Part shown: positions 1 to 64,000 of the stretch, piece by piece | Layout of the letters: every line of letters starts with the position of its first letter | Position numbering within the stretch: the stretch's first letter is position 1 | Virus record (IMG/VR): IMGVR_UViG_3300029267_004179 | Coordinates: 32,001-96,000 of that record | Length of the DNA: 64,000 bases | Direction: 5' to 3' (one strand) | Source of the DNA: a virus | Notes under the pieces: model-generated | What the model was told of the DNA's origin: nothing | The model's input: only the letters and a program-made list of their open reading frames with translations | Databases searched by the model: none | Translations under genes and position numbers: made by a program

Positions 1-118
1 GGAGCTTGATCCTACTTTCATGCATGAAGTGCGTGGAAAGTCTTTAAAGCTTGGTGTGAGAATACTTGGGGATAGCTCTAAAATGTTTGAATATGGCAGG
101 GACAGGGACTGGCTTTAA
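1..118 (+). CDS. 3' end of a phage hypothetical protein (partial)
   Basis: Open frame from nt 2 (ELDPTFMHEVRG...RDWL) ending in TAA at 116-118. Confidence 0.5.
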   Translation, partial: ELDPTFMHEVRGKSLKLGVRILGDSSKMFEYGRDRDWL

Positions 119-206
119 AAATAGCTTTATTAGTTGGGAAATATCTTATATAATAAGTGGAAAGTATCGGGAATAAACTTTTAACCTTAACGATGGAGGG
201 TAGAAA

Positions 207-812
207 ATGACTATAGGAATGATTAATCAGGATATTTTCAACATGGCGTCTTTTATGGAAAGTCTTGGGGAAGTAAAAGGCTCTGGAAAATTCAACTATG
301 CATGTATTAAGAATAGAAGGAAGATTCAACAGGAACTTCGTGATATTCAAAGGGTCGCAAGAGAAATTCAAATGAACGAAGAGTATCTTGCCTTTGAAGA
401 AAAAAGGGTAAAACTTTTCAATTATTATGCCAAAAAAAATCAGGATGGAAGTCCTATAGTTAATATTGAAAATGGTAGACAGGTCTGGGACATCCCGAAA
501 GAAAAAGAAAAAGCATTTGAAAAGGCAAGGGATGAGCTACTTGAAAATAACAAGGTGGTGATGGAAATGCACACCAACTGTCAGCGTAAGGTTCAGGACT
601 TTTTGAATGAGCCTCTTGAACTTGAACTACATAAGATTCGGCCGGATGATATCCCTGATGGTTTAACGGTAAATCAAACAGATGTGATCTACCTTTTTGT
701 CGATGAAGATAAGGGTAGATGCCCTTACTGTAAAAGGGTATATGCAAAGAATGTAAAATGCCATTCTGCTGGCGCTTCTGCCAAGGGCAACGCTATGTGT
801 GGTGGCGGTTGA
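207..812 (+). CDS. phage hypothetical protein, DUF1617-like/tail-fibre-associated helical protein
   Basis: GGAGG RBS; pattern YAKK..DG.P...IP...F....ELL is typical of small phage proteins near fibre genes; C-terminal CPYC. Confidence 0.5.
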   Translation: MTIGMINQDIFNMASFMESLGEVKGSGKFNYACIKNRRKIQQELRDIQRVAREIQMNEEYLAFEEKRVKLFNYYAKKNQDGSPIVNIENGRQVWDIPKEKEKAFEKARDELLENNKVVMEMHTNCQRKVQDFLNEPLELELHKIRPDDIPDGLTVNQTDVIYLFVDEDKGRCPYCKRVYAKNVKCHSAGASAKGNAMCGGG

Positions 813-844
813 AAACTAACAAAAAATAATCGGGGTGAATAACC

Positions 845-3349
845 ATGTCTATTATTACAAGCTATCCATTTTCAAATGGTTCTGAATATACTTTTCCTAA
901 TTCGATAGAGGTGACTGGAGGTAAAGCCCAGCTTGTACTTATAGATAATGCAGGGCAAGTTTTTAATCAACCATTTGATAGCCCAACTGGGTTTACTTTG
1001 GATAGTTCGAAAGCAGAGGTTGTTAATGGTGGGGTATGGCAAAAAGACCAACGACCCGATGCTGGCTTTAGCTTCCGGGCTACCTATAAAAGTTCTATCG
1101 ATGCGGACGTGGGTGACGGCGTGTTGACCGGAACTGGAGTAGGTGGCCCGGTTATAACCGATGGCAAGCTTAATTTGTCAGGAGGGGCAGTTCCTAAATA
1201 TGTTGATTATGATGCTACCTTGAATGCGGATAGTGACCCTTCATTCCAATCCGGTTGTGTAAGGTTCAATGTTACTCCTGATTATACAGGTAGTCCTGCC
1301 GATATTCAGGCGTTCTTTTATATTGCAAACACAGCCGGTTCAAATAATAATGCTGTTGGTTTCTTCCATAGTAATGATGGAAATATTTATTATTCAATTA
1401 GAGATAATGCTGGAGTTTTTATATTTGGAAATATTCTTTTAGGTGCTTGGGCACCCACCTCTGGCGTTGAGTATGAAATGGAGTTCAATTGGTCTATCCA
1501 TCCGACTATTCCAGCACAAACGGAAGTGCGACTTTTTATTGATGGTATTCAATTTGGAGCTACCGGTACTGCTGCTATAGGAACACGTGATACAAACATG
1601 ACCCTTTTACGGATTGGAAATGGTCCGTTGGGTGCTTGGAATACAGATTGTTTTATACGGGATTTTGTTTATTTTCCGGCAGTACAACATGATTCTAATT
1701 ATACTCCTAAGAATAAACATAATGCAAATACACTTACTGCCACCTATACCACCAATGAGGATGGTGTTTATGGCGATGGTGTTCTAACAGGGACTTTAAA
1801 TGGAGCTGCTGCCGTGGTAGGTAATCGTCTTGATCTTACCGGCATGGTTCAAACGGATTATTGTGATTATACTGCCGTTGGAAATGCAGATAGTCAACAA
1901 AGAGGTTGTATCCGATTTAAATTAACGCCGAATTATTCCGGTAGTCCTGCTCAAGACCAATGCTTTTTCAGAATATACGAATTACCAGCTTTTGATGATA
2001 ATGGAATTTGGATTCGTCATCTTGCTGCCGGGAATTTGCATATTAGGATAGAAAATTCAACCGGGGCAAATATAGTCAATAATAATCAAGGTGTTTGGAA
2101 TCCTGTTTCTGGTACTACGTATGAGTTTGAACTTAATTTTGATGTGACTCTTGGCAGAACTCAACTCTTCATTGATGGTGTTCAGTTTGGGGCTACACGA
2201 GCCAATGTAGGAGTAAGGGATCAAGCTACAACCACCGGTTTGAGAATTGGGAATGATGAAGCTTTAGGATATTGGTCTGATTATTACATTGAAGACTTTC
2301 AGTATTTTTATTCACCACAACATATAAAAGACTATACTCCTGCTGTGGCTGCTTTACCTGAGCTTCTTTATGCTGAGTCACTTATACAGCTACCATCATT
2401 TACCTATACAGGACTTGGGGCAATTCAGAACTTTTCAGATATGACATCTACCGAGATTGCAACCCCAAGATATAATTTCAACGGATTTTATTGGAATGGT
2501 TCTGCTTGGGTTTCTTCTAATGGGACTTATGCACAATCAAACGATATTGCTACAATGGCTGCAAATATTTCTTCATTGCCGGGGACTGATACTCCCGTTT
2601 TAAAAATTATTTTTCCTGATGGCAATATATTAAATTCGGTTTCCGATTTAAATCTTGAATATACCGGACAAATATTTTCAACTTCAAATCCAAAAATATA
2701 CCCTAATGAGCTTTTAAATGCAGAAGGGCTTGTTGATTTTGCCGCTACCATAACTGCTGCCGGCGCTGATGATGTTCGATTCACTATATCTGTTGATGGG
2801 GTAGAAATGTGGTGGGCCGGTGCTGCTTGGGCTGCATCAACCGGTTATGCCGATACAAACGATGCCGCAACTATCCTTGCCAATGCAGCCTCTTTTACTC
2901 TTTTGATTGCTGCTGGCGCTCAAATAAGACCGGTTGTTCATCTACATAGTAATGCCGGGGATACAACTCCTGATATTGATCTGCTCACAATCGAATTTGA
3001 TTTTTTGAATCCTCCTGATCCTGATCCGTTGAAGTGCATGATTTCCGGTTATGCTATCGATGCCGGCGGCAATGTCTGTCCGAATGCTGCGTTGGTCTTC
3101 ACACCTTCTGATAGTGGCGTTTTGGATACCAAAAATTACTTTATTACGAAGGATGGGATTAATAATGCAGCTGATGTAAACGGGTATTTTGAGCAGGAAA
3201 TTATTCGACAAGCCGAGTATTATCCAGATGGGATAACAATTAATGTCAGTATAAAACCTACTGGTGGGACAAACCATATAATTGAAAATCTTGTAATTCC
3301 TGATCAAGGAGCGATTGACTTTAATGAGCTTGTCAAAGCAAACAGTTAA
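845..3349 (+). CDS. virion structural protein with two tandem LamG/concanavalin-like domains
   Basis: Internal duplication (GDGVLTGT...NADS..Q.GC.RF..TP.Y.GSPA...LFIDG.QFGAT...LRIGN); lies before the head-tail adaptor. Confidence 0.7.
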   Translation: MSIITSYPFSNGSEYTFPNSIEVTGGKAQLVLIDNAGQVFNQPFDSPTGFTLDSSKAEVVNGGVWQKDQRPDAGFSFRATYKSSIDADVGDGVLTGTGVGGPVITDGKLNLSGGAVPKYVDYDATLNADSDPSFQSGCVRFNVTPDYTGSPADIQAFFYIANTAGSNNNAVGFFHSNDGNIYYSIRDNAGVFIFGNILLGAWAPTSGVEYEMEFNWSIHPTIPAQTEVRLFIDGIQFGATGTAAIGTRDTNMTLLRIGNGPLGAWNTDCFIRDFVYFPAVQHDSNYTPKNKHNANTLTATYTTNEDGVYGDGVLTGTLNGAAAVVGNRLDLTGMVQTDYCDYTAVGNADSQQRGCIRFKLTPNYSGSPAQDQCFFRIYELPAFDDNGIWIRHLAAGNLHIRIENSTGANIVNNNQGVWNPVSGTTYEFELNFDVTLGRTQLFIDGVQFGATRANVGVRDQATTTGLRIGNDEALGYWSDYYIEDFQYFYSPQHIKDYTPAVAALPELLYAESLIQLPSFTYTGLGAIQNFSDMTSTEIATPRYNFNGFYWNGSAWVSSNGTYAQSNDIATMAANISSLPGTDTPVLKIIFPDGNILNSVSDLNLEYTGQIFSTSNPKIYPNELLNAEGLVDFAATITAAGADDVRFTISVDGVEMWWAGAAWAASTGYADTNDAATILANAASFTLLIAAGAQIRPVVHLHSNAGDTTPDIDLLTIEFDFLNPPDPDPLKCMISGYAIDAGGNVCPNAALVFTPSDSGVLDTKNYFITKDGINNAADVNGYFEQEIIRQAEYYPDGITINVSIKPTGGTNHIIENLVIPDQGAIDFNELVKANS

Positions 3350-3358
3350 GGTGAGGCC

Positions 3359-3880
3359 ATGGCGATTATAGTTGAAGATGGAACAGTAGTAGCAGGAGCA
3401 AATTCATATGTGGATATTCCTTATGTTGATGTTTACACTAACGATCTTGGACTATCATGGACCGGTTCTGCCACCGATAAGGAAAGAGCAATAAAAAGAG
3501 GGATGAGATACCTTGAAGGACTTGTTTGGGAAGGGACAAAAACAAATAGGGACAATCCTCTTGAATGGCCGAGATATGATGTCACCGATAAGAATGGATA
3601 TTGCATTGATAGTGATGTTGTTCCTGAAGTAGTTAAAAAAGCACTTTGTGAAGCATCGGTTCTTGAGCTTGCAACTCCTGGAATCCTCCAGCCGAACATG
3701 GGTAGTGCTGATGGGAAAGAGATTAAACGGGAAAAGGTAGATGTCCTTGAAACAGAATATTTTGAAGGTCAAAAATATGGAAAAAAGGAGACTACTCAGT
3801 TCACGATCATTTTAGACTTGTTAACTGGCTTGCTTTCAAATGAATTTTCCGGTGCTTTTTTTGATGTTGTAAGGACATAG
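3359..3880 (+). CDS. head-tail adaptor (DnaT_2-like family)
   Basis: IVEDGT.V.GANSYV N-terminus, LEWPR, VP..VK.A.CE, REKVDVLETEY. Confidence 0.85.
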   Translation: MAIIVEDGTVVAGANSYVDIPYVDVYTNDLGLSWTGSATDKERAIKRGMRYLEGLVWEGTKTNRDNPLEWPRYDVTDKNGYCIDSDVVPEVVKKALCEASVLELATPGILQPNMGSADGKEIKREKVDVLETEYFEGQKYGKKETTQFTIILDLLTGLLSNEFSGAFFDVVRT

Positions 3881-3884
3881 TAAA

Positions 3885-4490
3885 ATGGCCGACTATACAA
3901 GACAAGTTCAAGGTGCCTATGATCTGATCAAAAGAAAGGGTCTCTTGATAGCTGTGAGAAGATATACAGCTTCAACTGGTGGTACTTATAATCCGATCAT
4001 AGATGAGAAGGTAATTTATGAGGCTGAACTTAACGGGGCCGTAGGGATTGGTGATCTTGCTTTAACAATTCAAAATCAAACCGGTGTCTTCCCTGCTACC
4101 GGTGGGGAAATACAAATAGATAATGAGCAGATTAGCTATACAGCTGCTGCTGGAAATGTCTTGGCCGGATTGACAAGAGGAATTAATGGGACTTCTCCTG
4201 CTGCTCATTTAGACTTAGCAAAGGTTTATCTAATTCAAGCAAGGGATATTTATTCTGATTATTCTACATATGCTGTTTTAACAAATTATGAAGACAGGCA
4301 TATAGATGGTACTTTAATTCAGGAAGGGGATTTAAAGGCTTTGATTTCTCCTTTCAATTTGGCTGTTGTTATCAAGGTGACTGATAAGTTGGTTGTGGAT
4401 GGGATTGTATGGAATATTGTCCGTGTTCCAAAAGTAGCACCGGCAGGAATGTCTCAAGTTGTGTTATATAAACTTCAGATTAGATCATAG
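3885..4490 (+). CDS. head closure/head-tail joining protein with an inserted beta domain
   Basis: LI.RKG, IDGTLIQEGD, P.G...LYKLQ.R motifs and gene position. Confidence 0.75.
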   Translation: MADYTRQVQGAYDLIKRKGLLIAVRRYTASTGGTYNPIIDEKVIYEAELNGAVGIGDLALTIQNQTGVFPATGGEIQIDNEQISYTAAAGNVLAGLTRGINGTSPAAHLDLAKVYLIQARDIYSDYSTYAVLTNYEDRHIDGTLIQEGDLKALISPFNLAVVIKVTDKLVVDGIVWNIVRVPKVAPAGMSQVVLYKLQIRS

Positions 4491-4520
4491 AGTTTGTTTC
4501 ATTTAAGATTCTACACCTAT

Positions 4521-4583
4521 AAAATAAAAAACTAATACCTATATATAGGGTAAAAATTTTATAGGCCTTAAAAGGGGAATAAG
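4521..4583 (+). repeat. dispersed intergenic element, copy 1
   Basis: AAAAACTAATACCTATA-TATAGGGTAAAAATTTTATAGG-CCTTAAAA; core 4544-4565. Confidence 0.95.
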
Positions 4584-4585
4584 AA

Positions 4586-5077
4586 GTGATTGACCCAAAG
4601 TTAAAAGGTAGAATTACAAGAAATGCAAATCGGTTTTCAAGAAACCTTGAATTGATGGCTTCCTTTGCAGAAAACAATGTGGAGCAAATCATCAGGAAGT
4701 CAGTTATTGATTTATTCGGAAAACTTGTAGAAAGAACACCTGTCGATACCGGTCATGCAAGAGCAAATTGGAATATTGACACCAAATTTGATCCTTCTTT
4801 GGTTACAAGAGTAGTTGCGTCAGATGTAAGAAAGTCAAGAAAAGCAGGAGCGGCAGGTAAATCAAACGAAGTAAAGTCAATTACAGCACAAAAGGCAAGA
4901 GAATTTGAATACAATATCGTGGATCAGGTTATAGTTATTTATAACAATGTCCCTTATATTGAAGCGTTGGAAAACGGCCATAGTAAACAAGCAGCGCAGG
5001 GATTTATAGCAATGACAGTAAAGGAGTTTTCAGATCAGTTTTCAGCGAATGCAAGGCAACTTGCAGGGGAAATATAA
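4586..5077 (+). CDS. HK97 gp10-like tail completion/neck protein
   Basis: TPVDTG.ARANW and NNVPYI..LE.GHS.QA..G motifs. Confidence 0.9.
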   Translation: MIDPKLKGRITRNANRFSRNLELMASFAENNVEQIIRKSVIDLFGKLVERTPVDTGHARANWNIDTKFDPSLVTRVVASDVRKSRKAGAAGKSNEVKSITAQKAREFEYNIVDQVIVIYNNVPYIEALENGHSKQAAQGFIAMTVKEFSDQFSANARQLAGEI

Positions 5078-5512
5078 ATGAATGTAGAAGATATCAGGGA
5101 AGCTTTCAATGGGTTTTTGAATGCGAATTGGACTAAAACTCCTATAGCATGGCCGAATAGGGATTTTGATATTGAAACTGATTCAAATTCAAAGGGGGAA
5201 TTCATCAGGGCTTTTACAAGACTTGGCAACGCCTATATCGGGGAGATAGGTGAGCGTACTACCGGAGCAGTCGGACATAGGTCAGGAATCTTTATGGTTT
5301 CTGTTTATGTTTTAAAGAATACGGGAACAAAGGTTGCTCTTGGATATGCTAAAGATTTGGAGGACTTGTTTAGAAGGGAAGACTTGAATCTTGTAGTAAA
5401 TGATAACTGCGGTTGTATCATAGATGAACCATACACTTATGAGATGGGGCCGGATGATCAGCACTACGGGGTTATGGTGGTTGTTCCTTTCAGCACGTTC
5501 ACTGGCGATTAA
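5078..5512 (+). CDS. tail terminator protein (DUF4128-like)
   Basis: TPIAWPN..F motif; lies between the gp10-like gene and the tail tube. Confidence 0.75.
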   Translation: MNVEDIREAFNGFLNANWTKTPIAWPNRDFDIETDSNSKGEFIRAFTRLGNAYIGEIGERTTGAVGHRSGIFMVSVYVLKNTGTKVALGYAKDLEDLFRREDLNLVVNDNCGCIIDEPYTYEMGPDDQHYGVMVVVPFSTFTGD

Positions 5513-5545
5513 CTTTTAACCTATTCTACCCATAGGAGGTACATT

Positions 5546-6940
5546 ATGGCTTCTTGTTCAGACATCGGAATTAGCAGGAAAAAGAAGGTGTTTGCCGTAA
5601 TTGAGAGTACTTGCGGCACACTTGAATTTCCGGCTACTACAGATGCGGTAATCCCTGCCGGTGATGCGATGATAAATCAAGTCCCGGCATTTGTTAACAG
5701 CGAAGAAATTGTTGACAGCCTTGATATTATGGATCAATTCCAGTCTGCAAATCCGCCCGGTACGTGGGAGGTTCCTATGTACTTGAGGCCGGATGCTACT
5801 CTTGGCAATGATCCACAAGGGGATGCCTTTTTTCAATCAATGCAGGGGAGTAAGAACCCTGCAACTACTTGTGCTGTTGATGATGTGGCTGGTGTTGCTA
5901 TCCCGGATACCACCATTGACTTTGACACATTGGCTGGTGGCAACCTGCCCGAAAGGGGAGTTATCACTCTTGGTGCTGAAAACATCCACTATACCGGTAT
6001 CACTTGGACTTCTTCTACTGCTGGAACCATTACTGGATGTACGAGAGGATATAACGGCACCGTGGCTGCGGCCCATCTCGATGGTGCTGCTATTACCCTT
6101 TCATCTGTTTTCTATAAACAAACCACCGATCCACCTGCATTTTCCTTGTGGATTGAATCAGATCATTTTATTCAGGGGCTTTCCGGTGCTACCGTTAACA
6201 CTGCCACACTTGCTATCTCAAATGAAGGTGCTACTATGATTACCTTTTCCGGTGAAGGTATGCAAATGGTATGGGCCGGTACGGATGAGCTTGCTGCAAA
6301 TGCTCTTGCTGCCCAAGCAGATATCGTTGTTGTCGAATCGAAGAAATATTCTCCAGGAGCAAGAATTTACAACTATACTACCGGTGATGATAATGCCGGT
6401 GCTGGCTTTGAAATTCTTTCCATCGACTATACCACCGATACCATCACCATGGGAACAAATGTTCCTGTTGGTGGTTGGACCCTTGCTGATGTTATTAAGG
6501 GTTTTCTACCTGCAGTTACGGAAGTTGGAAGTCCTATTGAATCAAGGTATACCGCAATTGACCTTGACGGTGTTGCCGGTGTTCTGCGGACAACCGACTT
6601 CAACTACTCTGTCCCGAAGCAGTATATCACTGATGAAGTGGGTATCACCTTTCCGCAGTCCTTTGTGCCGGATACACGGGATATAACTTCTTCAATGAAT
6701 ATCTACTTCAGACAGGCCGATGCCGCATATTTTTATGATGGCTTTCAGGGGAATGAAAAGGCTGTCGGGATTGCTTTTGGTGAGCAGACCGGCACCAATC
6801 GGCATTTTGACTTTTATCATCCAAGAGTCAAAATTCAAACCCCTGAAGTCTCTTCTGATGGACCTACCTTGGTGTTGACTATGGGTATGACTGCCCTTGG
6901 CACCAATGGTGAAGATTCTTTAGAGATTGGTGTTCATTAA
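5546..6940 (+). CDS. major tail tube protein with inserted accessory domains
   Basis: Strong RBS; position before chaperone and tape measure; tube-like C-terminus (P.VKI.TP.VS..GP....M...ALG). Confidence 0.8.
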   Translation: MASCSDIGISRKKKVFAVIESTCGTLEFPATTDAVIPAGDAMINQVPAFVNSEEIVDSLDIMDQFQSANPPGTWEVPMYLRPDATLGNDPQGDAFFQSMQGSKNPATTCAVDDVAGVAIPDTTIDFDTLAGGNLPERGVITLGAENIHYTGITWTSSTAGTITGCTRGYNGTVAAAHLDGAAITLSSVFYKQTTDPPAFSLWIESDHFIQGLSGATVNTATLAISNEGATMITFSGEGMQMVWAGTDELAANALAAQADIVVVESKKYSPGARIYNYTTGDDNAGAGFEILSIDYTTDTITMGTNVPVGGWTLADVIKGFLPAVTEVGSPIESRYTAIDLDGVAGVLRTTDFNYSVPKQYITDEVGITFPQSFVPDTRDITSSMNIYFRQADAAYFYDGFQGNEKAVGIAFGEQTGTNRHFDFYHPRVKIQTPEVSSDGPTLVLTMGMTALGTNGEDSLEIGVH

Positions 6941-6944
6941 TCGT

Positions 6945-7087
6945 TGGTCCTACACTACCCTCTATGTTTAGGACAAGGTAGTTCTTGATGGTGGATAGGC
7001 TTGATATCAGCTGATAAAGCAGGGCTTCCCGACCTGCTTTCCACCATTATCTTTATTAATCGGGACAGCAAAAAAGGAGAACGGGAA
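6945..7087 (+). ncRNA. candidate cis-regulatory structured RNA between tail tube and chaperone genes
   Basis: GTCCTA/TAGGAC stem with loop ACTACC complementary to downstream GGTAGT; ATGGTGG/CCACCAT and AAAGCAGG/CCTGCTTT stems; loop TTCCCGA complementary to TCGGGA and to CGGGAA next to the ATG. Confidence 0.5.
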
Positions 7088-7525
7088 ATGGCATTTAAAA
7101 TTAATGTTGAAGCGGAAATTAACAAGATAGTTCTGCGGGGTAAAAAAGGTGAAAAGATCGCATCTTTTGATGTTAAACTGCTCCAACCTGCCGAATTTGA
7201 AAAAATTATCAAGAAACATCAAGATTATATCTGGGATTCACCTACCAGAAGGGCAAAAAAGGAAAGGTTCACCGAGCCTAATTTTTCAGCAATTTCCGAA
7301 GATCGATTTTGTAAACTGATTATTGATTGGCAAGGAATTGTTGGTCCTGATGGCAAAGAATTTCCTTGCACAGAGGAAAACAAAAAGATAGTTTATCAAA
7401 ACAACCCTGCTTTGGTTGAGTGGTTTTTCAGTCAAATAGAAGAGTTAACCACCTTGCAAGTTGATAAGCTTAAAGGAGAGGAAAAAAACTCAGGGAATGG
7501 GCCGAATGGAGAGAAAGAAAAGTAG
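7088..7525 (+). CDS. tail assembly chaperone (gpG-like)
   Basis: AAGGAGA RBS before ATG 7088; IIDW.GI...DG...PCT.ENK motif; ends EEKN at a slippery site. Confidence 0.85.
   Translation: MAFKINVEAEINKIVLRGKKGEKIASFDVKLLQPAEFEKIIKKHQDYIWDSPTRRAKKERFTEPNFSAISEDRFCKLIIDWQGIVGPDGKEFPCTEENKKIVYQNNPALVEWFFSQIEELTTLQVDKLKGEEKNSGNGPNGEKEK
7483..7489 (+). promoter_or_regulatory. -1 programmed ribosomal frameshift site A AAA AAC
   Basis: Canonical X XXY YYZ heptamer in the gpG frame; the -1 frame stays open to 7899. Confidence 0.85.
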
Positions 7526-7899
7526 TCAATTGTGAGGATTGTGAACTTTTGTATAAAGGTGAGCCACCATGCGAAGAATGCGACAAACCAGAACTTCTAC
7601 CGGAGAATTATCAAGCATGGCAACTATGGAATCTTGCTTCTTTACATGGCCGGCCACCTTCTTTTTCAGGCATTCACCCAATATCCCATAGTGAATTAAT
7701 AAGTATCTGTGAAACACATGATGTAGGCAAGGAAATATACGACAAAATTTTAATTATTGAAAGTGTTGAGTTACCTTTAATTAGAAAAAAACAAGAAGAC
7801 GAAGCTGAAAAAAGAAAAAAGCATTTGGCTGCTAAAAGGCCGCCAACTACCAGGGGCAGAAGGTCATTCACTCCAAAAAGACCTATCAGGAGAAGGTAA
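7489..7899 (+). CDS. tail assembly chaperone gpGT extension (frameshift product)
   Basis: -1 frame reads LREWAEWRERKVVNCEDCELLYKGEPPCEECDKPELLPEN..AW; ends overlapping the tape measure ATG. Confidence 0.8.
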   Translation, partial: LREWAEWRERKVVNCEDCELLYKGEPPCEECDKPELLPENYQAWQLWNLASLHGRPPSFSGIHPISHSELISICETHDVGKEIYDKILIIESVELPLIRKKQEDEAEKRKKHLAAKRPPTTRGRRSFTPKRPIRRR

Positions 7900-10800
7900 T
7901 GTTTGCCGGTTATAAAATAGAAGTTGATACCAAGACTGCCAATATTGCTACCGCAAAATTAAGGAACAATCTTAAAGGTGTTGGTGGGCAAGCTAAAATC
8001 AGCGAAAAGGAAATGAGACGCCTTGAGTCAAGAATGAAAAAGGGTCTTGGTGCTGGTAAAGCTGCAAAGGATATGGAGTCATTGGCAAGAGCTACCAAAA
8101 TGACCCGCCTTGAAGTTGCCCGTTTTCAAGCAAAGGTAGGAAATTATTCCGGTGCTTTGGCTACTCTTTCTGGCGGTGCCAAAAAAGCCTATAATTCTTT
8201 GTTCAGTTTGAAAACTATGTTTGCATCTATGGGTGCTGCTATGGCTACCGGCGCAATCATCACTGCCGGTAAGAACTTCGAACAAACAATGGCGATAGTT
8301 CGAGGTGTCACTGGCGCTACCATAGAAGAGTTTGATGAGTTGTCTGCTGCTGCCCGCAGAATGGGTGAACAAACAGAATGGTCTGCAACACAAGCTGGTG
8401 ATTCACTTCGATTTCTTGCTATGGCCGGTTTTACCGTACAAGAAGCAATCACTGCCCTTCCATCTACCCTTAATCTTGCTACTGCTGGAAACCTTGAGCT
8501 TGGCCGTGCTGCCGATATTGCATCTAATGCTATGACTGCATTAGGGCTTTCTGCGGAAGACCTTTCAAGAGTTAATGATGTCTTTGTCGCTACAGCTACC
8601 AGAAGTAATTCAACTGTTGAAATGCTTGCTGAATCCTTTAAATATGTTGCGCCTACCGCAAAAGCACTGGGTTATGAAGTTGAAGAGCTTAATGCTTATC
8701 TTGGAAAGTTGCATGATGCTGGCATTCAAGGTTCTATGGCAGGTACACAATTAAATCAAGCTATGCTAAGAACTCATAAAGTCTTTAAGAAGCTTGGTAT
8801 AGATGGTGAAGGAAAGAGTTTGCTTGATGCTCTTGAGGCAATGAAAGAGGCACAATGGGGTGTCAACGAAGTAATGGGGGTCTTCGCCGGTCGTGGTGGC
8901 AGGGCTATCCTTACATTGATGGATATGACCGATGGTATTAATAGTTTAACAGAAGCAAATAAAAACTCTGCCGGGGAAGCAAAACGACTTGCAGATATAA
9001 TGCGGGATACTGTTCACGGTAGTTTTAAAAGGGTCGCTTCTGTTATTGAATCGGTAATGCTTGATATATTTGAAGAGTATAAAGGTAGCTTAAAAGAACT
9101 TTTACAAGATACTGCCGAATGGATAGAACAAAACAAGACTGGCCTTGTTGGGTTTGTGACTGCTCTTGGAGAAGGGGCAAAAACAGCTACTGATTCTCTT
9201 GCAGCTATTGGTGGTTCTCTTGATGCTATCAGAAAGAGTTCTGGTTTTATTGGAGATTCATTTTCCGACCATCCTGAAATCTTGACCTTTGGCATGATGG
9301 GTCTTTTCCTTTTTGGAGTTCAAGGCGGTGCTGTTGTAGGCACACTTGCAATGGTTGTTAATTATTTGAATGATGCCTCCAAAATGGCTGGAATGATAGC
9401 CGGTGGTGCTGTTGATTTTTCTACTTTTATGGATAGTAATAATAAGGATATGAAGGAGTTAATTGTGGCATTTGAAAGGGGCGGCAATGCCGGTGTTGAA
9501 TTTGTAGAAAAGCAGAGAAGAATCAAGGAACTTCAAATTTATTACGCTGACTTAAGAACAGAACTTAAGAAGACAACTGATATGCAAGATAGTTGGAGAG
9601 GAAGTTTTGTCAGTTCTTTTTATACAAAAGGTGACGACCCATATTCAAAGGAACTTGAAAAGACAAAAACAAAGATAATAGAAGTTAAGGCTGAGTTGGG
9701 TTTACTTCAAGCTCAGTCTGAAAATTATATAGATGTTTGGCAACATAAAGCTCAAGATATTTCAGCCCCATTAAGAAAACAAACAACTGAAACACTTCTT
9801 GCTTCTAAAGCAATGAAAGCATATAATGACAGTATTTATGCAATGAGGGGTAAACAAGAAGTAGTACCGGCAGACAACAGTAAATCTTTGGCTAAAATGG
9901 AAAAATATATCGAGGAAGTAAAAACCTTAAATATGTCCGCAAGGGAAGCGGATTTATATGATCAACAAAAGTGGTATGAAGAAAGACTCACTCATTTTGA
10001 AAAGTACGGTGGTGACATTGAAGCTCTTAACAAAGCAAACAACAAAACTATATCTGAAATAAATAAGAAGTACAGAAAAGACGCAATCAATGCTGATAAA
10101 AAAGCTTATGATAAACGCCTCAAGGCGATGGAAGATTATAAAAAGGGAATTCAGTCATATGCTGATGATTGGGCAGATATAAACAAAGAACTTGCGGTAG
10201 GTTTTGCTATTTCCCCCGAAGCAAACGAAGAAAGAACTGATTTTATGGAAGTGCAAAACGAATGGGACAGTATCACAGTTGATATTGAAAATGCAGCAAA
10301 AGAAGCAAGAGAAATCTGGAGGGATGCCTCTGAAGATATATCGGAAGACCTGTCTGATGCTTTCGGTAGTTTTATTGATGGGACTTATGATTCATGGGAT
10401 GATCTTGTTGACCATATGATGTCTACCTTTCAAGGTGCTGCTACTGAAATAGCAAATAAACAAATTAAAATGCTCTTTACTGATCCTGGCGGTGAAGAAA
10501 TAAAAATGACTGAGATGGAAAAGTATGCTGCTGGTGGAGGTGCCATTGCTTCTGCATTTCAGGCTTATCAAAGTGCAAAACAAGGACAGGCAGGTGCAGC
10601 TATAGCTCAAGGCGTAGGTGCAGCATTGATGGCCTATGCTGCGGCGTCTGGGAGTGCCTATGTTATGATGGCGGCGGCAGTGGTGTCTGCTTTGGGTGGT
10701 CTTTTTGGTTCTCCTTCAGGTGGTGGTGGAATGAGACAATGGCAAGTAAGATATGATCCTTATAGGAGAATGACAGATGAAGAGCTTGCCATAGCGAAGA

Positions 10801-13800
10801 GGGAAGCATATGAACGTGGTGAGTATTATGAGCCCAGATATGCAAGGGGAAAGGAATCAGCCGAAGGTGGTCTTTGGATACTCCCGATAATTGACAGGGA
10901 GGGCAAGCCAGTAGAAGGAACATATGACTGGAGAAGGCCGGTTGCTGAAGCTTTGCCAGCACCACAGACAGGATTTTGGGAAGCGTGGGGAGAAGGGTTT
11001 GAGCCTGTTGGTGATTCAAAGCAAAGGGCTATGATTGATGAAATCAACGAAACAATAGGCAAGGTTCAATCTGAAATATGGGATACTGTTAATGAATGGT
11101 TGAAAAACTTTTCCGATGCTGTTCAAGAGTCATTCCGTGCAAGAATGGAGACGATAGTTGTTAAGCTGTTTGATGTAACAAGAGGCGAAACGCTTTTTGT
11201 TACCACTGAAGATTACACCTATTGGATGAAAGAAGTGAGTCAACATGCTCAAGAAAAGTTTTTTCTTGCTATCCTTAACCCATTACGATTCACAATAATA
11301 GATGTTTTTGAAGAACTGGAAGAAAAATTTGGCAAACAAATAATAGGTGGATTCAATGTTGAAACTATACTTCAGGATGGAGAAATAGTTGATACGATAA
11401 GGAACTTTACAACTCAAGCGTTCGGGGTAAGTGCCAATTCTGTAATGGGGCGGTATTTAAGGTTTCTTGAAGAGTCAATGCAAAAGGAAGAAATGACACC
11501 TGAAGAAGTGGATAAATTAATGCAGGTTCTTGCACAATTTAATGCAGCTTATACTAAAATGATGGAAGTTTATCAAGGGGTCATTGATCATACACAAAGT
11601 ATTATATCTGATAGAACAGAATATGAACAGGCTTTATATGATATTCAAGAGTACTACCAAGATGCCTATGACACCTTAAAGGAGCTTGGTGCAAGTGAAG
11701 AACTACTTCTTGGCATTCGTGAGCAGGAAAGACAGGCAAATGAAAAGATAGTAAATGAGTTTGCAAAGGGTAGAAAAGAAATTGAATCAGAAATGAATCA
11801 GTATATTGAAGCTATCACAAATCCACTTGAAGGACTTGCGCTCGAATTGGATACGGTAAACACTCAATTTGATGCTTGGATAAGTAGCCTAAAGGAGCTT
11901 GGTGCAAGTCAAGCGGAATTGGAACATGCCGAGGTGGAAAGGCATAGAGCCATTACTGCTGCAATAGAGAGTTATTATGGTAGTCTTTTAACGAGCTTGG
12001 TCAGTCCATTTCAAGAATTGGCAAAAAGTATTGAAGAACTTCAAGCTGAAATATCCGGCGCTTCTGAAGTAGATGTCCTTTCGAAAAAGTTAAATGAAAT
12101 GAGAAAGGAAATGGGGATTGCCGGTGCAGAAGATTTGTTTGATTTTGGATGGCTTGGTGAAAACTTGGTAAAGAAAATTGAAACAGGTATAAGTGAACCG
12201 GCAAAGGAAGCTGTTGCCGCCTTATTTGGTGAAGGAAATGATCCGGGTGGTAATATAATAAGACCTTGGGATAGACATCCAGAACTTGGACCTACACCGG
12301 GAGTTATCAGTCCTTCTGCTGAACCGGAAGTTGCCGAGAATCAAGGAAAACAAGCTGCTGAAGTACTCAAAGAATACATTACTTCATGGACGCTTGGACT
12401 CCTTGAAAAAGGATCGATGGTTACAGAAGAAGCAATGAATGAAGCAATAGCAATGTGGTACCGGAATAATAGAGAGTTGGCAGGAATAGAAGCAATAAAT
12501 GAAGAGATGATCACCGATCTTATTTCATCCTTAATGGGTAGTCTTGTCGAACCTTATGTTGAGGCTGCAAGGCAAGAAAAGTTTGGGCAGGTTTATAGTG
12601 AGGCTGTTGATTTTATAAAAAGGGAAATTCAAAGAGTATTTATAAGTGAAACCGGGGCTGGTGAAAAGACTTTCGCAGAGGCAGATGTAGAGCAAATAAA
12701 GAAACAGATATGGACAAAAATGACTCAGGCAATTCCTGATGTTGATGTTATCAGAAATATCTTCTCTTCCATTTGGGATAGGTTATGGGAAGAATATACA
12801 GGGGGATATGCCGGTGTTGCTGGCGGCGTCGGGATTGATAAGGGGTTTGAAGGTCAAATTGATAGTTCTGTTAAGGCGCTTGTTGAAGAAGGTGTATCTC
12901 AGGAAGATATAGTTGAATACTTAACTGTCCTGCGGGATTACTACAAGTCATTCTTTAAACAATTAAAGGATGATTGGGGAAAATGGGATAGTGTTAAAAC
13001 AAACGCAGAAGAGGCAATTAATTTGATATCTACTGCATTAGAGCCTCAACGGTCGGTTTTGCAGAAGATACCCCAACTTATGGGTGAAAGCATAGAAGAT
13101 ATTGATGACTATATAAACAATCTTAATGAATGGGTAACTGAAGCAAAGGCAGTTAAGACAAGTTTTGAAACATTTGCAAAAGGAGTACAGGAAGCAAAAT
13201 TTAATATTAAAAAGACAACCTACCTTGCCGGTAAGACAATTGAAGAGCAGGTAGGCGCTTATGATGACTATTTAAGTCTTGCATATAGTGAACTCCAAGG
13301 TGCTTATTATGGTGACCGTCCTGAAGAAGCCTTGGAGCTGATGAGCAGAATGCAAACACTTTTGATGGAAAGGTATAATCTTGAAAATCAATTAATTGAG
13401 GAGACCTACGGTAATATGAAAAACATAGAAGCCATAGTGACTTCAATAACAGACAAAATTCGGCAATTACGATATTCAGAATATAATTTACAGCTGCCGG
13501 TACAAAAGGCAGAGATTGCGACGGAAGATTATGCTACACTCCTTCAAGCTGCTCGAAGTGGAGATGCTGCGGATATTAATAAATATATTGGATTTATTGA
13601 TACCTATTTGCGACAATCCATGGATGCTTATAAATCGAACGAACAGTACCAAGAAATTTGGGAACAAGTAAACGATGATCTTGAAAGCCTTAATCTTACA
13701 ATGCAAGCCTATACTTCCGAAGATACCATTTATTTGCAGAAGCTTAATGAGGCTGCCGACTATACCAACAATTGGCTTGAAAAAATCCAAGAGCATGCTG

Positions 13801-14546
13801 AGGAAGAAGGAGAAGAGATGGGTCAAATTATAGGCGACCAGTCTGATACCCTTAAAAAACTACTCGGTAGATCGGGAGTTATAAACAGAAGTCTTGAAAC
13901 GATAAACAATTCGATAAGTAATGTAGCATTGGCAATCAATAATCTTGAAGACCATTTGGCTTCAGCTATAGAAGGGATGGAAGGCGGCGGCGGTCTTGGC
14001 GGGTATACAGGTGGTTTATCCGAGTCTGACAGATCGATTTTGAACGAACTTGCTACTCGATACTTTGATCCTGGTACGGGAGCCGAAGCGTTTACTGAAA
14101 GCATAAGTGAATTGGCGGTTCTTTATCAGCAATTGATGGCGGGTGGTGCAGATGCTTGGAGTGCTGCTGCATCTACATTTGGTTTGACAACCGAAAGATA
14201 CCGGGCTGATTTTGAACTACTCAAAAGTATTCTTCATTTTCAGGGCGGCGGTATGGCTAAAGGCCCGGATGAAGGGTATCCAGCTATATTGCATGGCATT
14301 GAGGCAGTTATCCCTATGAATGGTGCAAATATTCCTGTCCAAATAGTTGGTGGTGGAAAGGATGCCACTTTGTTGGATGAGGTCAAAAAATCAAATCTTC
14401 TTCTTTCGGCATTGCTTAACAAGGATAGCAAGGTTGATGTTCATATAGGAAATGAGAAATTTAAAGGAACTATCCGGAAAGAAGCGAATCAGCTTATGGT
14501 TGAGGTCCATGACCGTGGCGCTTATGGCAAAATGGTTGTGCCTTAA
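7899..14546 (+). CDS. tail tape measure protein (TP901 family core)
   Basis: FEQTMA.V..VTGAT, LAMAGF, LPSTLNLA.A, GIQGS.AGT.L motifs; 2215 aa, helical. Confidence 0.95.
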   Translation: MFAGYKIEVDTKTANIATAKLRNNLKGVGGQAKISEKEMRRLESRMKKGLGAGKAAKDMESLARATKMTRLEVARFQAKVGNYSGALATLSGGAKKAYNSLFSLKTMFASMGAAMATGAIITAGKNFEQTMAIVRGVTGATIEEFDELSAAARRMGEQTEWSATQAGDSLRFLAMAGFTVQEAITALPSTLNLATAGNLELGRAADIASNAMTALGLSAEDLSRVNDVFVATATRSNSTVEMLAESFKYVAPTAKALGYEVEELNAYLGKLHDAGIQGSMAGTQLNQAMLRTHKVFKKLGIDGEGKSLLDALEAMKEAQWGVNEVMGVFAGRGGRAILTLMDMTDGINSLTEANKNSAGEAKRLADIMRDTVHGSFKRVASVIESVMLDIFEEYKGSLKELLQDTAEWIEQNKTGLVGFVTALGEGAKTATDSLAAIGGSLDAIRKSSGFIGDSFSDHPEILTFGMMGLFLFGVQGGAVVGTLAMVVNYLNDASKMAGMIAGGAVDFSTFMDSNNKDMKELIVAFERGGNAGVEFVEKQRRIKELQIYYADLRTELKKTTDMQDSWRGSFVSSFYTKGDDPYSKELEKTKTKIIEVKAELGLLQAQSENYIDVWQHKAQDISAPLRKQTTETLLASKAMKAYNDSIYAMRGKQEVVPADNSKSLAKMEKYIEEVKTLNMSAREADLYDQQKWYEERLTHFEKYGGDIEALNKANNKTISEINKKYRKDAINADKKAYDKRLKAMEDYKKGIQSYADDWADINKELAVGFAISPEANEERTDFMEVQNEWDSITVDIENAAKEAREIWRDASEDISEDLSDAFGSFIDGTYDSWDDLVDHMMSTFQGAATEIANKQIKMLFTDPGGEEIKMTEMEKYAAGGGAIASAFQAYQSAKQGQAGAAIAQGVGAALMAYAAASGSAYVMMAAAVVSALGGLFGSPSGGGGMRQWQVRYDPYRRMTDEELAIAKREAYERGEYYEPRYARGKESAEGGLWILPIIDREGKPVEGTYDWRRPVAEALPAPQTGFWEAWGEGFEPVGDSKQRAMIDEINETIGKVQSEIWDTVNEWLKNFSDAVQESFRARMETIVVKLFDVTRGETLFVTTEDYTYWMKEVSQHAQEKFFLAILNPLRFTIIDVFEELEEKFGKQIIGGFNVETILQDGEIVDTIRNFTTQAFGVSANSVMGRYLRFLEESMQKEEMTPEEVDKLMQVLAQFNAAYTKMMEVYQGVIDHTQSIISDRTEYEQALYDIQEYYQDAYDTLKELGASEELLLGIREQERQANEKIVNEFAKGRKEIESEMNQYIEAITNPLEGLALELDTVNTQFDAWISSLKELGASQAELEHAEVERHRAITAAIESYYGSLLTSLVSPFQELAKSIEELQAEISGASEVDVLSKKLNEMRKEMGIAGAEDLFDFGWLGENLVKKIETGISEPAKEAVAALFGEGNDPGGNIIRPWDRHPELGPTPGVISPSAEPEVAENQGKQAAEVLKEYITSWTLGLLEKGSMVTEEAMNEAIAMWYRNNRELAGIEAINEEMITDLISSLMGSLVEPYVEAARQEKFGQVYSEAVDFIKREIQRVFISETGAGEKTFAEADVEQIKKQIWTKMTQAIPDVDVIRNIFSSIWDRLWEEYTGGYAGVAGGVGIDKGFEGQIDSSVKALVEEGVSQEDIVEYLTVLRDYYKSFFKQLKDDWGKWDSVKTNAEEAINLISTALEPQRSVLQKIPQLMGESIEDIDDYINNLNEWVTEAKAVKTSFETFAKGVQEAKFNIKKTTYLAGKTIEEQVGAYDDYLSLAYSELQGAYYGDRPEEALELMSRMQTLLMERYNLENQLIEETYGNMKNIEAIVTSITDKIRQLRYSEYNLQLPVQKAEIATEDYATLLQAARSGDAADINKYIGFIDTYLRQSMDAYKSNEQYQEIWEQVNDDLESLNLTMQAYTSEDTIYLQKLNEAADYTNNWLEKIQEHAEEEGEEMGQIIGDQSDTLKKLLGRSGVINRSLETINNSISNVALAINNLEDHLASAIEGMEGGGGLGGYTGGLSESDRSILNELATRYFDPGTGAEAFTESISELAVLYQQLMAGGADAWSAAASTFGLTTERYRADFELLKSILHFQGGGMAKGPDEGYPAILHGIEAVIPMNGANIPVQIVGGGKDATLLDEVKKSNLLLSALLNKDSKVDVHIGNEKFKGTIRKEANQLMVEVHDRGAYGKMVVP

Positions 14547-14567
14547 TCTTAAAATTAACCGTGTTAA

Positions 14568-14645
14568 TTTAGCTTATATTAAACGATCTGATAAAAACTA
14601 ATATAAGGGTATAGGGTAAAAATTTTATAGGGGTTAAAAAGGAAA
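14568..14645 (+). repeat. dispersed intergenic element, copy 2
   Basis: ATTAAACGATCTGATAAAAACTAATATAAGGG-TATAGGGTAAAAATTTTATAGG-GGTTAAAAAGGAAAT; core 14610-14631. Confidence 0.95.
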
Positions 14646-15916
14646 TGCTTTTAATTGAAGTCACCATAAACGGAACAGTAAATTATCTTTCGATGGAAGG
14701 TATTGAATTGACGAGATGGTGGGATAACAAAGTGATTTCATTTACTGCTCCTAATTACACCATTAAGGATACTTATGGTGGTTATGTAGATGTTGAATTC
14801 GGAAACATAGAATTTTCACCCGATCTTTTTCTTTCTCCTAATTGGCCTCCTCCTGCTGAATGCCCTATAGTTGTGAAATATACAGATACCGACGAAGCAA
14901 GTGCAGAGGTTCTTTTTGATGGTACCTGCTATATCAGGAAAATAAACAGGGAATCAATAGTATATGACATCTTCGATGAAGCGTTTGATATAAATCTTTT
15001 GGATACTGCTGTTGATTACAATGGGGATACCGTACCGTTACCAAGAGCTTTTGGGACTGTTACTTTTGTCAATCCGGTAAGACTACCGGATGCCGGTGGT
15101 TTCCCGATATGGCATAAAGGGAATATTCAAGGAGTACTTGGAACTAATTATTTCTGTTATGATGACGGAATAGATGTTTCAGTTAATTTCACCGATCTTG
15201 GCACTACCCTACAACAAAACGTAGGGCTTGCCGGGGAACTTACATTATCAGGAGTTGGCCTTGAAACGACTCTTGACCAAGTTATGAGTTGGGGAGCTAT
15301 AACTAAACTTGGTCTTGCCTATGATAATTCCGTTGGCAGGGTAGTGAGTCCACCAATTAATTATTGGGCGGCAGGGCAGGATAAAATAATATCTTTTTTA
15401 TCAGATATATGCTTGTTTTTCACTCATCTTAATTATATCAGGAATAACACTCTTTATCTTGTAGATATGTTTCAAGATAATGGAACAAGAACTATTACTG
15501 AGTTTGAGTTCTTTCCTGCCGAGTATGATTATGAAGTCCCGATAAGGATAATAAAATCCGCATGGGAGAATCGCTTTTCTGTTTCTGAAACGATAGGGCA
15601 ATATGTTAAGCATGTTCCTGATAAAACAGAAAGGACAACTGCTTTTCCGTATGGCAATTTAATGGAAGTAACACCATTCGATGATATCAAGTCAAATATA
15701 GAAGCTGCACTTGACAATATATTACTTGTTCATCCAAAACCACGAGCAAGAGTTTCATTGCCTCTTTTGGGTAGTTTGCCTGTTCCCGGTGAAGCGATAA
15801 CTCTTGAAGATACTTCACTTGCTGAAGATACAGATGTAGTTATAAGGTGCAGAAAAATTACTTACGATTTTAATAATGATGAAGTTGTAGTAGAAGGTGA
15901 AGGGACACTGACATAA
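14645..15916 (+). CDS. tail tip/baseplate hub protein
   Basis: Directly follows the tape measure; PLPRAFG and YDDG motifs seen in tail hub proteins. Confidence 0.6.
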   Translation: MLLIEVTINGTVNYLSMEGIELTRWWDNKVISFTAPNYTIKDTYGGYVDVEFGNIEFSPDLFLSPNWPPPAECPIVVKYTDTDEASAEVLFDGTCYIRKINRESIVYDIFDEAFDINLLDTAVDYNGDTVPLPRAFGTVTFVNPVRLPDAGGFPIWHKGNIQGVLGTNYFCYDDGIDVSVNFTDLGTTLQQNVGLAGELTLSGVGLETTLDQVMSWGAITKLGLAYDNSVGRVVSPPINYWAAGQDKIISFLSDICLFFTHLNYIRNNTLYLVDMFQDNGTRTITEFEFFPAEYDYEVPIRIIKSAWENRFSVSETIGQYVKHVPDKTERTTAFPYGNLMEVTPFDDIKSNIEAALDNILLVHPKPRARVSLPLLGSLPVPGEAITLEDTSLAEDTDVVIRCRKITYDFNNDEVVVEGEGTLT

Positions 15917-16887
15917 TGAAAGTAATTTATCCTGATAAAGTAACCGGCTTGACTCCATCATCTACCCCACTAACAGGGACAATAACCTTGACAAATGGTG
16001 GTAATGCGCTTCTTGGTGTCGGCACTTCTTTTACTACCGAGTTAACAAGTCAACAAGGGGATCAAATATATTTAGATGCTGATGGAGTGATAGTTGAGGT
16101 TGATGTGGTTGCAACTGATCTTTTAGCTTCATTAACTGCTAATTACACTGGCGCTGGCGGTTCTGGGCCGGGAAGTATATATGAAGAAAAAGCGCTTTTC
16201 CCAAAGGAAAATGTTTCTGATGATCATCCAAAGAAACCGTGGAAATCCGTATCAGATGATGCGACAATGCATGTGGCTGTTTCTGGCGGTAGTAATGCAA
16301 TAGCAATCTTTGCAACAAATGCTGAAACAATAACAGTTACAGTTATGAATGATATTGAAACGATTACTTTATGGGGGCCAGAAATATATGACTTACAGGG
16401 GATAGATACTTATTATGAACTAATCACAGATACCGGTGAAAGATGGTATGTGCTTTGGGTAGATTATCCTTATCAAGCAAATCCTGTTAGTATAGTAGTT
16501 GATTTTGAATCACCGTCTGCAACAAGGGTAGGAATAATCAGAGCCGGTGCTACATATACTTTCCCAGACCCCAGATGGGGTTTGAGTGAAGGACTTGTTG
16601 ACTACTCGATAATTAAGGAATTAAGCAATGGTGCTACCTATATTCGCAAAAGAGATATAGTGAGAAAGTTTGATGGCGATATTACTATGGTAAGGGACCG
16701 TGATTTTTATAAGTTTATGCACAAGGTAATTAAGACAAAAGGACCGGGACCGCTTGCCTGGAAGGTATCAACTAATTTATCAAATTTCGATTGGGCTGTA
16801 TTTGCAAGACCGCAAAACATGCCGAGGGGAAGTCACACTTTCCCCGCTTGGAGTCGTGTCAATTTTCAATTACTTGAAGTTGTGTAG
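15916..16887 (+). CDS. minor tail protein
   Basis: Coupled to the upstream gene; GTITLTNG...GVGTSFT insert; D.SI..E...GA.YI..R distal-tail-like motif. Confidence 0.6.
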   Translation: MKVIYPDKVTGLTPSSTPLTGTITLTNGGNALLGVGTSFTTELTSQQGDQIYLDADGVIVEVDVVATDLLASLTANYTGAGGSGPGSIYEEKALFPKENVSDDHPKKPWKSVSDDATMHVAVSGGSNAIAIFATNAETITVTVMNDIETITLWGPEIYDLQGIDTYYELITDTGERWYVLWVDYPYQANPVSIVVDFESPSATRVGIIRAGATYTFPDPRWGLSEGLVDYSIIKELSNGATYIRKRDIVRKFDGDITMVRDRDFYKFMHKVIKTKGPGPLAWKVSTNLSNFDWAVFARPQNMPRGSHTFPAWSRVNFQLLEVV

Positions 16888-16896
16888 GAGAATAAA

Positions 16897-17277
16897 ATGG
16901 GATCATATACTTGGAATGTCTTTCCGTTATCAGGGACTGCTAATTTTGAAGGAACTGCAAGGACTGCACTTGAGCAATGGAGAACCAATGCCAGTCTTAT
17001 GGATAATGAGATAACTACAGCAAGGAGTACTTATCCGTCATTAAACGCAAGACTTGATGATATCCTTGGTAGTATCCCTCCTGGTACTATTACCTATGGG
17101 CAGTTGGACATCTTGAATGCTCCTACCGATACCTATCAACTTACCTATAATTTAGCAAGTGATAAGATGGAATGGGTAGTTCCTGGAGCTGCCGCTGATC
17201 CTGGCGATGTGCGTTTTGAAGCTGCTGATCCGAAACAATATCTTAATGAAAAATTAAGACAAAGATTTTTATTATAG
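16897..17277 (+). CDS. minor tail/fibre protein
   Basis: EI..AR..YPSL.ARLD motif typical of fibre/baseplate proteins. Confidence 0.55.
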   Translation: MGSYTWNVFPLSGTANFEGTARTALEQWRTNASLMDNEITTARSTYPSLNARLDDILGSIPPGTITYGQLDILNAPTDTYQLTYNLASDKMEWVVPGAAADPGDVRFEAADPKQYLNEKLRQRFLL

Positions 17278-17286
17278 GAGGATAGT

Positions 17287-18021
17287 ATGCCTTTTGCTTA
17301 TAATCGACTTGTTGAATGCAAAGCTATCGCAAATAGTGTTCAGACACAGTTTGCGAATCCGGCAGGAAAAACAACCTATATCAGAAGCATATCTATCCAC
17401 AATGCTGCTGCTGTTACTATTCCATTCGGATTGTATAATGTTCCTGATGTGGCCGGTGCAGTAGGTGTTGCTGGTGCTACAAATTGTTTCTATCTCAACA
17501 CAATAGGACTACAACCGGGTGAGATATTAACTTTTGAATTTACTCCTCCAGGCATTATATTGGAGGATTTGAATGATACTATTCAAACCTACGCTTCTGA
17601 CTTGACGGGTGCTTTGTCCTTTCAGATGTTCGGTGCTATTGAAACTACTATAGCACCGACTTTTAACTATAAGCGAATTATAGAGATGCAAGCCTTACCA
17701 CTTGTAACAACTACGATCTTTGCCAATCCCGCAGCAACAACCACTTATATAAAACTTCTGATTCTTTGCAACCTTGACCCATCATCGAATTATGTGAGGG
17801 TTTGGAATGTTCCTGATGCTGCTGGTGCTGTTGGGGTAGTAAGTGATGGAACGCAGATTTTTGGTGATTCTGTTTTGGGGATGGCGGCAGAAGAAACAGT
17901 GATAATGGAGTTCCTTGATGGCGGCTTGATGTTAGAGGATTTAAATGATACAATACAGGCAATTTCAGTTGCACCTACTACATGGAGTCCCACCATACAA
18001 GCATTTGGAGCGCAAGAATAA
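17287..18021 (+). CDS. virion protein with a duplicated domain
   Basis: Two copies of FANPA..TTYI....NVPD.AGAVGV....LEDLNDTIQ....Q.FGA.E. Confidence 0.6.
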   Translation: MPFAYNRLVECKAIANSVQTQFANPAGKTTYIRSISIHNAAAVTIPFGLYNVPDVAGAVGVAGATNCFYLNTIGLQPGEILTFEFTPPGIILEDLNDTIQTYASDLTGALSFQMFGAIETTIAPTFNYKRIIEMQALPLVTTTIFANPAATTTYIKLLILCNLDPSSNYVRVWNVPDAAGAVGVVSDGTQIFGDSVLGMAAEETVIMEFLDGGLMLEDLNDTIQAISVAPTTWSPTIQAFGAQE

Positions 18022-18030
18022 GGAGAAGTC

Positions 18031-18684
18031 ATGAAACGGATTTACTTCAATGATAGTGATTTGGTTATCTATGCCCCAAATTGGGTGTCCGATCTTCGTA
18101 AAAAACCAAATAGTACAAAGAATACTCAGTTGGCAAGGATTCTTGATGGTAGTTTATCGGAAACGGCTGATACTGTTAAAGATCAAAATGATGAAGATGT
18201 TGAAATCATCGAAGTTGAACCGATAGAAGTTCTTAATCAAGGGGTAGACAATGCCGGGGTGCCGTGGCTTGAGACTGAGGATGATATCGAAGATAAGTTG
18301 GATGATTTTGACATATTTGTTTGTGTTCCTGCATATCTTCATATCACTTTTAATACTGATTTTGTAGTAAAAAACGATGGTACCGATACTGTTGAGTTTG
18401 ATATAGCTTTCAGGGAAGGAAGTGATCCTGCTTCAACCTTGATAGATACTGATGATGATTTTCAGGTGGTGATGACAGAGCTTGATTACGAGTCGGTTTA
18501 TGATATTTTCACATTAACCGGGATATCCGGTGGTGAGAAAAAGGGCATCGAATATACAACTACCGGAAATCCAAAAAGGATACATATATCAGAAACCGAC
18601 TTGAAAGAAATAGTTGTTGATGGAACAGAAATGAAAGTAATTTTGGTTGGAAATGAATCAATAACCGTTTACAGGGAGTTATAA
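18031..18684 (+). CDS. acidic hypothetical tail-region protein
   Basis: AGGAG RBS; long ORF within the operon. Confidence 0.6.
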   Translation: MKRIYFNDSDLVIYAPNWVSDLRKKPNSTKNTQLARILDGSLSETADTVKDQNDEDVEIIEVEPIEVLNQGVDNAGVPWLETEDDIEDKLDDFDIFVCVPAYLHITFNTDFVVKNDGTDTVEFDIAFREGSDPASTLIDTDDDFQVVMTELDYESVYDIFTLTGISGGEKKGIEYTTTGNPKRIHISETDLKEIVVDGTEMKVILVGNESITVYREL

Positions 18685-18685
18685 A

Positions 18686-20308
18686 ATGGGAATTACAACG
18701 TCATATAAGCCCGAGCAAACAATGCTGAAAGAAATTCAGGATGGCAATCCTGCGGTCAGAACATGGGAAGCATTGAGGGATAATCTTCATGAAATAAGAA
18801 ATGACACAGGCACTTTGAATAGCACTGTAGTAGGCGATATCTATATTACTGGTGATACAGTCTTGTCTGAACCCTTGTTGTGTAATGACCTATATGTTTT
18901 AAATGAAGCAGAGCTTGACTGTGGCGGGTTTGAAGTTCTTGTTCTGGGAAACCTTGTTATAAGGTCGGCAGAACTCATCAACTGTTTGAAGCTTGAGGTT
19001 TATGGAACGATTGATATCAATCGGGCTGTTGGAGATACTTCTTTCACAAATCTACTTTACTGTGATGAAACGAACTGTCATGGTCAAGCGTGGTTTTACT
19101 ATACGGAATGGGATAGAGCGGCAGGTGTAATTATTGAGCCCGCACCTACCGACTATATAAAACCACAATTGTTTGAAAGTGCTTTTTCATGGATAACTGC
19201 TTCAAACAATTATGCTGCTGCTTTTAGGTTCGCAGAAATTCATGTTGCCGGTACTTTCGGTTTTGCTTCAATTGGTGCAAATGCCTTTGCTCAATATTGT
19301 TGTCATCCGACAAAACTTTTTGTTAAGGGCGATATGAATATGTTCACTTGTACCCAACTCTTCCTTGCTGGAAGAGATATAACTACCCCTACTTCATGGA
19401 ATGTTGTCGGATCATTCACCCATAATCTTGCTGCTTTTACTTTAAACTTGACAGGCGGCGCTGGCGGCGCTGGCGTAATCGCCACTCATGCCGGTGCTGG
19501 TGGGGAGTTTAATGGTCCACCAAACCAAACTGTAGGTGGTGCTACTGCTGGAACTTATAATGGTGGTGGTACGGGATATCGTGGAACCGGTGCTGGTGCT
19601 GCCGGTAGTCAAAAAGGTGGTGCAGGTGGTGCAGGTATTAATGGTCCCGGCGCTGGTGGGGGCGGTGGAGGCGGTGCTACTGACTTCAACTTTTATTATG
19701 GTAGTGGTGATCTTGGTTTAACATTCAACATGACATCACGTGGTGGTAATGGTGGAGCTGGTGGAGGTATAGGTGGTAATTCCGATGGTGGTGATGGCGG
19801 TGATGGTGGTGATGTAGCTGTTAGGTATACTGCCAATCAAATGACAATGCCTTTTACTGTTACTGGCGGGACCGGTGGTGCTGCTGGTGGCATTGGAGCT
19901 GCCGGTGCTAATGGTGCTGCCGGTAGCTCAAGTCATATTGTCGGAGCAGTTTTTGCCGGATATCGACCTGATATTCCAGTTCCTACTACTGCTGATGGTG
20001 CAACTACTGCTACTCTTTCATGGAATGTTCCTGCTGATGATGATGGTGACAATCTTGATTTCCAAGTAGAAGTAGAAGAAAAATATACTCCATTTGTTTT
20101 TGTGACAATTTATCAAGATGATAGTGATGCGAGTCCAGGTAAATTTTCTGGCGCTCCCCCTTATGCTCAAGGCGTAGGGAGTGTTACTTACACACCCGGT
20201 GGGTTAACTTCAGGGCAATTGTACCGTTGGAGAGTAAGGGCTTTCAAAGATACTTCCACTTCTACATATAGTATTTTTACACAATGGCGTGAATTTTATG
20301 CTACTTAG
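18686..20308 (+). CDS. glycine-rich tail fibre/receptor-binding protein with C-terminal FN3-like domain
   Basis: Long GG.GG repeats; LSW.VP.D.DGD.L.F.V...GL..G..Y.WRVRA. Confidence 0.7.
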   Translation: MGITTSYKPEQTMLKEIQDGNPAVRTWEALRDNLHEIRNDTGTLNSTVVGDIYITGDTVLSEPLLCNDLYVLNEAELDCGGFEVLVLGNLVIRSAELINCLKLEVYGTIDINRAVGDTSFTNLLYCDETNCHGQAWFYYTEWDRAAGVIIEPAPTDYIKPQLFESAFSWITASNNYAAAFRFAEIHVAGTFGFASIGANAFAQYCCHPTKLFVKGDMNMFTCTQLFLAGRDITTPTSWNVVGSFTHNLAAFTLNLTGGAGGAGVIATHAGAGGEFNGPPNQTVGGATAGTYNGGGTGYRGTGAGAAGSQKGGAGGAGINGPGAGGGGGGGATDFNFYYGSGDLGLTFNMTSRGGNGGAGGGIGGNSDGGDGGDGGDVAVRYTANQMTMPFTVTGGTGGAAGGIGAAGANGAAGSSSHIVGAVFAGYRPDIPVPTTADGATTATLSWNVPADDDGDNLDFQVEVEEKYTPFVFVTIYQDDSDASPGKFSGAPPYAQGVGSVTYTPGGLTSGQLYRWRVRAFKDTSTSTYSIFTQWREFYAT

Positions 20309-20316
20309 GAACTGAT

Positions 20317-20625
20317 ATGTTATTACCAAAAAAAACAGAAAAGAAGCCGAAAAAAGAAGGTAAAATAATAGATGAAATAAAAGGCATCCATGATCTTGAA
20401 TTTCAAGCTAAAATTGATGCAGAAATTCTTTTACAAGTAAAAGAAATACAAAAGGATGTCTTGAGATACAATAGAGCTATGGAAGTATATAATGGAATAA
20501 TAGCAGAGAAGGAGCGAATTGCAAAAATTACCTCAAAAAGAATTAAAGAAAGTATCAGCTCAAACCGAAAAGTATTTTCGAAAAGAAAGAAAACAAATAA
20601 ACAAAATATAAAGAATAGGAGGTAA
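20317..20625 (+). CDS. hypothetical basic protein
   Basis: AGGA RBS; resembles the next ORF (A..DA..L....I.KD..R). Confidence 0.55.
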   Translation: MLLPKKTEKKPKKEGKIIDEIKGIHDLEFQAKIDAEILLQVKEIQKDVLRYNRAMEVYNGIIAEKERIAKITSKRIKESISSNRKVFSKRKKTNKQNIKNRR

Positions 20626-20627
20626 TC

Positions 20628-20900
20628 ATGGAACAACCAATGACAGATGCAGAATATGATGCTCAGTATGATGCAAACACTTTGGCGAGAGCAAAGAATA
20701 TCTTAAAGGATCAGAGTAGAAAAAGTGCCGCTGAAAAAGCAGCAAAAAGGATGGTAGAAAAAGAACAAAAAGAAGCTGATTCCTTAAGGGAGATTGCTGC
20801 CGGGAACGGCATTACACCTTCACAAAAAACTTCTTCGCCATTGACTGATGGTCTTCAAGGAGCAATGGATTCGGCTTATGGCGGGAAACGCTATCGGTAG
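20628..20900 (+). CDS. hypothetical protein
   Basis: AGGAGG RBS; DA.TLARA..I..D.SR..AA motif. Confidence 0.65.
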   Translation: MEQPMTDAEYDAQYDANTLARAKNILKDQSRKSAAEKAAKRMVEKEQKEADSLREIAAGNGITPSQKTSSPLTDGLQGAMDSAYGGKRYR

Positions 20901-20911
20901 GTGGGGTAGTT

Positions 20912-21037
20912 ATGCCATTCGAAAGTAAAAAACAAGAAAAATGGATGAGAATAAACACGCCCAAATTGTATAAAGCTTGGGTTCGGAAATATGGTCATTA
21001 TAAACCGAAGAAGAAGAAATCATCCAAAAAGAAATGA
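20912..21037 (+). CDS. small basic phage protein (MPFxSxKQxxWM family)
   Basis: MPFESKKQEKWMRINTPKLYKAWVRKYG...; below the ORF track cutoff. Confidence 0.65.
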   Translation: MPFESKKQEKWMRINTPKLYKAWVRKYGHYKPKKKKSSKKK

Positions 21038-21052
21038 CTGAGGGGGGAGGTC

Positions 21053-21928
21053 ATGACAATAGATAATATTTTTCAGCCTATCGTAATTGCAGGTCATGAA
21101 GTTAACTATGATTTTTTGCAATTAACACCTATTACTCACAATGTAAAAGACTCCTTCACGTTCTCCTACGGCGGGTTTACTTGGGTTATATGCACTAATG
21201 TAGATCAAGGACCGAACGGTGGTGGTTTGACGGTTTTTAAAGAAGTAAATGGTATTTTGACTTTCCATGCAAATCTTTTTACCGGCAGATACAAAATGTG
21301 GGCTCCGAGAGTGGTCATTGAAGACGATGTGCTATACGTTTTGGTTACTGACACACAAGGGACCGGGAATGAGCCTGACTGGTACAACCACATGAGGGCT
21401 TTTAAGTTTCAGTATGCTATCTTCAGTCCTACCAATTGGTGTAGCAATCCGGGGAAAATTGTTGTAGGTGATGACTCCTTCGGGATTATAGATGTTGAAC
21501 TGTTCAAAATCGGGGAGTTCTACTACCTTTGCTATGTCATTATGGACTGGCACCAAGGGGAATGGTGGGACTTATGGTGTTCTTGTGCTAATAACTGGTC
21601 CGGCCCATTTACTTCTCCAAATAAGGTTAACTTTTCGGGAGCGACAGAACACGGAATAGAAGAAGCGCCTTGTTATAATAAAGATGATGGAATGTTTTAT
21701 TTTTCAGTCAACGACAGTGCTACCATTTCATCTTTAAGGAGAGGTTATTTAATAAGCAGCGGTATAAATGCAGACGGTTCACAAATCCTGAATTTGAGCG
21801 AGGATGATATGTTTAGGATGCAAGATGTCAGTGGTGGACTATGTACCCATCCTGATTTTTGGAAAGGAAAAATAAGAGCAACTGGAAAAGGTGTTCATGG
21901 ATATCACATAATGGAGCAAATCATCTGA
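21053..21928 (+). CDS. five-bladed beta-propeller glycoside hydrolase (GH43-like)
   Basis: KDS, MWAP, IIDVELF and IEEAP match the GH43 xDP/WAP/IDP/EGP motifs. Confidence 0.6.
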   Translation: MTIDNIFQPIVIAGHEVNYDFLQLTPITHNVKDSFTFSYGGFTWVICTNVDQGPNGGGLTVFKEVNGILTFHANLFTGRYKMWAPRVVIEDDVLYVLVTDTQGTGNEPDWYNHMRAFKFQYAIFSPTNWCSNPGKIVVGDDSFGIIDVELFKIGEFYYLCYVIMDWHQGEWWDLWCSCANNWSGPFTSPNKVNFSGATEHGIEEAPCYNKDDGMFYFSVNDSATISSLRRGYLISSGINADGSQILNLSEDDMFRMQDVSGGLCTHPDFWKGKIRATGKGVHGYHIMEQII

Positions 21929-21941
21929 TCGGAGCTGTAAA

Positions 21942-22298
21942 ATGCCTACCAAAAAAGACGATCCTTTCTTAAAGTTGGCTACCGCTGTTGAAAAATTAAC
22001 AGGTAATCATCTTTGTGCTGGCGATAACTGCCCCAACTTCATAGGAGTAAAAGCATCTCAAAAAACATTTCAAGTGATTGTAATTTCTTTGATGGGAGTA
22101 TTATGTATAATGGCAGGGGCAGTTATGCTTCAGCTTGCCGCATTTAAGGATGATTACAAAAATGATTATGCTAAGGTACAAGATGTTATAACAAGGGTAG
22201 GTGTGGTAGAAAAAGACATAGAAACGCTTGAGATAAAAACAGACAATATCAATGCTCGTGTCTATAACCTTCAAATAAAAAATGCAAGGACTCCATAA
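21942..22298 (+). CDS. single-TM coiled-coil membrane protein (lysis-region, holin/XhlA-like)
   Basis: Hydrophobic VIVISLMGVLCIMAGAVML followed by heptad repeats. Confidence 0.55.
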   Translation: MPTKKDDPFLKLATAVEKLTGNHLCAGDNCPNFIGVKASQKTFQVIVISLMGVLCIMAGAVMLQLAAFKDDYKNDYAKVQDVITRVGVVEKDIETLEIKTDNINARVYNLQIKNARTP

Positions 22299-22299
22299 A

Positions 22300-23334
22300 A
22301 TGTCATTCTTATCGAATCTTATTTCAGGTATCACCGGCAAGAAGCTTGAAGAATCGGAACGACTTGTGGATGAAGCAAAATTAAGGATTCAATCGGCTTC
22401 TCAGGAATTACTTGAAGCAGCTTCAGAAGCAAAAGAACAAAGAGACCAGCTTGCTTTAAGTGAAAAAAAGTATAGGAATTTATTTCACAATTCACCGGTA
22501 GGTATGTTCAGGTTAAGTAACGATGGAACAAAATTCCTTGAAGTCAACAATAGGTCTGTTGAAATTCTTGGCTATGATAGTGTTGAAGACTTGATGAATG
22601 TTCATCCGATTACTATTTGTGCGTCCGCTGACGTTTTTCATCGCATCCAATCAATACTTGATAACAAAGGAAGGGTTATCAAATATATCTTTTGTGGTCG
22701 GAAAAAGAATGGAGAAATTGTCACATTGGAATCATCCATGAAGGTCTACCCACACGAAGATTACACTGAAGGGACTGTGATTGATGTCACTGAAAGGGTG
22801 AGAATAGCAAAGCTGAAGCAATATGCCTATGAACTTGCCAATCAAATGGTTGATCTTGCGTGGTATAAGGATAGTAATTTGAAGTTTTTGTTTATTAATG
22901 CTTCCGGTTTAAAAGTCCTTTTCGGCCCGGATATGAAGCTTTCTGATGTAGAAGGATTAAGCGATATAGATGTTGTCAGAAAACATTACAAGGGAAATTA
23001 TGATTCAAATCTTGTCGGAGAAGTCTGTCAAGCTACCGATAAGAAAACTATCGAAGCACGGAAACCATCCCGATTTATTGAAATTGCTAAAAATTTGGCA
23101 GGAGTAGAAGTCTGGCTTGATGTTTTTAAGGTGCCTTGTTTTGCTACTGATGGAAAATTTGTATCAATAGTTGGAAATGCAAGGCTTATACATGAGAATA
23201 TGCGGAGTGAATGTTCTTCTTTTTTAAAAGAGAAGATGGAAGAAGGCAAGGTTGATTTGGTTGCTGGGAAATTTTATCACCTAAAAGAATTTGAATATGC
23301 CGAACTAAGGGAAAGCATAATCGATAAATCTTGA
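22300..23334 (+). CDS. stand-alone tandem PAS-domain protein (alternative start 22282)
   Basis: SEKKYRNLF.NSPVGMF...DG..FLEVN...ILGY...DVTER (PAS 1); DLAWYKD....FLFIN...WLDV.KVP....DG....IVG.AR (PAS_4); no output domain. Confidence 0.9.
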   Translation: MSFLSNLISGITGKKLEESERLVDEAKLRIQSASQELLEAASEAKEQRDQLALSEKKYRNLFHNSPVGMFRLSNDGTKFLEVNNRSVEILGYDSVEDLMNVHPITICASADVFHRIQSILDNKGRVIKYIFCGRKKNGEIVTLESSMKVYPHEDYTEGTVIDVTERVRIAKLKQYAYELANQMVDLAWYKDSNLKFLFINASGLKVLFGPDMKLSDVEGLSDIDVVRKHYKGNYDSNLVGEVCQATDKKTIEARKPSRFIEIAKNLAGVEVWLDVFKVPCFATDGKFVSIVGNARLIHENMRSECSSFLKEKMEEGKVDLVAGKFYHLKEFEYAELRESIIDKS

Positions 23335-23347
23335 AAAGAATCATCAT

Positions 23348-23431
23348 CATTTAAGATTCTATCAGCATAAAATAAAAAACTAATATAAGGGTATAGGGTA
23401 AAAATTTTATAGGCCTTAAAAAGGAAATAAG
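23348..23431 (+). repeat. dispersed intergenic element, copy 3
   Basis: Core TATAGGGTAAAAATTTTATAGG at 23392-23413 with shared flanks. Confidence 0.95.
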
Positions 23432-23438
23432 GAAGCCG

Positions 23439-23867
23439 ATGGGAATCTTATTTAAACATTTTTCAGAAGTTCCTGAACGATTATGGAAATGGGATAATTT
23501 CAAACCGAATGAGTATTATCTTTTTTGCCCGTGTTGCGGGGAGTTCTACCTTGATTTTGAAAGTATGGATCGACTTCAAGCTGCAAGGGATAATATCGGT
23601 AGTCCTATTCGAATTAACAGTGGGCATCGATGTCCTATTCATAATGCAAGGGTAGGTGGCGCTCCATTATCTCAGCACAAAAAAATTGCTTTTGATATTT
23701 CTGTTTTTAATAGCGACAAAAAGAAAGTCCTTGAAGGATTAAAAAAAGCAGGTTTTACCACATACGGGTTCTATAAAACTTTTGTTCATACTGATATTCG
23801 TAAGGGTAGAATGTGGTATGGAAAAGGAGGTAAAGAGGCATGGATGGGATTAATTGGGCAGACGTGA
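23439..23867 (+). CDS. endolysin, peptidase M15A (Zn D-Ala-D-Ala carboxypeptidase-like)
   Basis: CPCCG, INSGHRC..HN..VGGA..SQH...AFDI, FVH.D.R. Confidence 0.92.
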   Translation: MGILFKHFSEVPERLWKWDNFKPNEYYLFCPCCGEFYLDFESMDRLQAARDNIGSPIRINSGHRCPIHNARVGGAPLSQHKKIAFDISVFNSDKKKVLEGLKKAGFTTYGFYKTFVHTDIRKGRMWYGKGGKEAWMGLIGQT

Positions 23868-24370
23868 TAGGGGTAGGGGCATCTGCTGCCACCGGCGGCA
23901 TTTTTGGACTCGTTGGTAGTCTTGTCGGCGCTGTTGGCAAATATTTCCAAAAGAAACAGGAACAGTCGTTTCTTCGGGAAAAATGGGATTATGAAACAAA
24001 GCTTCTTGAATTGAACATGAAAAAAGGAATACAAGAGTTTGATCATGAAATGGCATTAACCGCTCAACAAGGATCATGGTCGGGGCTTGAAGCATCGTAT
24101 AAGCATGATGCATCTATAGGGCCAGTTCACAAGTGGGTAAATGATATAGTAAAGTTGTTTAGGCCGGTCTTAACTATCGCACTTTGGATTTTATGCGGAA
24201 TAATCTTTTGGTGGTTTGGGCAGAAGGAGTTTTCTGAAACCCTTTCATCAGAAGATATTTTTATTTTAAAAAGATATATGATCCATACCACCTTCTTTGC
24301 TGCTGGTTCTGCTGCAATGTGGTGGTTCGGAGAACGGTCTTTAACTCCACCTGATATGAAACACAAATAG
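23840..24370 (+). CDS. putative holin (3-TM type)
   Basis: N-terminal GGIFGLVG helix, WV.....FRP.LT, WWFG.R; next to the endolysin. Confidence 0.75.
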   Translation: MDGINWADVIGVGASAATGGIFGLVGSLVGAVGKYFQKKQEQSFLREKWDYETKLLELNMKKGIQEFDHEMALTAQQGSWSGLEASYKHDASIGPVHKWVNDIVKLFRPVLTIALWILCGIIFWWFGQKEFSETLSSEDIFILKRYMIHTTFFAAGSAAMWWFGERSLTPPDMKHK

Positions 24371-24378
24371 GTGATGCT

Positions 24379-24705
24379 ATGTTTAAAAAATACAAAGAAT
24401 GGTCGATAGTAAAGAAGATTACCGCTATCTGTGGGTTGATAACTGCCTTGGCAGGGGTCGTGACTCTTCTTTTTACTATCGATCATCGATTTGCTAAGAG
24501 TAGTGAGCTGAAGAAAGTCAAAACAAGGCTTGAGCATAAGATTGAAAGTGATCATTATCAGTGGTTGGAGCAAAGATCATATACTTTAAAGGATAGATAT
24601 ATTAATAAGCCTATGCCGCAGTCTGTGAAAGAAGAAATACGGAAAATTGAAGATGATTTGAAGTGGTTAAGGGAGAAGATTAAAAGCCTGATGAAAGATG
24701 ATTAA
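24379..24705 (+). CDS. membrane protein (lysis region)
   Basis: One TM segment followed by a charged helix. Confidence 0.6.
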   Translation: MFKKYKEWSIVKKITAICGLITALAGVVTLLFTIDHRFAKSSELKKVKTRLEHKIESDHYQWLEQRSYTLKDRYINKPMPQSVKEEIRKIEDDLKWLREKIKSLMKDD

Positions 24706-24926
24706 TCATTGTGAACAAAACACAGATCACCTATATGATCTTCCCATAATTGAACGTGTGCTTGTACTTCAGGATCATCTTCCAGCCCTTTTTCTTTGAT
24801 GATATCTTTTAATTCTTGAACTATTTCTTCTGTGACAAGTAGTCCTTTTATTATCTTGGATGTTTTCTCTGAATAACTTTTTCTATTTTTGAGCGGGTTT
24901 GGGAAAAAAGCAATAGTAGCACCCAT
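24702..24926 (-). CDS. hypothetical protein
   Basis: AGGA RBS; last gene of the minus-strand block. Confidence 0.55.
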   Translation of the reverse strand: MGATIAFFPNPLKNRKSYSEKTSKIIKGLLVTEEIVQELKDIIKEKGLEDDPEVQAHVQLWEDHIGDLCFVHND

Positions 24927-24927
24927 T

Positions 24928-25173
24928 TCACTTTCCTTTCTTCTTTTTTGGCGTCTTGGCCTGAAAGATTCTTGATCTTGCTTCTACAAGTTTTTCTATA
25001 ACAACATCAACTTCTTCTTTTTTAAAAATCATCGAGTCCCAAATTGTAGTGCCTGGGTGTTTAATTTTTAGCAGAATCCTTTTGACATCATCTCCTCCTC
25101 TTGGGATATATTTAGACGCTTCTACTATGAGTTTGTCTCTTTTTAACTTTTTTTTCTTTCTTATTCTTTCCAT
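24928..25173 (-). CDS. hypothetical basic protein
   Basis: AAGGA RBS; tight gene packing. Confidence 0.55.
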   Translation of the reverse strand: MERIRKKKKLKRDKLIVEASKYIPRGGDDVKRILLKIKHPGTTIWDSMIFKKEEVDVVIEKLVEARSRIFQAKTPKKKKGK

Positions 25174-25189
25174 AAAGTTTCCTTTTTTG

Positions 25190-25600
25190 TCAAATTACCC
25201 ATTCACTTGGCCTTCTGATTTTAAAGTCGCCATAGAAGTCTCTGCTTGAAGGATTATCTTCAGAAGAAAAACCTTCTTCACCTTCTATACCTACCTCATA
25301 TTTTTCATCCAATTCTTTGTTGGTAAATTGCTTAAAGAATGAATTAAGGATACGGAAGAGCTTTTCATAGACAATAATCTTGTTTGCTACTTCTTTCATA
25401 ATTTCATCGAAATGGGTGCAATACTCAGGAGAGATTACTGGGGTGTCATTAGATTTAAATCTAATGGCTTCATTTGTCCCATCTGTTAAATATTCTATGC
25501 GAAATAAACCATCATCTATATAGTCAAAAGTAAAGTCTTCATATTTATCATGTATGAAGTCGAATAGATCACATTGAAGCATTACAAGTTTTGTTTCCAT
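25190..25600 (-). CDS. hypothetical protein
   Basis: AGGAGG RBS before ATG 25600. Confidence 0.6.
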   Translation of the reverse strand: METKLVMLQCDLFDFIHDKYEDFTFDYIDDGLFRIEYLTDGTNEAIRFKSNDTPVISPEYCTHFDEIMKEVANKIIVYEKLFRILNSFFKQFTNKELDEKYEVGIEGEEGFSSEDNPSSRDFYGDFKIRRPSEWVI

Positions 25601-25610
25601 TATATTCCTC

Positions 25611-25838
25611 CTATTGTATTGTGACTTCTTCAACTGAAAAGAAATCACCAAGATGGGTTTTTACATTTTCAATTAGAAGCCTTGAGTCTTCTTTGTCTTT
25701 TCCTTCCGGCATATTATCTGTTACTTCTATCATTTGGTTGATGAAAGTTTCATCAATTATCTCTTCTCCAGGTTCCCCGAATTTAAACCCAAGAGGATTT
25801 GGTCGGAATTTAAAAAGTAGTTTTTTCATAATTATCAC
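25611..25838 (-). CDS. hypothetical protein
   Basis: ORF within the co-oriented block. Confidence 0.5.
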   Translation of the reverse strand: MIIMKKLLFKFRPNPLGFKFGEPGEEIIDETFINQMIEVTDNMPEGKDKEDSRLLIENVKTHLGDFFSVEEVTIQ

Positions 25839-25866
25839 TTGTGCTATAGTGTGTGTATAGTTCTTT

Positions 25867-26229
25867 TTATATCTTCAAGTTTTTGTTTTTGTCCTGAATT
25901 CTTTTCCGTCTTGCTCGTTCTTTTTCAGCATCCTCTTTTAGACTTTTTAACTCAAGACAAATAGCCTTAACATTCCCGGCAGTTTCTAAGATAATTGTGT
26001 TATCATATACTACTTTAAGTTCGAATATGTTGGGCTTTATACTATAAACCCCTATATAGCTGTTAGTATCAGATATGATTTGGTTTCCTCTTGTTTCGGG
26101 GTTCATTCTAAGTCTAATTATTTCTTTTTTATACCTATTTATCTGACGGTTGATTGTTTGTTTGTTTTCTTCCAAACTTATCCGTAGTCTTGCATCTTCT
26201 TTTGAAAGGTCAAACTTTTCATTTGGCAT
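25867..26229 (-). CDS. hypothetical protein
   Basis: AGGAG RBS. Confidence 0.55.
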   Translation of the reverse strand: MPNEKFDLSKEDARLRISLEENKQTINRQINRYKKEIIRLRMNPETRGNQIISDTNSYIGVYSIKPNIFELKVVYDNTIILETAGNVKAICLELKSLKEDAEKERARRKRIQDKNKNLKI

Positions 26230-26277
26230 TTTAGAACTCCTTTTGTTGAAGCCATTAATCGAACAACTATATCTAAT

Positions 26278-26469
26278 TTATTCATAAACCTTGCGGCAAT
26301 GTCTGTCTTTCCAAGGTTGTTGGGTTTTTGCGTATCTATAGCATTTATCTCCATAAACACCCTTTGCTCCATAGTGGGCGAAACCACATAGTGGACAGCT
26401 ACTATAATCACCTATATTAAAAATCCATTCACAGGAAGCACAAACCCTTAATTTTGCGTGTTGACCCAT
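26278..26469 (-). CDS. small zinc-ribbon protein
   Basis: LRVCASCEWIF...CPLCGFAHYGA..VYG motif. Confidence 0.65.
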   Translation of the reverse strand: MGQHAKLRVCASCEWIFNIGDYSSCPLCGFAHYGAKGVYGDKCYRYAKTQQPWKDRHCRKVYE

Positions 26470-26472
26470 AGT

Positions 26473-26871
26473 CTAATCCATTGGCGTCATATACCCTTCG
26501 GTAATTTGATATAATTCACATCTGAACACAGTACAGCTACTTGTATTTCTTTTTTCGCAATTGGAACAGAAGATATAGCAGTGTTCAAGTTTTTCTTTCA
26601 GCTCATCACATTCATTTTCACAGGTATCATATTTTTCTTTTAGTTCATTGACTTCTTTTTCATATTCGAGTTTTTCACTTCCAATGATCTCAATAATCCC
26701 TATTAGATCATCAGTTATTGATCTAATAGCATAGGTGTTAATCACAATCTCCTGCAACCGGTTAAAGTTTTCTTTTCTGATTACAGGAACACATTTTAAT
26801 TCTGTAGCCATTTTGATTATTTTTTCTTCTGCTTCTTTTATGGTTTTTAATATTTCAGATGTTTTTATCAT
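26473..26871 (-). CDS. coiled-coil hypothetical protein
   Basis: GGAGG RBS; C-terminal Cys cluster. Confidence 0.55.
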   Translation of the reverse strand: MIKTSEILKTIKEAEEKIIKMATELKCVPVIRKENFNRLQEIVINTYAIRSITDDLIGIIEIIGSEKLEYEKEVNELKEKYDTCENECDELKEKLEHCYIFCSNCEKRNTSSCTVFRCELYQITEGYMTPMD

Positions 26872-27167
26872 TTAATCCTCCAGCATCTTATTCCCAAATG
26901 CCCATTTTCAACCACCTTTCGGCAGGTGAAATCCATATGCTTTTCAATTCTGCATTTCTTTGCTTTCTTCCGGCGAATAACACTCTGTTTAATGTTCATA
27001 ATGGTGAAACATTGATCACGATATGTTTTTGTCTTGATAAAGAAAGATTCACCGATGCTCATTTTATGGAAAGGGTATTTATTGAATGGCCTTGGTTTAT
27101 TCTTTGGTCCTCTTTTGATTTTTGGTAATGGTATTCCAGATTCAACAGTAGGCATATGGATAGTCAT
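26868..27167 (-). CDS. putative small DNA-binding protein
   Basis: VESGIPLP...KYPF..M.IGESF and GIR.WR motif common in phage proteins. Confidence 0.6.
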   Translation of the reverse strand: MTIHMPTVESGIPLPKIKRGPKNKPRPFNKYPFHKMSIGESFFIKTKTYRDQCFTIMNIKQSVIRRKKAKKCRIEKHMDFTCRKVVENGHLGIRCWRIK

Positions 27168-27496
27168 ATATCCCCCATCTTTCCTTTTGCTTCTTCGTCA
27201 AGAAAAATCTTTTCACCCTTTGAAATGATGGTGAAAGACAGATCAGGATTCCCGTAAAGAATATAGTGTGCAAGGGTTTTATACTTGTCTTCCCGGTCAG
27301 CAAAGAAGGATTCAACCTTATGATCATCCCATGATGCAGGGATAACTATCGGGATATTTAAGCTAATTTCCATTTTGGCATATCTTTTAATTAAAATACA
27401 TTGATCGCTATGTACTTCGCCTACCCTTGACAAACATCCACGGCATATACAATCAACATCCCCTACGGCTTTTTCAGTTACGATATAATCCGACAT
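27164..27496 (-). CDS. hypothetical protein
   Basis: AAGGAG RBS; CxxC....G..H...C motif. Confidence 0.6.
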   Translation of the reverse strand: MSDYIVTEKAVGDVDCICRGCLSRVGEVHSDQCILIKRYAKMEISLNIPIVIPASWDDHKVESFFADREDKYKTLAHYILYGNPDLSFTIISKGEKIFLDEEAKGKMGDI

Positions 27497-27501
27497 CTTA
27501 A

Positions 27502-27582
27502 CTACTCCTTACAAAGTCTGATTTTTACCAATTCTTCGGCATGACCATAGATGTGGAGCCCTTTACTTGCTGTGATGATGGG
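27502..27582 (-). pseudogene. C-terminal remnant of a ThyA-type thymidylate synthase
   Basis: Start-less frame PIITASKGLHIYGHAEELVKIRLCKE* matches the S.xLH(I/L)Y end motif of TS-fold enzymes. Confidence 0.5.
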
Positions 27583-27832
27583 CCGGAAGCAACTACAATT
27601 TCATCAACCCTTTTTTCAAGATTCCCTAAACTGAAGATATATGGAACATATTCAACACACAGTTCACACCGGTAAAAGGTTTCTTCATCATTGTTGACAA
27701 GTAGTCCTTTATCGAATAATTTGCAAATATTGTTACTACGATCAATAGGGCAATCACCACATTCTTTTTCTTTTTGTTTGTAGGTATCTGCCGGTTGAAC
27801 TTTATGTATTTTTTAGAGTCATCGGTTATCAT
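27525..27832 (-). pseudogene. frameshifted Cys-rich hypothetical gene
   Basis: AGGAG+ATG at 27832; a protein-like continuation (ECGDCP...CKLF...RCELC) lies in the -1 frame after the A6 run at 27809-27814. Confidence 0.45.
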
Positions 27833-28013
27833 TACTTTTCTCCTGAGAAACATGTGATCCACATAATGGGCATTTTGGAAGTCCTTTATTTTCACAATCT
27901 TCTATGTCACAATCTTCTATATATCCTTGCCAAGAGCAGCTTTCATTACAGCATATACACCGAATACCAGGTAGGTGGTTATTAACAAAAGTTTTACTTT
28001 CTATTTTCATCAA
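27819..28013 (-). CDS. small zinc-finger protein
   Basis: CxCC ... CPLCG. Confidence 0.5.
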   Translation of the reverse strand: MMKIESKTFVNNHLPGIRCICCNESCSWQGYIEDCDIEDCENKGLPKCPLCGSHVSQEKSNDNR

Positions 28014-28146
28014 TCAAGTTCCTTAGTTTTTTCAACTCCATTTTAATCAGTACCCAGTCTTTCATTGGAGATTCGTTGGTTCAGAATGCTTCTGAAAATA
28101 GCTTGTCGAGTCTCTGTTCATATTTTGGCAAGGGCTTAATTTTCAT
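27994..28146 (-). pseudogene. small gene interrupted by an in-frame TGA
   Basis: ATGA-coupled to the 3D gene; MKIKPLPKYEQRLDKLFSEAF*TNESPMKDWVLIKMELKKLRNLIDENRK*; TGA at 28081-28083. Confidence 0.45.
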
Positions 28147-28730
28147 TTTATTTTACTCCACAATTCCTTTCTGAAAATATAGATATTGGCTTTTGTTCTA
28201 CCTACTTTCAATGCTTCTTTTTTTGTCCACATAAAAATATCAACAGATCGTGTTATCTTCTTGCCTGTCCTTTTTGACTTGAATCCCATTCGATCATCGA
28301 ACATAAAGATACCATACCCTTCAATCCAGATATAATCACCACGATTAAGTAACATCACCTTTTCAATATCTCTTGAGATAGCACAAATGCCTTGAGCCAC
28401 GTTGGTTTGAAAGGCAGTTGTAAAAGGTGTATCATCTGTTTCATCAATGGAAGGACTATATGCAGTCACTTCTACCTGTGGGATGCAAAGAGCAAGGAGT
28501 TTTTGGGAGAATATTGTGTCTTTGATTATGGATAGTTGTCGGTTGGTCTCGGTCACTTCTGAATTGACTTTTTTAAGGATGTCAAAGTTGTTTTGGTTAA
28601 AATCAGACGGAGCAGTAAGAAATTTGGTATCGTAAAGTATATTCATAATGGCGATTGTCAGTATAGTAATTAATATAGCCAAAACTACAATTATATAATT
28701 TTGGGCTTTATCCCCAATGCTTGCTTTCAT
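28143..28730 (-). CDS. membrane-anchored 3D-domain (lytic transglycosylase-like) protein
   Basis: N-terminal TM; VTAYS...TD..PF.TA, AISRD, IEGYG, DDRMG, VDIFM. Confidence 0.85.
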   Translation of the reverse strand: MKASIGDKAQNYIIVVLAILITILTIAIMNILYDTKFLTAPSDFNQNNFDILKKVNSEVTETNRQLSIIKDTIFSQKLLALCIPQVEVTAYSPSIDETDDTPFTTAFQTNVAQGICAISRDIEKVMLLNRGDYIWIEGYGIFMFDDRMGFKSKRTGKKITRSVDIFMWTKKEALKVGRTKANIYIFRKELWSKIK

Positions 28731-28748
28731 CCAAACTCCTTTATATTT

Positions 28749-28979
28749 TTATTTTTCTTCTACTACTGAACAATCACTTGGACCGCCTACCCATGAGTCA
28801 AGATAAGATTGTGCTTCTTGTTGTGATTCAAATTCAACCGGTGTTTCGCCTTGTCCTTCAGGACTTTTTTCAAAAAAGCCAAGTCCTAATATTTCACCTA
28901 CAAATAGCCCACTTGTTTTTTTGATCTTATGCAAAACGGCATGGTTGTTGTTCCTTTCATTGCCATATTTTGTTTTCAT
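28749..28979 (-). CDS. hypothetical protein
   Basis: Coupled ORF in the block. Confidence 0.5.
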   Translation of the reverse strand: MKTKYGNERNNNHAVLHKIKKTSGLFVGEILGLGFFEKSPEGQGETPVEFESQQEAQSYLDSWVGGPSDCSVVEEK

Positions 28980-29242
28980 TCAAAATCATTCATATTTTTA
29001 TTTTTATTTTTAAGCTCAAGAAGTATGTCGGCTAATACTTCTTGGATCGCTTTGACATCTGCTTGTAGCTCATCAACCTTCTGTTGATTTTCTATCGCTA
29101 TAGTTTTGGTCGTGATGTATTTAGGCTTGTTGGTGGTCTTGTTGAGCATGATGTTTTCAAACCAAAGAATAAAGGGAAAGACAATAGTGGCAGTAATAAA
29201 AACAATAAGAACACTCTTCCATATATCCTTTTTAAGTTTCAT
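28976..29242 (-). CDS. membrane protein with coiled coil
   Basis: N-terminal TM segment; RBS. Confidence 0.55.
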   Translation of the reverse strand: MKLKKDIWKSVLIVFITATIVFPFILWFENIMLNKTTNKPKYITTKTIAIENQQKVDELQADVKAIQEVLADILLELKNKNKNMNDFE

Positions 29243-29255
29243 ATCTATCCCCTGT

Positions 29256-29513
29256 TTATAAATACTTTACAACATATCCGATTAGGTCAGAGACTCCATG
29301 CCCCATTTCACATCCTGCGTGACAACTTATCAGAGCCAGTGGTTGACCTATAAGGATTTCCGGCATAGTATACCCATGAACAACAGCTACCAATATCTGT
29401 TGGGCATGGTTCTCGTTGGTGCAGCTATCGTCATACACCTTTCCACATAACCGGCATCTATACTGGAATATTGCTGTTTTCATATCTACCCCTTGAACTA
29501 TGGCCTCAATCAC
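29256..29513 (-). CDS. zinc-ribbon hypothetical protein
   Basis: YRCRLCG ... H..C..G.G.SDLIG. Confidence 0.6.
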   Translation of the reverse strand: MIEAIVQGVDMKTAIFQYRCRLCGKVYDDSCTNENHAQQILVAVVHGYTMPEILIGQPLALISCHAGCEMGHGVSDLIGYVVKYL

Positions 29514-29649
29514 TTATGAAGTAATAATGTAAAAAAAGATTAGTCAAGACTGCTGCAAGAAAACAGGAAATTACAAAGGTAGCAATATACATTTCCCCTT
29601 ACAGCTTCTTCACTAATTTTTTTATTTAAGAAGTCATTAATCTTTTTCA

Positions 29650-29942
29650 TTATTTATCATATTCTTTCCTTATTCCTATGGCGTTAATTCTCATAGTAAG
29701 CCCTTTAATATCACGACTTATTTCTTGTAATGAATGGTTCATCTCTTCCATTGTTTGGCTTATTTGATAAAGACCGACTTCTTTTTGAGTTTGAAGCCCT
29801 ACCGATGTTTCTACTAATTCAGTTTTGGGCGAGGCTTCCTGTACTCCTTTTGACATTATTAGTGGAATTAACACAGAAAAACAACACCAAGAATAGCAAA
29901 CACAATCATCAATTCCATAAAAGTTGCACCTTTACTACCCAT
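29650..29942 (-). pseudogene. type IV pilin-like gene split by a 1-nt frameshift
   Basis: MGSKG|ATFMELMIVFAILGVVF, then VLIP in the -1 frame: Glu5, Gly14 and Pro22 of the prepilin helix; break in the T5 run at 29877-29881. Confidence 0.7.
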
Positions 29943-30363
29943 ATTTATTTTCACAGCCTGTATCCTCCCCGATCATATTTTTAAAACCATATTTGACTGC
30001 TACGGCTTTAAAGAGTGGTAAACCATATTGTGCATAATAACTATCAGCGGAATCTTTTAATTTGTCATCAAGAACCCAAAGCCACATCTTAACAACGGCA
30101 AACATAAAACTTGCAGAAATACCTCTTTTGTTCAATGCCTTTTCAAACCCAAAAGCTATATCGCTTTCCAGTTGCTTTAATACATTTTCTTCTGTGAACT
30201 CTTTCGGCGTCCAACTTTTACCTTCTACCAACTCCATGCCAAGTAGGTCAAGTTTGTCTTCAGGGAAATAATCTGCAAGACGCCGGAAGTCACGTCCATC
30301 AAAGCAACGCCTTTCAAGCTCTTTAGTCTTAAGGGCAGTATAGATGTCTTTGAGTGTTTTCAT
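29935..30363 (-). CDS. conserved phage hypothetical protein
   Basis: DGRD..RL..F, FGFEKAL.KRGISA, YA.YGLPLFKA.AVKYG. Confidence 0.75.
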   Translation of the reverse strand: MKTLKDIYTALKTKELERRCFDGRDFRRLADYFPEDKLDLLGMELVEGKSWTPKEFTEENVLKQLESDIAFGFEKALNKRGISASFMFAVVKMWLWVLDDKLKDSADSYYAQYGLPLFKAVAVKYGFKNMIGEDTGCENKYG

Positions 30364-30584
30364 TTTTCAAGCTTCCTTAATGTAATTACGTTTTCCATGG
30401 TTGTCCTGACATGACCCTTAATATCCGGGGTTATTCTGGTTTCAATTCTAAGGACGAAATATAGCTCTTCACTATCCATAAATCTTACACGCCTCCCGTG
30501 AGGTGGATTAAAGATAACATTCGTTACCCTTTGAAGTTGAGTTCCCTTTTCATTGACAAAGACCGTTTCTTTCTTGTATCTCAT
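30360..30584 (-). CDS. hypothetical protein
   Basis: Coupled ORF. Confidence 0.5.
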   Translation of the reverse strand: MRYKKETVFVNEKGTQLQRVTNVIFNPPHGRRVRFMDSEELYFVLRIETRITPDIKGHVRTTMENVITLRKLEK

Positions 30585-30586
30585 GA

Positions 30587-30772
30587 TTACACCTTCTTAT
30601 AAAAAAACTTCCGTGGGATGGAGGGAGACCTATTTTTTTTGACAAGAACACCTTTTTGAACCATGCCTTCAAGCAAATCGTGTTGGTAGCATTTAAGCTC
30701 TGATGGAGTATACCAAACTTCACATTCCATTCTTTTGAGAATTTTGTTCTGTACTTTGCTTAATCTTTTCAT
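30587..30772 (-). CDS. small winged-helix-like protein
   Basis: LS.VQ..IL..M....W.T..EL......L..MV.KG.L. Confidence 0.5.
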   Translation of the reverse strand: MKRLSKVQNKILKRMECEVWYTPSELKCYQHDLLEGMVQKGVLVKKNRSPSIPRKFFYKKV

Positions 30773-30781
30773 ATGTGTAAT

Positions 30782-30806
30782 AACCGGGGCAATAGATGCC
30801 CCGGTT
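30782..30806 (-). terminator. hairpin downstream of the Hc1-like gene
   Basis: AACCGGGGCA/TGCCCCGGTT perfect 10-bp stem; weak U-tract. Confidence 0.5.
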
Positions 30807-30833
30807 CCTTTACCTGTTAAGATACAGTGGGTA

Positions 30834-31076
30834 TTACCTTCTCACCCTTCCATCATCTTCACTTTCCCTGCTTTTTCTTATGGTGATTATATCTTTCCTG
30901 ATTTTTGTCGCAGCTTTGATCAGCACCATCATTTCTTTCCTTACTCTGGTCGCTGCAGCCTTGACGCCGGCATCAAACTTTAATGCATCGTTTTTGATTC
31001 CATGGATTTTCTCTTCATTGAAATAATCAGTGAATAGTTCGTCGATGCCTTCTTTTATTTTGACTTTTTGCCCCAT
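30834..31076 (-). CDS. histone H1-like Hc1-family protein
   Basis: KF..G.KAAATRVRK....L.K....IRKDI signature. Confidence 0.8.
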   Translation of the reverse strand: MGQKVKIKEGIDELFTDYFNEEKIHGIKNDALKFDAGVKAAATRVRKEMMVLIKAATKIRKDIITIRKSRESEDDGRVRR

Positions 31077-31136
31077 AATGCTTCCTTTCTTTGTATCTGT
31101 TATAGTTAATTGGCTAATAAAACAACAAATCAGTCA

Positions 31137-31370
31137 TCACCTCCTTTTACGCCTTATTCTTTTCAAACTACTTGTCCTTTTCTTTTTACTGCTTGGTGGC
31201 ATACTCCTTATTTCTCCACAGTCATAAGCATAATTTGCCCATAGCCTACACTTTGTGCATTTTTTAAGCTTTGGGTGATTCACATCTCCCGGCTTTCTTT
31301 TCGACATCTCTATACAAACTTTTAAGTTAACATGAATTTGCCTTCTTTTGCAATAAAAGTAATTATCCAT
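31137..31370 (-). CDS. small Cys-rich basic protein
   Basis: FYC.......VC ... C.KC; first gene of the minus-strand block. Confidence 0.55.
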   Translation of the reverse strand: MDNYFYCKRRQIHVNLKVCIEMSKRKPGDVNHPKLKKCTKCRLWANYAYDCGEIRSMPPSSKKKRTSSLKRIRRKRR

Positions 31371-31386
31371 AATCTGTTAAGACTTT

Positions 31387-31441
31387 CTTATTTCCCTTTT
31401 AAGGCCTATAAAATTTTTACCCTATACCCTACTATTAGTTT
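31387..31441 (-). repeat. dispersed intergenic element, copy 4 (reverse)
   Basis: Reverse complement of the 22-bp core at 31405-31426. Confidence 0.95.
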
Positions 31442-31631
31442 CAAAAGATCACATACCCTGTGTTAAATTGCAAATAGCTATGTTTGTATTTATTATAAGC
31501 CTTAAAGGGGCTTTATTTGTTAATTAAAATTATTAGCTAAAATCTTGTCTGTTGATTAGTATAGTTAATAGGGTTTAAGTTTAAAGATATTTTAAGTTAA
31601 CCAAAACATCCTTATGAATGCTTGTTTTCAT

Positions 31632-31762
31632 AAAAGAAAAAAAAGAAGAAAAAAAAGAAGAAAAAAAAGAAGAAAAAAGAAAGAAAGAAAGGTTTATAAA
31701 GAAAGAAAGAATAAAAGAAGAAAATAAAAGAAGAAAACAAAAGAAGAAAATAAAAGAAAAAA
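31632..31762 (+). repeat. purine-rich low-complexity tract (AAAGAAGAAAAA and TAAAAGAAGAAAA units)
   Basis: About 130 nt of nearly pure A/G between divergent operons. Confidence 0.85.
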
Positions 31763-31981
31763 TGACTGTCAACTACCATGAAAAAATGGATACGTTTGAA
31801 CAGAAGTAGTAAACAAACTTGTTGTTAGCAGAAGTAGTTGTTCAGCCTTCGGCTGTCTTCGCATGACATAGTCATGCTACGATTTTTAATTGCTATAAAT
31901 TTTGCTCAAAATATTCTTTTAAAATCCATATAGACTTTTAAGTTTTTTAAGACTATAAAGAATCTTTCTACTAAAAAGTTT

Positions 31982-32010
31982 TTGCGATATCAGCATCGTT
32001 GGCCTATAAT
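31982..32010 (+). promoter_or_regulatory. sigma70-type promoter for the replication operon
   Basis: TTGCGA-17 bp-TATAAT. Confidence 0.7.
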
Positions 32011-32053
32011 AAGTAATATGCTTGAATTACATTTTGGCAAGATAGGACTATAC

Positions 32054-32614
32054 ATGAATGATGAGACAGAAGAACAAATCTGCAGAATAAAGATGCCGGA
32101 TGAAGTAAAAAGAAGAGTAGAGCTAAAAAAGATATGCATTGCTTTGCACGAAGTTGAGAGTAGGTTTGCATCAATGCAGCATAGGAGGCCAAGATATTTT
32201 TTTGCTTTATTCAAAGAGTCTGGCAAGAAATATCACCGCACTCTTTTTAGGATTCTAAACTTCTTGAAGGATAAAAGAGGTGACTACAAAAATGATATCC
32301 TGTTTTTATCAAGAGATTATTTTGAAGTTATTTTTAATTTTTATAACAAGATTAACAAGATGCCATTCATAGGGAATCTTGGCCCTTCATTGACTAACAA
32401 GATGAGGTTTGATGATTTCTTAATATCTTCCGAGATGGAAGATGAGTGTTATTGGAGGGTAAAGTCAAGTAACTATTGGGTAGTGAAGAGTAGAGCAAAG
32501 CTTGCGGCATTCAGATGTAGACAGGCTGATATAGATTTGAAAATAGTAATAGACAGGAATAAGGGTGTTGAAAATCAACATGACTTGAAAGTAATATATC
32601 CAGGAGAATATTGA
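32054..32614 (+). CDS. hypothetical protein upstream of the helicase (possible initiator/loader); start could be 32018
   Basis: AGGA before ATG 32054; coupled to the DnaB-like gene. Confidence 0.55.
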   Translation: MNDETEEQICRIKMPDEVKRRVELKKICIALHEVESRFASMQHRRPRYFFALFKESGKKYHRTLFRILNFLKDKRGDYKNDILFLSRDYFEVIFNFYNKINKMPFIGNLGPSLTNKMRFDDFLISSEMEDECYWRVKSSNYWVVKSRAKLAAFRCRQADIDLKIVIDRNKGVENQHDLKVIYPGEY

Positions 32615-33972
32615 TGGCAGAATTTGATGAGTTTGACATTGGAGGGGATGACCAAGACAAAGTCATGATGCTTCTTGTTTACAACGATACTTTTTTATCA
32701 AGGTGCATCCGCAAAGGAGTTGAACCTGATCTTTTTTCTTCTAAACCAAGACGGAAGTTTTTCAAGATAGTTAAGAGTTTTTATGAGCAGTACAAAAAGG
32801 CTCCTGGTGATGATATAGCATCAGTTTTGGCAGACGCTTTGTCTGGCCAATCGATGATTATGAGGGATGATGATATACCATTAATTGAAGAGTATGTAGA
32901 CAGGCTATTCAGTGTTGATTTAGATTCGATAAAATCTAAATATTTCATAGACAGAATAGAACTATTCATGAAGAAAAGAATAATGATGACTGCTACAAAC
33001 TCTTTGATGAAGCTTAAAGATAGATTTAATGTTGATACAGATAGGCCTTTAAGCATAATGGAGGATGCTGTAAGCAAGATAAAGTTAACTACAAGCAAAA
33101 TGTCTGTAGAAAGCTTGCTTGGTGACAATGTTTATGAATATGACAGAGATATTCAAACAAAGTGGAATGTCCCTACAATTGACTTCCCGATAGGTGGTGG
33201 ATTCTTTTCCGGCTCTTTTACTGTGATTCAAGGGTATACAAGCAGGGGCAAGTCATGGGCAGCTACCCATCTTGCAAAGATGGCAACAAGGTTTGGAAAT
33301 TCAGTTCTACTTGCCCAAATAGAGATGGCAAACAAGACATCAAAGAGACGGATTAAGATGAGCTTTACAGGCCTTGCAGAAGGTGATGTGATAAAAAATG
33401 CAGCAGAAACAAGAAGGATAATTAAATGCTCTATGTTGAAGCATTCTGATATCTTTCTGCTTAGTGATGATGAGAAGTCAACTTCTGTAGATTCTCTGCC
33501 AGATATTCTTGATGAGATTGAGGATACTCACAACAAAAGGGTAAAGCTTATCATTTTGGACTCAGCAGATGATATGTTACCTCCATCCGGAAGATATAGG
33601 AATAAAATTGAAAAAAGCACAGCTACATATACTTGGCTTAAAAACTTTGCGAAGGATAATGATATATGCATCATAAATACTACACAAACACAGAGGATAG
33701 GTGAGAAGAAATATTGGTTGTCTACTGGTAATGTTGGTGATGACATAAACAAGATGAGAAAGGCAACTATTAGTTACTCAATCAACGCAACAGATTTTGA
33801 GGCAGCAATAGGGTTTTGTAGGATTTGGCTTAATAAGAATACTGATGGCCCAACAGGAGCAAAAGTTTGGCTGAGGCAGGACTATGGGAAAGGGCAGTTT
33901 GTAGTAGAACATGGACTTTATGATAGAGAAGAGTACAGTGAGATGGTAAAGGAGTTCAGAAGCAATGAATAG
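32614..33972 (+). CDS. replicative DNA helicase, DnaB/gp41-like
   Basis: Walker A GYTSRGKS, QIEM, Walker B LIILDSAD, TTQTQR, KN.DG. Confidence 0.85.
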   Translation: MAEFDEFDIGGDDQDKVMMLLVYNDTFLSRCIRKGVEPDLFSSKPRRKFFKIVKSFYEQYKKAPGDDIASVLADALSGQSMIMRDDDIPLIEEYVDRLFSVDLDSIKSKYFIDRIELFMKKRIMMTATNSLMKLKDRFNVDTDRPLSIMEDAVSKIKLTTSKMSVESLLGDNVYEYDRDIQTKWNVPTIDFPIGGGFFSGSFTVIQGYTSRGKSWAATHLAKMATRFGNSVLLAQIEMANKTSKRRIKMSFTGLAEGDVIKNAAETRRIIKCSMLKHSDIFLLSDDEKSTSVDSLPDILDEIEDTHNKRVKLIILDSADDMLPPSGRYRNKIEKSTATYTWLKNFAKDNDICIINTTQTQRIGEKKYWLSTGNVGDDINKMRKATISYSINATDFEAAIGFCRIWLNKNTDGPTGAKVWLRQDYGKGQFVVEHGLYDREEYSEMVKEFRSNE

Positions 33973-35515
33973 GGTAAGAAGAAAAAGAGTTGAAAAGCCT
34001 ACTGATTGGAACTGGCTGAAGTTGTTGAGTAGAAAAGAGCTTGAGTCTATAGCCAGCTCCAATATGTATGTTTTTAAAACTACTCCTTGGGCTCACCAGC
34101 TGTCTTCATTTCTTGCTTGTATGGCAAACCCAGGGTTTTTGTGTTCTCTTGATTTAGGGACCGGCAAAACAAAAGTTGCTGTAGATGTATGCATGAATCT
34201 ATATGGTAGCAAACTTAAAGTTTTTGTTGTTGCTTTGAATAGTGCATTAGGAAACTGGAAAGATGAAATACACAAACACTCAGATGCTCAAGCAACGATC
34301 TTAGCTGGCAGAATTGATGAGCGCATTGATTTGATTAAGGGTGATGGTTTTTTCATAATTAACTATGAAGGGCTCATGCGTTTGTGTTCAAAAACAGTTA
34401 CTACTGTCAAAACGGTTGCTTGTGAGACGCCGGATGGCCCAAGGATAATTTCAAAAAAAAGAAATAGATGGGCAGTTGACAAAGCTATGATCCAGAAGCT
34501 TATGATGGCTAAATTTGATGCTATTATATTTGATGAGTCTCATATGCTTAAAAATCACTTGAGTTTGACATTTAGAATAGCAAAAATTCTTTGCCGCAGA
34601 ATAGACACAAGGATTCAGCTCACCGGTACTCCTATTGATAAAAATTTACTTGACCTTTGGTCGCAATATTATATAGCCGATTTTGGTAGTACTTTTGGGA
34701 CCGGAATTGGCCAGTTCAGGAATGCATATTTTAAGGATAAAGGCTATTTTGGGCCTGACTGGAAAGTAACAAAGTCAGGTGAAAAAGTTATCAAAAGCAA
34801 GATGTACACAAAGTCTATTAGGTATACAGAAGATGAAGTTGATGAGCTGCCACCTAAGACATTTAGAACTATTTGTTTTGATCTTACAAAACAGCAAAGA
34901 AAGGTTTATGACAGGCTTTCTAAAATTTCTGGGGAAGAGAATGTTCAAGGCATAAAAGTTCAAGGCAAAACTCATGCGTTTAGGCAGATATGCAGCGGGT
35001 TTATACTTAAAACAAAGAAGGAGTTTTCTTCAAACCCTAAAATGGATGCCTTTATTGATCTTGTCGACACAATCATTGGTAGTCACAAGATTCTTGTTTT
35101 CTATGAATACATAACAGAAGCCAAGCTGATATCTAAAGTTTTGAAGAGGAAGAAGGTAAAGTTTTGTACTTTAAATGGTCAAACGAAAAATAAGCATAAA
35201 GAATATCGGAAGTTTCAGGAGAATGATAAGTATAGGCTTATGCTGGCACATCCAAAAACAGGTGGTGCAAGCCTTACTATCACAGCTGCAACCTATTGTG
35301 TTTTTTTCAGCAACGGCTCAAGCGTGATTCAGAGGAAACAGTGTATCAAAAGGATACATAGGGCTGGCCAAACAAAACGATGTTTTTTTTATGATCTTGT
35401 TGCTAATAGGAGTATAGAAGCATACATGAAGAAAAACCTTCGTAAAGGCATCGATGCTTTTGATCGCATAGTTGATGGCAACTCTTTTAAAAATGCTCTT
35501 ATTGGGAGACAATAA
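33965..35515 (+). CDS. SNF2-family helicase
   Basis: DLGTGKT, INYE, FDESH.LKN, LTGTP, Q...RIHRAGQ. Confidence 0.93.
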   Translation: MNRVRRKRVEKPTDWNWLKLLSRKELESIASSNMYVFKTTPWAHQLSSFLACMANPGFLCSLDLGTGKTKVAVDVCMNLYGSKLKVFVVALNSALGNWKDEIHKHSDAQATILAGRIDERIDLIKGDGFFIINYEGLMRLCSKTVTTVKTVACETPDGPRIISKKRNRWAVDKAMIQKLMMAKFDAIIFDESHMLKNHLSLTFRIAKILCRRIDTRIQLTGTPIDKNLLDLWSQYYIADFGSTFGTGIGQFRNAYFKDKGYFGPDWKVTKSGEKVIKSKMYTKSIRYTEDEVDELPPKTFRTICFDLTKQQRKVYDRLSKISGEENVQGIKVQGKTHAFRQICSGFILKTKKEFSSNPKMDAFIDLVDTIIGSHKILVFYEYITEAKLISKVLKRKKVKFCTLNGQTKNKHKEYRKFQENDKYRLMLAHPKTGGASLTITAATYCVFFSNGSSVIQRKQCIKRIHRAGQTKRCFFYDLVANRSIEAYMKKNLRKGIDAFDRIVDGNSFKNALIGRQ

Positions 35516-35516
35516 G

Positions 35517-36464
35517 ATGCTTGTTGATTCTGTTGGGCTTATTGAGCATTTAGGAATTGACTATCATCCATCTGGTAAGAATGTGGCTTCAAATGATATA
35601 AATATTTGTTGTCCGTTTTGTGGTGAAGATGGCTATCATTTAGGGGTAAACAAGGATAATGGGCAAATTAACTGCTGGGTGTGTGGATTTGACTACCAGG
35701 ACAGATATCCAAGCTTAATAACTCTTGTTATGACTTTAAATGACTGCTCTTTTTTGGATGCTAAGAGCATAGTTGATGAATTTAAGCTTGATGACTTCGG
35801 TGACTTAGATGATAATAAAAATAGGCTTGTTGAGAGGAAAAATATCTTAATGCCTAAAGAGTGTGAGGACTTTTTCAAGACTAAGCACAAGAGATGGGCA
35901 AGTAAGGCTCTTGACTATTTGCATAGTAGAGGGTTTGATGAAAGTACTGTCAGGAAGTATAAGCTTAAATTTTGTATTCATGGTAAGTACAAATACCGGA
36001 TAATGATCCCTATTACTTTTCTTGGCAAAGTAGTGAATTTTACAGGTAGGGATTTTACAAACAGGGGTGTTAACAGATATAAGCATTGTAAGAATGATTT
36101 TTCAGCTATGAGGCAAAAGAGCTTGCTTTACGGGCTGGATAATTTTATCGATTGTGGCAAATCTCACATCAGAATATTTGAGGGCCCAACAGATGTTTGG
36201 AGAATTGGAGATACAGCAGTTGGCTTGATGAGAAATAGGATATCAGATAGACAATTGTCTATCCTTTCTGTTTTGGGTCTTGAATCAGCATCTGTAATAC
36301 TTGATTTTGGATCATATAGCAAGGCAGTTGCCATAGCTGAAGAGTTGAGTGTTTTTGTCAGGAGGGTTAAGGCTGTTGAGCTTGTTGGCAAGAAGGATGT
36401 AGCCGACATGTCAGCAGATGAAGTTTTTAATTTAGAATCTACTTTTGATTGGATGGTGTTCTAA
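35517..36464 (+). CDS. DNA primase (zinc finger + TOPRIM)
   Basis: CPFC...H....NCW.CG, YL.SRG, RIMIP...F.GR, EGP.D, D.D. Confidence 0.88.
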   Translation: MLVDSVGLIEHLGIDYHPSGKNVASNDINICCPFCGEDGYHLGVNKDNGQINCWVCGFDYQDRYPSLITLVMTLNDCSFLDAKSIVDEFKLDDFGDLDDNKNRLVERKNILMPKECEDFFKTKHKRWASKALDYLHSRGFDESTVRKYKLKFCIHGKYKYRIMIPITFLGKVVNFTGRDFTNRGVNRYKHCKNDFSAMRQKSLLYGLDNFIDCGKSHIRIFEGPTDVWRIGDTAVGLMRNRISDRQLSILSVLGLESASVILDFGSYSKAVAIAEELSVFVRRVKAVELVGKKDVADMSADEVFNLESTFDWMVF

Positions 36465-36724
36465 TGGGTTTTAATTATAAATATTATAGAAGCAGATACA
36501 AGCCAAAAGTTGTCAGTGAACTTCCGAAAGACATGAGGTATATTACTGTGAAAGAGGCAGCTGACTATTACGGTGTTACAAGTCAAACTATTCGTCATTG
36601 GTATTTGTCCGGCAAATTAATATCGGTGATGTATAACCGGAAGATTTTTGTCAGGGTATCAGGATCAATTAATGATATGTTAGGATTTGTGTCTAAAAAG
36701 GATATCAGACCTGGCGTTATATAA
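36464..36724 (+). CDS. helix-turn-helix DNA-binding protein (excisionase/MerR-like)
   Basis: ITVKEAA.YYGVT.QTIR.W...GKL. Confidence 0.8.
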   Translation: MGFNYKYYRSRYKPKVVSELPKDMRYITVKEAADYYGVTSQTIRHWYLSGKLISVMYNRKIFVRVSGSINDMLGFVSKKDIRPGVI

Positions 36725-36740
36725 GAATTTTGCCGCTTTA

Positions 36741-36822
36741 TTTAGCTTGTATTAAACGATCTAATAAAAACTAATACCTATATATAGGGTAAAAATTTTA
36801 TAGGCCTTAAAACGGAAATAAG
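36741..36822 (+). repeat. dispersed intergenic element, copy 5
   Basis: Core at 36783-36804; left flank as in copies 2 and 7. Confidence 0.95.
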
Positions 36823-36944
36823 ACAGCTTTGCTGTTCAAACCGGACTTAAAGATGATAAATTGCTTAAAATAGGCTAAATTATGTTTTTTTTGATTATTT
36901 GTTAAAATTTATGTAAAAATATAAAAATTTTTTATTCAATGATT

Positions 36945-36970
36945 AGGCGCTGTTATTCAGCGCCTTTTTT
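36945..36970 (+). terminator. intrinsic terminator
   Basis: AGGCGCTG-TTATT-CAGCGCCT followed by a T-run. Confidence 0.85.
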
Positions 36971-37148
36971 ATTTTCAAAGATAATGAGAGAAAATATATA
37001 AAAAAAGTTTTCATAAAAGCATTATATCATTGTTATCACTTGATAAAAATTTTTACAGTTTTCCGATAATCAATCATAAGCTTGGATTTTAGATGATTAT
37101 CCGGTTTTACTTTTCCGCTGTATATTATAAAAAGGAACCTAAGTTTTA

Positions 37149-37160
37149 TGATCTTTTACA
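37149..37160 (+). promoter_or_regulatory. boxA-like antitermination sequence
   Basis: TGATCTTTTACA vs rrn boxA TGCTCTTTAACA (10/12), just downstream of TATATTATAA. Confidence 0.55.
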
Positions 37161-37630
37161 TCGTCGAGTACGTTGAGGGGCTGGCAAGAGGATTGGCCGG
37201 ATAAAATACCTTATAAAAAACACCCCAAGAATTCAAACTCACTTGATGCCATCCGGGAAAAGTAACCAAGCGGGCCATAACTTAACCTTAAATTTTAAGG
37301 TTAAGCCTTTCAGGGCTGCGGAGACGAAATATGGAAGTCTCTTCCTGATAAGCCAAAAATCAGCCAAGAAAACGGGGAAACCCGATAAGGGCTGGGCGCC
37401 AAGGTGAAAAATTCATGTTGACCTATATATCTGCAAACCAAAGATTGGATTTCATCTCCATTATAACCAGCACGAATCAAGTAATGCTGCAGGAATTATC
37501 CTTTGGGCGGCATACCGCATTGAATCAAGTAGATGTGCAGGAGCATATAGGTCAACAGCAATAAGGGATGATTTATCATCCCAACTAAGCTTTTGTCTTT
37601 ATATAAAGGACAGAAGTTTAGTTGGGTTTA
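37161..37630 (+). ncRNA. candidate large structured RNA / early-operon leader
   Basis: No ORF of 60 aa or more; GC-richer than its flanks; many stems, including the 13-bp 37416-37428/37545-37557 enclosing two GAATCAAGTA-loop hairpins; G-U pairs. Confidence 0.65.
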
Positions 37631-37673
37631 TAAGGCATTTTTATAAAACTTTAACTTTAATTAGGAGGGAATT

Positions 37674-38027
37674 ATGTCTGATAATAAAAATGATATTAGT
37701 ATAATAGATGCTATAGGTTCTTTAAGGCCTTTCACAGAAGGTGATTGGCAAGGGTACAGTGGAGCTGAAGGCGACAATCCATTAATTGCTGAAATTGGCA
37801 GTTTCATCTTTATTATCGATGAAGCTGGCATCCAGGTAGATTATGTCCATGATTTTGATGAAACTGATGAAGATGGAGAACCCATTCTTGGAAGTCCTTG
37901 GGATGAGAGGTTTTTGTCCTTGGGCACTCAGTGTGTTAGCATCGCTGTTTTCTTTGAGATTTTCCGACTTATAAATAGCGAAGGCATCACTATGAGTGAT
38001 GCCTTGGATAAGCTGAACTTTAAATAA
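37674..38027 (+). CDS. early hypothetical protein
   Basis: AGGAGG RBS; RPFT..DW.GYSGAE...PLIAE. Confidence 0.75.
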   Translation: MSDNKNDISIIDAIGSLRPFTEGDWQGYSGAEGDNPLIAEIGSFIFIIDEAGIQVDYVHDFDETDEDGEPILGSPWDERFLSLGTQCVSIAVFFEIFRLINSEGITMSDALDKLNFK

Positions 38028-38059
38028 TATGAATGATATAAGCAGAAAATGGAGGAGAT

Positions 38060-38278
38060 ATGAGGGAATTTGAGAGGCTGAGCCATATGATGACAGAGGA
38101 GTTTCATTTAATAGACTGCGGAACATTTTATGAGACAACTGATAACAGATTTGTTGGTTACCCGCAAGGGCCAAATCAAAATGATGGGTTGCTTGTGCTT
38201 GATCGTAAAATGGATAAGTATGTTGGTTTTTTCCAGGACGTGAAAGAAGCCAACTTTGCTGTAAATTTAATTGAATAG
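38060..38278 (+). CDS. early hypothetical protein
   Basis: GGAGG RBS. Confidence 0.65.
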   Translation: MREFERLSHMMTEEFHLIDCGTFYETTDNRFVGYPQGPNQNDGLLVLDRKMDKYVGFFQDVKEANFAVNLIE

Positions 38279-38286
38279 GAGGCAAG

Positions 38287-38682
38287 ATGAAATTAAAAAA
38301 GAAGACAAGCCCTAAAATCAGCAAGAAGGAATGGGCAAGGATGCTTGCCCTTGTTGACTCAGCAGCATCTTTAAAAGTTGAGGTTGACAGCCTGAAAAAT
38401 ACTTTGGAGGATATGAAAGGCACTCTGAAGGAATTTGCAGCTCGTGCCAAAGTAAAGAAAATTAAAAGCAAAAATTATACCGCTGCTTTTAAGGACGGAA
38501 AAAAGACAGAGATTGACCCTGAGCTGTTTTATGATGAGGTAGATGATATTGATGATTTTATTTCGTCAATATCGGTGAAGGTGACTGAGGCAAGGGAAGT
38601 ATTGTCAGCAAAAGCGATTGATAAAATTGCATTTGTGGAAGTTAAGCCATATAATTCTGTTTCTTTTAAATTTATCGATTGA
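38287..38682 (+). CDS. early hypothetical protein
   Basis: AGGAGG RBS; coiled-coil N-terminus. Confidence 0.7.
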   Translation: MKLKKKTSPKISKKEWARMLALVDSAASLKVEVDSLKNTLEDMKGTLKEFAARAKVKKIKSKNYTAAFKDGKKTEIDPELFYDEVDDIDDFISSISVKVTEAREVLSAKAIDKIAFVEVKPYNSVSFKFID

Positions 38683-38713
38683 TGTCTATTTTGAAAGTAT
38701 TCTGGTTAGATAG

Positions 38714-38774
38714 CACCGAAACAGCCGCAAGGCTGTCTATCATGGGTGGTTCCATGGTACTGATGAGGTAGCCA
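38714..38774 (+). ncRNA. type II hammerhead ribozyme 1
   Basis: ACC-GAAA-CAGCC(GCAA)GGCTG-TC-TATCATGG(GTGGTT)CCATGGTA-CTGATGA-GGT; loop TGGTT pairs with 3' AGCCA; predicted cut after C38737. Confidence 0.93.
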
Positions 38775-38864
38775 AATAAAATATAAAGTTTGACAAACTG
38801 AAAATAATGTTTAAAACAGCTTTCGATGGTATTGAACCGCACTATTAATAAAAAGGAGGATAAA

Positions 38865-39074
38865 ATGGTCTTCGCAACTTTTAATACGATCAATGGGAAA
38901 AGGTCTGGAAGGGTCATTCAAGCCCATTCCAAGTCCATTATTGTCCAACTGTGTTCTTTTAAAAGGAACAAGATTACCAGGATGCATCAGATCATCCCGG
39001 AAAAAGTAATCACTCGGCATCTGGAAAAACACAGAGTAAAAATATATGATGAGAAGGTGATCCCCATCAACTAA
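38865..39074 (+). CDS. early hypothetical protein (SH3-like)
   Basis: AGGAGG RBS; I.RH..KH.V motif; stop codon abuts ribozyme 2. Confidence 0.7.
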   Translation: MVFATFNTINGKRSGRVIQAHSKSIIVQLCSFKRNKITRMHQIIPEKVITRHLEKHRVKIYDEKVIPIN

Positions 39075-39076
39075 AA

Positions 39077-39137
39077 CACCGAAACCGGGCTTGTCCCGGT
39101 CGTGGTAGGGTTGTGCCTACCGCCTGATGATGTAGCT
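39077..39137 (+). ncRNA. type II hammerhead ribozyme 2 (G10.1 to U variant)
   Basis: ACC-GAAA-CCGGG(CTTGT)CCCGG-TC-GTGGTAGG(GTTGTG)CCTACCGC-CTGATGA-TGT; predicted cut after C39101. Confidence 0.85.
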
Positions 39138-39162
39138 GAATGAATATAAAAGGGAGGATATT

Positions 39163-39398
39163 ATGAAAAAACGAAGGCTATATGTGGTTAGAGGGTCCGA
39201 AGACGGCATCGTAGGTGTTTACACCAACATCAAGCTTGCTTGGGAAAAGCCATTAAGGGCTTGAATGGTCATACCGGAAGTTATGCGGAAGCCGTGGTAA
39301 TGCTTAAAAAATCACATTATTTCACAGTTGAGTAAAAAGTCCCTGAAATGGGAGTCAAAGCAATATACTATATCAGTCTTCATTATTTAAATGAATAA
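39163..39398 (+). pseudogene. disrupted early gene (frameshift plus internal stop)
   Basis: GGAGG RBS; MKKRRLYVVRGSEDGIVGVYTNIKLAWEK, shift near 39245-39250, AIKGLNG...TVE*(39333)KVPEMG...YLNE*. Confidence 0.6.
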
Positions 39399-39425
39399 GT
39401 TTAAAAAACTATAAAGGAGGTAAAA

Positions 39426-39656
39426 ATGGCATTCAGAATCCTAATTCATGATGATAAAATTGGTGGAGTCGAAGACGTTCTGGAGATGGATTTGGACGTG
39501 GCACTAACTCCCAAAGGACAACTCACCGCATGGCTTCATCGACGCATTGTCAATGAAATCAAAAAAGTGGCAGAAGTGGCCGAAATGAGTTCAAACCAAA
39601 AATGGTTTAAAAAGGCAAGAAGGACAATATTGATTGAACCGGCAAGCGGAAAATAA
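39426..39656 (+). CDS. early hypothetical protein
   Basis: AGGAGG RBS; stop codon abuts ribozyme 3. Confidence 0.7.
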   Translation: MAFRILIHDDKIGGVEDVLEMDLDVALTPKGQLTAWLHRRIVNEIKKVAEVAEMSSNQKWFKKARRTILIEPASGK

Positions 39657-39657
39657 A

Positions 39658-39718
39658 CACCGAAACGGCCGCAAGGCCGTCGTGGTAGGGTTGTGCCTAC
39701 CGCCTGATGAGGTAGCCA
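39658..39718 (+). ncRNA. type II hammerhead ribozyme 3
   Basis: ACC-GAAA-CGGCC(GCAA)GGCCG-TC-GTGGTAGG(GTTGTG)CCTACCGC-CTGATGA-GGTAGCC; predicted cut after C39681. Confidence 0.93.
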
Positions 39719-39751
39719 AATAAAATACAAACAATATAAAAGGAGGATATT

Positions 39752-41167
39752 ATGAAGAAGGCTGATGACATCACAAGTTATTTGAGAGCTGGATTCAGTG
39801 CTTTCTGGGTAACTACTCAAGAGCCAAGAAGGGCTGTTGAGGTGCTGACTGAGAAGATTGAGCAATTTGTCCGGAAGGATGGTGGCAAATACAGGATTGG
39901 CAATTGGAACTGTCTTGGTGGTGATCCTGTAAAGGCCTTGTCTATCAATGGTGATTTTAATGTAAAATTCTTGATGAACTATCATTGGTTCATCAAGAAA
40001 CCACCTGTTGTGCAGACAATTCAGGATAACATAGAAGTCTGGAAAAATCATGGCAATGCTATCATAGTTGTTTCTCCTGTGATGGATATCCCCATTGAGC
40101 TTGAAAAGGATTTTGTACCTTTGTCATTGGAGCTGCCTGATGAAAAGGCCATTAAAAAGTCTTTCCAATACATTTCTGAGAGTACAAACGGGGCTGTTAA
40201 AGTGCCAGATGGGACTGATTTTGATAAGCTTGTGTCTGCCTCAAAAGGGCTTACACAGCTGGAATTAGAAAACACATTGGCCTTGTCTGTTGTGAAGAAA
40301 AGAAATTTTGATAGTGAGGTCATTTCTGATCATAAAGCCAGCATCGTTGAAAAAAGTGGACTTTTGGAGATAGTTAAGCCAACTATTACATTTGATGATG
40401 TGTGTGGTTATGACCAGATTAAACAGTTTGTCCTTTCTACTATCCGCAAGCCTGAAGCAAAGGGCATCTTAATTCTTGGTCCACCTGGATGTGGTAAAAC
40501 GATGTTCATGAATGCTCTTGTCGGCACTACCGGGAAAATAGGACTTAACCTGAATTTTGGGAAGATGTTCTCAAAATATCAGGGTGAGACTGACCAGAAC
40601 ATCGAAGCAGCTATAAAGGTGATTGAGGCCATCGGTGACTGTATTGTGATGGTAGATGAGTTTGAGAAGCAATTTGCCGGTGCTGCTTCTACCGGTGAAA
40701 CAGATAGTGGTGTGACCAGAAGGGCAACTGGCCGATGGTTGAGGTTTATGCAAGAAAGGCCAAAAGGTGTTTATATCATCGGCACATGCAACTCATTTAG
40801 AGGCATGCCGCCTGAGTATCTGAGGCCTGGAAGATGGGACAGCAGCCCTTTCTTCATTGATCTTCCGAGTCAAGGCGAAAAAATGGAGATCATGGCATAT
40901 TATTTGGGGAAATACAGGCTGGCTGTCGATGGGAGAACACCAAGACTGCCGGCCATGGATAAATGGACTGGAGCTGAAATTGAAGCGTGCTGCCGTAATG
41001 CTTCAATGATGGAGTGCTCTGTGGCTGATGCATCAAAGTTCGTTTTGCCTCAGGCAAAAACTATGGAAGATGAAATTTCCGAGCTGAGGACATGGTCGAA
41101 AGGCAGGACAATTCCAGCAACCATTGTGATAAAGAAAAAGAAAAAGAAAAGGGTAATTGACACATAG
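39752..41167 (+). CDS. Ycf46-like AAA+ ATPase
   Basis: Degenerate N-terminal AAA (T.E..R, IP.EL....LP), GPPGCGKT, VDEFEK, PPEYLRPGRWD..FFIDLP, WTGAEIE. Confidence 0.88.
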   Translation: MKKADDITSYLRAGFSAFWVTTQEPRRAVEVLTEKIEQFVRKDGGKYRIGNWNCLGGDPVKALSINGDFNVKFLMNYHWFIKKPPVVQTIQDNIEVWKNHGNAIIVVSPVMDIPIELEKDFVPLSLELPDEKAIKKSFQYISESTNGAVKVPDGTDFDKLVSASKGLTQLELENTLALSVVKKRNFDSEVISDHKASIVEKSGLLEIVKPTITFDDVCGYDQIKQFVLSTIRKPEAKGILILGPPGCGKTMFMNALVGTTGKIGLNLNFGKMFSKYQGETDQNIEAAIKVIEAIGDCIVMVDEFEKQFAGAASTGETDSGVTRRATGRWLRFMQERPKGVYIIGTCNSFRGMPPEYLRPGRWDSSPFFIDLPSQGEKMEIMAYYLGKYRLAVDGRTPRLPAMDKWTGAEIEACCRNASMMECSVADASKFVLPQAKTMEDEISELRTWSKGRTIPATIVIKKKKKKRVIDT

Positions 41168-41169
41168 TT

Positions 41170-41256
41170 ACAGTTAGGTGACCAGGTTTTCCTGGTCACC
41201 TGTTAAGGTAGCAAGCTGAAATCTTTGTTCTTGCTACCTTAACAGGTGATAGCTGT
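41170..41256 (+). promoter_or_regulatory. intergenic overlapping double hairpin (possible RNase III processing site)
   Basis: 11-bp hairpin at 41176-41201 overlapping a perfect 20-bp stem 41196-41215/41230-41249. Confidence 0.6.
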
Positions 41257-41293
41257 TTACTATCAACACTTATTCATATAAAATGGAGGGATT

Positions 41294-41494
41294 ATGGCTA
41301 AAAAAGTGGAGATTATTCTTGGCAAAGACGGCTCTGTAAAGATTGAGGCCTTTGGGTTTAAAGGCTCATCTTGCGAAGAAGCTGTGGAATTTTTGAAAAA
41401 GACATTGGGTGATCCTGAAACGCACGATTTGAAATCCTCCTATTATGAGGATGATTGTTTAGTTAATGGGCTGCCCAGCGGTTATTGCGGTTAA
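41294..41494 (+). CDS. DUF2997-family protein
   Basis: I....DG.V.IEA.GF.G.SC......L...LG......K..YY. Confidence 0.85.
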   Translation: MAKKVEIILGKDGSVKIEAFGFKGSSCEEAVEFLKKTLGDPETHDLKSSYYEDDCLVNGLPSGYCG

Positions 41495-41521
41495 TGCTTG
41501 ACTATTAATTGGAGGGACAAT

Positions 41522-41914
41522 ATGAGCCATATTAGCACATACAAAGCAAAAATTAAGGACATCGATGCTTTTATTCAAACACTTTCTGATGCCGGATATG
41601 CATGGCGTCAAGGGGATTTGACAGTCAAGCAGTTTGGCCGTAACTGGATAAAGTGTCATACTGCTTTCAAACTGCCAGGCTGGCAGTATGAGATTGCAAT
41701 AAACAATGAAGGTGAGCTGCTCTATGATCACTTTGGCAGCAAGCCTTCAGTGGTTGTCAATGGCAAATCCGTTAGAACAATGGACATTTTAGGGAAGACA
41801 ATCCAAGATTATAATGAGCAATCTATTGTGTCGCATGCATGGATGGAATGTGATAATGTTACCACTGAAGATTTGGAAGGTGGTGACAAAAGGGTTGTTC
41901 TTGAATGGCTGTAA
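41522..41914 (+). CDS. DUF1257/Ycf35-like protein
   Basis: MSHIS.....IKD...F...L...G; L.YD.F; Q.Y; directly after the DUF2997 gene. Confidence 0.75.
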   Translation: MSHISTYKAKIKDIDAFIQTLSDAGYAWRQGDLTVKQFGRNWIKCHTAFKLPGWQYEIAINNEGELLYDHFGSKPSVVVNGKSVRTMDILGKTIQDYNEQSIVSHAWMECDNVTTEDLEGGDKRVVLEWL

Positions 41915-41961
41915 TGGATGTCTTATAGCTGTGAATGTTTCAGATCGGAATGGAGGGTAAA

Positions 41962-42879
41962 ATGAAGAGAATCAGAAGAACTCAGGTGATGGAGAAGTTT
42001 GATCTTTTTGAAAGAGGGGTGCTTATTACCTTGGACACGAGATGTTGGGGAGCATCAGCCAAGGTGGATGACCTGACGATGAAAGGCCTTTTGAAGGAAG
42101 ATAAGGCTATGTTAGCTGATGAGATAGTTGCAGTTCAATCTCTTGTGCCTGACAAGTCAAAGCTTGCTTACATATGGCATGTCCGTGACGAGGCAAGGCG
42201 ATTTGCCCAAACCAATTCGATGCCTTCAACTATTCGTGGTCACATGTTTATTCCGAAGGATATGATTGAGTATGTTGACCATGGGCTGGCTGACCGGGAA
42301 AGAAGATTCTGGATGGGTGTGGATGAATTTCTGTTGGAATATGAAGGGCTGAGACTGAAGAAGCAAATTGAAAGCCCAGACTTGTATGATCAGTCAAAAT
42401 ATCCTGATGCAAATAGGATGCGACAGCGGTTCAAGTTCAGATGGACATTCCGGATGTTTGATGTGCCAAGTTCTGAAACAGGGTTATTATCGCCGGAAAT
42501 GTACAAGGCTGAAGTCAAAAAATTCAAGCAGGATATGGTTGATGCCAGAGACAGTATCATTTCCATAATCTCAAAAGAGTTTTTGGAAAGGATTGATTCT
42601 TTGAGGAAGCAGTGCAGCGGTGATAAGATTAGCACAGCAACTGTTGACGGGCTGAATAATTTTCTTGAAAAGTTTGATAATGTTTGGGGCGGATTCTTTG
42701 CTCATAAGCAGCTCAAGAGCATGATCAAGGATGTTAAAGCATACATGGCCGGAACAGAAGCAGATATGCTCCGGTATGATGAATCATTCAGGTCAATGGT
42801 TGGGAAGAAAATGGCTGAAGTTGGGAAGGACTTCAAAGCTGCCGGTGGTGCCCGTATCGGCAGAAAGCTGGACATATGA
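41962..42879 (+). CDS. DUF3150-like protein
   Basis: L....W.A..K, G..FIP, F...V..F...Y, D...YP....R..F. Confidence 0.65.
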   Translation: MKRIRRTQVMEKFDLFERGVLITLDTRCWGASAKVDDLTMKGLLKEDKAMLADEIVAVQSLVPDKSKLAYIWHVRDEARRFAQTNSMPSTIRGHMFIPKDMIEYVDHGLADRERRFWMGVDEFLLEYEGLRLKKQIESPDLYDQSKYPDANRMRQRFKFRWTFRMFDVPSSETGLLSPEMYKAEVKKFKQDMVDARDSIISIISKEFLERIDSLRKQCSGDKISTATVDGLNNFLEKFDNVWGGFFAHKQLKSMIKDVKAYMAGTEADMLRYDESFRSMVGKKMAEVGKDFKAAGGARIGRKLDI

Positions 42880-44147
42880 GTGCGATGAAACCAGTTGTTC
42901 CTGGATTGGATAGGATGATCTATAAGATAGCCCAATTCTGGATCAAATTCATTCCGAACCGGTCCTGTTTAGAGTTTGAGGATTTGGTTCAGGAGTGCTA
43001 TCTGGAGCATGTTAAGGCACAGAAAAGGTTTGACGAGTCAAAAGGGGTTAAATATACCACCTATCTTTATAAGGCTTTGTGGTGGCGGTGTTCAGCTATA
43101 GCCAAAACAGAGCTGAAATATAAAAATAGGGAGTTTGACAACCCATTGCCTCAGAAACCTTCTGTGCCTGAGGATGATTATCTTGTTTATGAGGGCATTT
43201 GGGCATTATCACTTCTTAGCAAGTCCTTTGCCGACATGATAATTAACGGTATTCCTGACACGCTTTTTAAACATCTTCGTCAGCATGCTGAGGATATCAA
43301 GGAAAGGAATGGCTGGAAGAATGGGTTTAGGACTTTTAGACTAAATAAGACTATTGTTGAAAGATTTTTTGGAATATCTATCAGCAAACTGAGGCACTGT
43401 TACTATAATTATAATAGAGATGATTATGAAGTTAACTTTTTAACAATGGAGGGGTTGAAAATGGAAGAAAAAAGATTAAAGGGTTTTGCCAGCGCAGTTG
43501 GAATTTCATGGGATGATTCTGTGGACATGCAAGAACAGATTTTAGATGCCATAGATGATATGGGTGAGAAGGAGTGGAAGGAACTTCCTGAAAACATCCG
43601 TGCCTGGTCGAATAAGAAAAACAAAGAGGCTGCCGCCGCCGCAAAGGCAAGCAAGCCGACAAAAGCCAAGGACAAAGATGAGCTGAAAAAGGCCAAAGAC
43701 GGCGCCAAGGAAAAGGCTGAAAAGAAAAAGGCTGTTAAAAAGCAGTCAAAGGAATATCCTACCAGATTTAAAGAGGGCACAAATGGCCATCAAATCACTG
43801 CGTTTGTTGAGGAAGCTGGCAGTGATGGGATCAGCATCACTTCTCTTATCAAGAAATGTGAAAAGGCAAAGGTGAACAGCCCTAATGTTTCAGGAAGGGT
43901 GCGGCATGTGATGCGTATGTGCACAACGATTGAAGTTGATCCACATTGCGGTCTTCTGCGTAAAGATAATGATTTATTCTTTTGGGTTGGCCCGAAGTCT
44001 GAAACTGATGCCGAGAAGCCGGCAAAACCGGCAAAGAAAGAAAAGAAAGAAGAGAAAAAACCGGCAAAGAAAGAAAAGAAAGAAAAGAAAGAAGAGAAAA
44101 AACCGGCAAAGAAAGAAAAGAAAACGAAAAAATTCAAAAAGAAGTAA
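42876..44147 (+). CDS. sigma70 region-2-like protein in frame with a Lys-rich DNA-binding-like protein (internal start at 43461)
   Basis: EFEDLVQE.YL......RFDESKGVKYTTYLY; internal GGAGG+ATG at 43461; KPAKKEKKE tail. Confidence 0.7.
   Translation: MSAMKPVVPGLDRMIYKIAQFWIKFIPNRSCLEFEDLVQECYLEHVKAQKRFDESKGVKYTTYLYKALWWRCSAIAKTELKYKNREFDNPLPQKPSVPEDDYLVYEGIWALSLLSKSFADMIINGIPDTLFKHLRQHAEDIKERNGWKNGFRTFRLNKTIVERFFGISISKLRHCYYNYNRDDYEVNFLTMEGLKMEEKRLKGFASAVGISWDDSVDMQEQILDAIDDMGEKEWKELPENIRAWSNKKNKEAAAAAKASKPTKAKDKDELKKAKDGAKEKAEKKKAVKKQSKEYPTRFKEGTNGHQITAFVEEAGSDGISITSLIKKCEKAKVNSPNVSGRVRHVMRMCTTIEVDPHCGLLRKDNDLFFWVGPKSETDAEKPAKPAKKEKKEEKKPAKKEKKEKKEEKKPAKKEKKTKKFKKK
43400..43409 (+). promoter_or_regulatory. 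putative -10-only promoter TTACTATAAT
   Basis: The same decamer occurs at 53251-53260; both lie upstream of an RBS+ATG. Confidence 0.4.
44024..44123 (+). repeat. coding tandem repeat (KPAKKEKKEEK)
   Basis: AAACCGGCAAAGAAAGAAAAGAAA repeated three times with variable spacers. Confidence 0.85.
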
Positions 44148-44157
44148 CAACTATGTT

Positions 44158-44207
44158 AAGGCCCACCAAGGGGATGAGTTGAGACTCCCTTTGGTGGGCC
44201 TTTTTTT
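44158..44207 (+). terminator. intrinsic terminator
   Basis: AGGCCCACCAAGGG...CTTTGGTGGGCCT followed by a T-run. Confidence 0.88.
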
Positions 44208-44229
44208 GTGCCATAATTTCATGTGCTGC

Positions 44230-44283
44230 TTTTAAGGCCTATAAAATTTTTACCCTATATATAGGTATTAGTTTTTTATTTTA
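44230..44283 (-). repeat. dispersed intergenic element, copy 6 (reverse)
   Basis: Reverse complement of the core at 44238-44259. Confidence 0.95.
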
Positions 44284-44373
44284 GCATCATTATAGGCTTG
44301 ATCCTGCTTGTTATTTTTATAATATAGTTAAGTACAGAATATACACTATACTCATCACACTATGGAGGATGAT

Positions 44374-45405
44374 ATGGATGATAAATATAGCATGAAGAAA
44401 ATAATTATACTTGGAGCAGGACTTGCAGGATCAGTTGCATATAATGCTTTGTCTTCGATGGCTCCTGTTGTTTACGAAGCAAAGTCAGAGGATAGGTCTG
44501 GGCTAAATGAACATCATGCTGTGATGAGGTTCAGGAACACAGATATTGGGAAGTATCTTGGGTGTGAGATGGTCCCGGTTTGTGCTACTAAGTCTGTGTT
44601 CAGGGATGGACAGCTATTTGATGTGGCAACTATAGCTGATAACAATGAGTATTCCCTGAAATGTTATGGGTCTTTAGCAGACAGGAGTTTGCATTCGCTT
44701 GGAAGGGTTGAAAGGTATATAGCTTGTGTAAGGCCTATGTCTGGGCAAATTGTTGTATATGATGCAAAAGTTGAAGAGGTTTTTAAAATAGAAGGAGTGT
44801 GCGGCATGATGTTTAGTAGCCAAGGAGATGTCAACTTGGCAGCATCAGAGAATAGGCTGAGGTATGACATTTGCATTAGCACTTTGCCTTTGCCTGTTAT
44901 TCTTAGGATATGCGGCATAAATCATCACATGAAGTTTAAATCGAAACCTATCACTGTCAGAACTTGTTACTTGGATTTTGAATCTTCAGTCCATCAAACT
45001 GTATACTTTCCATCTCATGAATTTCATGCGTATCGTGCTACACTTCAAAACAGCAGATTAATTGTAGAATTTGATGGCAAGCTTGATTCTCCGATAGATT
45101 CTTGTGTTGTGGATAAAGAAACATTGGAGGTAATGAAGATATTTGGCCTTGGTAGTATACAGAGTTGGGGATCAGATACAAAAGTACAGCCGATGGGCAA
45201 AATTGTTCCTGTTGATGATGATTCCAGAAGGGCAGCAATAATGGAGTTAACAGATATGTACAATATTTATTCTCTTGGTAGGTATGCCACATGGCGTCCA
45301 TTGAGGGCAGATCACCTTGTTAATGATATTGCAAAAATCCAAAGGATGATAAATGTATCTGAGAAGAAAAAGAAGTATTATGAAAAGTTATCCGGTAGTC
45401 TATAA
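44374..45405 (+). CDS. FAD/NAD(P)-binding oxidoreductase
   Basis: IILGAGLAG Rossmann motif, V.EA, ISTLPL, SLGRYATWR. Confidence 0.85.
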   Translation: MDDKYSMKKIIILGAGLAGSVAYNALSSMAPVVYEAKSEDRSGLNEHHAVMRFRNTDIGKYLGCEMVPVCATKSVFRDGQLFDVATIADNNEYSLKCYGSLADRSLHSLGRVERYIACVRPMSGQIVVYDAKVEEVFKIEGVCGMMFSSQGDVNLAASENRLRYDICISTLPLPVILRICGINHHMKFKSKPITVRTCYLDFESSVHQTVYFPSHEFHAYRATLQNSRLIVEFDGKLDSPIDSCVVDKETLEVMKIFGLGSIQSWGSDTKVQPMGKIVPVDDDSRRAAIMELTDMYNIYSLGRYATWRPLRADHLVNDIAKIQRMINVSEKKKKYYEKLSGSL

Positions 45406-45440
45406 TTAATTAGACAGATTAAACTATTAGAGGAGGGAAG

Positions 45441-46217
45441 ATGAAGGTACATCTACTCAATTACACAAATGAGGCAAAGGACTTGCTTATTTTTAGCAAA
45501 CGCACAAGGCATATGGCAAATGCAGACGCACTTGAGAAAGTGAAGAGCATGACAGAAGCTGAGAAGGACAAAGAACTTGATTATGTTTTCAACACAATTG
45601 GCAGCAGTTGGGAATTTGTCTCCTATACTTTTTTGATTGAGGACGTCACCAGGGCGTTTACTCATCAGCTGGTAAGGCATAGGGTTGGGACGGCGTTTGC
45701 ACAACAGGCAATGAGGGTGGCAAGGATGGAAGACTTTGGCTATCTTGTGCCTCCTAAGTTTAGTTTAGCTGCTGTTGAGTCTTATTCTAACATTATGAGC
45801 AATATTCAGGAAGGATACGATGCCCTTCTTGTGGAGTTTGATGCTGATCAGCAAGATGCCAGAGGAGTACTCCCAACAAATATTCATACAAACATTTTGT
45901 TCAAGGTCAATTTAAGAGCTATTGCTGATATTTCTCATATTCGGCTTTGTATTAGAGCACAAGGGGAGTTTCAGAATGTCGCTTTTAGGATGAAAAAGTT
46001 GATTGAATCAGTTCATCCTTGGGCAGGAAGAGTACTTGGCCCTGAGTGTATAGTGAATTGGAGATGTGCTTTCCCGAAGTATAAACAGTGTCCTATTAAG
46101 GAGATGCATCTGTGGCTGAATGGTCCTGCGGATGAAGAGATTGCTGAAATGAATTTTCAGTGGGAGTCAATTACAGGGTACGACCCTCAGCCAGATATAG
46201 TTAAATCATGGGAATAG
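45441..46217 (+). CDS. thyX: FAD-dependent thymidylate synthase
   Basis: VTRAFTHQLVRHR...FAQQAMR (ThyX motif with Ser replaced by Ala), ARGVLP.N..T, N.R, RLC.RAQ.E. Confidence 0.88.
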   Translation: MKVHLLNYTNEAKDLLIFSKRTRHMANADALEKVKSMTEAEKDKELDYVFNTIGSSWEFVSYTFLIEDVTRAFTHQLVRHRVGTAFAQQAMRVARMEDFGYLVPPKFSLAAVESYSNIMSNIQEGYDALLVEFDADQQDARGVLPTNIHTNILFKVNLRAIADISHIRLCIRAQGEFQNVAFRMKKLIESVHPWAGRVLGPECIVNWRCAFPKYKQCPIKEMHLWLNGPADEEIAEMNFQWESITGYDPQPDIVKSWE

Positions 46218-46227
46218 TAGGTATGAT

Positions 46228-46926
46228 GTGGCAAATCAAAAGTTAAGGCATGAAGAATTGCTCGCAGCACGGCACTCAAGATTTTCAGGGAAGAGTGTTA
46301 AAGAGTATATTAATGATCAGCTGGGTGTTCCTGGCAAATCAAGTTTAATCACTGATGAGTCTTTCGAAGAAGCAAGGGAGCAATGTGCTGGAATTAGGAA
46401 TGGCACTCTTGTTATGCTTGATGGGGTTGTTTATACAAGGGAAGAGTATTCTGAAAAAGTAAAGGCAGAAAGAAGGGAAAGAAGGAGAGCAAAAAGAAGA
46501 AGGAGAACAGAAAGAAGGATGATGACAGATTCCCCTTCTTACAGTGATTCTGGAAGGACGATGGCTGATAAAAGTAATGCACAAGGAAATAGATTGCCTA
46601 TAGGACATTCTCAATCCAGGTCTTATATTGAATTTGAAATAGTGTCTATTTTGAGTCAAACAGATAAATCTTATTATGTTATGTTCAATAGGAACACTTC
46701 TGCTTATATAGCAAAAAGCCAATCAATATATGATATGAATAAGCCAAATAGGATCAAGATCAAACCATGGCTTGTTCACAAGGCAGAACTTGTTGTAAGA
46801 GCAAGCAAGCAAATAATCAACCCTGTGACTGATTCACCTACAGTTGTTGAAAAACATAAGCTTAAACAGGAGCCAAAGGAAAGATGGGAAAAACAGAGAA
46901 GATCGAAAAGGAAAATAGACATATGA
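46228..46926 (+). CDS. hypothetical protein
   Basis: Long ORF in the operon; QTDKS.....YIAKSQ....I.PWL motif. Confidence 0.6.
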   Translation: MANQKLRHEELLAARHSRFSGKSVKEYINDQLGVPGKSSLITDESFEEAREQCAGIRNGTLVMLDGVVYTREEYSEKVKAERRERRRAKRRRRTERRMMTDSPSYSDSGRTMADKSNAQGNRLPIGHSQSRSYIEFEIVSILSQTDKSYYVMFNRNTSAYIAKSQSIYDMNKPNRIKIKPWLVHKAELVVRASKQIINPVTDSPTVVEKHKLKQEPKERWEKQRRSKRKIDI

Positions 46927-47273
46927 ACAACCATTTCTTTCAAGGGGATGTAGAAGAGACGGATGCAATGATAAAGAAGATATTTGATGACTCCTTGAGA
47001 ATGATGCTTGAAAAGAATAGAAGCCGTGGTGACTGTTGGAGAGGAGTTGGCCTCAAAGGTGCTTTTTTAGAGATTAGAGCTTCATTTATGAGATTGAAGA
47101 ATCTTGCTTGGTATGGGTCAGCTCCTGTGTTGCATGGTGATGAAGCTGTGCTTGAGTATAAAAAGGAACTGTTGAATGTTTTGGTTGATTTGCGCTGCTT
47201 TGCTGTTCTTGGTGAGATGTCTGTTCTTACAGACAATTGGGAAGGTGATGATGATATTGATTCTGAACTATGA
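46923..47273 (+). CDS. nucleotide-modification-associated (Nmad1/DUF1599-like) helical protein
   Basis: EKN..RGD.W, RL.NL, L.DL..FA pattern. Confidence 0.55.
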   Translation: MNNHFFQGDVEETDAMIKKIFDDSLRMMLEKNRSRGDCWRGVGLKGAFLEIRASFMRLKNLAWYGSAPVLHGDEAVLEYKKELLNVLVDLRCFAVLGEMSVLTDNWEGDDDIDSEL

Positions 47274-47291
47274 TTTGAAGGAGTATTCAAT

Positions 47292-56245: not shown

Positions 56246-57115
56246 GTGAGGGTATTAATTGTTGACTGTTATGCTGTAGCACGTGCTGCTCAATATGTGA
56301 AATCTTCTATGCATATGAGGTATATTGACCAGCCTACAAATGTTATTTATGGATTCATAATTAAGATCATCTCAATTGCAGAGATTGCGCAGCCCGATGT
56401 TATAGCATTTGCTTGGGACTCAAAGCATGGTATAGATGGCAGACTAAAAGCTTTCCCGGATTACAAAAAAGAAAGGATTAAAAAGAAGAAAACGAAGACT
56501 CCAGAGGAAATTGAATCTGATAACTTTGCAAATCAGCAAATAGACTTGCTGAGGGATGAGATTTTGCGTTCTCTTGGTTTTTCAAATGTGTACTTTAAAG
56601 ATGGATTTGAAGGGGATGATATAGTAGCAAGCTTGGTATATTCAAATCCAGGTAATAAGTTTATTATTTTATCATCAGATAATGACTTTTATCAGCTTCT
56701 TGGAGATGATACACATATGATACTTCCAGGCCAGGTTGTTTTTACCGAAAAATCATTGATGAAGAAATGGGGAGTTACGCCTGATGAGTGGGCTATTGTC
56801 AAATGTATAGCTGGATGTAAAGGCGATGAGGTGCCGGGAGTTGAAAGGGTAAAGGAAAAGACAGCTATCAAATTTTTACATGGCAAACTTAAAGAGACTA
56901 CAAAAGCATATCAGAAGATCATGGAAAGTGAAGAGTTGATAAAAAGGAACTTTGATCTTGTAGTTCTGCCGCTTGATGGTACTCCTGAGATAATAGTTAA
57001 GAAAGATAAAACTTTTAAGGCTAAAAATTATATGGATGTGATGAAAAGATTTGGCTTTATGAGTCTTATGACTGATGAAAGATTAAAGCGTTGGTTGAGG
57101 GTTATGAATGGCTAA
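56246..57115 (+). CDS. 5'-3' exonuclease/flap endonuclease (PolI N-terminal-like)
   Basis: LIVD, WDS, R....PDYK..R, EGDD, SSD.D..QL, G...D.VPGV....EKTA. Confidence 0.92.
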   Translation: MRVLIVDCYAVARAAQYVKSSMHMRYIDQPTNVIYGFIIKIISIAEIAQPDVIAFAWDSKHGIDGRLKAFPDYKKERIKKKKTKTPEEIESDNFANQQIDLLRDEILRSLGFSNVYFKDGFEGDDIVASLVYSNPGNKFIILSSDNDFYQLLGDDTHMILPGQVVFTEKSLMKKWGVTPDEWAIVKCIAGCKGDEVPGVERVKEKTAIKFLHGKLKETTKAYQKIMESEELIKRNFDLVVLPLDGTPEIIVKKDKTFKAKNYMDVMKRFGFMSLMTDERLKRWLRVMNG

Positions 57116-57632
57116 GAAAAATTTATCCAAAAAAAGTAAAACAGCTCTTCGGAATAAAAGAAGGGGCAAAGGTTTCCAGTCTACTTTGGCCAAACTTACA
57201 GGTGGCCGGAATATAGGAACACTTGGTGGCGAAGATGTAGAGCATGATGAGTTTTCTTATGAAGCCAAGACTTTGAAAGGTGGCTTCATAGGAGATAGAT
57301 GGCTTGCTGCTCTTGAATCTAAGATGGAAAACTGTAAAACTTGTGCAGTGATATGGTCAAATGGCTTGGGCCACCCAGCTCTTGCTATGTTAAGGTTTGA
57401 TAATTGGGTTAATAGGAATGACTGCACATATTTTTGTGCCAAAAAGATTACAAAGAGATTTAAAGGTGCAAAGATGTTTGATCAATGTGTAAAAAACTGC
57501 CCAGCCGGTAAGACTCCGGTTGTTGTGGTCCATTCAGTTGGGCAGTATCATAAAAATGACATAGTTGTGATCCAGTATGATGATTTAGCAAAGCTTGTTT
57601 GTCTAAGAGTATCGAAGAAAGTAAAAATATGA
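57108..57632 (+). CDS. putative PD-(D/E)xK nuclease / Holliday junction resolvase
   Basis: NKRRG..F, EDV....FSYEAK. Confidence 0.55.
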   Translation: MAKKNLSKKSKTALRNKRRGKGFQSTLAKLTGGRNIGTLGGEDVEHDEFSYEAKTLKGGFIGDRWLAALESKMENCKTCAVIWSNGLGHPALAMLRFDNWVNRNDCTYFCAKKITKRFKGAKMFDQCVKNCPAGKTPVVVVHSVGQYHKNDIVVIQYDDLAKLVCLRVSKKVKI

Positions 57633-58720
57633 TCAAGCACATAAGGCTTAAATATTTTCAAGGGTATAAAGACTCTACATTTGAATTTACTCCTGGTATT
57701 AATACAATTATAGGGGTTACCCAATCAGGCAAAACATCCCTACCAAGAGCTATTGATTTGGTGAATAGGAATAGGCCTTTTGGGTTTCAGTATAACCATA
57801 ATTATTCAGATAACAATGCCACTGAGGTTGAGATCGGAACTGTTGAAGGAGATGTGGTTTCAATTGAAAAAAGTAAAACTAATAACAATTCAGTCTCAAC
57901 TATATACAAGGCAAATGGAGAAAGGTTCAAAGGCAAGGTAGTGCCTGACATGGTCAGCTCTATCCTCAACCTTGGTGATTTGAACTATCAGAACCAACTT
58001 GAAGCAAGAAAACTATCATTATCCACTCCTGGGGATATTGCCAAGATAATAAATAAGGCAGTCAAGGCAGAGCAGTCTCATATGATGATAAAAGCAGCCA
58101 ATTCAAAGATTGACTCTATGAAGGCTGAATGTAAAGTCCATAAGAAGGATATAGAACGTGATGAAGCAAGGCTTGTAGATTTTGAAGGGCTTGATCAAGT
58201 AAGTGTTATGATAGCTGACGCAGAGGAATTATCAGATGAAAAAGTAAAACTTATCGATGAACTTCAGTCTATATCTGAACTCATAGAAGATTGGTATGAT
58301 TCTGATGAGGATGAGCATCGATATTCAGATTTGCCAAAGATACAAAAGTCCATTGGGAGGCTTGAGTTTAAAATAGATAATTATAAAACTTTATCCGCTG
58401 ATAAAAATAGCTTGGATGAGCTGGTCAATGAACATAACAAGGCAAGCTCAGCATCAGATATCAAAGTAGACACAATAAGCAAGCTGATATCCGATGCTGA
58501 AGAAATTATAGACAGTATAGACAATTTGGAGGAAATAGGTGATGAACTATGTAATTTGTTTGATGCCATAGACAGAGTTGATGAAACATCCGGAAAGTCA
58601 GCCAATGCGTCAGGTAAATTAAAGGATGAACTGTTAAAGCTTGGTAAGTGCCCATTTTGTGATACTAAAATTACCAAGAAGAAAGCATTGGAGGTCATTA
58701 GAAAATATGAAGTTTGTTAG
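57629..58720 (+). CDS. SbcC/Rad50-like ATPase, N-terminal half
   Basis: FQ......F..GIN.IIG..QSGKT, Q-loop Q.Q, coiled coil ending in zinc hook CPFC. Confidence 0.88.
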   Translation: MIKHIRLKYFQGYKDSTFEFTPGINTIIGVTQSGKTSLPRAIDLVNRNRPFGFQYNHNYSDNNATEVEIGTVEGDVVSIEKSKTNNNSVSTIYKANGERFKGKVVPDMVSSILNLGDLNYQNQLEARKLSLSTPGDIAKIINKAVKAEQSHMMIKAANSKIDSMKAECKVHKKDIERDEARLVDFEGLDQVSVMIADAEELSDEKVKLIDELQSISELIEDWYDSDEDEHRYSDLPKIQKSIGRLEFKIDNYKTLSADKNSLDELVNEHNKASSASDIKVDTISKLISDAEEIIDSIDNLEEIGDELCNLFDAIDRVDETSGKSANASGKLKDELLKLGKCPFCDTKITKKKALEVIRKYEVC

Positions 58721-59660
58721 TTTAAGCGACATACATTTGGTCACTGCTAATCCTGTTGCGAGAAAAGATAATATTTTGGATACTCAAAATTTGAAGCTGG
58801 AATATGCTTTTGAGTTTGCCGCAGATACCGGCTCATCTATACTTCAAGCAGGTGATTTTCCTGATTCCCCAAGAAGCTGGCATTTGCTGCCAATGCTTAT
58901 AAGGATGATTCAGAAGCATGGAGTTCAGATATTTGGCGTGTACGGCCAACATGATACATACCTATATTCAGAGGAATTAAGGCATGCAACTACTCTTGGT
59001 GTGCTTAACCACATAGGCCTTATCAACATAGTTGATGATGAGCCGTATGAAGCGGAGCCGGGAACTTTTATTACAGGTGTCAGTTTTGGCGGTGAAGTGC
59101 CAAAGCCTGTTGAAGGTGCAGATTTGAATATTCTGGTTATTCACAAAGGGATATCAAACGCCCCACTATGGCCTGGTCATAAGTATACAAAGGCAAGTTC
59201 TTTCCTCAAAAAGCACAAATATGACTTTATTCTGTGCGGCGATATTCACAAGAAGTTCATTAACAGGTCAAAAGGCAGGATTATCTGCAATACTGGACCT
59301 ATGTTAAGGATTGAGGCTACTGATGAGATGCTTACTCATAAACCAGGGTTTTATGTTTATGATACAGAAGATCGCAGCATCCAATGGGAAGAGATACCAC
59401 ATCTACCATCTTCAGAAGTGCTTTCCAGAGACCATATAGAGTCAAGGCTGAGAGCAGAGGAAGCAGCAGAGGAGTTTTCCTCTGGCATTAAGCAAATGCT
59501 CAAAGAGGACGGCTATGACTTTGTTACTGATAAAGATAAGTATAGTTTTATAGATACACTTCATAATATTATACAGTCAGGAAGTCTTGAAGATGAAATA
59601 ACTAAAATTTTGATTGAGATAGCGGGTGAAATCGATGACACCAGAGCAAAAACTGATTAG
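58707..59660 (+). CDS. SbcD/Mre11-like metallophosphoesterase nuclease
   Basis: SDIH, AGD..D, GQHD, H, GDIH, N.G...R. Confidence 0.9.
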   Translation: MKFVSLSDIHLVTANPVARKDNILDTQNLKLEYAFEFAADTGSSILQAGDFPDSPRSWHLLPMLIRMIQKHGVQIFGVYGQHDTYLYSEELRHATTLGVLNHIGLINIVDDEPYEAEPGTFITGVSFGGEVPKPVEGADLNILVIHKGISNAPLWPGHKYTKASSFLKKHKYDFILCGDIHKKFINRSKGRIICNTGPMLRIEATDEMLTHKPGFYVYDTEDRSIQWEEIPHLPSSEVLSRDHIESRLRAEEAAEEFSSGIKQMLKEDGYDFVTDKDKYSFIDTLHNIIQSGSLEDEITKILIEIAGEIDDTRAKTD

Positions 59661-59886
59661 TTTGAAGGATATCGCAGAGTCACTGATAACAAAGGTAGCA
59701 ATAGCCAAGTCTGAAAAGGCAAAGATTATCAAGAATCTGCAGAAAAGGCACAATATTAAGACTATAGATGCAGCTATTGCCAGAGCAGATGAAATATCAG
59801 AACAACTTCCCGAACTTGAAAAGAGCCTAAGCACTCTTGTTGATGACATAGAGCTTAGGTTGAAGAGGATTGAGGATGAGCAATAA
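59635..59886 (+). CDS. small coiled-coil protein
   Basis: Heptad pattern; lies between SbcD and the C-terminal SbcC half. Confidence 0.6.
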   Translation: MTPEQKLISLKDIAESLITKVAIAKSEKAKIIKNLQKRHNIKTIDAAIARADEISEQLPELEKSLSTLVDDIELRLKRIEDEQ

Positions 59887-60511
59887 TTTATCTGCTTTAA
59901 AGGAAAAATATATAAAGCTTGAGTCTTCCCGTCAGTCTATCCAAGATTCTATAGGTCATAAGACAGAAAGGATAGCTATACTGGATAAAAGAATAATGGA
60001 CTATATCCAAGCAAGGTCCATTGTTTCTGAAATTGCCCAAGCAACAGTAGGGAAGTTTTTGGCTAATATTGAGAAGATTATATCCAGTGCATTAACTTCT
60101 GTTTTTGAAAAACCACTACAACTTAAACTTGACTTCAAAGAAAAGGCCAACAGACTACAATGCAAATCCATTATCATAGATAATGGTTATGAATATGATC
60201 CACGCTATGATAAAGGCGGAGGTATGCTTGATATACTTGATTTTGCATTTCGTATTGTCTTTTGGGCTATAGAAAGGCCAAGGAGAAGGAACTTAATCAT
60301 ATTAGATGAGCCCTTTACCGGCTTAGGTGTAAAAGCAGTAGAAGCAGCTATAATGCTTAAACACTTATCCAAAGCAGTATCAGAGGCGTTGAAAACAGAG
60401 CCATTACAGATAATCATATTGACTCATATAATTGAATTGATGCAGGTATCTGATACCTGTTATAATGTGACTAATGACGGAACTACGAGTACAATCAAAA
60501 GACTAAAGTGA
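59876..60511 (+). CDS. SbcC/Rad50-like ATPase, C-terminal half
   Basis: Coiled coil, KGGG signature, LIILDEPF Walker B, ILTH H-loop. Confidence 0.88.
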   Translation: MSNNLSALKEKYIKLESSRQSIQDSIGHKTERIAILDKRIMDYIQARSIVSEIAQATVGKFLANIEKIISSALTSVFEKPLQLKLDFKEKANRLQCKSIIIDNGYEYDPRYDKGGGMLDILDFAFRIVFWAIERPRRRNLIILDEPFTGLGVKAVEAAIMLKHLSKAVSEALKTEPLQIIILTHIIELMQVSDTCYNVTNDGTTSTIKRLK

Positions 60512-60783
60512 TTCAAATGGCTACATATGTTTACACTTTTAGTTGTAATTGCTTAGTACCAACATCAAAAAGGCTACCAAGAAACCAGAAAGGACGCAAG
60601 GCTTGCCCTATTCATGATACAGCAGTTGTCAGTATTGAGAAGCTTTGCTCATGTTGTAAGTCGGCTACAGTACACCACACCAATTATTTCCTATGTATAG
60701 ATTGCTTCAGAAAACCAACCAACCCATTTGATGAGGAAGGTGAACTTCCATGGCCAAATCTCAGCAGCAGCAGCTCTTCTTAA
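60508..60783 (+). CDS. small Cys-rich protein
   Basis: CxC, CPxH, CxxC, CxxC. Confidence 0.55.
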   Translation: MIQMATYVYTFSCNCLVPTSKRLPRNQKGRKACPIHDTAVVSIEKLCSCCKSATVHHTNYFLCIDCFRKPTNPFDEEGELPWPNLSSSSSS

Positions 60784-60947
60784 TAGTGTTATTTTAACGG
60801 TCAGTTTATTAGTTAAAATGGTGCTATAGTATTCTATTAAGTGCCTTTCAAAATACTTCTAATTTTTTCAAATAAAAAAAGTCTTTATTTAAATATAAAT
60901 TTTTTATATATTACTCCTTATGCTTTCATATTATAGGAGGGAACTGT

Positions 60948-61532
60948 ATGGAGAGGATTAGGAGACCAACAAGAGCTGATACGAGAGTGCCAAGGAAACC
61001 AGGTAGGAAGAAGGGGCAAACTGCTGGTATAACATGGCGTAGGCAATTGTTCATTAATGCTTATTGTGAAATGGTAGTACCAAGTGTCTATGCTGCTTTC
61101 AAGAAGGCAGGGTATAGGGCAAGGGGTGCTCCAGGTAGGGTTGCAGCTTGGAAGGTGAGGTGGCAACCTGATGTAGCTGAGGCTATTAGGGAACGTCAGC
61201 TGAGGATGAGGGCTGAATCGGAGCTGACTGAGAGGGATATTCTTGAGGAGTTGAAGAAGATAGCCACTATAGATGTCAGGAACCTGTATAATGGTGACGG
61301 GTCACTAAAGGCTTTGCATGAGATTGATGATTATACTGCCGCTGCTATAGCTGGTGTTGATATAGCTATTAACAAGGAAGGTGAGGCCTATATTAGGAAG
61401 GTTAAGACGTGCGACAGGCAAAAGGCCTTGTTAATGTATGGCAAGCATTTAGGCATGTTTACTCCTGATAGGACAAGTGATAATCAAGGTGCTCCGGTTG
61501 AGCTGATAATTGAGGAAGACAAGGATGACTGA
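60948..61532 (+). CDS. terminase small subunit
   Basis: F..AY, A...AGY, IL.EL.KIA..D.R.LY..DG.LK...E.D...AAAI, D...AL...GKHLGMF. Confidence 0.92.
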   Translation: MERIRRPTRADTRVPRKPGRKKGQTAGITWRRQLFINAYCEMVVPSVYAAFKKAGYRARGAPGRVAAWKVRWQPDVAEAIRERQLRMRAESELTERDILEELKKIATIDVRNLYNGDGSLKALHEIDDYTAAAIAGVDIAINKEGEAYIRKVKTCDRQKALLMYGKHLGMFTPDRTSDNQGAPVELIIEEDKDD

Positions 61533-62856
61533 TAATGTGACACCTAATAGGACAAGATATCTTGCCCGGTCTCATCAGATGAAAGTAATCAGGTCAACTA
61601 AGCGCAATATATTTATGGGTGGTGGAGTAGGGTGTGGCAAAACAGATGCAGGATCACTTTGGGTGGTTAAACAAGTGAAGAAAACACCAAAAGGTGTAAT
61701 AGGAATAGTAGCTGCAAACTCATATAGTCAGCTAATAGATTCAACCCTAAGAAACCTGTACAAAAACTTCAGAAGCTGGAACATACCTATTTCCCCGTCA
61801 GAACCACCTACAAGGCATCATCCTGTCAATTTAAGAGTATGGAATGGAGTAAACTGGATAGAGATTATTTGCCGATCTTTGGACAACTATGCATTGCTAT
61901 CTGGTGTCGAAGTAGGATGGACTTGGACAGATGAATGCTGGATGACTAAAAGAGAAGCCATTGACATCCTATTTGCCAGATTAAGGGACAGGAGGATGGA
62001 GAACCAAATGCTATTTACAACCACTCTTGATGACCCTTCCTCCTGGATGTATGAATTATTTGTGGACAACTTTGATGAAGATATCATGGAAGTCTTATAT
62101 GCCACAACTTTTGATAATGAAAAGAACTTGGCAAAGGGTTATATATCCACTTTGCAAAGGTTGTATGATAGAAGACTTTATAAGAGAATGGTGCTGTCTA
62201 AATGGGTATCCCTTACAGGTGAGCAAATATATCACTCTTTTGACCGGACTAAGCACAGTAATGAAATAGCCGAATTTGACCCAAATTTACCTATACTTTG
62301 GAGTCATGATTTCAATATTGGGGTTGGAAAGCCAATGTCCTCTTGTCTATGCCAGATGAAGAATGGTGAGTCTCCAAGCGGTATATTTAGGCCGGAACTT
62401 CATGTATTTGATGAAATCATATTAGATGGGACAAGAACACAAGGGGCAATAGAAGAGTTCCAGTCTTCAGACTATTACAGGAAGGGCTTATCAGGCGTTG
62501 TGATCTATGGAGATGCTACTGGAAGGCATAGGGATACCCGAAGTAATAGGACTGATTATACACTGCTGGAAAACGAAGGATTCACAGATCAGAAAGTCCC
62601 AACAAAGAATCCTCCTATTAGAAGCAGGCATAATGCTGTTAACTCTTTGTTGCAGAATCAAGAGGGTGATGTTAGATTGATAGTGCACCCAAGATGCAAG
62701 ACTATTTTGAAAGGGTTGGAAACAGTTCATATTAAGAAGGGTGCTCAATATATAGAGGAGGAAACCAGGGAGCAACACGTCACAACTGCATTAGGGTATT
62801 TAGTGAATCGTGAGTTCCCAATAGAAAGGCCTATGGCTGTAAGCCAAGAGGTATGA
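61525..62856 (+). CDS. terminase large subunit
   Basis: GG.GCGKT, W.DE, TT.DN, DFN, DEI, YGDATG, HP.C. Confidence 0.93.
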   Translation: MTDNVTPNRTRYLARSHQMKVIRSTKRNIFMGGGVGCGKTDAGSLWVVKQVKKTPKGVIGIVAANSYSQLIDSTLRNLYKNFRSWNIPISPSEPPTRHHPVNLRVWNGVNWIEIICRSLDNYALLSGVEVGWTWTDECWMTKREAIDILFARLRDRRMENQMLFTTTLDDPSSWMYELFVDNFDEDIMEVLYATTFDNEKNLAKGYISTLQRLYDRRLYKRMVLSKWVSLTGEQIYHSFDRTKHSNEIAEFDPNLPILWSHDFNIGVGKPMSSCLCQMKNGESPSGIFRPELHVFDEIILDGTRTQGAIEEFQSSDYYRKGLSGVVIYGDATGRHRDTRSNRTDYTLLENEGFTDQKVPTKNPPIRSRHNAVNSLLQNQEGDVRLIVHPRCKTILKGLETVHIKKGAQYIEEETREQHVTTALGYLVNREFPIERPMAVSQEV

Positions 62857-62870
62857 TATTGGAGGTAATT

Positions 62871-64000
62871 ATGAAAGCTGAAAATTCTGTTAATGTGCCG
62901 ACTGAAGACTATTTAACCTATATGGCTCATTTAAGCCCTGTCTTGTCATTGCTTAGTGGGACAAGAGGCATGAGAGAAGCCGGTGAGATGCTGTTGCCAA
63001 GATCAGAGGGGGAATCAGAGAAGGGTTATGCAGCAAGGCTTAAAAGGTCATTTTTGAAAAACTATTTCAGAAGGACGTTGCAAAAGATGACAGGAGAAGT
63101 GTTGTCTAAAAAGATTGTTGTGAATCCTCAGAGTAGTTCTAAAGAAATTGACTTGATTGTAGCAGATGTTGATCAGCTTGGGAATGATATAACAAGGTTT
63201 TCAGGACCTGTATTGTTAAGTGGTATAGCAGATGGCTTCACAGCAGTTCAAGTTGACTATCCGGATGTCAAAAAAGTCGAGAAGGATGGTATCTTGTACT
63301 ATAATGATGAAGATGGCCCTGATCCTGGGTGGAAGCAATTTACTGCTGAGGTTGAGCAAGCAAAAGGCTGGAGGCCATATTTTATTCATATCAAATCTAA
63401 GAACATCATAGGAGGTAGGGCTGAACTTGTTGATGGGAAAATAGTGATAAAACAACTTAGGATCAAAGAATATTCAGATGAACCTGCTGGCAGCTATGGG
63501 ACAAAGAGGGCTGAGCATATCCGTGTTCTTGAGCCAGGCAAGTGGGAGTTATATGAAGAAATCAAAGATGCTAAAGGGCAAAAAACATGGGAAGTAATAA
63601 AAAGCGGAACAACGGCGCTTAACTATATTCCTGTTCATTTTTACAAAACTGGCGAAGCACTATCATTACTTACCAACAAACCTCCATTAGAAGATTTGGC
63701 AGACATGAATATATGCCACTGGCAGTCAAGTAGTGACCAACGCAATATTTTGCATTACTCAAGATTTGCTATGTGGTTCGGGAAGATGCTACCTATAGAT
63801 GGGACCGGCAAAGTTAAGTTTGGGGGCAATAGGCTTTTACTTGGCAAAGACCCAGAAAGTGATTTAAAAGTTGTAGAGCATACAGGGAAAGCAATTGAGG
63901 CTGGACGGAATGATCTGAAGGATTTGGAAGAAGGTATGGCGATGTACGGCTTGACATTCATGATGCCAAAGACTGGTAATATAACAGCAACAAGTCATGC
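62871..64000 (+). CDS. portal protein (DUF4055-like), partial
   Basis: GGAGG RBS; L..GT..MR.AG...LP....E....Y..RL..S...N.F; PPL.DLA.MN..HWQS.SDQ; open to the window end. Confidence 0.9.
   Translation, partial: MKAENSVNVPTEDYLTYMAHLSPVLSLLSGTRGMREAGEMLLPRSEGESEKGYAARLKRSFLKNYFRRTLQKMTGEVLSKKIVVNPQSSSKEIDLIVADVDQLGNDITRFSGPVLLSGIADGFTAVQVDYPDVKKVEKDGILYYNDEDGPDPGWKQFTAEVEQAKGWRPYFIHIKSKNIIGGRAELVDGKIVIKQLRIKEYSDEPAGSYGTKRAEHIRVLEPGKWELYEEIKDAKGQKTWEVIKSGTTALNYIPVHFYKTGEALSLLTNKPPLEDLADMNICHWQSSSDQRNILHYSRFAMWFGKMLPIDGTGKVKFGGNRLLLGKDPESDLKVVEHTGKAIEAGRNDLKDLEEGMAMYGLTFMMPKTGNITATSH

What the first reader, a model, noticed from the sequence alone, without database searches (positions are those of the whole stretch)
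21942..24705. Output-less dual-PAS sensor embedded in the lysis cassette
Seen: a coiled coil plus two PAS domains with no kinase, GGDEF or HTH. It is coupled to an upstream single-TM protein and sits directly before the endolysin and holin. Established: PAS domains sense ligands, redox or light and normally drive an attached output domain. Inference: a signal-responsive lysis-timing system (PAS protein as antiholin or holin partner), or a decoy for host two-component signalling.
Basis: partly seen in the sequence, partly recalled or inferred. Interest (0 to 1): 0.75.

Follow-up and report, generated by a model that had tools for sequence, protein, structure and literature searches.

The report
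Phage membrane-anchor plus output-less PAS pair
A 104-kb uncultured marine phage carries a private gene pair, a small membrane protein coupled to a two-PAS sensor-type protein with no output domain, just upstream of its cell-bursting genes; it may tune the time of lysis, but related lysis cassettes lack it and no function has been tested.

Summary
Window 22300-23334 encodes a 344-aa protein: a long N-terminal helix, two PAS folds and a short helical tail. It has no kinase, GGDEF, EAL or HTH, and the whole 104-kb phage genome encodes no kinase ATPase, receiver or GGDEF domain.

The gene starts 1 nt after the stop of g118, a single-TM protein with a coiled-coil tail. It ends 105 bp before an M15 endolysin, which is followed by a 3-TM holin-like gene (g176) and a TM+coiled-coil gene (g108).

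"Embedded in the lysis cassette" overstates it.
- The M15/g176 pair is conserved in all 10 closer loci examined, and none of 21 related loci (181 kb) carries the PAS gene or g118.
- Both genes are orphans among billions of proteins.
- A dispersed promoter-like element lies between the PAS gene and M15.

So this is an accessory pair next to the cassette. I found the same build, a small TM+coil gene overlapping a PAS-only gene, in cultured Agrobacterium phage Atu_ph07. Earlier notes of this scan report similar pairs on other phage DNA. No paper describing them was found.

My best reading is a membrane-tethered sensor that acts by protein contacts, most plausibly on lysis timing (about 0.3). A host-signalling decoy or an unrelated accessory gene remain live rivals.

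The parts
21053..21928 (+). g291: GH43/GH32/GH130-like five-bladed beta-propeller protein. It is the first gene of the tightly packed g291-g118-PAS run and is context only.
   Evidence: No Pfam or PHROG match. ESM Atlas structure search gives TM 0.70-0.76 over the full length to GH43/GH130 clusters. This is a lead only.
21942..22298 (+). g118: 118-aa single-pass membrane protein. It has a 43-aa N-terminal part with CxxxxxC, a TM at 44-66 and a 52-aa C-terminal coil. It is the candidate membrane anchor or partner of the PAS protein.
   Evidence: Hydropathy maximum 2.73. Heptad score 0.78 against a shuffle mean of 0.60 (sd 0.11). It is an orphan in the 5.8-billion-protein search. Its stop at 22296-22298 lies 1 nt before the PAS start.
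22300..23334 (+). Output-less tandem-PAS protein, 344 aa (an alternative ATG at 22282 would give 350 aa).
   Evidence: Pfam and TIGRFAM PAS matches. AF2 model with pLDDT 87.7. Foldseek matches to DosP, LOV-HK, NifL, PpsR, MmoS and FixL tandem PAS structures. Its only near-identical protein is its own database record.
22303..22488 (+). N-terminal long helix (residues 2-63). It ends in the canonical S-box linker motif (SEKKYRNLF) that precedes PAS domains in multi-PAS proteins.
   Evidence: AF2 secondary structure. Hits align this helix to inter-PAS linkers of cellular proteins, with query ranges starting at residues 14-35. It has no clear heptad pattern.
22501..22785 (+). PAS1 (residues 68-162).
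   Evidence: The best PDB sequence neighbour is ARNT PAS-B at E 0.065, which is not significant.
22855..23187 (+). PAS2 (residues 186-296), with an insertion at about 209-238.
   Evidence: PAS_4 match at the gathering cut-off. pLDDT is mostly above 90. Several library hits have their best stretch on residues 168-318.
23191..23331 (+). C-terminal helical tail (residues 298-344); no domain recognised.
   Evidence: AF2 gives helix 298-314 and a low-confidence helix 321-343. There is no Pfam or NCBIfam match and no H-box.
23373..23436 (+). Copy of a dispersed intergenic element (22-bp core at 23392-23413) in the 105-bp gap between the PAS gene and the endolysin gene. It is promoter- or leader-like.
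   Evidence: Seven exact copies of the core in the window against 0 expected. Conserved arms and an RBS-like AAGGAAATAAG stretch run into start codons, and orientation fits the downstream gene in 6 of the 8 copies printed. Metagenome contigs break at this repeat.
23439..23867 (+). M15 peptidase: the endolysin. It has no signal or SAR segment.
   Evidence: Pfam Peptidase_M15_3 at E 5e-19; phrog_894 endolysin at E 1.4e-24. No hydrophobic segment.
23840..24370 (+). g176: holin-like membrane protein with three hydrophobic segments. It overlaps the end of the endolysin gene by 28 nt.
   Evidence: The M15/g176 pair is conserved in all 10 closer loci examined. phrog_6637, unknown function, at E 3e-11. 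Atlas feature score 0.95-0.96 to viral clusters, one auto-named '3-TM holin'. PF11351 is not matched.
24379..24705 (+). g108: N-terminal TM plus coiled-coil protein, i-spanin-like in build. It is the counterpart of the TM+coil ORFs found just upstream of M15 in related cassettes.
   Evidence: heptad score 0.88 against 0.61. Analogous 103-114-aa ORFs occur in L035, L038, L036/37 and L002, with weak hits at E 0.04 and E 0.31. No lipobox o-spanin was found.

Best explanation
g118 and the PAS gene form an accessory two-gene module. One product is a small single-pass membrane protein; the other is a soluble, output-less tandem-PAS protein translated right behind it.

The PAS protein looks like a piece cut out of a bacterial multi-PAS signalling protein (linker helix, PAS, linker, PAS). 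It was taken up long ago and is now fully adapted to the phage. It sits at the 3' end of the tail-fibre gene block, immediately upstream of the phage's conserved lysis cassette (M15 endolysin, 3-TM holin-like g176, TM+coil g108), but it is not a conserved part of that cassette.

Proposed mechanism (inferred, not shown):
1. g118 tethers a PAS-PAS dimer to the inner membrane.
2. One or both PAS pockets bind a small ligand or cofactor that reports the state of the infected cell.
3. The genome encodes no kinase, receiver or cyclase, so the output must be a protein-protein contact.
4. The most plausible target late in infection is the neighbouring holin. The pair would then act as an optional, signal-responsive antiholin-like brake or trigger on lysis timing.

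Odds:
- The module-level statements (real pair, accessory, output by protein contact only): about 0.8.
- The lysis-timing target: about 0.3.
For: Shown:
- Two confident PAS folds and no output domain.
- No HATPase_c, Response_reg or GGDEF anywhere in the complete 104-kb genome.
- A 1-nt gap between the g118 stop and the PAS start, with the RBS inside g118.
- Codon use and GC typical of the phage, z about 0.1 and -0.6.
- The S-box linker motifs and all homologues are PAS repeats of cellular multi-domain proteins.
- The gene lies 105 bp upstream of an endolysin and holin-like pair whose linkage holds in all 10 closer loci examined.
- The same build exists in cultured phage Atu_ph07: an 81-aa TM+coil protein overlaps by 4 nt a 536-aa protein with only PAS domains.

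Leads only: earlier notes of this scan report similar TM-protein plus PAS-only pairs in other phages, several near lysis genes.

Precedent for accessory lysis-timing factors: T4 antiholins RI and RIII acting on holin T (PMC11413866, PMC8385771).
Against: - None of 21 related loci (181 kb), including the 10 closer M15/g176 cassettes, has the PAS gene or g118. The cassette works without them.
- Both genes are orphans, so no co-variation or synteny supports a link to lysis.
- A dispersed promoter-like element separates the PAS gene from M15, which suggests separate transcription units.
- The Atu_ph07 pair lies among hypothetical genes on the opposite strand, not by annotated lysis genes.
- No cofactor signature could be assigned.
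- The tail-fibre/lysis junction is a common site for unrelated accessory genes (my own knowledge).
- The topology of g118 is ambiguous from its flanking charges.
Confidence: 0.32

Rival explanations
1. Host-signalling decoy. The PAS-PAS fragment, with its linker helices, heterodimerises with a host multi-PAS sensor kinase or cyclase and blocks or hijacks that pathway as a dominant negative. g118 places it at the membrane, where such sensors sit.
For: - The protein is in effect the sensory core of a cellular multi-PAS signalling protein without its output. All homologues are such proteins (the MASE3 PAS kinase model matches partially).
- Tandem PAS cores and their linker helices are dimerisation surfaces; Foldseek neighbours include NifL-NifA, PpsR and HIF-ARNT complexes.
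- The phage encodes no signalling output of its own.
Against: - Identity to any cellular PAS protein is at most about 35%, and the best hits are spread over cyanobacteria, Dehalococcoidia and Caldithrix. No plausible cognate host target is visible.
- The gene sits at the end of the late structural block, where interfering with host transcriptional signalling would bring little (inference).
- The host is unknown.
Confidence: 0.2
2. An accessory module unrelated to lysis. The g291-g118-PAS run is an accessory gene set at the tail/lysis junction. It would serve another membrane-linked function, such as superinfection exclusion, envelope or energy sensing for another late step, or control of the GH43-like enzyme g291.
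For: - g291, g118 and the PAS gene are packed with 13-nt and 1-nt gaps and are all absent from the related loci.
- The Atu_ph07 pair is not by lysis genes.
Against: - No positive evidence points to any specific alternative function.
- PADLOC gives no defence-related match.
- No flanking repeats or compositional break mark a mobile insert.
Confidence: 0.28
3. A functionless remnant: a captured fragment of a host sensor gene that the phage carries without use.
For: - It is an orphan found in one phage lineage only.
- It looks like an internal piece of a larger protein.
Against: - The 344-codon frame is intact, with a good RBS, tight coupling and phage-typical codon usage.
- Both PAS folds are modelled with high confidence.
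- The sequence is identical in sediment and seawater metagenomes from at least 3 studies.
Confidence: 0.07

Closest known systems
Agrobacterium phage Atu_ph07 gene pair AUZ94860 (81 aa) / AUZ94861 (536 aa, annotated 'multi-sensor signal transduction histidine')
   Same: A small TM plus coiled-coil protein is translationally coupled (4-nt overlap) to a protein made only of PAS domains that ends just after the last PAS. It is phage-encoded and uncharacterised. The window's PAS-PAS aligns collinearly with the last two PAS domains (19% identity, pairwise E 7e-4). It is the best BFVD structural match, at E 3.5e-15.
   Different: It has three PAS domains rather than two. The anchor proteins show no sequence similarity. 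It lies in a 490-kb jumbo phage, flanked by opposite-strand hypothetical genes, with no endolysin or holin alongside. The homology is only generic PAS homology.
Phage T4 lysis inhibition: holin T with antiholins RI (periplasmic) and RIII (cytoplasmic)
   Same: Accessory, non-essential phage proteins bind the holin and set the time of lysis in response to a signal. One of them is cytoplasmic (PMC8385771, PMC11413866). This is the functional model for the lysis-timing reading.
   Different: There is no sequence or fold relation: RI and RIII have no PAS domain. The signal is superinfection. Binding to a holin is shown for T4 and untested here.
VqmA-Phage of vibriophage VP882
   Same: A phage-encoded PAS-domain receptor binds a small molecule (DPO) and thereby decides when the host is lysed (PMC8284805).
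   Different: VqmA-Phage has a helix-turn-helix DNA-binding output and acts on transcription of qtip in a temperate phage. The protein here has no HTH or other output, and no sequence match to any cultured phage.
Tandem PAS sensory cores of bacterial signalling proteins (DosP PAS-A/PAS-B, FixL, MmoS, NifL, Brucella LOV-HK, PpsR)
   Same: They share the linker-PAS-linker-PAS architecture and fold. Foldseek gives E 1e-13 to 1e-10 and TM up to 0.54 on the query. NifL and PpsR signal through protein-protein binding.
   Different: All of them carry, or sit in, proteins with an output domain (EAL/GGDEF, kinase, HTH). Identity is only 10-14%. Their cofactor motifs (LOV cysteine motif; heme or FAD sites) are absent or cannot be assigned here.
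Canonical holin-endolysin-spanin cassettes
   Same: The flanking genes fit this pattern: a cytoplasmic M15 endolysin, an overlapping multi-TM holin-like gene and a TM+coil i-spanin-like gene.
   Different: No described cassette contains a PAS protein, and literature searches found none. No o-spanin lipoprotein was found here.

Membership tests
PAS domain superfamily | Sequence match to curated PAS models above their cut-offs | tested here: met
   PAS_8 scores 33.8 bits (cut-off 21.8), PAS_9 30.1 (27) and PAS_4 23.2 (23.1). TIGR00229 scores 48.5 bits (22.9).
PAS domain superfamily | Five-stranded antiparallel sheet with flanking helices, present twice | tested here: met
   AF2 model at pLDDT 87.7 with two beta-sheet/helix units at 68-162 and 186-296. 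Foldseek matches tandem-PAS structures at E 1e-13.
Sensor histidine kinase | DHp/HisKA H-box and HATPase_c catalytic domain | tested here: not met
   No HisKA or HATPase_c match in Pfam or NCBIfam, and no H-box motif. No HATPase_c anywhere in the phage genome.
GGDEF/EAL c-di-GMP enzymes | GGDEF or EAL catalytic domain | tested here: not met
   Neither the domain nor the motif is present. No GGDEF domain in the genome.
LOV (flavin) photosensors | GXNCRFLQ motif with the adduct-forming cysteine | tested here: not met
   The motif is absent from the sequence.
Heme PAS sensors (FixL/DosP type) | Proximal histidine on the F-alpha helix and a heme pocket | tested here: inconclusive
   PAS1 has a His (residue 114) in the predicted F-alpha helix 110-123. 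No FixL or DosP sequence match appears even at E 10. The structural match to DosP has only 10-12% identity.
VqmA-type PAS-HTH receptors | C-terminal helix-turn-helix DNA-binding domain | tested here: not met
   No HTH family matches. The C-terminal 47 residues form one or two helices with no recognised domain.
Core component of the M15/g176 lysis cassette | Conserved synteny with the endolysin and holin-like genes in related phages | tested here: not met
   None of the 10 closer related cassettes, and none of 21 related loci, contains a match to the PAS protein or g118.
Antiholin (functional class) | Binds the holin and delays or gates hole formation | not testable with these tools
This needs a lysis-timing assay and interaction tests.
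Phage 'membrane anchor + output-less PAS' gene pairs (undescribed in the literature; seen in Atu_ph07 and in earlier notes of this scan) | Small single-TM gene immediately upstream of, and coupled to, a PAS-only gene in a phage genome | tested here: met
   g118 and the PAS gene are 1 nt apart. The Atu_ph07 pair overlaps by 4 nt. Membership is by architecture only: no specific sequence homology links the pairs.
Holin (for g176) | Small multi-TM protein genetically linked to the endolysin; match to a curated holin family | tested here: inconclusive
   Linkage and overlap with M15 hold in all 10 closer loci examined, and there are three hydrophobic segments. No Pfam holin family is matched by any of 7 family members. 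All 79 homologues are unnamed. The Atlas 'holin of 3 TMs' cluster is only a lead.

The most novel reading that the evidence does not exclude
The g118/PAS pair is a ligand- or redox-gated antiholin system. It would be a membrane-tethered PAS sensor that reads the metabolic state of the infected cell and directly holds or releases the neighbouring holin. That would be the first known case of a phage setting its lysis time through a dedicated small-molecule sensor domain. It would also be one instance of a widespread, undescribed class of phage 'anchor + output-less PAS' modules.
Probability: 0.2. Interest if true: 0.8.

Novelty: new variant of a known kind. Interest (0 to 1): 0.47.

Why it matters
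Known controls on phage lysis timing are holin dosage, membrane potential and, in a few phages, antiholins that respond to superinfection. A phage-encoded sensor domain wired to lysis would be a new kind of input.

More generally, output-less PAS proteins paired with a small membrane protein seem to recur in large phages. I verified one case here, in Atu_ph07, where the gene is mis-annotated as a histidine kinase. Earlier notes of this scan report others, and I found no paper describing them.

This locus is compact: the pair sits right next to a simple three-gene lysis cassette. That makes it a convenient construct for testing whether such pairs act on lysis. On its own, though, it adds little, because it is an orphan with no relatives to compare.

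Tried and rejected
- **Relatives of the PAS protein.** tblastn against 50,697 phage records gave nothing at E 1e-3 and only 4 spurious hits at E 10. The IMG/VR pattern scan gave nothing. An alignment of PAS hits was too divergent to scan with.
- **Relatives of the phage.** Scans with a baseplate-region protein and with g291 found none. A blastn of 8 kb against the phage records found nothing.
- **g176 family in bacterial and archaeal genomes.** The pattern scan of 185,579 species genomes gave no confirmed hit, so no host clue came from prophages.
- **Host.** Still unknown. There are no tRNAs in the window. The DnaE-like polymerase matches Streptomyces phages at only 33-35% identity, which says nothing about the host.
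- **Promoter and terminator scan of 18-26 kb.** No more sites than in shuffled sequence.
- **T7-like RNA polymerase search.** It was meant to explain the TAATA...TATAGGG-like element. There was no match, but the control rang nowhere, so the result is uninformative.
- **PDB sequence searches for cofactor-type assignment.** Nothing significant.
- **Fusion of g118 and PAS.** Rejected: the PAS frame has a stop at 22276-22278.
- **g118 and g108 as paralogues.** No alignment.
- **o-spanin lipoprotein.** None found in 20.3-25.3 kb.
- **AF2 model of g176.** pLDDT 60.7, too poor to search with.
- **PADLOC.** No meaningful match.
- **Sequencing runs.** No RNA holder is listed. The DNA runs hold the same phage at 100% identity, so there were no variants for a selection test.
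- **Other records.** Searching the Atu_ph07 PAS protein in IMG/VR returned only itself. The records behind the metagenome loci are not held for whole-record searches.
- **Literature.** Searches for phage PAS-only proteins, PAS antiholins and PAS in Atu_ph07 found nothing relevant.
Full report
**Where it lies.** The window is bases 32001-96000 of a 104,019-bp IMG/VR virus record that CheckV rates complete. The same phage occurs at 100% identity in sediment and seawater metagenomes from at least three studies.

The plus strand up to 24705 carries the virion genes: head closure protein, tail chaperone, a 2215-aa tape measure protein, tail and fibre proteins. The order after that is:
- a 540-aa fibre with an fn3-like end
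- three small basic ORFs
- g291 (21053-21928)
- g118 (21942-22298)
- the PAS gene (22300-23334)
- a 105-bp gap
- an M15 peptidase (23439-23867)
- g176 (23840-24370)
- g108 (24379-24705)

After 24705 the genes switch to the minus strand.

The PAS protein matches PAS_8 and PAS_9 at residues 63-171 and PAS_4 at 187-297. It also matches TIGR00229 at E 9e-13.

A model built on 28 sequences has mean pLDDT 87.7. It shows a helix at 2-63, PAS1 at 68-162, a linker helix at 164-182, PAS2 at 186-296 and a helical tail. Foldseek places it among tandem-PAS sensory cores (DosP, Brucella LOV-HK, NifL, PpsR, MmoS, FixL) at E 1e-13 to 1e-10 but only 10-14% identity.

There is no kinase, GGDEF, EAL or HTH domain or motif. 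The complete phage genome also has no HATPase_c, receiver or GGDEF domain. Any output must therefore be a protein-protein contact.

No cofactor type can be assigned:
- The LOV motif is absent.
- A histidine lies in the predicted F-alpha helix of PAS1, but no heme-PAS sequence match exists.
- The nearest PDB sequence is ARNT PAS-B at a non-significant E of 0.065.

I would correct three details:
- The start is most likely ATG 22300 (AAGGA 8 nt upstream; the database gene call is 344 aa). That is one base after the g118 stop codon, and the PAS frame is closed by a stop just upstream, so the two proteins are not fused.
- The N-terminal helix has no clear heptad pattern, so 'coiled coil' is not shown.
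- That helix ends in the S-box linker motif that precedes PAS domains in multi-PAS proteins, and PAS1 ends in the usual 'D-V-T-E-R' motif. Library hits align the helix to inter-PAS linkers. The protein therefore looks like an internal linker-PAS-linker-PAS piece of a larger cellular sensor.

**Origin.** In 5.8 billion clustered proteins the only close match is the protein's own record. Everything else is a cellular multi-domain PAS protein with up to about 40% identity over short local stretches, covering at most about half of the query.

An exhaustive phmmer run over 1.84 billion representatives gives 30,680 generic PAS hits, none above 35% identity. The named ones are scattered over cyanobacteria, Dehalococcoidia and Caldithrix.

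No cultured phage has a detectable sequence relative, and neither does IMG/VR. g118 is likewise an orphan. Codon usage and GC of both genes are typical of the phage. The capture is therefore old, and no donor can be named.

**The lysis genes and whether the PAS gene belongs to them.** The M15 peptidase matches Pfam at E 5e-19 and the endolysin PHROG at E 1e-24. It has no signal or SAR segment, so it needs a holin.

g176 has three hydrophobic segments and overlaps the end of M15. I collected its relatives from IMG/VR and from JGI metagenomes. In all 10 closer loci examined (g176 36-49% identical, M15 43-61%), an M15 gene lies directly upstream, mostly overlapping. The pair sits at the end of the rightward block, before a strand switch. 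This is good evidence that g176 is the holin partner. However, no curated holin family matches it and its AF2 model is poor.

Several of these cassettes have a 103-114-aa ORF with an N-terminal TM and a coiled coil just upstream of M15, built like g108.

None of the 21 related loci (181 kb) has any tblastn match, even at E 1, to the PAS protein or to g118. The closest IMG/VR relative goes straight from an 855-aa fibre gene to M15. The core cassette is therefore M15 plus g176, usually with a TM+coil protein. The g118/PAS pair is a private addition of this phage.

The 105-bp gap between the PAS gene and M15 holds one copy of a dispersed element with an invariant 22-bp core: seven exact copies in the window against none expected. 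Conserved arms and an RBS-like stretch run into start codons, and orientation fits the downstream gene in 6 of the 8 copies printed. It looks like a promoter or leader. If it is, M15-g176-g108 is its own transcription unit, and g118-PAS belongs to the tail-fibre unit that starts at the copy at 14610. That is an inference: a generic promoter/terminator scan was uninformative.

**A recurring architecture.** BFVD holds viral PAS-fold proteins, including short PAS-only ones from uncultured phages and from Cellulophaga phages.

I followed up the best match, from Agrobacterium phage Atu_ph07. The record calls it a 'multi-sensor signal transduction histidine' protein, but it has only PAS domains and no kinase domain. 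It is preceded, with a 4-nt overlap, by an 81-aa protein with one TM and a coiled-coil tail. This is the same two-gene build as g118 plus PAS.

The similarity is architectural only. The PAS parts share 19% identity and the anchors share none. The Atu_ph07 pair is not beside annotated lysis genes.

Earlier notes of this scan describe similar pairs in other phages, several next to holin-like or lysis genes. I treat those as leads and not as evidence. I found no paper on phage PAS-only proteins or PAS antiholins. The one studied phage PAS sensor, VqmA-Phage, has a DNA-binding output (PMC8284805).

**How it most likely works.**

Shown:
- an intact, phage-adapted, output-less tandem-PAS protein
- tight coupling to a single-pass membrane protein
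- no enzymatic signalling partner in the genome
- a position at the end of the late structural block, immediately before the lysis cassette

Inferred:
- g118 tethers the PAS protein at the membrane.
- The PAS domains read a ligand or cofactor state.
- The output is a contact with another protein.

The target is the open question. A late, membrane-linked event next door is lysis, and T4 shows that optional cytoplasmic and periplasmic antiholins can set lysis time (PMC8385771, PMC11413866). I therefore put the lysis-timing reading first, at about 0.3.

The rivals are:
- a dominant-negative decoy of a host PAS sensor (0.2)
- an accessory module unrelated to lysis, perhaps tied to the GH43-like g291 (0.28)
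- a functionless remnant (0.07)

The comparative evidence shows that the cassette does not need the pair. It does not say what the pair does.

**Verdict.** The finding is real and well described, but 'embedded in the lysis cassette' and the proposed function go beyond the evidence.

As a single orphan locus it cannot be resolved further by computation with the tools that were open. Its value is as a compact test case for a class of phage 'anchor + output-less PAS' pairs that appears to be unreported in the literature I could search.

Noticed in passing
window 4544, 14610, 23392, 31405(-), 36783, 44238(-), 56195 (22-bp cores); further copies elsewhere in the genome: A dispersed intergenic element with an invariant 22-bp core (TATAGGGTAAAAATTTTATAGG). 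It has conserved arms (AAACTAATA-N6 upstream, CC/GG-TTAAAA downstream) and an RBS-like AAGGAAATAAG stretch running into start codons. Orientation fits the downstream gene in 6 of the 8 copies printed. It looks like a phage-specific promoter or leader. Metagenome contigs break at it.
   Followed up: partly
window 21053-21928: g291 has no Pfam or PHROG match. The ESM Atlas places its predicted structure with GH43/GH32/GH130 five-bladed beta-propellers (TM 0.70-0.76 over the full length). It may be a glycoside hydrolase-like accessory or tail-associated enzyme, and it sits directly upstream of the g118/PAS pair.
   Followed up: partly
window 23439-24370; loci L002, L003, L026, L028, L030, L032, L035-L038: An M15 peptidase overlapping a 170-183-aa 3-TM protein (phrog_6637, 'unknown function') is a conserved two-gene lysis cassette in diverse marine and sediment phages with GC from 37% to 56%. 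The PHROG family is probably a holin family that has not been named as such.
   Followed up: yes
L024 5358-7210 (Agrobacterium phage Atu_ph07, MF403008 36357-38209): The protein annotated 'multi-sensor signal transduction histidine' has only PAS domains and no kinase domain. It is preceded by an overlapping 81-aa TM plus coiled-coil gene. The annotation is misleading.
   Followed up: yes
window 20912-21037: A 41-aa, very basic ORF with a good RBS fills most of the apparent gap between g90 and g291. The run from the tail fibre to the PAS gene is therefore densely coding, with no room for a large regulatory region.
   Followed up: no
L036 2036-2911 and L037 2008-2883: In one related cassette, three small ORFs with hydrophobic N-termini lie just upstream of M15. 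One is TM+coil and the other two look like signal peptides. They may be spanin-like components and hint at a Gram-negative host for this cassette type.
   Followed up: no
window 49510-53235: A 1241-aa DnaE-like DNA polymerase III alpha subunit. Its nearest cultured-phage relatives are Streptomyces phages, at only 33-35% identity.
   Followed up: no
window 18686-20308: A 540-aa fibre-like protein with a long glycine-rich repeat region and a weak fn3-like C-terminus. Metagenome contigs from other organisms cross-match its glycine-rich part.
   Followed up: no

What the first reader, a model, noticed from the sequence alone, without database searches (positions are those of the whole stretch)
37149..37630. 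About 480-nt structured RNA with boxA and twin GAAUCAAGUA loops leading the early operon
Seen: a boxA-like start, then stems 37162-37169/37241-37248, a hairpin at 37281-37305, GGAGAC/GTCTCT and CAGCC/GGCTG around a GAAA-tetraloop hairpin. A domain closed by a perfect 13-bp helix holds two hairpins with the identical loop GAATCAAGTA (37474, 37522). Both loops are complementary to ACTTGAT at 37241-37247, which allows a switch or an intermolecular contact. I could not match it to a family I know. Inference: a new phage ncRNA, perhaps an RNA antiterminator, a protein or anti-defence sponge, or a self-assembling RNA.
Basis: partly seen in the sequence, partly recalled or inferred. Interest (0 to 1): 0.82.

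Follow-up and report, generated by a model that had tools for sequence, protein, structure and literature searches.

The report
Hairpin-rich leader before ribozyme operon
A gene-free stretch in an uncultured 104-kb phage carries several hairpins ahead of an operon that hammerhead ribozymes cut into pieces, but only its last long hairpin is clearly an RNA signal, and with no relatives found, nothing shows it is one large new structured RNA.

Summary
Most of the listed sequence features are real. The 12/12 palindrome, the GGAGAC/GTCTCT and CAGCC/GGCTG stems, the GAAA-tetraloop hairpin, the perfect 13-bp inverted repeat, the two identical GAATCAAGTA decamers and the ACTTGAT complement are all present. 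No Rfam family matches.

The picture of one ornate 480-nt RNA does not hold up:
- The fold z-score of -6.2 comes mainly from the 3' hairpin (37564-37641). That hairpin scores z -9.0 on the + strand and -5.0 on the - strand, with six G-U pairs.
- The two "domains" fold equally well on either strand.
- The interior of the 13-bp "domain" folds no better than shuffled sequence (z -0.3).
- The second twin hairpin has a pairing probability near 0.01.
- The boxA match is at chance level (57 equally good matches in the genome).
- The 5'/3' closing helix is not significant.

Homologues were sought by BLAST, nhmmer and two covariance models over 683 kb of the nearest relatives. None was found, so covariation could not be tested.

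Best reading (0.45): an untranslated, hairpin-studded leader of the hammerhead-punctuated operon, ending in an RNase III-type hairpin just before the first ribosome binding site. A discrete new ncRNA, a DNA-level element, a 49-codon ORF and decayed remnants all remain possible.

The parts
36738..36822 (+). Copy of a promoter-like intergenic repeat. Nine copies lie in the genome, and in five a Shine-Dalgarno and start codon follow directly. This copy has no gene behind it and points into the stretch.
   Evidence: (D2, D3)
36945..36965 (+). Intrinsic terminator (8-bp stem with 6 GC pairs, then a T-run). It closes the replication operon and lies between the promoter-like repeat and the stretch.
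36970..37148 (.). AT-rich spacer (GC about 0.22) with no excess structure (z about +1). The operon's own promoter is presumed here, but no convincing sigma-70 match was found.
37149..37161 (+). boxA-like string TGATCTTTTACAT, a chance-level match.
   Evidence: consensus from PMC5725501
37181..37200 (+). 5-bp hairpin CUGGC/GCCGG with a 10-nt loop (p 0.92).
37281..37305 (.). Perfect 12/12 palindrome, one of nine perfect hairpin repeats in the genome. Four of the nine lie in this operon.
37320..37342 (+). Hairpin GGAGAC/GUCUCU with an 11-nt loop (p 0.94).
37325..37357 (+). Hammerhead-like skeleton CGAAAT..GTC..CTGATAAGCCAAA. The core motifs and the 3' tail are in the type II order, but stems I, II and III are missing and G8 is A. 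It is a probable dead relic or a coincidence.
   Evidence: alignment not convincing
37361..37394 (+). Stem CAGCC/GGCUG enclosing the CGGG-GAAA-CCCG tetraloop hairpin (p 1.0).
37416..37557 (.). Perfect 13-bp inverted repeat (18 nt at 89%) around a 116-nt interior that folds no better than shuffles.
   Evidence: (I5)
37474..37542 (+). 21-nt direct repeat (81% identity, 48 nt apart) holding the two identical GAATCAAGTA decamers. The possible 5-bp stems are CAGCA/UGCUG and CGCAU/AUGUG.
   Evidence: (D1)
37415..37564 (+). 49-codon ORF spanning exactly the 13-bp repeat. AAGGTG lies 7 nt upstream, and the 48-nt repeat spacing keeps the reading frame. Its coding status is doubtful.
37564..37641 (+). 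Long irregular hairpin (21-bp core 37580-37600/37606-37626, arms of 33 nt at 79%, six G-U pairs). It is strand-specific and a candidate RNase III-type processing or stability element.
   Evidence: (I1)
37661..38027 (+). Shine-Dalgarno AGGAGGG and the first gene of the operon (117 aa, no family match).
38714..39721 (+). Three type II hammerhead ribozymes between the small genes (38714-38777, 39077-39141, 39658-39721).
44160..44207 (+). Intrinsic terminator that ends the operon. An inverted copy of the promoter-like repeat follows at 44230-44283.

Best explanation
The stretch is the untranslated 5' leader of the + strand operon 37674-44147. That operon holds small genes separated by three type II hammerheads, then an AAA ATPase and a sigma-like gene. 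The leader is not one ornate fold. It is a string of independent hairpins that ends in a long, roughly 21-33-bp double-stranded hairpin about 20 nt before the first Shine-Dalgarno. The proposed mechanism is inferred. Transcription starts in the AT-rich spacer, or reads through from the promoter-like repeat at 36738-36822. The hairpins give the 5' end stability. The terminal hairpin is a host RNase III-type site (or a stability or translation gate) that trims the leader from the first cistron. This would be the protein-enzyme counterpart of the ribozyme cuts further down. What is shown: the stretch is non-coding, the 3' hairpin is + strand specific, perfect hairpins are enriched across the operon, and a second hairpin block of the same design sits before the next strong ribosome binding site. 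What is inferred: transcription, cleavage and any function.
For: - The stretch is ORF-free and all neighbouring genes are co-oriented.
- An upstream terminator lies at 36945 and the operon terminator at 44160-44207, so 36970-44207 reads as one unit.
- The 3' hairpin has z=-9.0 on + and -5.0 on -, energy -36.4 against -20.6 kcal/mol, and six G-U pairs that would be C-A on the other strand.
- A second hairpin block of the same layout lies at 41176-41260, directly before the next GGAGGG ribosome binding site.
- Four of the genome's nine perfect hairpin repeats (arms of 10 nt or more) lie between 37281 and 41201. One of them sits inside the 117-aa ORF, which argues for RNA-level hairpins rather than operators.
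- Composition changes from the G-rich coding pattern (GC skew +0.2 to +0.4) to skew near 0 with an A excess.
- Without the 3' hairpin the + strand still folds slightly better than the - strand (z -2.9 against -1.8).
- Processing of long phage transcripts at multiple hammerheads is documented (PMC3088659).
Against: - There is no transcription data.
- No convincing promoter was found in 36970-37148.
- There is no homologue and so no covariation.
- In the nearest relative with the same operon type (G003), the orthologous leader is unrelated in sequence and is not notably structured (z -1.5).
- Domains A and B show no strand preference, so they could be DNA-level repeats.
- RNase III cleavage is assumed from duplex length alone, and the host is unknown.
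Confidence: 0.45

Rival explanations
1. A discrete, lineage-restricted ncRNA of about 0.5 kb. It would be released from the head of the operon transcript and act in trans, for example as a decoy for a protein that binds the two identical loops, or through loop-receptor contacts between molecules.
For: - The identical decamers are unique in the genome and are mostly unpaired in the ensemble (about 0.6).
- The stems beside them differ in a compensating way (sequence).
- The stretch ranks 2nd of 199 windows for GC-adjusted folding energy.
- The 3' hairpin could mark a processing site that releases it.
- Phage genomes are compact, so about 500 nt of idle sequence is unusual (general knowledge).
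Against: - The global fold is not supported: the interior of domain B has z -0.3, there is no strand preference, and the closing helix is at chance level.
- Twin hairpin 2 has p about 0.01.
- No homologue was found in IMG/VR, JGI metagenomes, INPHARED or the relatives' loci, by sequence or by covariance model.
- There is no match to ROOL, GOLLD, pRNA or any other Rfam family.
Confidence: 0.15
2. A DNA-level element: operators for a phage regulator (for example the HTH protein encoded at 36449-36724), or part of a replication origin next to the helicase and primase genes. The perfect palindrome, the 13-bp inverted repeat and four ATCAAGT sites would be protein-binding sites.
For: - The palindrome is perfect with a 1-nt centre, which is typical of dimer-binding sites rather than of RNA hairpins.
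- Domains A and B fold equally well on both strands.
- Four of the genome's 27 ATCAAGT sites lie within 37038-37530.
- The 13-bp repeat shares ACCTATAT with the palindromic core of the promoter-like repeat (D7, 76).
- The AT-rich 36620-37139 window ranks first in the genome for GC-adjusted folding, and the replication genes lie directly upstream.
Against: - The 3' hairpin is clearly an RNA-strand signal.
- Similar perfect hairpins occur inside coding sequence of the same operon.
- No iteron array is present.
- The motif clustering was noticed after the fact, and two of the four sites come from one duplication.
Confidence: 0.15
3. Decayed remnants of former operon content (small genes and a hammerhead) that now serve only as a spacer.
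For: - The skeleton CGAAAT..GTC..CTGATAAGCCAAA is the only non-ribozyme match in the genome to the pattern of core motifs plus tail. My chance estimate is about 0.003 genome-wide.
- There is no conservation in relatives.
- Neighbouring small ORFs also have weak codon scores.
Against: - The alignment to the real hammerheads is poor.
- No frame-shifted protein remnants were detected.
- High-probability GC hairpins and the identical decamers argue for maintenance.
Confidence: 0.12
4. The 13-bp repeat frames a real 49-codon gene (37415-37564). The 'twin loops' would then be an in-frame peptide repeat (xNQVxxQE).
For: - AAGGTG lies 7 nt before the ATG.
- The repeat spacing is 48 nt, or 16 codons.
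- The ORF spans the repeat exactly.
- Its codon score of 0.006 lies above the 95th percentile of out-of-frame ORFs.
Against: - The codon score lies below the 1st percentile of true coding chunks (0.018), and GC skew is 0.0 against +0.2 to +0.35 for genes.
- There is no PHROG hit.
- The exact protein is absent from the 15-billion-protein collection, although the neighbouring 117-aa protein from the same contigs is present. Gene callers therefore did not call it with this sequence.
- The start codon is buried in the 13-bp helix.
Confidence: 0.08

Closest known systems
Leader of the phage lambda N gene (nutL boxA/boxB followed by an RNase III-sensitive hairpin before the N ribosome binding site) and the RNase III hairpins of T7 mRNAs (from my knowledge of the literature, not retrieved here)
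   Same: A long untranslated leader at the head of a phage operon, with a long irregular hairpin immediately upstream of the first Shine-Dalgarno. A second such hairpin lies between later cistrons.
   Different: There is no significant boxA, no boxB-like partner and no N-like gene. No terminators are predicted to be read through in the first 2.4 kb. There is no sequence similarity, and cleavage is untested.
Hammerhead-punctuated phage and prophage transcripts (Perreault et al. 2011, PMC3088659)
   Same: Several hammerheads flank single genes or short blocks in one phage transcript. The stretch studied here is the 5' end of such a transcript.
   Different: That work describes the ribozymes, not a structured leader. 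The only hammerhead-like string in the leader lacks all three stems and has A at G8.
Large ornate phage-associated RNAs ROOL and GOLLD (PMC12286853; Rfam models)
   Same: Several hundred nucleotides, phage-borne, no ORF.
   Different: No covariance-model match even at E<=10. No well-defined global fold and no family of homologues. The stretch lies in an mRNA leader rather than beside tRNAs.
rrn leader-trailer helix with boxA (PMC10250234, PMC5725501)
   Same: The MFE model pairs the 5' flank with the 3' flank around the whole stretch, and a boxA-like string sits at the 5' end.
   Different: Both features are at chance level here.

Membership tests
Any Rfam 15 family (4227 models, including ROOL, GOLLD, pRNA, 6S, riboswitches and self-cleaving ribozymes) | Covariance-model score at or above the gathering threshold | tested here: not met
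   There is no hit in 37149-37630 at gathering score. At E<=10 only spurious miRNA-model hits fall on the long hairpin.
nut/rrn-type antitermination site | boxA matching the consensus (GYTCTTTAANA, PMC5725501) better than chance | tested here: not met
   GATCTTTTACA misses 2 specified positions. 57 sites in the genome match the 13-nt rrn boxA with 3 or fewer mismatches.
nut/rrn-type antitermination site | Terminators downstream that need to be read through | tested here: not met
   No + strand intrinsic terminator is predicted in 36966-40000. Rho-dependent sites are not testable.
Hammerhead ribozyme (type II) | Three stems around the CUGAUGA / GAAA / GUC core, with G8 present | tested here: not met
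   At 37325-37357 the core strings are in the right order, but there are no stem I or III hairpins, stem II is 1 bp and G8 is A (sequence). The Rfam model gives no hit.
RNase III processing hairpin (T7 and lambda type) | About 20 bp or more of nearly continuous dsRNA in the transcript strand | tested here: met
   The core is 21 bp (37580-37600/37606-37626) and is extendable to 33-nt arms. It has z -9.0 and is + strand specific.
RNase III processing hairpin (T7 and lambda type) | Cleavage by RNase III | not testable with these tools
   This needs an in vitro cleavage assay or end mapping in rnc+/rnc- hosts.
CsrA/RsmA-sponge RNA | Many GGA motifs, mostly in hairpin loops | tested here: not met
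   11 GGA are seen against 9.6 expected from the window frequency.
Conserved structured ncRNA (generic) | Homologues with compensatory base changes | tested here: inconclusive
   No homologue was found, so covariation could not be measured.

The most novel reading that the evidence does not exclude
A lineage-specific phage RNA of about 0.5 kb, released from the head of a ribozyme-processed operon. Its two sequence-identical 10-nt loops would act as twin binding sites (a decoy for a host or phage RNA-binding protein) or as loop-receptor contacts that join molecules. This would be a new kind of phage regulatory or anti-defence RNA with no relative in Rfam.
Probability: 0.1. Interest if true: 0.7.

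Novelty: new member of a known kind. Interest (0 to 1): 0.3.

Why it matters
If the best reading holds, this phage combines two ways of cutting one long transcript: host RNase III-type hairpins and self-cleaving hammerheads. That makes it a useful case for studying how phages set the stoichiometry and stability of small early proteins. On its own the leader is ordinary. It would become important only if closer relatives, or RNA data, showed a discrete conserved RNA.

Tried and rejected
HOMOLOGUE SEARCHES THAT FOUND NOTHING
- Twin-loop pattern in IMG/VR: 66 hits, all coding or tandem ESS-type repeats.
- Stricter twin-loop pattern in JGI metagenomes: 0 hits.
- blastn against INPHARED phages: none.
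- The search for related loci with the primase, the 117-aa protein, the SNF2 helicase and the AAA ATPase gave only 20-40% identical relatives without the RNA.
- 80 metagenome loci around primase relatives: no nhmmer or blastn match.
- The hammerhead-tail pattern found the distant relatives G001/G003 and G002. Their leaders are unrelated, and G001 equals G003 apart from 1 mismatch.
- Promoter-repeat 17-mer in IMG/VR: 17 chance hits, with no protein kinship.
- Single-sequence covariance models R1 (37411-37562) and R2 (37229-37414) over 683 kb matched only themselves.
- Earlier scan notes hold no look-alike in other genomes.

IDEAS REJECTED
- CsrA sponge.
- GAAA tetraloop with an 11-nt receptor: the CCUAAG and UAUGG flanks cannot pair (sequence).
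- tRNA or tmRNA.
- Retron: no structured interior. The reverse transcriptase was not searched for.

The four contigs holding the identical primase and the Logan/ENA contigs of the 39-46% relatives could therefore not be read.
- A 300-nt two-strand genome scan timed out. It was replaced by smaller scans.

Full report
SETTING
The window is bases 32001-96000 of a 104,019-bp IMG/VR virus record that CheckV rates as complete. Upstream of the finding lie + strand replication genes: a DnaB-like helicase, an SNF2 helicase, a primase and a small HTH protein that ends at 36724. Downstream the layout is as follows.
- A 117-aa gene starts at 37674, behind the ribosome binding site AGGAGGG.
- More small genes follow, separated by three type II hammerheads at 38714-38777, 39077-39141 and 39658-39721.
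- Then come an AAA ATPase and a sigma-like gene.
- A strong terminator lies at 44160-44207.
The 949 bases 36725-37673 hold no ORF of 60 aa or more. Within them lie four features:
- a copy of a promoter-like repeat at 36738-36822;
- an intrinsic terminator at 36945-36965;
- an AT-rich spacer with GC about 0.22;
- the GC-richer stretch 37149-37640. Its GC skew falls from the coding level of +0.2 to +0.4 to about 0, and A is in excess.

THE OBSERVATION
Most of the listed features are present:
- the perfect 12/12 palindrome at 37281-37305;
- GGAGAC/GUCUCU;
- CAGCC/GGCUG around a GAAA-tetraloop hairpin;
- the perfect 13-bp repeat 37416-28/37545-57;
- two GAATCAAGTA decamers, the only two in the genome;
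- the complementary ACTTGAT at 37241.
The 531-nt fold has z=-6.2 on + and -4.2 on -. Among 199 non-overlapping 520-nt windows of the genome, this one ranks second for GC-adjusted energy. No Rfam family matches, even at E<=10.

WHAT THE SIGNAL IS MADE OF
I folded the parts separately against dinucleotide shuffles.

| Part | z on + strand | z on - strand |
|---|---|---|
| 5' end 37140-37228 | +1.2 | +1.3 |
| Domain A 37229-37414 | -2.8 | -3.0 |
| Domain A without the palindrome | -1.9 | -1.1 |
| Domain B 37411-37562 | -3.6 | -3.7 |
| Domain B interior 37429-37544 | -0.3 | -0.6 |
| 3' hairpin 37560-37645 | -9.0 | -5.0 |
| Whole stretch without the 3' hairpin (37149-37560) | -2.9 | -1.8 |

The 3' hairpin folds at -36.4 kcal/mol on + against -20.6 on -, and it has six G-U pairs. 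The large z-score therefore comes mainly from that one hairpin, plus a few perfect inverted repeats. Only the 3' hairpin shows that the + strand RNA is what matters.

In the ensemble the specific claims fare as follows:
- Twin hairpin 1 has p about 0.3 and twin hairpin 2 about 0.01. Forcing both costs 7.4 kcal/mol.
- The decamers themselves are mostly unpaired.
- The MFE closes the whole stretch with 5'/3' helices at p about 0.99. Yet 11% of shuffled 3' segments, and 27% of natural AT-rich 41-mers from the window, pair with the 5' segment at least as well. That duplex test scores one continuous interaction only, so it may understate the two-helix arrangement. The same 3' bases can also extend the local hairpin instead.
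- The boxA-like string has 3 mismatches to the rrn boxA, and 57 sites in the genome match equally well or better. It also misses the published consensus GYTCTTTAANA at two positions (PMC5725501).

HOMOLOGUES
None could be found. Every route tried is listed under Tried and rejected; the main results are these.
- blastn against phage records, two twin-loop pattern scans, and protein-anchored searches with four flanking proteins gave only 20-40% identical relatives.
- The hammerhead 3' tail pattern found the most useful relative. G003 is a complete 95-kb phage that shares the AAA ATPase (45%), the DNA polymerase (42%) and other genes. It carries 14 type II hammerheads in the equivalent operon.
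- G003's orthologous leader is about 1.65 kb of gene-free DNA. It shares no similarity with the stretch studied here, and its proximal 540 nt fold with z=-1.5.
- Eighty metagenome loci around primase relatives gave nothing by nhmmer or blastn.
- Two single-sequence covariance models found only themselves in 683 kb.
- The primase and the 117-aa protein occur on four contigs, and nothing else in the collection is at least 90% identical to them.

CONTEXT THAT FAVOURS AN RNA-LEVEL LEADER
- Nine perfect hairpin repeats with arms of 10 nt or more exist in the genome. Four of them lie between 37281 and 41201, and one sits inside the 117-aa ORF.
- A second block of overlapping hairpins at 41176-41260 sits directly before the next strong ribosome binding site.
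- Together with the ribozymes, this marks the operon as a heavily processed transcript.
- The long hairpin just before the first Shine-Dalgarno has the length of an RNase III substrate. In layout it resembles the lambda N leader and the T7 R sites. That comparison rests on my own knowledge and was not tested.

RIVALS
- DNA-level element. The palindrome has a 1-nt centre, domains A and B are strand-symmetric, and four of the genome's 27 ATCAAGT sites cluster in 37038-37530. The 13-bp repeat shares ACCTATAT with the palindromic core of the promoter-like repeat, and replication genes are adjacent.
- A 49-codon ORF (37415-37564). It has an AAGGTG 7 nt upstream and spans the repeat exactly, and the twin decamers are 16 codons apart. 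Its codon score of 0.006 lies between out-of-frame ORFs (mean -0.14, 95th percentile -0.02) and true coding chunks (mean 0.27, 1st percentile 0.018). Its GC skew is 0. It has no PHROG hit, and the exact protein is not in the 15-billion-protein collection.
- Decayed remnants. The string CGAAAT..GTC..CTGATAAGCCAAA at 37325-37357 is the only non-ribozyme match in the genome to the pattern of hammerhead core plus tail. It lacks all stems and has A at G8, and the alignment to the real copies is poor.
- A discrete new ncRNA. The evidence does not exclude this, but nothing beyond the identical decamers supports it.

VERDICT
This is a real non-coding, hairpin-rich region. It is most likely the leader of the ribozyme-punctuated operon, with an RNase III-type hairpin at its end (0.45). 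The claim of a single new 480-nt structured RNA with a boxA start and a loop switch is not supported by what could be tested, and it is not refuted by the tests that count. Novelty is low on present evidence. Interest is 0.3.

Noticed in passing
window 4499-4583, 14539-14649, 23321-23431, 36712-36822, 56124-56234 (+); 31386-31426, 44230-44283 (-); two more copies outside the window at about -13040 and 71944 (-): There are nine copies of a promoter-like intergenic repeat with the invariant core GGTAAAAATTTTATAGG. In five copies a Shine-Dalgarno and a start codon follow directly (tail completion protein, endolysin-like peptidase, exonuclease and others). The copies at 36788 (+) and 44254 (-) are 100% identical over 47 nt. 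They face each other across the whole ribozyme/AAA/sigma operon, and neither has a gene behind it. This could mean convergent or antisense transcription, or recombination sites.
   Followed up: partly
G003 (IMGVR_UViG_3300009788_000096), L083:2050-14263, - strand: A distant relative (95 kb) carries 14 type II hammerheads in about 12 kb, one between almost every small gene of the equivalent operon.
   Followed up: partly
L083:14580-16233 (- strand) compared with window 36800-36880: G003 has a gene-free region of about 1.65 kb ahead of its ribozyme operon, with many TTTTAGCC/GGCTAAAA repeats. It shares the short strings GGCCTTAAAA and AAAATAGGCTAAA with the window's promoter-proximal region.
   Followed up: no
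window 37281-37305, 37981-38005, 39968-39999, 41176-41201: Four of the genome's nine perfect hairpin repeats (arms of 10 nt or more, loops of 8 nt or less) fall in this 4-kb operon segment, two of them inside coding sequence.
   Followed up: partly
window 37325-37357: A hammerhead-like skeleton has the core strings and the GCCAAA tail in type II order, but no stems and A at G8. It may be a dead relic.
   Followed up: partly
window 31630-31760: A polypurine tract of about 130 nt, (A)nGAAG repeats, lies in the divergent region between the leftward genes and the replication operon.
   Followed up: no
window 54568-54759: A perfect 96-nt tandem duplication (32 codons) lies inside an ORF.
   Followed up: no
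window 38826-39074 and 39426-39656: The two small ORFs between the hammerheads have weak codon scores (0.06 and 0.09, against about 0.27 for genes) and no family hits. They may be foreign genes or non-coding.
   Followed up: no
L036, L038, L061, L070 (unrelated IMG/VR contigs): Long 12-nt tandem arrays of the type GGAATCAAGTAG occur in several 50-85 kb viral contigs. They were met only because they contain the loop decamer.
   Followed up: no

What the first reader, a model, noticed from the sequence alone, without database searches (positions are those of the whole stretch)
38714..39718. Three type II hammerhead ribozymes punctuate the early operon
Seen: three GAAA...GUC...CUGAUGA cores within 1 kb, with covarying stems (CAGCC/GGCTG, CCGGG/CCCGG, CGGCC/GGCCG) and a loop I-3' tail pseudoknot. 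Copies 2 and 3 start within 3 nt of a stop codon and precede the same AATATAAAAG(G)GAGGATATTATGAA RBS block. Copy 3 is a chimera of copies 1 and 2. Established: hammerheads leave 5'-OH and 2',3'-cyclic phosphate ends, and they are known in phages, but their role is unclear. Inference: a ribozyme+RBS cassette that cuts the transcript into separately stabilised, possibly circularisable gene units and serves as homology for gene gain and loss.
Basis: partly seen in the sequence, partly recalled or inferred. Interest (0 to 1): 0.82.

Follow-up and report, generated by a model that had tools for sequence, protein, structure and literature searches.

The report
Three hammerhead ribozymes between phage genes
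Three genuine self-cutting hammerhead RNAs sit between small genes just upstream of a conserved ATPase gene in an uncultured 104-kb phage. This layout has been known in phages since 2011 and is common in this phage's relatives, so it is a small, ordinary example.

Summary
Rfam's type II hammerhead model (RF02276, cut-off 37 bits) matches 38714-38777 (59.4 bits), 39077-39141 (43.4) and 39658-39721 (49.4).

copies 2 and 3 start 2 and 1 nt after a stop codon and share a ribosome-binding block. Copy 3 is a four-segment mosaic of copies 1 and 2.
- **Relatives:** 13 of 23 IMG/VR relatives (same AAA ATPase) carry 2-14 such ribozymes, 88 in all. Most follow the same stop / ribozyme / Shine-Dalgarno / ATG plan, and one usually precedes the ATPase.
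- **Best reading:** the ribozymes cut a polycistronic transcript into gene-sized mRNAs whose new ends are both closed by hairpins.
- **Caveats:** copy 2 has a U.C mispair next to the core and a weak pseudoknot. Copy 3 can form only a shifted pseudoknot.
- **Weaker parts of the interpretation:** RNA circles have no support here. Cassette shuffling at the ribozyme joints fits the data but is unproven.

Perreault et al. 2011 already described and tested such clusters. This scan has also met larger arrays in many other phages. It is a new member of a known kind, of low to moderate interest.

The parts
38714..38777 (+). Hammerhead 1 (type II). Stem II 38715-38717/38767-38769; GAAA 38718-38721; stem III hairpin 38721-38736; C17 = 38737 (cut 38737|38738); stem I 38738-38745/38752-38759; loop I 38746-38751; CUGAUGA 38760-38766; pseudoknot 38747-38751 with 38770-38774.
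   Evidence: RF02276 59.4 bits. Full core and 5-bp pseudoknot read. Loop-tail dG -3.9 to -4.4, typical for the lineage.
39077..39141 (+). Hammerhead 2 (type II), probably the weakest copy. Cut 39101|39102; stem I 39102-39109/39116-39123; CUGAUGA 39124-39130; U at position 10.1 (39131) mispairs with C11.1 (39080).
   Evidence: RF02276 43.4 bits. U10.1.C11.1 mispair read. Loop-tail dG -1.3 to -2.4, rank 62 of 68. Starts 2 nt after the TAA stop at 39072-39074.
39658..39721 (+). Hammerhead 3 (type II), a mosaic of copies 1 and 2. Cut 39681|39682; stem I 39682-39689/39696-39703; CUGAUGA 39704-39710; stem II GGU 39711-39713; tail AGCCA 39714-39718.
   Evidence: RF02276 49.4 bits. Mosaic identities. 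Starts 1 nt after the TAA stop at 39654-39656. A hammerhead directly precedes the ATPase in G003, G004, G007, G008, G009, G010, G012, G015, G017 and G019 and in L026/G018.
39143..39167 (+). A-rich leader, Shine-Dalgarno (GGGAGG) and ATG 39163 after hammerhead 2.
39733..39756 (+). A-rich leader, Shine-Dalgarno (GGAGG) and ATG 39752 of the ATPase after hammerhead 3; 92% identical to the block after hammerhead 2.
   Evidence: After cleavage the leader folds as a 5'-terminal 8-bp hairpin followed by an open SD.
38287..38682 (+). 131-aa ORF upstream of hammerhead 1 (ORFan).
   Evidence: no PHROG hit, only sub-threshold Pfam hits, and no homologue in relatives' loci.
38865..39074 (+). 69-aa gene between hammerheads 1 and 2. 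The unit between the two cut sites is 364 nt.
   Evidence: SD AAGGAGG plus ATG. No Pfam or PHROG hit. A 32%-identical 70-aa homologue (pairwise E 8e-11) lies just downstream of the ATPase in relative G015.
39163..39335 (+). Small ORF after hammerhead 2, split into two frames (39163-39264 and 39240-39335) at the GGGAAAAG run. It is either a frameshift or an assembly error.
   Evidence: No family hit even when read through with X at the break.
39426..39656 (+). 76-aa ORFan gene ending 1 nt before hammerhead 3. The unit between cut sites 2 and 3 is 580 nt.
39752..41167 (+). AAA+ ATPase (PF00004), the conserved gene served by hammerhead 3.
   Evidence: Homologues are 41-57% identical in many 60-113-kb phage contigs.
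41170..41250 (+). Candidate fossil fourth hammerhead, now a double hairpin. A 10-bp hairpin sits in the place of stem I, CTGTTAA replaces CTGATGA, and GGTAGC follows. That last stretch forms the 5' arm of a 15-bp hairpin.
   Evidence: Collinear alignment with the 3' two-thirds of the three copies. Fold -51.4 kcal/mol, z -6.2. No Rfam hit. Relatives G003, G004 and G010 have an intact hammerhead right after the ATPase.

Best explanation
These are three bona fide type II hammerhead ribozymes transcribed as part of one long rightward mRNA of the phage's replication-gene region.

Proposed mechanism:
1. As each ribozyme folds it cuts after C17 (38737, 39101, 39681). This releases 364-nt and 580-nt gene units and a separate ATPase mRNA.
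2. [quoted passage not shown]
3. Both new ends are hairpin-capped. The upstream mRNA ends, 24-27 nt after its stop codon, in the stem III hairpin with a 2',3'-cyclic phosphate. The downstream mRNA begins with a 5'-OH at the base of the stem I hairpin, followed by an A-rich leader and a strong Shine-Dalgarno 17-36 nt further on.
4. The inferred effect is to uncouple neighbouring cistrons. Each gets a standard leader and protected ends, much as the synthetic RiboJ insulator does.

What is shown and what is inferred:
- Shown here: family membership, core integrity, and placement rules across a phage lineage.
- Shown by others for similar arrays: cleavage in vitro and in vivo.
- Inferred: cleavage of these particular copies, and the stability/insulation benefit.

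Copy 1 looks fully competent and copy 3 probably so. Copy 2 is probably slow.
For: - **Family match:** RF02276 scores of 59.4, 49.4 and 43.4 bits against a cut-off of 37.
- **Core and stems:** all conserved core nucleotides are present in the three copies, and stem III shows a compensatory change between copies 1 and 3.
- **Relatives:** 88 further hits in 13 of 23 relatives, all on the gene strand and clustered around the ATPase, up to 14 per genome.
- **Placement rule:** 55 of 75 non-redundant copies start -2 to +4 nt from a stop, and 73 of 77 end 17-36 nt before SD+ATG.
- **Conserved position:** a hammerhead directly precedes the ATPase gene in G003, G004, G007, G008, G009, G010, G012, G015, G017 and G019 and in L026/G018.
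- **Pseudoknot in the lineage:** loop I / tail complementarity exceeds permuted pairings (mean -4.88 vs -3.42 +/- 0.18 kcal/mol; 0 of 5000 permutations reach it).
- **Leader after cleavage:** the ATPase leader folds as a 5'-terminal hairpin with a free SD.
- **Literature:** triple hammerhead arrays in prophages cleave in vitro and in E. coli (PMC3088659). Three type II hammerheads near phage-like genes cleave in vivo in D. vulgaris (PMC8782182). Processing of polycistronic transcripts is the standing hypothesis (PMC6765202).
Against: - No cleavage or RNA-end data exist for this phage.
- Copy 2 has a U.C mispair at 10.1/11.1, which Perreault et al. used as a reason to reject candidates. Its pseudoknot is also among the weakest.
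- Copy 3 lacks the canonical-register pseudoknot.
- Ten of 23 relatives have no hammerhead and no other Rfam ribozyme in this region. Presence is patchy on the ATPase tree, for example 11 copies in one genome and 0 in its well-supported sister. The element is therefore dispensable.
- The stability and insulation benefit is inference only.
- That the three copies lie on one transcript is assumed from gene orientation and the lack of a strong terminator or promoter between them.
Confidence: 0.68

Rival explanations
1. The main role is at the DNA level. The roughly 100-nt ribozyme+leader modules, repeated in one orientation, serve as recombination joints through which this phage lineage duplicates, deletes, reorders and exchanges early-gene cassettes. 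RNA cleavage would be secondary. This reading does not exclude the best explanation.
For: - Copy 3 is a four-segment mosaic of copies 1 and 2.
- Copies within a genome are more alike than copies between genomes (mean 0.70 vs 0.62), and some genomes hold 5-7 identical copies.
- The conserved blocks (ATPase; DUF2997+g138; a ~390-aa gene; DUF3150) occur in different orders in different relatives, with hammerheads at most block borders.
- The 69-aa gene lies upstream of the ATPase here and downstream of it in G015.
- Between relatives the ribozyme+leader is the best-conserved DNA, and copies cross-match at non-orthologous positions.
Against: - Hammerheads lie between so many genes that any breakpoint would fall near one by chance.
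- Similarity within a genome could equally reflect common constraints. Conservation of an active catalytic core is not explained by a DNA role alone.
Confidence: 0.3
2. The gene units between two ribozymes are ligated into circular RNAs (or spliced or shuffled), either by the reverse hammerhead reaction or by a host RtcB-type ligase.
For: - Cleavage gives 5'-OH and 2',3'-cP ends, the substrates of RtcB and of hammerhead self-ligation (established chemistry).
- All three copies share the same stem II strands (ACC/GGU, apart from U10.1 in copy 2). Any 3' product end could therefore dock on any 5' product end.
Against: - The only helix holding the two ends together would be a 3-bp stem II.
- The phage encodes no RtcB, RNA ligase, 2'-5' ligase/CPDase or Pnk.
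- Perreault et al. looked for circular and spliced products of such arrays and detected none.
- Known ribozyme-made circles (viroids, retrozymes) use type III or type I hammerheads with extended helices that juxtapose the ends.
Confidence: 0.05
3. The copies are decaying or selfish repeats with little present function in this phage. They would be remnants of a larger array, tolerated because cleavage is harmless.
For: - Only three copies are present, against up to 14 in relatives, and presence on the ATPase tree is patchy.
- Copy 2 has a core-adjacent mispair and a weak pseudoknot, and it precedes a frameshifted ORF.
- A probable fossil copy with a ruined core lies after the ATPase.
- A degenerate copy that Rfam does not detect is visible in relative G019.
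Against: - All core nucleotides are intact in all three copies.
- Stem III shows a compensatory change between copies 1 and 3.
- The position before the ATPase is conserved in G003, G004, G007, G008, G009, G010, G012, G015, G017, G019 and L026/G018.
- The strict spacing to stop and start codons across the lineage argues for selection.
Confidence: 0.15
4. Cleavage is conditional rather than constitutive. The ribozyme begins 0-2 nt after the stop codon, so a terminating ribosome must unfold stems II and III, and cutting would then report on translation of the upstream gene. Alternatively, the slow variants (copies 2 and 3) are tuned by Mg2+ or another factor.
For: - The abutment of the stop codon and the 5' strand of stem II is a lineage-wide rule.
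- Copies differ in predicted strength.
- Perreault et al. raise regulated cleavage for slow phage variants.
Against: - There is no ligand-binding extension or alternative conserved fold.
- The tight packing can be explained by genome economy and by the benefit of a minimal 3' tail.
- There is no direct evidence.
Confidence: 0.12

Closest known systems
Clustered hammerhead ribozymes flanking single genes or short gene blocks in prophages (Perreault et al. 2011, PLoS Comput Biol, PMC3088659)
   Same: Several hammerheads lie within about 1 kb on the gene strand, in intergenic positions, flanking small genes of varying identity in phage DNA. The type II topology with a loop I / 3'-tail pseudoknot is shared. 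The same hypothesis was proposed (processing of long phage transcripts into gene-length mRNAs), and circles and splicing were considered there too.
   Different: Nothing essential differs. This report adds lineage context: up to 14 copies per relative, a regular stop/ribozyme/SD/ATG spacing, a conserved copy before an AAA ATPase gene, and patchy presence among relatives. Cleavage is untested for these copies.
Rfam RF02276 Hammerhead_II family
   Same: All three copies match end to end above the gathering score, with an intact catalytic core and closed stems I and III.
   Different: Copy 2 has U instead of G at 10.1. Copies 2 and 3 have loop I GUUGUG, which does not pair with the tail in the usual register.
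Type II hammerheads of Desulfovibrio vulgaris, shown active in vivo by cyPhyRNA-seq (PMC8782182)
   Same: They are type II hammerheads next to hypothetical and phage-like genes. Both product ends were captured from cellular RNA.
   Different: Those three are at separate genome locations, not a tandem array within one operon.
RiboJ and related synthetic ribozyme insulators
   Same: This is a functional analogy. A self-cleaving hammerhead upstream of an RBS removes upstream context and leaves a 5'-OH leader with a hairpin, which standardises expression of the downstream gene.
   Different: RiboJ is an engineered type III satellite-virus hammerhead with an added hairpin. It is not homologous or a natural operon element, and the analogy is inferential.
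Retrozymes and viroid-like circular RNAs made by tandem hammerheads (PMC7761336, PMC4918200)
   Same: Units are bounded by two hammerheads and released with 5'-OH and 2',3'-cP ends.
   Different: Those use type III or type I ribozymes and long helices to bring the ends together, host ligases, and non-coding or retroelement units. Here stem II is 3 bp, the units are mRNAs, the phage has no ligase, and there is no evidence of circles.

Membership tests
Hammerhead ribozyme type II (RF02276) | Covariance-model score at or above the curated gathering score (37 bits) | tested here: met
   59.4, 43.4 and 49.4 bits, all matching model positions 1-66 of 66.
Hammerhead ribozyme type II (RF02276) | Conserved catalytic core: C3 U4 G5 A6 N7 G8 A9, G12 A13 A14, A15.1-U16.1, H17 | tested here: met
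   CUGAUGA, GAAA, the A15.1-U16.1 pair and C17 are present in all three copies (read; alignments).
Hammerhead ribozyme type II (RF02276) | Three-way junction with stems I and III closed by loops and stem II open (type II permutation) | tested here: met
   Stem III has 5-6 bp and stem I 8-9 bp, both hairpins. Stem II is formed by the 5' and 3' ends.
Hammerhead ribozyme type II (RF02276) | Base pair 10.1-11.1 adjacent to the core | tested here: inconclusive
   G-C in copies 1 and 3. U.C mispair in copy 2 (39131/39080), read. Perreault et al. rejected candidates with such mispairs unless activity was shown.
Hammerhead ribozyme type II (RF02276) | Loop I / 3'-tail pseudoknot of four or more pairs (present in most but not all type II members) | tested here: inconclusive
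   Copy 1 has 5 bp, UGGUU/AGCCA. Copy 3 can form only a shifted GGUU/AGCC that needs the last stem I pair to open (dG -0.2 strict, -5.1 relaxed). Copy 2 gives -1.3 to -2.4, rank 62 of 68.
Hammerhead ribozyme type II (RF02276) | Mg2+-dependent self-cleavage 3' of position 17 | not testable with these tools
   Needs an in vitro transcription or cleavage assay, or mapping of 5'-OH / 2',3'-cP ends.
Clustered phage/prophage hammerhead arrays (Perreault 2011) | Several hammerheads close together, co-oriented with the genes, flanking single genes or short blocks | tested here: met
   Three copies in 1 kb on the + strand flank a 69-aa gene and a block of two small ORFs.
Clustered phage/prophage hammerhead arrays (Perreault 2011) | Phage context, with the flanked genes not constant between genomes | tested here: met
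   The record is a 104-kb virus record. The flanked ORFs have no homologues in relatives' loci, except the 69-aa gene, which is found at another position in G015.
Ribozyme-made circular RNAs (viroid/retrozyme-like) | A means of joining the ends: extended helix juxtaposing the termini and/or a dedicated ligase | tested here: not met
   Stem II is 3 bp. No RtcB, RNA_ligase, 2_5_RNA_ligase2 or Pnk-type kinase was found in the 104-kb genome. A host ligase cannot be excluded.
Ribozyme-made circular RNAs (viroid/retrozyme-like) | Detectable circular RNA | not testable with these tools
   Needs RT-PCR with divergent primers or RNase R RNA-seq.

The most novel reading that the evidence does not exclude
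In this phage lineage the roughly 100-nt 'hammerhead + leader + SD' module serves two purposes. On RNA it cuts and caps each cistron. On DNA, as the best-conserved co-oriented repeat of the region, it is the joint at which early-gene cassettes are duplicated, lost, reordered and exchanged between co-infecting relatives. The mosaic copy 3 and the fossil copy after the ATPase would be footprints of that traffic.
Probability: 0.25. Interest if true: 0.55.

Novelty: new member of a known kind. Interest (0 to 1): 0.27.

Why it matters
The biological role of bacterial and phage hammerheads is still called largely elusive (PMC6765202). This window adds little by itself, because it holds three copies of a layout published in 2011. 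The lineage around it could serve as a test bed:
- Some related phages carry 0 copies and others 14, around the same conserved ATPase block.
- The stop / ribozyme / SD / ATG geometry is very regular.
- Sister genomes with and without arrays allow natural comparisons of what the ribozymes do for mRNA stability and translation.

If the modules also prove to be recombination joints, that would link a catalytic RNA to phage genome plasticity.

Tried and rejected
- **Phage database:** a blastn search of INPHARED with 38000-41200 found no match.
- **Direct relatives of the ATPase:** one distant locus in viral contigs and none in metagenome contigs. An alignment-based search was needed.
- **Genome contigs:** only one relative, a Desulfobacteraceae MAG scaffold, so no host call was made.
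- **The look-up of encoding contigs:** The four near-identical contigs that encode the same ATPase could not be fetched, and neither the frameshift nor cassette indels could be checked.
- **Other ribozyme classes:** none found in the window, the rest of the genome, relatives' arrays, or hammerhead-less relatives.
- **ORFs between the ribozymes:** Pfam and PHROGs gave nothing above threshold.
- **Promoter scan:** no more sites than in shuffles, and no + strand terminator between the copies.
- **Pseudoknot in copy 3:** my first strict calculation suggested it had none. Allowing the closing pair of stem I to open gave a typical energy, so I withdrew the claim that copy 3 is impaired.
- **Dispersed element near 36783:** my pattern search was mis-registered and found nothing. 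This says nothing about that element.
- **Phage-encoded end-healing or sealing enzymes:** none found. The single AAA_33 hit is the P-loop of the ATPase itself.
Full report
**1. What is there**

The window is bases 32001-96000 of a 104,019-bp IMG/VR virus record that CheckV rates complete. Rfam's type II hammerhead model (RF02276, gathering score 37 bits) matches three times on the + strand:

| Copy | Coordinates | Bits | Cut after C17 |
|---|---|---|---|
| 1 | 38714-38777 | 59.4 | 38737 |
| 2 | 39077-39141 | 43.4 | 39101 |
| 3 | 39658-39721 | 49.4 | 39681 |

- Each match covers model positions 1-66.
- The default gathering scan of the whole window lost copy 2 to its speed filters. It appears in the more permissive scans, above the gathering score.
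- Nothing else in the window, or in the remaining 40 kb of the genome, matches a ribozyme family. Two tRNAs lie near the right end of the genome.
- Reading base by base, each copy has the layout CACC-GAAA-(stem III hairpin)-GUC, then the stem I hairpin, then CUGAUGA-(G/U)GU and a tail.

**2.

- **Stem III** is CAGCC/GGCUG, CCGGG/CCCGG and CGGCC/GGCCG, as stated. Copies 1 and 3 differ by a compensatory A-U to G-C change.
- **Stop codons.** Copies 2 and 3 begin 2 and 1 nt after TAA stops.
- **RBS blocks.** They are followed, 21 and 30 nt after the model end, by ATG codeons preceded by near-identical A-rich Shine-Dalgarno blocks at 39143-39167 and 39733-39756.
- **Copy 1** is looser. It lies 31 nt after the stop of the 131-aa gene and 87 nt before the next ATG at 38865.
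- **Chimera.** The claim is correct, and the pattern is a four-segment mosaic:

| Segment of copy 3 | Identity to copy 1 | Identity to copy 2 |
|---|---|---|
| 5' part with stem III | 92% | 72% |
| Stem I | 55% | 22/22 identical |
| Core plus tail | 96% | 57% |
| RBS block | 83% | 92% |

**3. Are all three likely to cut?**

All conserved core nucleotides are present in each copy.

- **Copy 1** has a 3-bp stem II (ACC/GGU) and a 5-bp loop I / tail pseudoknot (UGGUU/AGCCA).
- **Copy 2** has U at 10.1, which gives a U.C mispair next to the core. Perreault et al. used this feature to reject candidates unless activity was shown.
- **Copies 2 and 3** share loop I GUUGUG instead of the GUGGUG common in relatives. 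In the usual register this puts U.U or U.C in the middle of the pseudoknot.
- **Energies, strict loop definition**: loop-tail duplex -3.9, -1.3 and -0.2 kcal/mol for copies 1, 2 and 3. The lineage median is -4.1.
- **Energies, closing pair of stem I allowed to open**: copy 3 can form a shifted GGUU/AGCC pairing at -5.1, which is typical. Copy 2 stays weak at -2.4, rank 62 of 68.
- **Lineage control**: own loop-tail pairings beat permuted ones (mean -4.88 vs -3.42 +/- 0.18; none of 5000 permutations reach it). The pseudoknot is therefore a real constraint in this lineage.

My reading is that copy 1 is competent, copy 3 probably so, and copy 2 probably slow. Only an assay can settle this.

**4. 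Surroundings**

- The genes between the ribozymes have no PHROG hit and no Pfam hit above the curated cut-offs. They are a 69-aa ORF (38865-39074), a small ORF split by a frameshift in an A-run (39163-39264 and 39240-39335), and a 76-aa ORF (39426-39656).
- Downstream lie an AAA+ ATPase (39752-41167), a DUF2997 protein, a 138-aa protein, a DUF3150 protein and a sigma-70-like protein.
- No + strand terminator-like site lies between the copies, and promoter-like sites are no more frequent than in shuffles. A single transcript is therefore plausible but unproven.

**5. Relatives**

- The ATPase has hundreds of homologues at 41-57% identity, many on 60-113-kb contigs.
- An alignment-based scan found 23 IMG/VR loci.
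- Searching those whole records with RF02276 gave 88 hits in 13 of 23 records. All are on the gene strand and clustered around the ATPase, with up to 14 per genome.
- Among non-redundant copies, 55 of 75 start -2 to +4 nt from an upstream stop, and 73 of 77 end 17-36 nt before an SD plus ATG.
- A hammerhead directly precedes the ATPase gene in G003, G004, G007, G008, G009, G010, G012, G015, G017 and G019 and in L026/G018. The position of copy 3 is therefore conserved.
- No other Rfam ribozyme class occurs in these arrays.
- Ten relatives have no hammerhead or any Rfam family near the ATPase. Several have GC-rich hairpins at the same intergenic site.
- On an ATPase tree, presence is patchy. One genome with 11 copies is the well-supported sister of one with none.
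- An unrelated GC-rich viral contig (L007) shows the same design, with at least four tandem copies each starting at a TGA stop.

**6. Cassettes**

- A simple ORF and cluster map shows conserved blocks occurring in different orders in different genomes, with hammerheads at most block borders. The blocks are the ATPase, DUF2997+g138, a ~390-aa gene, and DUF3150.
- The small genes between hammerheads are mostly unique to each genome.
- The window's 69-aa gene has a 32%-identical homologue directly downstream of the ATPase in G015.
- Between relatives, the ribozyme plus leader (about 100 nt) is the best-conserved DNA, and copies cross-match at non-orthologous positions.
However, ribozymes lie at so many junctions that coincidence cannot be excluded.

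**7. Mechanism**

Type II topology means that cleavage leaves two hairpin-capped ends:
- The upstream RNA ends in the stem III hairpin with a 2',3'-cyclic phosphate, 24-27 nt after its stop codon.
- The downstream RNA starts with a 5'-OH at the base of stem I, followed by an open A-rich leader and SD.
- Only the 3-bp stem II links the products, so they should separate.

I infer that this uncouples cistrons and gives each protected ends and a standard leader. This is in line with the processing hypothesis in the literature and is functionally like synthetic ribozyme insulators. That comparison is from memory, not from a paper read here.

Circularisation is unlikely for three reasons:
- Stem II is only 3 bp.
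- The phage encodes no RtcB, RNA ligase, 2'-5' ligase or Pnk.
- Perreault et al. reported no circles or splicing in such arrays.

**8. A possible fourth, dead copy**

- The 126-nt spacer after the ATPase folds into two long hairpins (-51.4 kcal/mol, z -6.2).
- It aligns collinearly with the 3' two-thirds of the hammerheads. A hairpin takes the place of stem I, CTGTTAA replaces CTGATGA, and GGTAGC follows.
- Relatives G003, G004 and G010 have an intact hammerhead at that position.
- I regard it as a probable fossil, at about 60%.

**9. Known or new**

- Perreault et al. 2011 described multiple hammerheads flanking single genes or short blocks in prophages and noted that the gene identities vary. 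They showed cleavage of triple arrays in vitro and in vivo, proposed transcript processing, and considered circles.
- Later reviews still call the role elusive.
- Earlier reports of this scan describe the same layout in many other phage genomes, with arrays of 8-30 copies. The scan has therefore found this before on other DNA.
- This window is a small new member of a known kind. The lineage data gathered here add context but no new principle.

Noticed in passing
window 41170-41250: The spacer after the ATPase gene forms two long perfect hairpins (10 and 15 bp; -51.4 kcal/mol, z -6.2). It aligns with the 3' two-thirds of the hammerheads, with CTGTTAA in place of CTGATGA. It is probably a dead hammerhead turned into a hairpin element. 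Some relatives have an intact hammerhead at this position.
   Followed up: partly
window 39163-39335: The small ORF after hammerhead 2 is split into two overlapping frames at a GGGAAAAG run. This is either a frameshift or an assembly error. The read-through has no Pfam match.
   Followed up: partly
window 36724-37673: A roughly 950-nt gene-free stretch leads the operon. It holds a palindromic CCTATATATAGG element near 36783, a terminator-like hairpin with a T-run at 36945-36975, and a GC-richer structured-looking part at about 37150-37630. There is no Rfam match.
   Followed up: no
L007:80-1090 (- strand), IMGVR_UViG_3300032272_001087: An unrelated GC-rich viral contig has at least four tandem type II hammerheads. 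Each starts at the TGA stop of a small gene and ends a few bases before the next ATG.
   Followed up: partly
L009, L012, L020, L021, L023, about 60-200 nt upstream of the ATPase start (near 4800-5000): Relatives without hammerheads have stable, often GC-rich hairpins at the intergenic site where other relatives have a hammerhead. No Rfam family matches them.
   Followed up: partly
G012:C1:21043-21119, G018:C1:2050-2127 and G012:C1:22212-22299: Some array members in relatives carry core variants. Two have CCGAUGA (C at position 4) and one has GAUAA in place of GAAA. They still score 24-42 bits.
   Followed up: no
L066 (G019), reverse-complement coordinates 2632-2726: This stretch matches a hammerhead+leader of relative G018 at 76% identity, but Rfam does not detect it. 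It is probably a degenerate copy between two genes.
   Followed up: no
window 39752-42879 and relatives: AAA+ ATPase, DUF2997, a ~130-aa protein and DUF3150 form a conserved gene set in this phage group, but their order differs between genomes. In L026 the ATPase frame appears split (381 + 73 aa).
   Followed up: partly
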